The position numbers were made by a program, and so were the translations under genes. The notes beneath the pieces are model-generated. The model was not told the origin of the DNA, searched no databases, and saw nothing but the letters and a program-made list of their open reading frames with translations. Source: Saccharolobus solfataricus (GTDB lineage: Archaea > Thermoproteota > Thermoprotei_A > Sulfolobales > Sulfolobaceae). From it: a stretch of 32,000 nucleotides of DNA. The DNA lies in contig NZ_LT549890.1 in NCBI RefSeq assembly GCF_900079115.1, positions 2,160,001-2,192,000 on the forward strand, written 5' to 3'. Shown here piece by piece: positions 1-32,000 of the stretch; the first letter of the stretch is position 1, and each line of letters begins with the position of its first letter.

Positions 1-26
1 TTAATATTAACTTTTATCATTATTTT

Positions 27-452
27 ATGGATAGGCCTTTAGTAGCTGTAGGTTGCCTTATTGTTGAAGAAAACAAGGTTCTTCTAGTCCAAAGGAAGAA
101 CCCTCCAAATGCTGGGTTATGGGCGATACCAGGCGGTAAAGTAGAGTACGGGGAAACGTTAGAAGAGGCGTTGAAGAGAGAGATGAGGGAGGAAACTGGA
201 CTTGAAGTAGCTGTGGGTAACATTATATCTATTGTACAAGTAATAAATGAAGGTTTTCACTACGTGATTCTAGACTTTGAATGCAAACCAATAGGCGGGA
301 ATCTTCGTGCCTCCACTGATGCCGTAAAAGTAGAATATGTACCTTTTGACAAATTAAATATTATACAAACTACAAAAACTACCTACGACATGCTGAGTAT
401 GTACTTTAGAGGAGAAAAGCCACCATATTTCATCATTCAAATCTCCAAGTAG
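27..452 (+). CDS. Nudix (MutT-family) hydrolase
   Basis: 141-aa ORF with a clear Nudix box, [26 protein letters not shown] (GX5EX7REUXEEXGU). Its 3' end overlaps the convergent cysS by 20 nt. Confidence 0.85.
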
Positions 453-1845
453 ATTTATCCTTACTGTCTAATATCCTTACTCCAGCCTTTAGTAATTCTT
501 CCCTTATCTTATCTGAAATTTCGTATAATTTCATCTGTCTCAATTGATTTCTTATATCTACAACTGCATCTATTATTTTATACATCTTATCATATGTGGG
601 ATAGAATTCTTCATCCATTACTCCAAATACTTCATTGAATTGTTTAAGGGTTTCGAAGGCTAACATAGCCCCAAGGAAATCTCTACTATATTGTAATGTG
701 GAGAATACTAATCTTACTATCTCGTGTATATATGATAAGGCTGTAGATGTGTCGAAATCATTACTCATGGCTGTATGGAAGTTATTTAGATTATTAAGTA
801 TCTCTCTATATACTTTGATATCATCATCTTTAACATAGAACTTAGGTCCCTCAGATATTACATCTCTAATTATTGCCATTGAATCTTTTATTCTCTGTAA
901 AGCGGATTTTGCTTGCTCTAAGGCTTCCTCAGAAAAGTCTATTGGTGATCTATAATGAGAGGTCAAATACCAATATCTCAAAACCGAGGGTCCCCATTTC
1001 TTTATAGCCTCATTTAATGGTATTATATTACCCAAGGATTTACTCATCTTTTCTTTTCTTATGGTTACAAAAGCGCTATGAACCCAGTATGTAACCCATT
1101 TCTCCCCAATTAATGCCTCAGTCTGAGCTCTTTCATTTTCATGATGCGGAAATATCAAATCAGCTCCTCCTCCATGAATATCAAATCTTTCACCTAGATA
1201 CCTAGTTGACATAGTTGAACATTCGATGTGCCATCCAGGTCTTCCCTTACCCCAAGGTGATTCCCAATAAGGTTCACCCGGCTTCCACGCTTTCCATAAT
1301 GCGAAGTCGTAGGAATGCTTCTTCTCCTTGACGAATTCTTCTCCTTGATTCCATTCTTCTTTTTTAGTGTTTGAAAGTTCCCCATAATTAGGATAAGTAT
1401 CAACATCAAAGTACACACTACCACTAGGCGCTACATATGCATGTCCCTTATCTATCAGTCTCTGTACGAAATCAATGATTTCCCTTATATGCTGTGTTAC
1501 ACGTGGGTGTATATCTATTTTGACTTTAAGTTGAGACAGCATATCTAAGTAATCCTTTGTGAAATAATCAACGATTTCATTCCAATCTTTTCCAATCTCT
1601 TGTGATTTTTTAATTATTTTGTCATCAATGTCTGTAATATTCTGAACTCTAATTACGGTATAGCCTCTTAACCTTAAATATCTTGAAATGGCGTCAAATA
1701 CCACGAAAGTTCTTCCATGACCTATATGAACATAGTCATAAACTGTAGGGCCGCAGACGTACATTTTCACTAGATTCGGCTCTACTGTACCAAATTCCTC
1801 TAGCTTTCTCCCAAGCGAATTGTATACCCTAATTCTAAAATCCAT
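433..1845 (-). CDS. cysS: Cysteine--tRNA ligase (class I aaRS)
   Basis: 470 aa. HIGH motif ([16 protein letters not shown]), KMSKS motif (KMSKSLGN) and the CysRS-typical WHIECS zinc/cysteine-binding segment. Confidence 0.95.
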
Positions 1846-1857
1846 TATCTGTTCACA

Positions 1858-2748
1858 CTAGTTTATTTTAAATAAATTTGAAGTTAGTTGCCTAGCTTTG
1901 GGTATGTTATACAGCTTATCTGGTTTCTCGTTAAGTTTTTTAGCCATTTCAAGTGATGTAACTCCGGCTAGTGCAAGTAGACTAGAAATGTTTTTCTCAT
2001 CACTATTAAAATATGGTTTTATGACTATTGAGTTTAATACATCTTCAGTAATTTTGTCGATTTCTGAGCTTTCAACGATGACTGATACTAGAGAAGGTCC
2101 ATGAACATAGCTTTCTATTTCATTATGATTTATTTCTGGTATTTCGCCATAAAACGCAGGATGCTTAGCGTTCTCATTTATCTCTTGTTTGAATCTTTTT
2201 GCGATTGCTAAGTATTTTGACGAGTAAATTACAGGTATTCTGTTTATTAGTAATTCAGCTAATCGTGTAGCATCGGCCTTTATTTGTTCTTTGGCCTCTA
2301 TTACTCCTTCTTTTAATTCCATCTCGTTTATTTTGATACCTCTTCTTTTAGTAGTCATTTTTATTAAGGGTGTGAAAAGATATGGGAAAGCGTATCTAGT
2401 CTGAAAACCCGAAGGTATCTTGATAAGTTTTAAACTCTTCTCTTTAGCTAACTTTTCAAGTATTCCACCAGATGTTATTATTATAACTTCAGATCCAGCT
2501 TTTACTGCATTTTCTACATCATTTATCGTCTCTGAAGTAGTCCCAGAATAACTTACGGCTATTAGTGACTCTTTTCCCGTGAACTTTCTCTTAAAGGATA
2601 GTTCAACCCCTAAGATGTTTGCTATTTCTCCAACGATTCCACTCCCGCCAATTCCAGAGAACACTATGTTATCGTTCTTAATTTCATGAATGGGAATTCT
2701 AAATGCTTCATCAAACATTTTATCCCAATTAAGGTAAATTTCATCCAC
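1858..2748 (-). CDS. SIS-domain sugar isomerase, crenarchaeal bifunctional phosphoglucose/phosphomannose isomerase type
   Basis: 296 aa. SIS motifs [21 protein letters not shown] and IIITSGG. Size and layout match the ~300-aa archaeal PGI/PMI family. It lies 12 nt upstream of cysS on the same strand. Confidence 0.7.
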
Positions 2749-3178
2749 CTTTTATCACCACAGATATGGACATGGACGGAGGATTTGAGGACATATTAAT
2801 AGTTATCGTATCTATACCCAGCGATTTATTGTTTTGTTTTAGTACTATGATCATTTCTGAAATCGAGAACGCTAATGAATCTATTATATTCTCTATATTT
2901 TCTGAAAGTTTACTTTTAGAGATTATGGAGAAGACAGCTGGTTGTACTAGGTAACCGAAGATTGAGTTGACTCGCTGTGATATTTGAAAAGTGTAAGAGA
3001 GCACATCGTCCCATCTCTTTTCATCGATACTTTTAGAGAAGGATTCGAACAGAGATTTGGATTTTGATAGCTGGTTTTTTAAGAATCTTAAAAGATCTAA
3101 CTCATTTATTCCTAGTTCACTTTCATTTATTTTATTTAGTTCGACCATAGTATTATCTAATCTTTCAACAGCTTTCAT
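2741..3178 (-). CDS. Hypothetical protein (predicted helical), probably co-transcribed with the isomerase and cysS
   Basis: 145-aa ORF with no motif I recognise. It overlaps the downstream isomerase gene by 8 nt, and a TATA-like box lies upstream. Confidence 0.5.
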
Positions 3179-3195
3179 GTGTTATATTTTGACCG

Positions 3196-3207
3196 TAAAT
3201 ATAATAA
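3196..3207. promoter_or_regulatory. AT-rich TATA-like box in a 52-bp divergent intergenic region; could serve both flanking genes
   Basis: TAAATATAATAA is centred about 30 nt upstream of the ATG at 3231 and about 23 nt upstream of the minus-strand ATG at 3178. This spacing is typical of short-leader or leaderless Sulfolobales promoters. Confidence 0.4.
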
Positions 3208-3230
3208 GGTTTCTGTGGATTTAATCAGTT

Positions 3231-4556
3231 ATGGAAAGGCTTATTATTATAGGTGGTGGAGCTGCTGGAATGACAGCCGCCTCATGGGTTAGGAGGCTTA
3301 AGCCAAACATGCATGTAACAGTGTTCGAATCCACTAAGATGGTGAGTCATGCACCTTGTGGTATTCCCTATTTTACTGAAGGTCTCTTCGATGACGAAAA
3401 CCTATTCATGACCTACACTCCAGAATATTTTATTGAAAAGAGAAAGATAAATGTTAAGACAAATTCTAAAGTGGAAGAGGTAGATTTAAGGTCGAGAATT
3501 GTCGTGGTAAGAGAAAATCAAGAGAAAAGGAAATACGAATTCGACTATCTATTATTTTCCACAGGTGCTAGACCTAAGAAGATAAATGCAGAGGGAGATA
3601 GAATTTTCTATGTTCATCATCCTGCAGAAGCCTCTTATATAAGGCAAAAATTATGGAGTTTTAATAGGATTGCAATAATTGGTGGGGGTATATTAGGCAT
3701 AGAAATGGCTGAAGCATTAAGAGCTAGAGGAAAGAAAATAGTTTTGATTCATAGAGGGAGATATTTGCTCAATAAAATGCTAGATGAAGATATGGGTAAG
3801 ATCGTAACAGATAAGGTTGAAAGCGAAATAGAGCTAAAGTTGAATGAGAGTCTCGTAAGTGTAATAGAGGAAGGAAGAGTCGTAATAACAGATAAAGGAA
3901 AATATGATGTAGACGCCACTGTAGTTGCTATTGGAGTTGAGCCAAATATTGATCTAGTTAAAGATCAATTAAAAATAGGGCAGACTGGTGCCATATGGGC
4001 TGATAACCATATGAGAACTAGTGTCGAAAATGTTTATGCAGCTGGGGATTCTACAGAATCGATAAATATCATTACTAAAAAACCCGATTGGGTTCCTTTT
4101 GCACCAGTTGCGAATAAAATGGGTTTCGTCGCTGGAAATAACATAGGTGGTAAAGACGTGACTTTCCCTGGGGTAGTAGGAACAATGATAACTAAATTTG
4201 AAGAATTTATAATTGGTAAAACTGGTGTTACTGAGAACGAGGCTAAACGATATAACATTAAAACAGTTTCAGCAATAGTTCATCATAAGACTAGGGCTAG
4301 ATACTACCCTGGATCTAAAGACATTATAGTGAAGTTAATAGCTGAGGCTGACACTATGCGAATAATCGGCGCTCAGATTGTAGGAGAAGAAGAGGTTCTA
4401 GGAAGGCTAAACATGATGGCTGCTGTTATCCAAAAAGGTTTTACGGCAGAAGATCTATTCTTCGTAGAAACTGGGTATGTTCCACCCGTAAATAGGGTAT
4501 GGGACGTGGTTACTTTAGCAGCGAGAAAATTATTTTCCGGTATTAGTGGAGAATAG
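3231..4556 (+). CDS. FAD-dependent pyridine nucleotide-disulfide oxidoreductase (NADH oxidase / CoA-disulfide reductase family)
   Basis: 441 aa. N-terminal FAD fold IIGGGAAGMTAA, single redox cysteine motif SHAPCGIPYF, second Rossmann fold IIGGGILGIEMAE, and AAGD near the C-terminal part. Confidence 0.85.
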   Translation: MERLIIIGGGAAGMTAASWVRRLKPNMHVTVFESTKMVSHAPCGIPYFTEGLFDDENLFMTYTPEYFIEKRKINVKTNSKVEEVDLRSRIVVVRENQEKRKYEFDYLLFSTGARPKKINAEGDRIFYVHHPAEASYIRQKLWSFNRIAIIGGGILGIEMAEALRARGKKIVLIHRGRYLLNKMLDEDMGKIVTDKVESEIELKLNESLVSVIEEGRVVITDKGKYDVDATVVAIGVEPNIDLVKDQLKIGQTGAIWADNHMRTSVENVYAAGDSTESINIITKKPDWVPFAPVANKMGFVAGNNIGGKDVTFPGVVGTMITKFEEFIIGKTGVTENEAKRYNIKTVSAIVHHKTRARYYPGSKDIIVKLIAEADTMRIIGAQIVGEEEVLGRLNMMAAVIQKGFTAEDLFFVETGYVPPVNRVWDVVTLAARKLFSGISGE

Positions 4557-4630
4557 ATCTAGGTTTTATGAATGTTCTTTCAGTATTACCTCATATTTAA
4601 ATATTACTATAATAAAATATGATATGAAAG

Positions 4631-5752
4631 ATGCCTAAAAAGTTAGAGCTTCAAGTATTACTAAAGGACATAATCTCAAAGTATATTGTGAATTATTTAA
4701 GTTCCTCCAGTAATATAAGTCCTAATATCGAGAATCTAGTAGGAGAGGACGATAATAGGGGGATTTTGATTTCTCCTTTAAATGAATTTATCAGAACTGT
4801 AAGCTTCGAGAAACATAGCCAATCTTTGATTTATTCCTTAGACGGCAGTAGTAGAAGTTTTATCTCGTCTAAAGGTATTGTTAGTCTTGCATCTGTAGTA
4901 GTATCATCAACCATTTCTCCTATTTTAGGCGTCTATCCTCCCATTTCAGGTTTTCCAGAACTAGATCTGAAAAAGCCCTTTTTAGCTTTGGCCTCTTCAG
5001 CTCATCAGAGCCCCCTAATCCCTTTCTTTTATAGCTCCGAATATGTTACAACTTTATCTTTAGATGGTTCTTTCTTTACTTCAGTGAATTCTCCAGAGGA
5101 GATAGAAACTGAAATAAGAACAATACTTGAAACTGAAGCTCTTAAAAAAATACCAAATGATGGTTCTATTATATTAGATGGCCCCTTAATACCTCCGTTG
5201 ATTTTCTTAAGAAGTAAGCCTAGAGATGATATATTAAGTTTACGATTACAAGCCATCAAGGGGAGAAACGTAATTGGTATTGTTAAGAGGTTAGACAAAA
5301 GCCGATTATTAATCTCTAGCCTTTATAAATTATCCTCTAAATTTATGGAAAAATTTAGGGTTGATCCTAGTAGATATTTTAGTGATGAATCGTTTATACT
5401 TGATTTGCTCAAAGCTAATTTATCTCCTCCTTATTCTCCTATATCTTTAGGTCCCATATTAAGAAATATAGGTAACACGCCAGTCTATGTTAACTATTTG
5501 ATTTATCCTCTTCATCCCTACGTTTTCAAATTTGCCATATTGAGAGTAGAGAGTCTTAATAACGATTCCGGAGTAGTAGACCAGATATCTTCCTTAAAGT
5601 TTACTAAAGACGGTATTCCATTTATCCTTGCAATTGCTGATAGAACTGCAAAGGAGATAACAAATGCCATATTAAAGATTATTATGACCTCATTGGAGAG
5701 CATGGGGGTGCAAGCTAGTTTTTACAGTAAACTTGAGCAGGTGAGAATTTGA
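4631..5752 (+). CDS. NurA-like nuclease (paralogue outside a herA-mre11-rad50-nurA context)
   Basis: 373 aa. NurA-type acidic motifs LIYSLDGSS (Asp71, nt 4841-4843) and SIILDGPLIPP. The stop overlaps the start of the downstream HerA-like gene (TTGA). Confidence 0.65.
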   Translation: MPKKLELQVLLKDIISKYIVNYLSSSSNISPNIENLVGEDDNRGILISPLNEFIRTVSFEKHSQSLIYSLDGSSRSFISSKGIVSLASVVVSSTISPILGVYPPISGFPELDLKKPFLALASSAHQSPLIPFFYSSEYVTTLSLDGSFFTSVNSPEEIETEIRTILETEALKKIPNDGSIILDGPLIPPLIFLRSKPRDDILSLRLQAIKGRNVIGIVKRLDKSRLLISSLYKLSSKFMEKFRVDPSRYFSDESFILDLLKANLSPPYSPISLGPILRNIGNTPVYVNYLIYPLHPYVFKFAILRVESLNNDSGVVDQISSLKFTKDGIPFILAIADRTAKEITNAILKIIMTSLESMGVQASFYSKLEQVRI

Positions 5753-7578
5753 GCTCAGATGTTCCGTTATATAATGATATAAAGGATAGGATATCTAGGG
5801 CAAGAGCATTAGCCTTAACGTTGGGTGATTTGGTAGGAAAGGTTTCTAGATATATTCCTAACAAACTTGATGAGGAAAATAATGTCGTAAACGTAACTGT
5901 AGATCCGAATACTTACTATAAATATCCCTTTCTGGGTAAGATAGGTATCTTTTTGGGTGCTATAGATATAAAGACATTATATTTTGTTTTACTGAGAGTT
6001 ATAGGTTATGAAAGAAATGACGCATCATCTCTCTTTATGGGAGATTCTAATGTATTAAATAATATAGGATTAAGTGATGATGAACCGGGATCATTAATAA
6101 CTAATGTTACCCTAAGATGTGAAATGTTAACTAAGGTAGACTTTCTTTCCTCTTCTGAACCCGATGGTGCAGACATTATATTAGAGCCGCAATCACCGGT
6201 GATAATCCCTAAGGCGGAAGTTATAGAGAGATCTCTAGGTACTACTAGAGGATTATTAAGATTAGGTTTTTTAGATGTTGCATATAGTAAAGTTAGAGTA
6301 AGTACAAGCCTTGATGATCTGAATTTCCATATGCTAATATTAGGGACTACTGGAGCAGGTAAAACTTCATTTATAAAAGACTTAATAGCTGGTCTTAATG
6401 TAACTAATGAGGAAGGTAGTAAGATCTTTATCCTTGATGCTACCGGTGATTATTATCATATTTTCCTGCCTCCAGATAAATCCGATAAGGTAGTTATGAA
6501 AGGCGTAGAGGAATTTACTCAATTGTATGGGGCAATAGTTAAGGGCATCAATGTAGATATCATCTATCCTATCAGCAAATCCTGGGTAAAAAAGTATTTA
6601 GATGGTGCCAAATCTGCTGGGTCTATAACTAAAATGTACTTCGATATGTTTGTAAAACCAATACTTAACCATTTAAATAATAAGGGTATTTCCATTTACG
6701 CTTCCATAATAAATAATAAGATTATTATTTCCAATGCAGATTGGTCATCTCAAGTTACAGTTTATCCATTTTATTTTAGATTTAAAGATGTAAAGACAAT
6801 TTTACATAAGCTTAATCCTTATTTTACTGAGCAGGCGTCACATTTTATAAAAATAATGATAAGAAAAAAGGGTAAAGATATAGCAAATCTAGACGATTTG
6901 ATAGATCAATTTAATGAGAATAGTTTAGAAGGTGTCGAAATTCATAAAAGCACAAGAGAAAATATCGTTAGAGGCTTGTATTTGCTAAAGGAGACCCAAC
7001 TTTTCGATGTCGGTGTAGAGAGGTTTCCATTAGGTAAGATTCTTAAAGATTCTTCTTCATCTACACTAATTTTTGATCTATACAATAGTGAGCTTGATGA
7101 TTTCTCTCAGAAAATTTTAACATATTATTTCCTAGACCGCTTATTTGAATTTAGGGAGAGGCAAATGCGTAGTGGAAATGTGAAAGGAAGAAATGTGATA
7201 ATTATTGATGAGGCGCATAGGTTCTTTCCATCATCTAAAGGAGGTGAAGAGGATACCAACTATATTAGAAGGGTTGCGGGTAAAATAGCTACCATGATGA
7301 GATTGGGTAGGAGGAGGAAGATTGGTTTTGTGTTTGCCACTCATAATCCTAATGACTTAAGTGATATAATTATACAGTTAGCAAATACTAAGATTATATT
7401 TAGAATTAAGTCAGAAGTTGCTGAAGCTTTAGGTCTGTCTAAGACTGAGGCTAAGATATTAAACTGGGAGAGAAATGGTGTAGCCTATTTGCTGACACCT
7501 TGGCTTAGAGAAGGTAAAATTAAGATAAAAGCTCCGGTGCCTCCTCCATTAGGTCATTACGATTTGTCTAAAACATAA
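5749..7578 (+). CDS. HerA/FtsK-superfamily ATPase (HerA-like, DUF87 type)
   Basis: 609 aa. Walker A ILGTTGAGKTS (nt 6343-), Walker B VIIIDEAHRF (nt 7198-), and the HerA-like C-terminal FVFATHNPNDL...KIIFRI. The TTG start overlaps the NurA-like stop by 4 nt. Confidence 0.8.
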   Translation: MSSDVPLYNDIKDRISRARALALTLGDLVGKVSRYIPNKLDEENNVVNVTVDPNTYYKYPFLGKIGIFLGAIDIKTLYFVLLRVIGYERNDASSLFMGDSNVLNNIGLSDDEPGSLITNVTLRCEMLTKVDFLSSSEPDGADIILEPQSPVIIPKAEVIERSLGTTRGLLRLGFLDVAYSKVRVSTSLDDLNFHMLILGTTGAGKTSFIKDLIAGLNVTNEEGSKIFILDATGDYYHIFLPPDKSDKVVMKGVEEFTQLYGAIVKGINVDIIYPISKSWVKKYLDGAKSAGSITKMYFDMFVKPILNHLNNKGISIYASIINNKIIISNADWSSQVTVYPFYFRFKDVKTILHKLNPYFTEQASHFIKIMIRKKGKDIANLDDLIDQFNENSLEGVEIHKSTRENIVRGLYLLKETQLFDVGVERFPLGKILKDSSSSTLIFDLYNSELDDFSQKILTYYFLDRLFEFRERQMRSGNVKGRNVIIIDEAHRFFPSSKGGEEDTNYIRRVAGKIATMMRLGRRRKIGFVFATHNPNDLSDIIIQLANTKIIFRIKSEVAEALGLSKTEAKILNWERNGVAYLLTPWLREGKIKIKAPVPPPLGHYDLSKT

Positions 7579-7602
7579 ATACTATTGTACTAATTTAGAC
7601 TA

Positions 7603-7992
7603 GTGGAGTCTAACTTAGGAAATGTTATAAATACATTAAAGAGAAAGAAAGATAAGGAAGTTGTTATAGAGTTTTTGAAAACTATTAGGAAATACTTGCC
7701 ACCCTCAGACGACTTTTCCATAACATTATGGAAATCGGGAATTTACGAGTATATTCTAGATAGGAATGGTATAGCAATTATGAGAATAGCTGAAGACGAG
7801 TATCTGCCATATATGACAGCATATGAGAAAAGAATGGATTACTCACAACTTCCCGATAATCTTGTAAATAACCTTGATTGGAAAGGAATTTTAAGGCAAC
7901 TAAGGGATATTGCCTTGGAGTACGCAAAAAGAGATAAAAGTTTTGACAAGATAGCTGATATGGTTAATAATGTCATACTTGAAAATCTCTGA
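7603..7992 (+). CDS. Hypothetical protein, 129 aa
   Basis: ORF with a GTG start 24 nt after the HerA-like stop. It overlaps the next gene by 23 nt. I recognise no motif. Confidence 0.45.
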   Translation: MESNLGNVINTLKRKKDKEVVIEFLKTIRKYLPPSDDFSITLWKSGIYEYILDRNGIAIMRIAEDEYLPYMTAYEKRMDYSQLPDNLVNNLDWKGILRQLRDIALEYAKRDKSFDKIADMVNNVILENL

Positions 7993-8926
7993 TACTATTG
8001 TTGAAACATTTAGATTTATCCATTATGAACAGTCTAATTTTTTAAATAGGCTACATGGAGGTGATATGCTATTCTTCCTAGTGGAGACTGGTATGATATC
8101 TGCTTCAAAAGTTGCCATGGGTACTACGCTCTTAGCCTCGTTAGACGATGTTGTATTTAAGAAACCAGTTAGATTAGGTGATATAGTTAAAGTAAGGGCT
8201 AAGACGGTGTATATAGGTAATACATCCTTGGAAGTTGAAGTTAGAGCGTTTGTTAGAGATGAAGAAGTAGTTTCAGCTTATGCTACGTATGTTAAAGTTG
8301 ATGATCTATTAAGGCCCACTCCAGTTAACGTGAAGATTATGGCAGAGAGTGAAGATGATAAGAGGAAAATAGATGAGGCAAAGAAGAGAAGAGAAAATAG
8401 ATTATCTAAAATAGTAAATAGACAGAAGATGAGATTTTATGTTGATGATATTACTGATGGATTAAGATATAGGATAAGTAATGTGATTCATGTATCTCCC
8501 GAGCTGACATATGATGGAAGAATAATGTCTGCTGGTAAATTACTGAAACTTATGGATGATCTTGGAGGAATAATCTGCTTACGCTATTTAGATCATAACA
8601 GTAGTAATCTTTATGACAATTCTTTTAACGCCGTAGTTACAGTAGCAGTTAAGGGACTAGCATTTTACTCTCCAATAAGGCTTAATGATATAATCCTAAT
8701 TAGAGCCGGACTGGTTTATGTAGGTAATACCTCTGCTGATATTTTAATAAACGTGGTTAGGGAAGATCTGAACGGTGCAAAGGAACATGTAGCTACTGCG
8801 TACTTTACATATGTTAGAGTGGATAAGGATGGTAAACCTATAAAAATACCAGAATATACGCCCGTTACAGAAAGAGAAAAAAGGCTTTATGAGGAGGCAC
8901 TAACTCGTCGAGGTCTGCGTAAATAG
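7970..8926 (+). CDS. Acyl-CoA thioesterase with tandem hotdog domains
   Basis: 318 aa. Two repeats of the acyl-CoA hydrolase hotdog pattern (NRLHGGDMLFFLVETG...GNTSLEVEV and GKLLKLMDDLGG...GNTSADILI), separated by a charged linker. Confidence 0.75.
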   Translation: MSYLKISDTIVETFRFIHYEQSNFLNRLHGGDMLFFLVETGMISASKVAMGTTLLASLDDVVFKKPVRLGDIVKVRAKTVYIGNTSLEVEVRAFVRDEEVVSAYATYVKVDDLLRPTPVNVKIMAESEDDKRKIDEAKKRRENRLSKIVNRQKMRFYVDDITDGLRYRISNVIHVSPELTYDGRIMSAGKLLKLMDDLGGIICLRYLDHNSSNLYDNSFNAVVTVAVKGLAFYSPIRLNDIILIRAGLVYVGNTSADILINVVREDLNGAKEHVATAYFTYVRVDKDGKPIKIPEYTPVTEREKRLYEEALTRRGLRK

Positions 8927-9990
8927 AAATACAATAGGAATAACGAAAGCGCGAAAGAATAGAAGGAAATTTGGTAGCTTGACACTATATTATTGGTAGA
9001 ACCTGATAAGAATCCTCCAACAACATTAGCTATATCTTCACTTACATTGAATATTCCAATAATTGTTGCCTTATTTCTTTTTAATCCCTTTATTAATAGT
9101 GAGAAGAAAGAGATATTGTATATTGGAAAAAGTGGACCGAAAACTAGGAACAACAACATCGTACCTTCATATATTTTTAATCCCATAAGAATGATGTAAA
9201 CTATTGACATGACTATCAACGATCTAGCAAACGTCACTAGTAACATAAAATATTCTTCTTTTCCTTTAACTATGTTAATTCCCTTACTGTATATTAATTC
9301 TTCTATAATATAGAGAAAAGTATAACTAATAAATATTATATAAGATGGATTTAACATTAGATAGTTTAAAGGCACATATAAGGTATAGAATATTTCAGCT
9401 GCCATATTAAACCAGAAATAAGAGATAATTGGAATGAATAAAATTCTAAGTATTTTGTTTCTGTCAGCAACATCGTAATTAATCCCACCGTCATATTTAG
9501 GAATATGAATCATATTGAATGCAAGAGAAATTGAGAAGAATATGAGTATAAGGTAATCATTATGATAGAAAGCTGAAAGTAAACTACCTGTAACATTCCC
9601 AGCCAAAGATATTTGTGATAGTCTAGTATTTCCCAAAACCAACTTTTCTTGGGGAGTCGTTTCAAGTAGTATTGCTGAATATATAGGACCATCTAATGCT
9701 GAAACAAAACCGCTTAACTCGTAAGCGATTAATTTATTATAATGATATGTTAGGCCAATAATTATACCAAATAATGATAGTAATACAGCATACTCTTTTC
9801 TTAACCTTGTCTTATCAATAAGATACCCCCATATGTAAGATCCTAACGCATTTAACGCGTTATAAATCCCAGTAATTACACCTAATAAAATCAATGATTT
9901 GGTCTCGCTATAGAACTCTACGGGAAATAATAGACCTATCATTGTGAAGCTTGTTATGATAAAATACTGTCCAATATACTTTCTAATCAC
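8887..9990 (-). CDS. Polytopic membrane transporter (MFS-like)
   Basis: 367 aa, about 10-12 hydrophobic segments and no soluble domain. The 3' end overlaps the convergent thioesterase gene by 40 nt. The family assignment comes from topology only. Confidence 0.55.
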   Translation of the reverse strand: MIRKYIGQYFIITSFTMIGLLFPVEFYSETKSLILLGVITGIYNALNALGSYIWGYLIDKTRLRKEYAVLLSLFGIIIGLTYHYNKLIAYELSGFVSALDGPIYSAILLETTPQEKLVLGNTRLSQISLAGNVTGSLLSAFYHNDYLILIFFSISLAFNMIHIPKYDGGINYDVADRNKILRILFIPIISYFWFNMAAEIFYTLYVPLNYLMLNPSYIIFISYTFLYIIEELIYSKGINIVKGKEEYFMLLVTFARSLIVMSIVYIILMGLKIYEGTMLLFLVFGPLFPIYNISFFSLLIKGLKRNKATIIGIFNVSEDIANVVGGFLSGSTNNIVSSYQISFYSFALSLFLLYFYLRRPRRVSASS

Positions 9991-10028
9991 AATATTTCAA
10001 CTAGTAAAGCAAAACGTTAATAAGAGAT

Positions 10029-10808
10029 ATGGTAGTGTCTTATCATATGAGGTTTAAAGATAAAGTTATTCTAATAACAGGAGGTACTAGAGGGATAGGA
10101 AGAGCAATCACGGAAGCATTTTTAAGGGAGGGAGGATTACCAATAGTTCTTTATAATTCTGCAGAAGATGAAGCTAAAAAACTGAGAGAGAAAGGAGTTT
10201 TTACAATAAAATGTGATGTAGGAAACAGAGAAGATGTAAAAAAATCTAAGGAAATTGTGGAGAAGGAATTTAGAAGAGTTAATGTAGTAGTCAATAACGC
10301 AGGAATAATGCTCACAATGCCATTTGAGGAATTTGATGAGGAGAAGTACAATAAGATGATAAGAATCAATTTAAACGGTACAATATATACTACCTACGAG
10401 TTCCTTCCATTATTAAAGGCATCAGAGAACGGTGCAATAGTTAATATAGCCTCCAATGCTGGTATTGGGACTGCTGCCGAAGGTACTACATTTTACGCAA
10501 TAACCAAAGCAAGCATTATAATTCTCACAAAAAGATTAGCCTTTGAGTTAGGAAAATATGGAATAAGAGTTAACGCTGTAGCACCGGGCTGGGTAGAGAC
10601 TGACATGACCTTATCCGGAAAAAGCAAGGAAGAAGTTGAGAGGTTGAGGGATTTATTTAGGAATAAAACAGTTCTAAAAACTACTGGAAAGCCAGAGGAT
10701 ATAGCAAATATCGTATTATTCTTGGCAAGTAATGAAGCGAGATATATTACTGGACAAGTCATAGTTGCGGATGGTGGTAGAATAGACAATTTAACTCATT
10801 CATTATAA
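10029..10808 (+). CDS. Short-chain dehydrogenase/reductase (3-oxoacyl-reductase-like)
   Basis: [10 protein letters not shown] cofactor motif, NNAG, and the catalytic S...YAITK tetrad. The true start may be the ATG at 10047 ([13 protein letters not shown]). Confidence 0.9.
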
Positions 10809-10818
10809 TCTTCTACAT

Positions 10819-11562
10819 GTGAAGATAGTAAGTTGGAACATTAATGGTTTACGTTCAGCTTTAAAGAAGAATCTAGTAAACTTCCTAGAAAGTAATACGT
10901 TCGATATTGTAATGTTTCAAGAGACTAGAGGTGATATAGTTCCGCTTGATTTCATTATGATGGGCTATGAAGTAATTTCATTTCCAGCAAGGAGAAAAGG
11001 TTACAGCGGGGTAATGACATTAACCAAAATAAAACCCATAAAAGTGATTAAAGGTCTTCAAATCAAGGAGTTTGACGATGAAGGGAGAACAGTTAGCTTA
11101 GAACTGAAAGACTTCTACCTTATTAACGCGTATTTTCCTAGAGCTGGAGATAACTTGGAAAGATTGGATTTTAAGCTAAAATTTAATAACGGGATCGAGA
11201 ACTTCCTTCTTAAATTAAGAGAAGTTAAACCAGTAATACTTTGCGGAGATTTCAATATTGCACATCAAAGCATTGATGCGGCTTTTTCTGATCCAAAAAT
11301 CCCAGGGCTCACACCACAAGAGAGAGCGTGGTTTACTCATCTTCTCTCTTTAGGTTTCATAGACACTTTTAGATATTTACACCCAAATGTTAGAAAATAT
11401 AGCTGGTGGAGCTATATGGGAAATGCTAGAGAGAAGAATTTAGGACTAAGATTAGATTATTGTATTGTGTCAGAAGAGTTAAAAGATAGTATAAAAATGG
11501 CTGACATTCTGACAGATGTACAAGGCTCTGATCATGCACCAATTATCTTGGAATTAACATAA
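10819..11562 (+). CDS. xth: Exodeoxyribonuclease III / AP endonuclease (EEP fold)
   Basis: 247 aa with a GTG start. [24 protein letters not shown] and the C-terminal GSDHAPI motifs are characteristic of ExoIII/APE1. Confidence 0.9.
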
Positions 11563-13218
11563 GTTATATTCTATAGTAGTATAGATTGCTCTAGCGTTAG
11601 TTCTTTGTAATAACATATCATACAAAAGGTTATTTAACCATGATGGTATAGTATTTATTTTAGGTAATACAGCGTACTGCCTAGCCATTTTTAAATAATT
11701 CAGATAACTCCCTCTACCCATTTGAAAGTCTTCTATTGCCCTTTCAACTATTTCATAATACTCTTTAGGATATACATAACTATCGAATAGAAGCTTATAA
11801 GCTGTAGCGCCTAAAGCAAATATATCCATACTAGGTAATGCTCCTTTATTCTTTAGCATGGCTGCTTCTATTTGATCTATAGGGCAGTAAAATTCTGTAA
11901 ATTCCCTAACATCTTCGCCAATTTTTCTAGCCGATCCTAAATCTCCTAATTTTACTGTTACTTTACCACTGGTTAAATTACTAAGAATTTCTTTCTCTTC
12001 ATTGCCTGGGGATCTGTTGAAATAGATATTTTGTGGTTTTACATCTAAATGAACATAGCCAGAGGAGTGAATGACATCTAAAGCCTTTGCTACATCCCTA
12101 ATTAGTACTCCTACAATTCTATACCAATTTTTACTTCTCTTAGCGTTTAAAAGTTGTAGAGCATTACCACCCTCCATTAGTTCCATTACTATATAAGGTG
12201 GTTTAGCGAGGTAGAGATAACTCTCTCCCTTCTCAATTTTTATTATATTATTAATATCTATCTCACTTATTGCAAATAATTGTACAACATTTTTAGTCTT
12301 GCTTCCGACCTCTTGTAAATTAATAAATTCCTTACTAAGATCCAGTATTATATTATTAGTACTAATCCTAGTCTGTCCTGGTGCGCTCTTATTAATCTTC
12401 GGTATCTTCATCGCATAGAACATATTTCCCTTTCGAACTTTTAGAATATAAGAGCTCCCACCTATAGCTATTAAATCAACAACTTCGTAGTCACCTATTT
12501 TATTTCCTATCCATAACTTTGGATCCCAATTATTGATATCTGGTAATCTGCTACTTTTCGTGAAGTAAATTTCTAGTAAATTACTACTTATAATCCCATA
12601 AGTCGGTTTTGGTAGATATATATTATATCCCTCTAAAACATTACCAACATAAAAGCTAGGATTTTTCTTCCGAACTTTTACTTTTACTTGAGAACTAGTG
12701 AAAGTGTAATTTTTCCCATCAATATTTATGTTCCACTTCAAGTTATCCGGTAAGCCATAGATTTTTATCCTTATCGTTCTTGAACCCGTTCTCCACGCTA
12801 ATAATTGTACTATATTACCTATTTCGTAAAATCCTATTAAAATCCAAATCATTATAGATTCTTGGATTAATTCGGCTATGAAGAAATTATATGTATATAA
12901 TACGACGTAAGATATTGATAATAGAACAGTTATAATCCCGTATTTCCTTACCGTCTTGCATTTGAAAGCCTTATAAAGAAATATTGAAGCCAATAAATAG
13001 GATATTGCGGAAAGTGATAATAAAGGGGGTAATAAGAAAGGCGAGTATAAAGTAAATGTATAAAGTATCCCAGCTAATGTGGAATATCCAATTGAGGAGA
13101 GTGAGCCTAAGGCTATTCCATACATTACATAACCAATAAAAGGAATTACTGTTGACACAAATACGCTATTTCTAGCAAGGGCTATCCTCACTTTATCATC
13201 TTTTATGCCTCGTCCCAT
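11554..13218 (-). CDS. Membrane-anchored eukaryotic-like Ser/Thr protein kinase
   Basis: 554 aa. About 5 N-terminal TM helices, a middle beta-rich segment and a C-terminal kinase: G-loop [12 protein letters not shown] lysine, catalytic loop HLDVKPQNI, and DLGSA (DFG equivalent). Confidence 0.85.
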
Positions 13219-13304
13219 TGCTATCGTATACGAATTACAATTTAAAAATTTCTATTATGAACTTTGAGTAGATTATCATTAACCATTTATTCAGTTAAAA
13301 TATG

Positions 13305-13318
13305 CTAGTATATACTAG
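13305..13318. promoter_or_regulatory. Perfect 14-bp palindrome in the divergent kinase/permease intergenic region (candidate operator)
   Basis: CTAGTATATACTAG is its own reverse complement. An overlapping arm pair GCTAGTA (13304-13310) / TACTAGC (13319-13325) is also present. Confidence 0.25.
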
Positions 13319-13448
13319 TACTAGCACATCGTTGTTACTATGATCGATAGGTTAGATTTATTTAACTAAGTAAAAACATGTCGGAGATCTCTCCTTTAAA
13401 TTTTTGTGTCTAAGTAAATTTTATTAATCTAAAGTTTAGAGTGTCAAT

Positions 13449-14987
13449 ATGGAAAGAAAGCAAGTATTTGTTAGGGAAACTTCTGGTCTTATAAAGCACG
13501 TGTCCCTTACAGATGCAGTTATGCTCAATATAGCTAATATGTCAATAGGTATAGCACTATTTCAATCTATATCACCTTACATAACGCGAGGAGGAGTACT
13601 ATGGATAGCGTCATTAATAGGACTGTTCTTAGCTTTACCTCAAGCATTAGTTTATACAATATTCAATAGAAAGATTGGTAGAACTGGTGGAGATTATGTT
13701 TGGATTTCAAGGAATTTGGATGGGGCAATTGGTACTATTTTCGCAGTAGCATATCTCTTGGAGTCCACAGCGTTTTATGCTATTATCTCATTCTTCTCAG
13801 CATCATCAGTCAATTCTGTCTTACTGACTATTGGTTATCTTAATCATCAAAATTCGTTAATTTACATTGCAGAAAATGTAATCGTCAATCCTTATGCTAC
13901 TCCAACATTTCAACAAAGACTAATATTTTACGGAATCTCAGCGTTTGCTTTTGCAATAATAGTACTTATAAATATTCTACATTCTAAATGGGGATATAAG
14001 TTAGTGACAGGTTTAGGAATGTTCTCAATGCTTACCGTAATACTAGCTATGATAGTAATGGCGATCAACGCTAAGCGTTTTGATTCCTTAGTCTTGCCTT
14101 TACTGAAAGACTTTAATGTGACCGTATCTTCAAATCTACCTAAAACGATTTTACCCTATTCAATATCAATTCCAGCTACACTCTTTCTTTTACCATTATT
14201 TGCTCTTTATACGTATCCTTGGATGAATGCCGGTCCTGCTGTATCTTCAGAGTATAGGGGAGATCGCGTATCAAAACTCAATGTGTTTCTCTCACTCCTA
14301 ATTACCGGAATTTTCGTAACAATAGGATTCTTAGAGATGGATCTTATTGCTGGGTATTACTTTAATCTAAACGCCTTTCCATCCGCAATTTACAACTTCT
14401 GGACAGTAGCTATGGCGTTATCCTTAAATCCGATAATAGAATGGATATTGGGGCTGGGGCTGATAATGTGGAATTACTACGTCTTATCATATGGCGTTTT
14501 AGTATTTTCAAGATACGTATTTGCCTTATCATTTGATAGAGTGTTCCCAGAGAAATTCTCACAACTGAACGCAAATGGATCGCCAGTTTACGCTCACGTT
14601 TTCGATTTGACCTTAACGTTATTATTCCTCTTAATTCCAGTATTTTCAATAGATGCGGCTGTATCATTGTATGGCGCTTCAATAGTTGGGATGCTATATT
14701 TCTTAGCAGTGGGTATTTCAGCAATCATATTCGGACGAAAAATCAGAAGCGGGCTGATGAAGATTGCGGGGATTTTAATGACAGTCTATTTCGTGTATCT
14801 GACCTATGAAGCTGCAAGAAATCCTCTATTTGGTTTTTCAACAACATCTGGCGTAAACGTTACAACTTTATCATTTGTTCTAGGTTCTTTTATTGCAGGT
14901 ATAGTAATATGGAATATCACAAGGTATGTGAATTCAAAGAAAGGAATAGATCTATCTTTAACTTTTAAGGAGATCCCCCCAGAGTAA
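13449..14987 (+). CDS. APC-superfamily amino acid/polyamine permease
   Basis: 512 aa, about 12-13 TM segments. The N-terminal REtSGLIKhVSltDAvmLNIanM pattern is typical of APC permeases. A TTTTATTAAT box lies about 28 nt upstream of the ATG. Confidence 0.8.
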   Translation: MERKQVFVRETSGLIKHVSLTDAVMLNIANMSIGIALFQSISPYITRGGVLWIASLIGLFLALPQALVYTIFNRKIGRTGGDYVWISRNLDGAIGTIFAVAYLLESTAFYAIISFFSASSVNSVLLTIGYLNHQNSLIYIAENVIVNPYATPTFQQRLIFYGISAFAFAIIVLINILHSKWGYKLVTGLGMFSMLTVILAMIVMAINAKRFDSLVLPLLKDFNVTVSSNLPKTILPYSISIPATLFLLPLFALYTYPWMNAGPAVSSEYRGDRVSKLNVFLSLLITGIFVTIGFLEMDLIAGYYFNLNAFPSAIYNFWTVAMALSLNPIIEWILGLGLIMWNYYVLSYGVLVFSRYVFALSFDRVFPEKFSQLNANGSPVYAHVFDLTLTLLFLLIPVFSIDAAVSLYGASIVGMLYFLAVGISAIIFGRKIRSGLMKIAGILMTVYFVYLTYEAARNPLFGFSTTSGVNVTTLSFVLGSFIAGIVIWNITRYVNSKKGIDLSLTFKEIPPE

Positions 14988-15464
14988 GTCGAAGATCCTT
15001 TCAGCAAATTTTATCAATTTCTCAGTGTCCTTTTCATTAAGCTCTAAGGGTATTGAATATCCTAATCTAATTTTAATGTCATCTAACAAGCTTATGATAT
15101 CCCTCTCCTTAATTCTAATTTCGGCAATTCTATCATCATTTGAGTATCTTGATATTACTCTAAAAAGCCCATCAAAATCAAGGTACCAAGGTATGTCGGC
15201 CCCTATTCTTATTAATGTTGCATTCAATAGTAAGTATAGGGACTCTACGGCAGCTATTGCCGCGATTTCATAAAAACCAGAATTAAAATTGAATTTTGAG
15301 GCACGTAAAAGTTCATTAGCCCTTTGGAATAATGGTTCTAAGTTCACAATTCTAATGATAAAATTACTCTTTTTAATTTTCTTTACACTCACTAGTGCTT
15401 TCAGAAAGTTTATAGCTTTAGGCAAAGGATATACCACTAGATCATAGTCTAAGAACTTTTCCAA
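14958..15464 (-). CDS. Hypothetical protein with a HEPN-like helical core; start uncertain
   Basis: 168 aa with only a TTG start and no internal Met. The segment ANELLRASKFNFNSGFYEIAAIAAVESLYLLLNATLIRIG fits the HEPN helix-pair pattern, but I see no RX4-6H motif. There is no adjacent nucleotidyltransferase partner. Confidence 0.35.
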   Translation of the reverse strand: MEKFLDYDLVVYPLPKAINFLKALVSVKKIKKSNFIIRIVNLEPLFQRANELLRASKFNFNSGFYEIAAIAAVESLYLLLNATLIRIGADIPWYLDFDGLFRVISRYSNDDRIAEIRIKERDIISLLDDIKIRLGYSIPLELNEKDTEKLIKFAERIFDLLWGDLLKS

Positions 15465-15608
15465 AATACTAACGTTGTGGGTCGGTCCAAGAGCGTTGAG
15501 GTCAAGGGTTAGGGTAATAAACGTAAGAAAATATTTATTCTCTATTACTTTATGATATAATTCTATTGAAAATTATTGAAGTGACCCACAAAGCATTACA
15601 CTCAATCC

Positions 15609-16013
15609 CTACTTTATTGACAGCTTATCCATAATTTCCTTGGGCATCTCAGTGGATTTCCATATTTTTGGGTTAATTGCTATCTGTATTACATACCCTT
15701 CAGTAGTTAGTTCTCCATCTTTTAAAACCTTGAACTCGAACTTAATCGTCTTATTGGACAAGATTTTTGGGTTTAATAAAACTGTAAGCTTATCACCTAA
15801 CTTGACTGGTCTATGGTATATAGCGTGTGACTCCGCTATGACAAACCACAAGTTCTCATTAACTATAGGATATGGAATTCCGACCTTTTCCTTAATAAAT
15901 TTTTCTATAGTATTAGTGAAGAATCTATAATATGCAGCGTAGTGTGCAATGCCTTGAGCGTCAGTATCGTATATTCTAACTACATCTTCAAAAACGTACT
16001 CTATGTTCTCCAT
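15609..16013 (-). CDS. 4HBT/YbgC-type hotdog acyl-CoA thioesterase
   Basis: 134 aa. The N-terminal VRIYDTDAQGIAHYAAYYRFF contains the catalytic Asp signature of the 4-hydroxybenzoyl-CoA thioesterase family. Confidence 0.8.
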   Translation of the reverse strand: MENIEYVFEDVVRIYDTDAQGIAHYAAYYRFFTNTIEKFIKEKVGIPYPIVNENLWFVIAESHAIYHRPVKLGDKLTVLLNPKILSNKTIKFEFKVLKDGELTTEGYVIQIAINPKIWKSTEMPKEIMDKLSIK

Positions 16014-16072
16014 AATTTATGCGTTAGCTATCATTGATTTTATCTTTTTTCCTTTTAACGTAGATTGTTTGC

Positions 16073-16756
16073 CTAGAATTTAGGAAATATTACCATCATT
16101 GTGAGATCACTGAAGTCATTTTTCTCATTCATTAACGATACTAAGTTATCATAGACTCTTCTTTTTTCATCATCGTAACTAAGTTTCTCAAAGACAACTA
16201 TCCTACAGTTTAAGTTATTATCATAAAGGAATTTAGCTACCTTTTGTGGCCCATCTTTATGAGGTTCTGGTATTACTATAGCCACACGGCCCATCCTCAA
16301 TATGTTAAGAATATCATTCAGAAATTTCGATATATCTCCCCTTACATGTAGCGTTACAAAGCCGATAAAATTTATGTCAAGACCTAATCTAGAAAGTGCA
16401 ATATTTAGGGAGGATACTCCAGAGATTATATTTACCTTAACACCTTTACTTGCAGCAATGTTCTTTATTTTTTCCACGAATTGCCAGTCGGATACTGAAG
16501 GATCCCCATGATCAAGTATTGCCACATTTTCAGTTTTCCCGATTTCAATAACCTCTTCTAGCGTTTCACTCTCATTTTTATAGGTTAATACTACTGTTCT
16601 TTTACCTTCCAATATTGGTGAAAATCTTTCTAAGACTGATTTCCATCCAGCTACTACTACACTATCCCTTATTGCCTTATATCCCTTTAATGTAAGATAT
16701 TCCGGGTCTCCAGGACCTACCCCGACAATGTAAACTGTAATTTTACTCACCCTCAT
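16073..16756 (-). CDS. cbiE: Cobalt-precorrin-7 (C5)-methyltransferase
   Basis: 227 aa. Tetrapyrrole methylase N-terminus VGVGPGDPEYLTLKG with GDPSV. It is the last gene of the overlapping cbi operon. Confidence 0.8.
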   Translation of the reverse strand: MRVSKITVYIVGVGPGDPEYLTLKGYKAIRDSVVVAGWKSVLERFSPILEGKRTVVLTYKNESETLEEVIEIGKTENVAILDHGDPSVSDWQFVEKIKNIAASKGVKVNIISGVSSLNIALSRLGLDINFIGFVTLHVRGDISKFLNDILNILRMGRVAIVIPEPHKDGPQKVAKFLYDNNLNCRIVVFEKLSYDDEKRRVYDNLVSLMNEKNDFSDLTMMVIFPKF

Positions 16757-17756
16757 AAGTTGCTACTGCAATAGTAGAATTCCTACTTATAGCTATTTTT
16801 CTCAATATTAATTTTGAATTTCTTCCACCAGCTATTAATGCGGAAATTTCAGCAACCCCTTTCAAACCAACTTCGATTAGGGTTTTACTTGGAGGTGTAA
16901 GACAAGGATTCATAAAGTTGTTTATCTCTTCCTCATTTACTAATCTAAATCTAACATTAAATTCGTCAGCGATTTTCTTAACCTCTTCTCGAATAGACGC
17001 AATTATCCCAATCCTTTCTCTTTTAAGGTTGAGCCTTTCTAAAACCTTGTATATTCCATCTCTTATCTCTTCCATTTTTACATCTTTTTTAGAGCCTATC
17101 CCTATCGATATCTTCAGCGGCTTTAGCCATACTACGATCTTATCCTTATACTCTTTATCACCTCTTAACGATATAATGTAACTACATTCCTCACTATTTA
17201 CCTTTATATTTTCAGGGAAATTAACGTTAACATCGATACCATCTATACAAATACTCTCATCTCTTAATAGGGCTGCATTTATCTTTACAATATTTTCAGG
17301 ATTTATTATTTTAGCTATTAGGATATTGGCTATTCTCTCGATACTTAACTTGCCTTTTATCTCAGCAGCTGTAGTTATTATTGGTGTAGAGTTTAAAATT
17401 ACAGATAATTCTCTTGCAATATCATTGGCACCCCAATGACCACCTAGAAGGGGTATAACGTAGTTTATCTTATCGTCTATGCATACTATTGCAGGATCCT
17501 CAGTCTTAGACTTCGCATATTTGCAAACAATCCTCGTAGCTCCTTCTAGGGCCATTACAAATACGATTGCATCATAACATTTCCATATTGTTTCAATTTC
17601 TGCATCTTTATACCTGTAATGGACTACGGGTATTTCGAAACTTTTCAACTTCTCCTTAATAGTTTCGCCTGCGCTAAAAGCGTCTTCAGAGGCAGATATT
17701 ATGCAAATTCCTCGCCATAAGTTTTCTATCATTGTTAGTCTTCCTCCACTTTCCAA
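16743..17756 (-). CDS. cbiG: Cobalt-precorrin-5A hydrolase
   Basis: 337 aa. CbiG-like layout with a central GGHWGAND segment and a C-terminal ISIGIGSKKD...IASI module. It overlaps cbiF by 22 nt and cbiE by 14 nt. Confidence 0.8.
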   Translation of the reverse strand: MESGGRLTMIENLWRGICIISASEDAFSAGETIKEKLKSFEIPVVHYRYKDAEIETIWKCYDAIVFVMALEGATRIVCKYAKSKTEDPAIVCIDDKINYVIPLLGGHWGANDIARELSVILNSTPIITTAAEIKGKLSIERIANILIAKIINPENIVKINAALLRDESICIDGIDVNVNFPENIKVNSEECSYIISLRGDKEYKDKIVVWLKPLKISIGIGSKKDVKMEEIRDGIYKVLERLNLKRERIGIIASIREEVKKIADEFNVRFRLVNEEEINNFMNPCLTPPSKTLIEVGLKGVAEISALIAGGRNSKLILRKIAISRNSTIAVATYEGE

Positions 17757-18523
17757 GGCCTATACGAGTGATTATGTTTGGGATCGTATACACTAGATCT
17801 TACCATATTCTTGATCTGTTGGGGATCTGCTGAAAGTCCTACTATTATTACTGAATCCCTATATATCTTAGCTTCTCTAACCTTACTTACGATATCAGCC
17901 AAAGTTCCTTTGATTATCTTTTGCTCCGGCCAAGTAGCACGATAGACCACTATTACTGGAGTATCGTCAGTCAATCCTCCCTCCTTTAGATCATTAACAA
18001 CTCTGTCAATGATATGTATTCCAGTATATATTACCATAGTAGCTCCAATCTTTACCATTTTGGCGAAATCCTTTATGGAACCTTGCATTGGGACTCTTAG
18101 TGAAGCCCTTGTTATAATGACAGTTTGGGAAAGCTTAGGGACTGTTAACTCAATCGGTATTACAGAAGCTGCGGCAATAGCTGCAGTGATACCCGGTATA
18201 ACTTCAAATGGAATCCCCGCAGCCTCCAATGCCCACATCTCTTCAAATAATGCTCCGTATATTGATGAATCTCCAGATTTGAGCCTAGCAACCAGTTTTC
18301 CTTCACTTGCCTTCTTCACCATTATTTCCACTATCTCATTTAAAGTAAGTGATGAACTATTGTATACTTCAGCGTCCTTACGAGACCACTTTAATATTTC
18401 TGGATTTACAAGGGAACCCGCATAGACTATTACGTCAGCTGTTTCTATATACTTCTTCGCTTTTATCGTAATTAGCTCTGGATCTCCTGGACCAGACCCT
18501 ATGAAAACCACTTTTCCTATCAT
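17735..18523 (-). CDS. cbiF: Cobalt-precorrin-4 C11-methyltransferase
   Basis: 262 aa. VFIGSGPGDPELITIKA, VIVYAGSLVNPE and RLKSGDSSIYGA match the CbiF/CobM pattern. Confidence 0.85.
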   Translation of the reverse strand: MIGKVVFIGSGPGDPELITIKAKKYIETADVIVYAGSLVNPEILKWSRKDAEVYNSSSLTLNEIVEIMVKKASEGKLVARLKSGDSSIYGALFEEMWALEAAGIPFEVIPGITAAIAAASVIPIELTVPKLSQTVIITRASLRVPMQGSIKDFAKMVKIGATMVIYTGIHIIDRVVNDLKEGGLTDDTPVIVVYRATWPEQKIIKGTLADIVSKVREAKIYRDSVIIVGLSADPQQIKNMVRSSVYDPKHNHSYRPWKVEED

Positions 18524-18529
18524 TTATAA

Positions 18530-19198
18530 TCACCTTTTCTTTCTCAAAGCTATTATCATCGAAAAGTAATCCTTATCATTAATAATCTCCCTTTCCATAT
18601 TAACTAATTTTTCATCACTCATGAAACATCTTCTAGCATAAATTAAGTCGTATTTTTTGGAAAGTATGTCAGCTATTTCCTTAATGTTCTCATTAGCCTT
18701 AAGTACTATTATAGTCTCAAACACTTCGCTAGCTTTGGCAATAGTGTCCAGTCTTGAAGCTGGTATTATACTTATAGAATCCTCAGAATTCGCTAAAGAT
18801 ATCATGGCTTTTGAAGCACAAGCTGTTATGGAAGAAACGCCTGGGACTATTTCCACGTCAATACTACACGGTAATTTATTCTTTATTCTGAAAAAGGTGC
18901 TATATAATGTTGGATCGCCTAATGTGACGAACGCAGAATCGCCTTCACTTTCACTACAGATCTTCTCTCCTAGCTTTTTTAACTCATTCTCACTAACGTC
19001 CTTTGCCATAGGGAAACCTAATAGGACTAGCTTTGAATTGTTGTCAGCGTATTTCTTAACTATGTTCTCCGCTAAACTTCTATTGGTTCCAGTAGAATAA
19101 GGGATGAAAATAGTTCTAACCTCCTTAAGAATTTTCGCTCCTCTTAAAGTTATTAACTCGTCATCTCCTGGTCCTAAACCAACCACGTAAAGTTTCAT
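18530..19198 (-). CDS. cbiL: Cobalt-factor II (precorrin-2) C20-methyltransferase
   Basis: 222 aa. VVGLGPGDDELITLRGAKIL and TLGDPTLYSTF. The position and size fit CbiL/CobI. Confidence 0.8.
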   Translation of the reverse strand: MKLYVVGLGPGDDELITLRGAKILKEVRTIFIPYSTGTNRSLAENIVKKYADNNSKLVLLGFPMAKDVSENELKKLGEKICSESEGDSAFVTLGDPTLYSTFFRIKNKLPCSIDVEIVPGVSSITACASKAMISLANSEDSISIIPASRLDTIAKASEVFETIIVLKANENIKEIADILSKKYDLIYARRCFMSDEKLVNMEREIINDKDYFSMIIALRKKR

Positions 19199-19794
19199 GG
19201 CTTTTCACCAGAAATTATAAATATCGGATTTCTCGCCATCATTGCGGTGCCCACTTTGGTTTTCATACCTTTTGCGATTATCACCTCGGTTATTTCTAAA
19301 TTCACGAATCCAATTTTTTCCATCGCTGATAAGGCATTATTCACAGTTTCCAATAGTATAGCATCAATAACTATTCTTCCACCCTTATTTATTATTTCCC
19401 AAGAGGCTGATATTATTTCCTTAATTTTTTCCGATCCGCCTCCAATGAAAATCCTATCAAATTTCTCATTAATCGTGGACAATATCGCTGGTGCCTCACC
19501 CTTAATGAGCACTATATTGTTTAAAACTCCAAACTTTTCAGCATTTCTTCTTGTCAAGTTAATAGCCTTTTCCTCCTTATCTATACCGTAAACTCTACCA
19601 CTGTTTCCAACCAATAATGAAGCCTCTACAGTAATGCTACCTGTACCACATCCAATATCTAATACCTTATCACCTTTTTTTATCCTTAATTTGGATAAAG
19701 CCAAAGCCCTTATCTCCTCTTTAGTCATTGGTATTTCTTCATCTCTTTCAAAGAGGTTATCTGGAATTCCAGGTATAACGTAATTCCATTCCAT
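19195..19794 (-). CDS. cbiT: Cobalt-precorrin-6B C15-methyltransferase (decarboxylating)
   Basis: 199 aa. IPMTKEEIRALALSKL followed by the class I SAM motif VLDIGCGTGSITVEA. Confidence 0.85.
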   Translation of the reverse strand: MEWNYVIPGIPDNLFERDEEIPMTKEEIRALALSKLRIKKGDKVLDIGCGTGSITVEASLLVGNSGRVYGIDKEEKAINLTRRNAEKFGVLNNIVLIKGEAPAILSTINEKFDRIFIGGGSEKIKEIISASWEIINKGGRIVIDAILLETVNNALSAMEKIGFVNLEITEVIIAKGMKTKVGTAMMARNPIFIISGEKP

Positions 19795-20844
19795 TTAACA
19801 TCCCACCCTACTCAAAGACTCACCGTCATAATCGAAGATAATTACGCAGAAGTTTATATTGTCATTAAAACTTTTTATCCTACTCAATATTTTCTCCGCT
19901 ACAATGTTCATAACTTTTCTCCTTTGTTCTTTTGTCATATACGTAAAAGCTTCCTCAACTGACAAAGCATTTGATATTTTAGTTAGAGTACCGTAAGGAA
20001 GTCCTGCTAAAACTGAGGCATGAGTTAGCGATTCCAGTCTAGCATCACCTTGTGAATAATGAGTATTAAAAATCCCCGCATACACTTTAAGAAGCTTTGC
20101 AGGCAATCCAGCCAATATTACCTTCTTAAAAAGATTACTCGCTAACTTTATTGAATCCCCTATCCTATCTCCTACTTTTATGATACAGTTACTATCAAAT
20201 AGCTCTGCTGCATACTTCGCAGCAGAATTCCCAGGCGCAATTACTACATAGTCGTAAGACTGCCTAATTACGTTAAGCTCACATCTAATGTGTTCTAAGT
20301 AATCATCATCACTAACTGGTGTCTCAATACCAGTCGTACCGAGTATGGAAATCCCACCGACTATTCCGACCATTTTGTTTAATGTCTTTTCAGCAATGGT
20401 CTCTCCATTTGGCACTTCGATCGTTATTTGTATTCCCTTATCTGTAACTTCCCTTATTGCGTTGATTATCATTTCTCTTACAGTAGGACTTATTGCCATC
20501 TCACCCATAGTTGCTTTTAACCCACTTCTAGTAACTTTACCAACTCCCCTTTCTCCAATTATTACAATTTCATTATTCTCATTCAATTTAGCACAGCACC
20601 TTATTACTAATCCATCTAATATATCCGGATTATCTCCGGAAAATTTCTTAACCTCAGCGCACGATATTTCACTATCTATCTCAACTTTTTCCACGGGAAT
20701 TTCCAGTCTCAATCCTATGGGTGTTGGTATTACTACTGTACTTCTTTTCTCCTTATTAAGTAGACCTATAACTGCTGCCTTTGCGGCTGCAGAGGCTGCC
20801 GCTCCAGTGGTTATTCCAAATCTCTTCAAAGAGTTTATTATCAT
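19795..20844 (-). CDS. cbiD: Cobalt-precorrin-5B C1-methyltransferase
   Basis: 349 aa. N-terminal [15 protein letters not shown] signature of CbiD. Confidence 0.85.
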
Positions 20845-21593
20845 AGCTCATATTTCCTCTCGTAACCTCTTGGTGTTATCATGTAATTTTTATATCTATA
20901 TGTCAATGAGTTTCCTATTATCATTGTAGTACTCATACTTATTTCATTCATATATTCTTTCCATGACGATAAAGTCGTAATTATTATGTTCTCATTATTC
21001 CTATACGCGCTCTTGACTAGTCCCACTGGGGTATTTGGCTTTCTATGTTTTGAAATTATATCCATAACCTCTATTAGTAAATTCTCATTAATTAAATTAT
21101 AAAATACTATTACAAAGTCAGCTTCAGCAGCCTTAGTTACTTTATGTAAAATCTCCTCTCGTGGGATTAGTAAATCGCTTAAGCTTATTACTACAAAGTC
21201 AAGAGAAAGGGGACTTCCTAATCTCGCAGCGGCTGCTAATGCAGCAGTTACACCTGGTACCACTTCGACGTCTAAATCTAAATTTCTCCTTGCAATCAAG
21301 TCGTAAACTAAACCCGCCATTCCGTAGACCTGGGGGTCACCACTAGATACTAAGGCTACTGTATTATTGGACTCTAAGGCCTTTTCTATTGCAGTATTTG
21401 CCCTAAATATTTCCTCTTTCATTCTAGCCCCTATTACTTCCTTTTTGCCATCTAGGACATCCGATATTAACCTTAAGTATGTATTATATCCAATTATTAC
21501 ATTGGACTTTTCCAGAACTTCTTGCGCCTTAATTGTCCTTTGTTCTTTTGATCCTGGTCCGATTCCAACAATATATAACCTCCCCATTTTCAT
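20841..21593 (-). CDS. cbiH: Cobalt-factor III / precorrin-3B C17-methyltransferase
   Basis: 250 aa. [24 protein letters not shown] and [15 protein letters not shown] match CbiH/CobJ. Confidence 0.85.

Positions 21594-32000: not shown

Follow-up and report, generated by a model that had tools for sequence, protein, structure and literature searches.

[quoted passage not shown] In the canonical Sulfolobales locus (SSO2248-2251, M164_0062-0065, SiRe_0061-0064), HerA and its nuclease partner NurA are encoded together with Mre11 and Rad50 in the order herA-mre11-rad50-nurA. A stand-alone NurA-HerA pair has been reported to act in DSB end resection in D. radiodurans, and a conserved nurA-csm6-herA CRISPR cluster occurs in Thermoproteales. 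Here, a second pair was analyzed in a 32,000-nt stretch of the Saccharolobus solfataricus genome, referred to below as the window (NZ_LT549890.1, assembly GCF_900079115.1, positions 2,160,001-2,192,000 of the forward strand). We favor, with fair confidence, the reading that the locus encodes a paralogous core-genome NurA-HerA machine for auxiliary, Mre11/Rad50-independent DNA-end processing, an activity assigned by homology. The locus had already been catalogued in arCOG families, ortholog tables, Tn-seq data, and promoter-binding studies, so that finding it is no discovery.

All features described here lie on the forward strand. The NurA-like nuclease gene (4631-5752; 373 aa; arCOG00287) is the ortholog of SSO2284, SiRe_0094, Saci_0148, and M164_0095, and the HerA-like ATPase gene (5749-7578; 609 aa, TTG start; arCOG00284) is that of SSO2285, SiRe_0095, Saci_0147, and M164_0096. 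Their junction reads ...GGTGAGAATTTGAGC, with 4 nt (TTGA) common to the TTG start of the second gene and the TGA stop of the first, and a Shine-Dalgarno-like GGTGA is located just 5' of the overlap. The ORF coordinates and the junction sequence thus confirm the overlap and the translational coupling of both genes put forward in the original prediction. A small ORF (7603-7992; 129 aa, GTG start; arCOG05897; ortholog of SSO2286, SiRe_0096, Saci_0146, and M164_0097) starts 24 nt after the HerA-like stop codon and overlaps by 23 nt a gene for a tandem 4HBT acyl-CoA thioesterase (7970-8926; two Pfam 4HBT domains), an overlap that is identical in S. islandicus M164_0098. The thioesterase gene is kept after the small ORF in two related loci (L001 and L002) and missing in a third (L003); it is probably co-transcribed but functionally outside the NurA-like/HerA-like module. 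Other neighbors in the window encode CysRS, PGI, a CoA-disulfide-reductase-like protein, MFS-like and SDR proteins, an ExoIII-like protein, a protein kinase, a cbi cluster, an IS110 transposase, and arlHIJ-like products. Neither mre11 nor rad50 was found in the whole 32-kb window, or beside the pair in related loci, which agrees with the predicted separation of the pair from these genes, and cas genes were likewise absent from it.

The product of the first gene is, by sequence, a member of the NurA family of 5'-3' nucleases, which have an RNase-H/PIWI fold and dimerize around a central channel. It matches the Pfam NurA model (PF09376) with E=9.1e-20 and 71.6 bits (cut-off 21) over model positions 2-253 of 254, and the PADLOC NurA "Type III coevolved" model (PDLC01056) with E=5.7e-12; PDB sequence and profile searches with this protein reached no NurA. 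The two motifs on which its NurA assignment had originally been based were located at residues 71-73 (DGS) and 183-186 (DGPL), and D71, E167, D183, K219, and D337 are invariant across 25 family sequences. The first four were mapped, via 2YGK and a weak bridging hhalign alignment (probability 27%), onto D58, E116, D133, and K202, the critical residues established for Sulfolobus NurA (P. furiosus counterparts D51, E105, and D126, with H411 as fourth ligand). The residues align to the DGGS, RExLE, and mDG motifs of a canonical-type NurA that was itself aligned to 2YGK; canonical K202 sits in an "isKvS" motif matched by "VKR" in the NurA-like protein, and the C-terminal ligand was matched by pattern only (invariant A-D337 versus A-H).

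Matches to the DUF87/HerA central domain (PF01935, E=2.9e-14) and to the PADLOC HerA "Type III coevolved" model (PDLC01055, E=5.7e-46), together with Walker A (GTTGAGKT, 199-206) and Walker B (IIIDEAH, 484-490) motifs that are invariant in 40 homologs, substantiate the second product as the expected 609-aa HerA-type ATPase. An N-terminal helix and a beta-barrel-like domain (approximately residues 26-175) precede Walker A, a helical/beta insertion separates it from Walker B, and an RLGRRRK motif follows at 518-524. The N-terminal domain, which corresponds to the barrel domain by which HerA contacts NurA, is not matched by the HAS-barrel model of Pfam (PF09378) and is therefore recognized only at the fold level. 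The full-length Foldseek matches of the AF2 model (pLDDT 86.7, pTM 0.85) are HerAs of HerA-NurA complexes (9x1m, E=2e-23; 7wrx/7wrw, TM 0.62-0.66; 4d2i), and the alignments to 9x1m, 7wrx, 4d2i, and 7f6d extend over approximately 650 columns with probability 1.00 and TM up to 0.66. The protein had been regarded as enlarged, a view that does not hold: although the S. solfataricus HerA has 500 aa, those of T. kodakarensis, D. radiodurans, and the defense systems have 560-620 aa, and the Walker A-B spacing of approximately 283 residues is ordinary beside that of 9c1m (approximately 290). Judged from these matches and the predicted structure, the protein is a HerA-clade ATPase of the hexameric-translocase type, for which hexamer formation and translocation would follow by homology.

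The intergenic region upstream of the NurA-like gene (4557-4630) contains an aCcr1-box (AGTATTA, 4582-4588; palindromic core GTATTAC, 4583-4589), an invariant TATA/BRE-like element, ATATTTAAATATT, at 4593-4605, and a near-copy of the box (ATATTAC) at 4601-4607. Alignment with the corresponding regions of Acidianus, Metallosphaera, and a Sulfolobaceae MAG revealed conservation of GTA(T/A)TAC and of the 13-nt invariant core; taken by itself, the 7-mer shows no enrichment in the window, with 15 occurrences against an expectation of 13.6. The NurA-like ATG lies approximately 30 nt downstream of the TATA/BRE-like element, which implies a leaderless mRNA. The pair is expressed from one strongly conserved, probably leaderless promoter. 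In published work, which also describes the ccr-2/aCcr1 box, the cell-cycle repressor aCcr1 occupies the saci_0148 promoter, and upon aCcr1 overexpression saci_0148 is among the most strongly repressed genes, beside cdvA, segAB, and ESCRT-III-2. These data, the conserved position of the box, and the kinship of HerA with FtsK could point to cell-cycle-linked chromosome processing, in which an FtsK-like pump and its nuclease would be expressed ahead of the shutdown of the division-phase regulon by aCcr1 and would clear or resolve DNA around segregation or division. However, the S. acidocaldarius ortholog was scored as non-cyclic in an older synchronized-culture microarray, and the genes, which are non-essential, carry many insertions with no growth defect reported; we consider such a role improbable.

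Further regulators converge on the same promoter. SiL_0094-0095 are repressed in published aCcr1/gp21 work, and SIRV2 gp21, a rudiviral aCcr1 homolog, binds a sil_0095 promoter fragment and represses both genes; the S. islandicus host aCcr1 failed to bind this fragment in EMSA, whereas the viral protein did. Repression by a regulator of a linear dsDNA virus is what would be expected against a restricting nuclease, and it could be taken to indicate a dedicated antiviral or anti-plasmid restriction module, in which, as in the SIR2-HerA and DUF4297-HerA systems, a HerA-like hexamer and its nuclease effector would attack the linear DNA of invaders. The HerA-like fold also resembles the defense HerAs 8wld, 9c1n, and 8zit, and both large proteins have PADLOC matches, which are protein-level only, with no system call. 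Nevertheless, the repression by gp21 is also explicable as the hijack of a host aCcr1 regulon that comprises cdvA, segAB, and ESCRT-III, and structurally the HerA-like protein is at least as close to repair HerAs (TM 0.62-0.66 to D. radiodurans HerA). The genomic distribution of the pair argues against restriction as well. Across Sulfolobales genera, the genes keep one order, which runs from NUDIX and CysRS to the thioesterase, with identical synteny of the pair in Saccharolobus, Acidianus, Metallosphaera, and one Sulfolobaceae MAG; the proteins share 55-93% identity across all Sulfolobales genera, and orthologs are present in 9/9 genomes of the Tn-seq ortholog table, S. acidocaldarius and S. 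tokodaii among them. Tightly coupled NurA-like/HerA-like pairs are also found amid housekeeping genes in Desulfurococcales and Acidilobales, where 20+ loci are flanked by metabolic genes. The NurA-like gene is directly upstream in every locus with upstream DNA, and both genes overlap or abut in 20/25 loci. The 104 neighbors in 22 loci are housekeeping genes rather than the defense-island genes that the original prediction led one to look for, save for one cas-linked Caldivirga locus, and searches of plasmids, phage/virus genomes, and IMG/VR contigs yielded no relatives. The pair is therefore a core-genome, vertically inherited one in a fixed housekeeping position, and not part of a defense island; the proposed module for defense or plasmid/virus restriction, understood as a variable defense-island system, is not supported, and restriction as a dedicated function appears quite unlikely.

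A closer connection with CRISPR might be sought in Csa3a, a CRISPR-associated activator that binds the SiRe_0094 promoter specifically in EMSA. The authors of that study proposed that the pair helps CRISPR adaptation: a RecBCD-like activity, switched on by Csa3a together with the adaptation genes, would break down DNA that is linear or foreign, at its ends or at stalled forks, and supply prespacers to Cas1-Cas2-Cas4-Csa1. Two weak 12/18 matches to the Csa3a consensus were found at the window promoter, at 4530 (minus strand) and 4606 (plus strand), the best PADLOC models are those of the CRISPR "Type III coevolved" HerA and NurA, and the divergent related pair of Caldivirga is flanked by a Cmr1/Cmr6 fusion and a CARF protein; the Thermoproteales cluster also speaks for this role. 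On the other hand, the in vivo effect of Csa3a is marginal (1.21-fold for the protein, in one strain), and the canonical operon is implicated equally in the same paper. Moreover, neither cas genes nor CRISPR arrays accompany the pair in the window or in 20+ related loci, and it is conserved in S. acidocaldarius even though the Csa3a site has been reported absent from the leaders of this species. An adaptation helper is therefore an unlikely explanation; given the promoter binding by Csa3a and the repression of the operon by bound gp21, the pair may nevertheless handle foreign DNA, with a possible link to viruses or CRISPR.

In published Tn-seq data, the NurA-like and HerA-like orthologs received 9 and 21 insertions, respectively, and both were called non-essential, whereas the canonical genes received 0-1 insertions, and canonical nurA and herA are essential. 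Hence, of a universally conserved and essential pair in a fixed housekeeping context, which had been considered incompatible with the original prediction, the conserved fixed context was found and essentiality was not. These data also bear on the idea of a redundant backup for end resection in canonical homologous recombination, which would be consistent with the protein families and conserved catalytic residues shared with the canonical pair and with the arCOG and RefSeq annotation as repair nuclease and helicase. Since canonical nurA and herA are individually essential in the presence of the second pair, the latter cannot substitute for them; in addition, it is unlinked to mre11/rad50, and the HerA-like protein is approximately 14% identical to canonical HerA and far below the NCBIfam equivalog cut-offs. 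Simple redundancy is thus very improbable. Being dispensable and unable to replace the essential canonical pair, the second pair is read as an auxiliary DNA-end processing system. The invariance of the NurA residues and Walker motifs, and the full-length fit of the HerA-like model to HerA-NurA structures, make an ATP-driven DNA-end processing complex most likely. As a paralogue of the canonical pair, it is best described as a second DNA-end processing machine, the other option that had been offered at the outset. By homology, the HerA-like protein would form a ring-shaped, ATP-driven dsDNA translocase on which the NurA-like protein, a putative metal-dependent nuclease of RNase-H/PIWI fold, would dock as a dimer; DNA ends would pass through the nuclease on their way into the motor and be resected or degraded without Mre11-Rad50. 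Such a machine may be used in particular cell-cycle or stress/invader situations, and not as a stand-alone mobile defense system.

The 129-aa protein was first regarded as an orphan; the 24-nt gap that precedes its gene is as reported, but the ORF is kept beside the pair across Sulfolobales, directly 3' of the HerA-like gene in loci L001-L003, even where the thioesterase gene is missing. A search of 1.84 billion representatives yielded 13 clusters at 50% identity and detected no relatives outside Sulfolobales, and no Pfam family is assigned to the protein. Its AF2 model (pLDDT 82, pTM 0.76) has a predicted alpha2-beta4-alpha3 fold, for which searches of PDB and BFVD gave no significant match. 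The ortholog received 2 insertions in Tn-seq, with essentiality "unassigned". Conserved adjacency suggests that it is most likely a Sulfolobales-specific accessory factor, a candidate subunit or regulator of the NurA-like/HerA-like complex. A bolder reading would make it the third subunit or regulator of a RecBCD-like machine, fixed in the chromosome, that destroys linear DNA of foreign origin and also feeds CRISPR adaptation, in which case activation by Csa3a and shut-off by rudiviral gp21 would both be due to the destruction of foreign DNA by the pair. This is rather unlikely; if true, it would reveal a core-genome innate immunity factor hidden amid housekeeping genes.

This nuclease-motor pair is maintained at one position by every member of Sulfolobales, is also retained by relatives in Desulfurococcales and Acidilobales, and yet is dispensable to the cell. 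Three regulators target its promoter: a CRISPR-associated activator, the repressor of the cell cycle, and a viral protein that mimics the latter. Knowledge of its role would clarify how crenarchaea divide DNA-end processing among essential recombination, invader DNA, spacer supply, and cell-cycle events, and would also give arCOG05897 a function.

Among known systems, the Ced DNA-import ATPases CedB/CedD (HerA/VirB4 clade) occur in the same organisms and are of the HerA clade, but the HerA-like protein has a nuclease partner and lacks a transmembrane domain, a VirB4-like N-terminal domain, and ced neighbors; with 46 bits against the NCBIfam CedD cut-off of 600, its identification as CedD was rejected. 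The anti-phage systems SIR2-HerA, DUF4297-HerA, and TdpAB likewise combine a HerA-fold hexameric ATPase with an adjacent effector (Foldseek E of approximately 1e-20), although the effector in the window is NurA instead of SIR2, DUF4297, or TdpA, and the locus occupies a fixed core-genome position and is absent from mobile elements. The CRISPR-linked HerA/NurA proteins, whose models score best in PADLOC for both window proteins, are also vertically inherited paralog pairs, and an NJ tree places the CRISPR-linked HerA of Caldivirga together with the window-type clade and away from canonical HerA. However, the window pair and its 20+ relatives have no nearby cas or csm6/CARF gene or CRISPR array, and the transcriptional link of the window pair to CRISPR is only through in vitro Csa3a binding. 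The D. radiodurans unit (7F6D/7WRW/7WRX) also consists of two genes outside the mre11-rad50 operon; its HerA, of similar size (approximately 580-620 aa), gives the highest TM with the model (0.62-0.66, or 0.71 when scaled to the target length), with 12-13% identity, in another domain of life and without a 129-aa partner. Finally, the canonical HerA-NurA (SSO2251/SSO2248; 4D2I/2YGK; T. kodakarensis 9X1L/9X1M) has both protein families in common with the window pair, together with the catalytic D/E/D/K residues, the Walker A/B motifs, the full-length HerA fold, and presumably the same mechanism of a nuclease dimer on a translocase hexamer. The equivalog scores (NF040819, 45.6 bits, cut-off 970; NF040937, 36.3 bits, cut-off 800), the separate locus, and the non-essentiality set the pair apart from the canonical Mre11-Rad50-HerA-NurA operon, from which the window locus further differs in its order, nurA then herA with a 4-nt overlap, in an N-terminal domain of the HerA-like protein that the Pfam HAS-barrel model misses, and in its extra conserved 129-aa gene.

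The locus comprises three forward-strand genes, a NurA-like nuclease gene (4631-5752, +, 373 aa), a HerA-like ATPase gene (5749-7578, +, 609 aa, TTG start) and a small ORF (7603-7992, +, 129 aa, GTG start), and ORF calls on the window placed all three exactly where the original prediction had put them. The two large genes have the tetranucleotide TTGA in common, with a GGTGA Shine-Dalgarno-like motif immediately 5' of the TTG; 24 nt separate the HerA-like stop codon from the start of the small ORF, which in turn overlaps the next gene by 23 nt. The motifs read from the sequence were also correct (in the NurA-like protein, residues 71-73 are DGS and 183-186 are DGPL; in the HerA-like protein, Walker A, GTTGAGKT, spans 199-206 and Walker B, IIIDEAH, 484-490), and HMM searches bore out both family identities, since Pfam NurA matched the former with E=9e-20 over the entire model and the Pfam DUF87/HerA central domain matched the latter with E=3e-14. 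Against the NCBIfam equivalogs for canonical HerA, the HerA-like protein scored 36-46 bits, far below the cut-offs of 800-970, and it is therefore a paralog and not canonical HerA. Membership of CedD was considered and rejected (46 bits against an NCBIfam cut-off of 600; no TM domain and no ced context). In agreement with the original claim, neither mre11 nor rad50 was found within the window, and the window likewise lacks cas genes, CRISPR arrays, tRNAs and Rfam elements; no tRNA, Rfam, tandem-repeat or CRISPR feature marks a mobile island.

Identical proteins occur in public Saccharolobus genomes, and the 90%-identity clusters of the two large proteins include ADX84189 and ADX84190 of S. islandicus REY15A. 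The supplementary gene table of a Tn-seq study in S. islandicus M.16.4 (PMC6249222) shows the same layout as the window: genes of 1119 and 1830 nt that share 4 nt, then, after a gap of 24 nt, a 390-nt gene, and a thioesterase gene overlapping the latter by 23 nt. In that table, the NurA-like gene is M164_0095 (arCOG00287; orthologs SSO2284, Saci_0148, SiRe_0094, ST2248, Msed_2081), the HerA-like gene is M164_0096 (arCOG00284; SSO2285, Saci_0147, SiRe_0095, ST2249, Msed_2082), and the small ORF is M164_0097 (arCOG05897; SSO2286, Saci_0146, SiRe_0096). The NurA-like and HerA-like genes carried 9 and 21 transposon insertions, respectively, and both were classed as non-essential; the small ORF, with 2 insertions, was left 'unassigned', and the canonical nurA-rad50-mre11-herA cluster (M164_0062-0065), with 0-1 insertions, was essential (PMC6249222). 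Because the canonical genes are essential, the pair cannot replace them. These table entries and the ortholog map indicate that the locus is already annotated and has featured in several studies. Since 2012 the literature has reported that Crenarchaeota have multiple nurA-herA paralog pairs passed on vertically, of which one is linked to CRISPR, and the original prediction was thus a correct recognition of a known, functionally uncharacterised locus.

Orthologs of the HerA-like protein with 55-93% identity were found in Saccharolobus, Sulfolobus, Sulfurisphaera, Stygiolobus, Acidianus, Metallosphaera, Sulfuracidifex and others, and relatives at 26-34% identity in Desulfurococcales, Acidilobales and other Thermoproteota. 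The block is fully syntenic with the window in Acidianus, Metallosphaera and a Sulfolobaceae MAG, where the genes run NUDIX, CysRS, PGI, 145-aa hypothetical protein, CoA-disulfide-reductase-like, NurA-like, HerA-like, small ORF, thioesterase and MFS-like. Iterated HMM searches on the fetched loci placed the NurA-like gene immediately 5' of the HerA-like gene in all loci with upstream DNA, the two overlapping or abutting in 20 of 25. The recurrent neighbour families (104 proteins from 22 non-Sulfolobales loci) are metabolic or housekeeping. A PADLOC search of the loci revealed a single cas-linked case, the divergent Caldivirga pair, which is flanked (L011:80-2152 and L011:5096-5872) by a 690-aa Cmr1-Cmr6 fusion-like protein, matching Cmr1 in its N-terminal and Cmr6 in its C-terminal part, and by a CARF7-type protein. 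No CRISPR array was present in any fetched locus, and relatives of the pair were absent from PLSDB plasmids, INPHARED phage/virus genomes and IMG/VR contigs. Conserved synteny, housekeeping neighbours and the lack of mobile copies mark the pair as a core module inherited vertically and not as a defence island; the suggestion of a defence or restriction module, in the sense of a variable defence-island system, was therefore not upheld, and the pair is neither a mobile defence system nor one carried on an island. The HerA-like genes of a 'Thermoplasmata archaeon' bin (L004) and an ENA metagenome contig (L033) were nearly identical in the tree and have downstream neighbours in common; the Thermoplasmata label is probably a binning error and not evidence for the family outside Thermoproteota.

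Some further genes of the window deserve mention. Two genes 5' of the pair, and divergent from the CoA-disulfide-reductase-like gene, lies the gene for the 145-aa hypothetical protein (2741-3178, -; arCOG05898, SSO2282/Saci_0150), which has no Pfam domain and keeps its placement in the loci of Acidianus and Metallosphaera as well as in the published ortholog table. A 168-aa HEPN-domain protein (14958-15464, -; E 2e-15), with no obvious nucleotidyltransferase partner next door, is encoded by the only toxin- or defence-flavoured gene near the pair, 7 kb off. An IS110-family transposase ORF (26574-27524, +; DEDD_Tnp_IS110 and Transposase_20) sits in a region of raised G+C (0.41-0.44 at 26001-28000, against ~0.34 elsewhere), with overlapping antisense 117-aa ORFs at 27553-27938; this mobile element, ~19 kb away, has no association with the pair. 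The remainder includes an eight-gene cbi cobalamin cluster (16073-22588, -) encoding a CbiX/CbiC fusion, CbiD, CbiG, several precorrin methylases and a methyltransferase, and, at the window end, an arlH/arlI/arlJ-like archaellum motor set (28346-31999, -) of a KaiC-like ATPase, a T2SSE ATPase and a T2SSF membrane protein.

The 74-nt intergenic region before the NurA-like gene contains AGTATTA (4582-4588) and, further on, ATATTTAAATATT (4593-4605), ~30 nt ahead of the ATG; the same palindromic box, GTA(T/A)TAC, together with the 13-nt core is kept in the promoters of Acidianus, Metallosphaera and the MAG. Published work gives AGTATTA as the motif to which the RHH-type cell-cycle repressor aCcr1 binds, as do its viral homologs. 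The 7-mer alone showed no enrichment across the window, so the case for an aCcr1 box is built on published binding and on the box's conserved position, and not on motif counts. SiL_0094-SiL_0095 is a listed box-containing operon that is down-regulated upon expression of SIRV2 gp21, and in EMSA the sil_0095 promoter fragment was bound by gp21 but not by the host protein. According to a 2026 preprint, aCcr1 occupies the saci_0148 promoter, and saci_0148 is strongly repressed. Liu et al. (2017) named SiRe_0094-0095 a nurA-herA operon and found its promoter to be bound specifically by Csa3a, although the change in vivo was small; scanning with the Csa3a consensus gave two weak, at most suggestive matches (12/18 each) in the promoter region. 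The pair is wired to regulators of CRISPR adaptation and of the cell cycle, and to viral ones. A second exact AGTATTA was noticed at 4654-4660, 24 nt inside the NurA-like ORF, as well as a near-copy (ATATTAC, 4601-4607) overlapping the TATA region, so that the core promoter has as many as three aCcr1-box-like elements around it, an arrangement reminiscent of the two boxes of the cdvA promoter; among these elements, only the upstream one is clearly conserved across other genera.

In the alignment of NurA-like proteins (n=25), D71, R163, E167, D183-G-P, V218-K219-R220, D252, R305, E307 and D337 are invariant. Residues reported as critical are D58, E116, D133 and K202 in Sulfolobus NurA, and D51, E105, D126 and H411 in P. 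furiosus NurA, the H411 position being occupied by Asp in Argonaute. Searches of the family against the PDB (phmmer and profile searches) found no NurA, and residues were mapped to 2YGK via the canonical-type NurA of L009, a Desulfurococcaceae locus, which adjoins a HAS-barrel HerA and aligns to 2YGK (E=3e-14) through the motifs DGGS, ExLE, mDG, isKvS and AHxD. Window residues D71, R163/E167 and D183 fall on DGGS, ExLE and mDG in a weak local hhalign alignment (E 6.7e-4), global hhalign having been unsuccessful, and K219 and D337 were matched to isKvS and AHxD by motif pattern alone. By the invariance and mapping of its catalytic residues, the NurA-like protein has an intact active site.

In every Sulfolobales locus, L003 without the thioesterase among them, the HerA-like gene is directly followed by the 129-aa ORF. 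Its product had zero matches in Pfam, NCBIfam and PADLOC, and HMMER, run exhaustively against 1.84 billion representatives, recovered a family of only 13 clusters and no relatives beyond it; ORFs of 142-186 aa after the pair in Acidilobales loci were not detected by the family HMM. The predicted fold is alpha2-beta4-alpha3 (confident model, pLDDT 82), without significant match in the PDB or BFVD. The top BFVD match, the uncharacterised A7WKK5 of an Acidianus filamentous virus (Betalipothrixvirus), was non-significant (E 0.089, TM ~0.36) and probably reflects chance, though it comes from a Sulfolobales virus. Given the conserved adjacency, an accessory role is the most economical guess.

A NurA dimer that would sit on a HerA-type hexamer, forming a complex able to process DNA ends without Mre11-Rad50, is well supported by homology. 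Among the possible roles, generic auxiliary end-processing was ranked first, followed by a CRISPR-adaptation helper, a dedicated antiviral nuclease, a cell-cycle-linked chromosome function and, last, a redundant HR backup. Further sets were observed. In two Desulfurococcaceae loci (L009:10049-13691 and L013:1468-5153), a canonical-type pair comes straight after the window-type pair, in the same orientation (NurA, matching 2YGK; HAS-barrel/DUF87 HerA; ~290-aa ORF), giving two NurA–HerA machines in tandem. Another Sulfolobaceae set has HerA before NurA, overlapping in L025:6479-9482 and convergent in L018:7962-10962, and S. islandicus M164_0014-0017 comprises a NurA-like protein (arCOG07312), a 1012-aa uncharacterised ATPase (arCOG07313) and a HerA (arCOG00280); all these Sulfolobaceae sets are non-essential. 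In a rough NJ tree, window-type HerAs formed a clade with the CRISPR-linked Caldivirga HerA and the third type (L018, L025), apart from the HAS-barrel canonical HerAs and the Aquificales HerAs. The HerA-like protein had been described as enlarged, a view that does not hold, since other HerAs measure 560-620 aa, with a Walker A-B spacing of ~290 residues in 9c1m, and 609 aa is thus normal for the clade; the S. solfataricus canonical HerA is simply a short member. The confident predicted model (pLDDT 86.7, pTM 0.85) matched several HerA structures over nearly its entire length, each at 12-16% identity, including T. kodakarensis HerA from the HerA–NurA complex (E 2e-23) and D. radiodurans HerA (TM 0.62-0.66), and it aligned near full length both with S. 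solfataricus HerA and with the HerAs of the SIR2–HerA and DUF4297–HerA defence systems.
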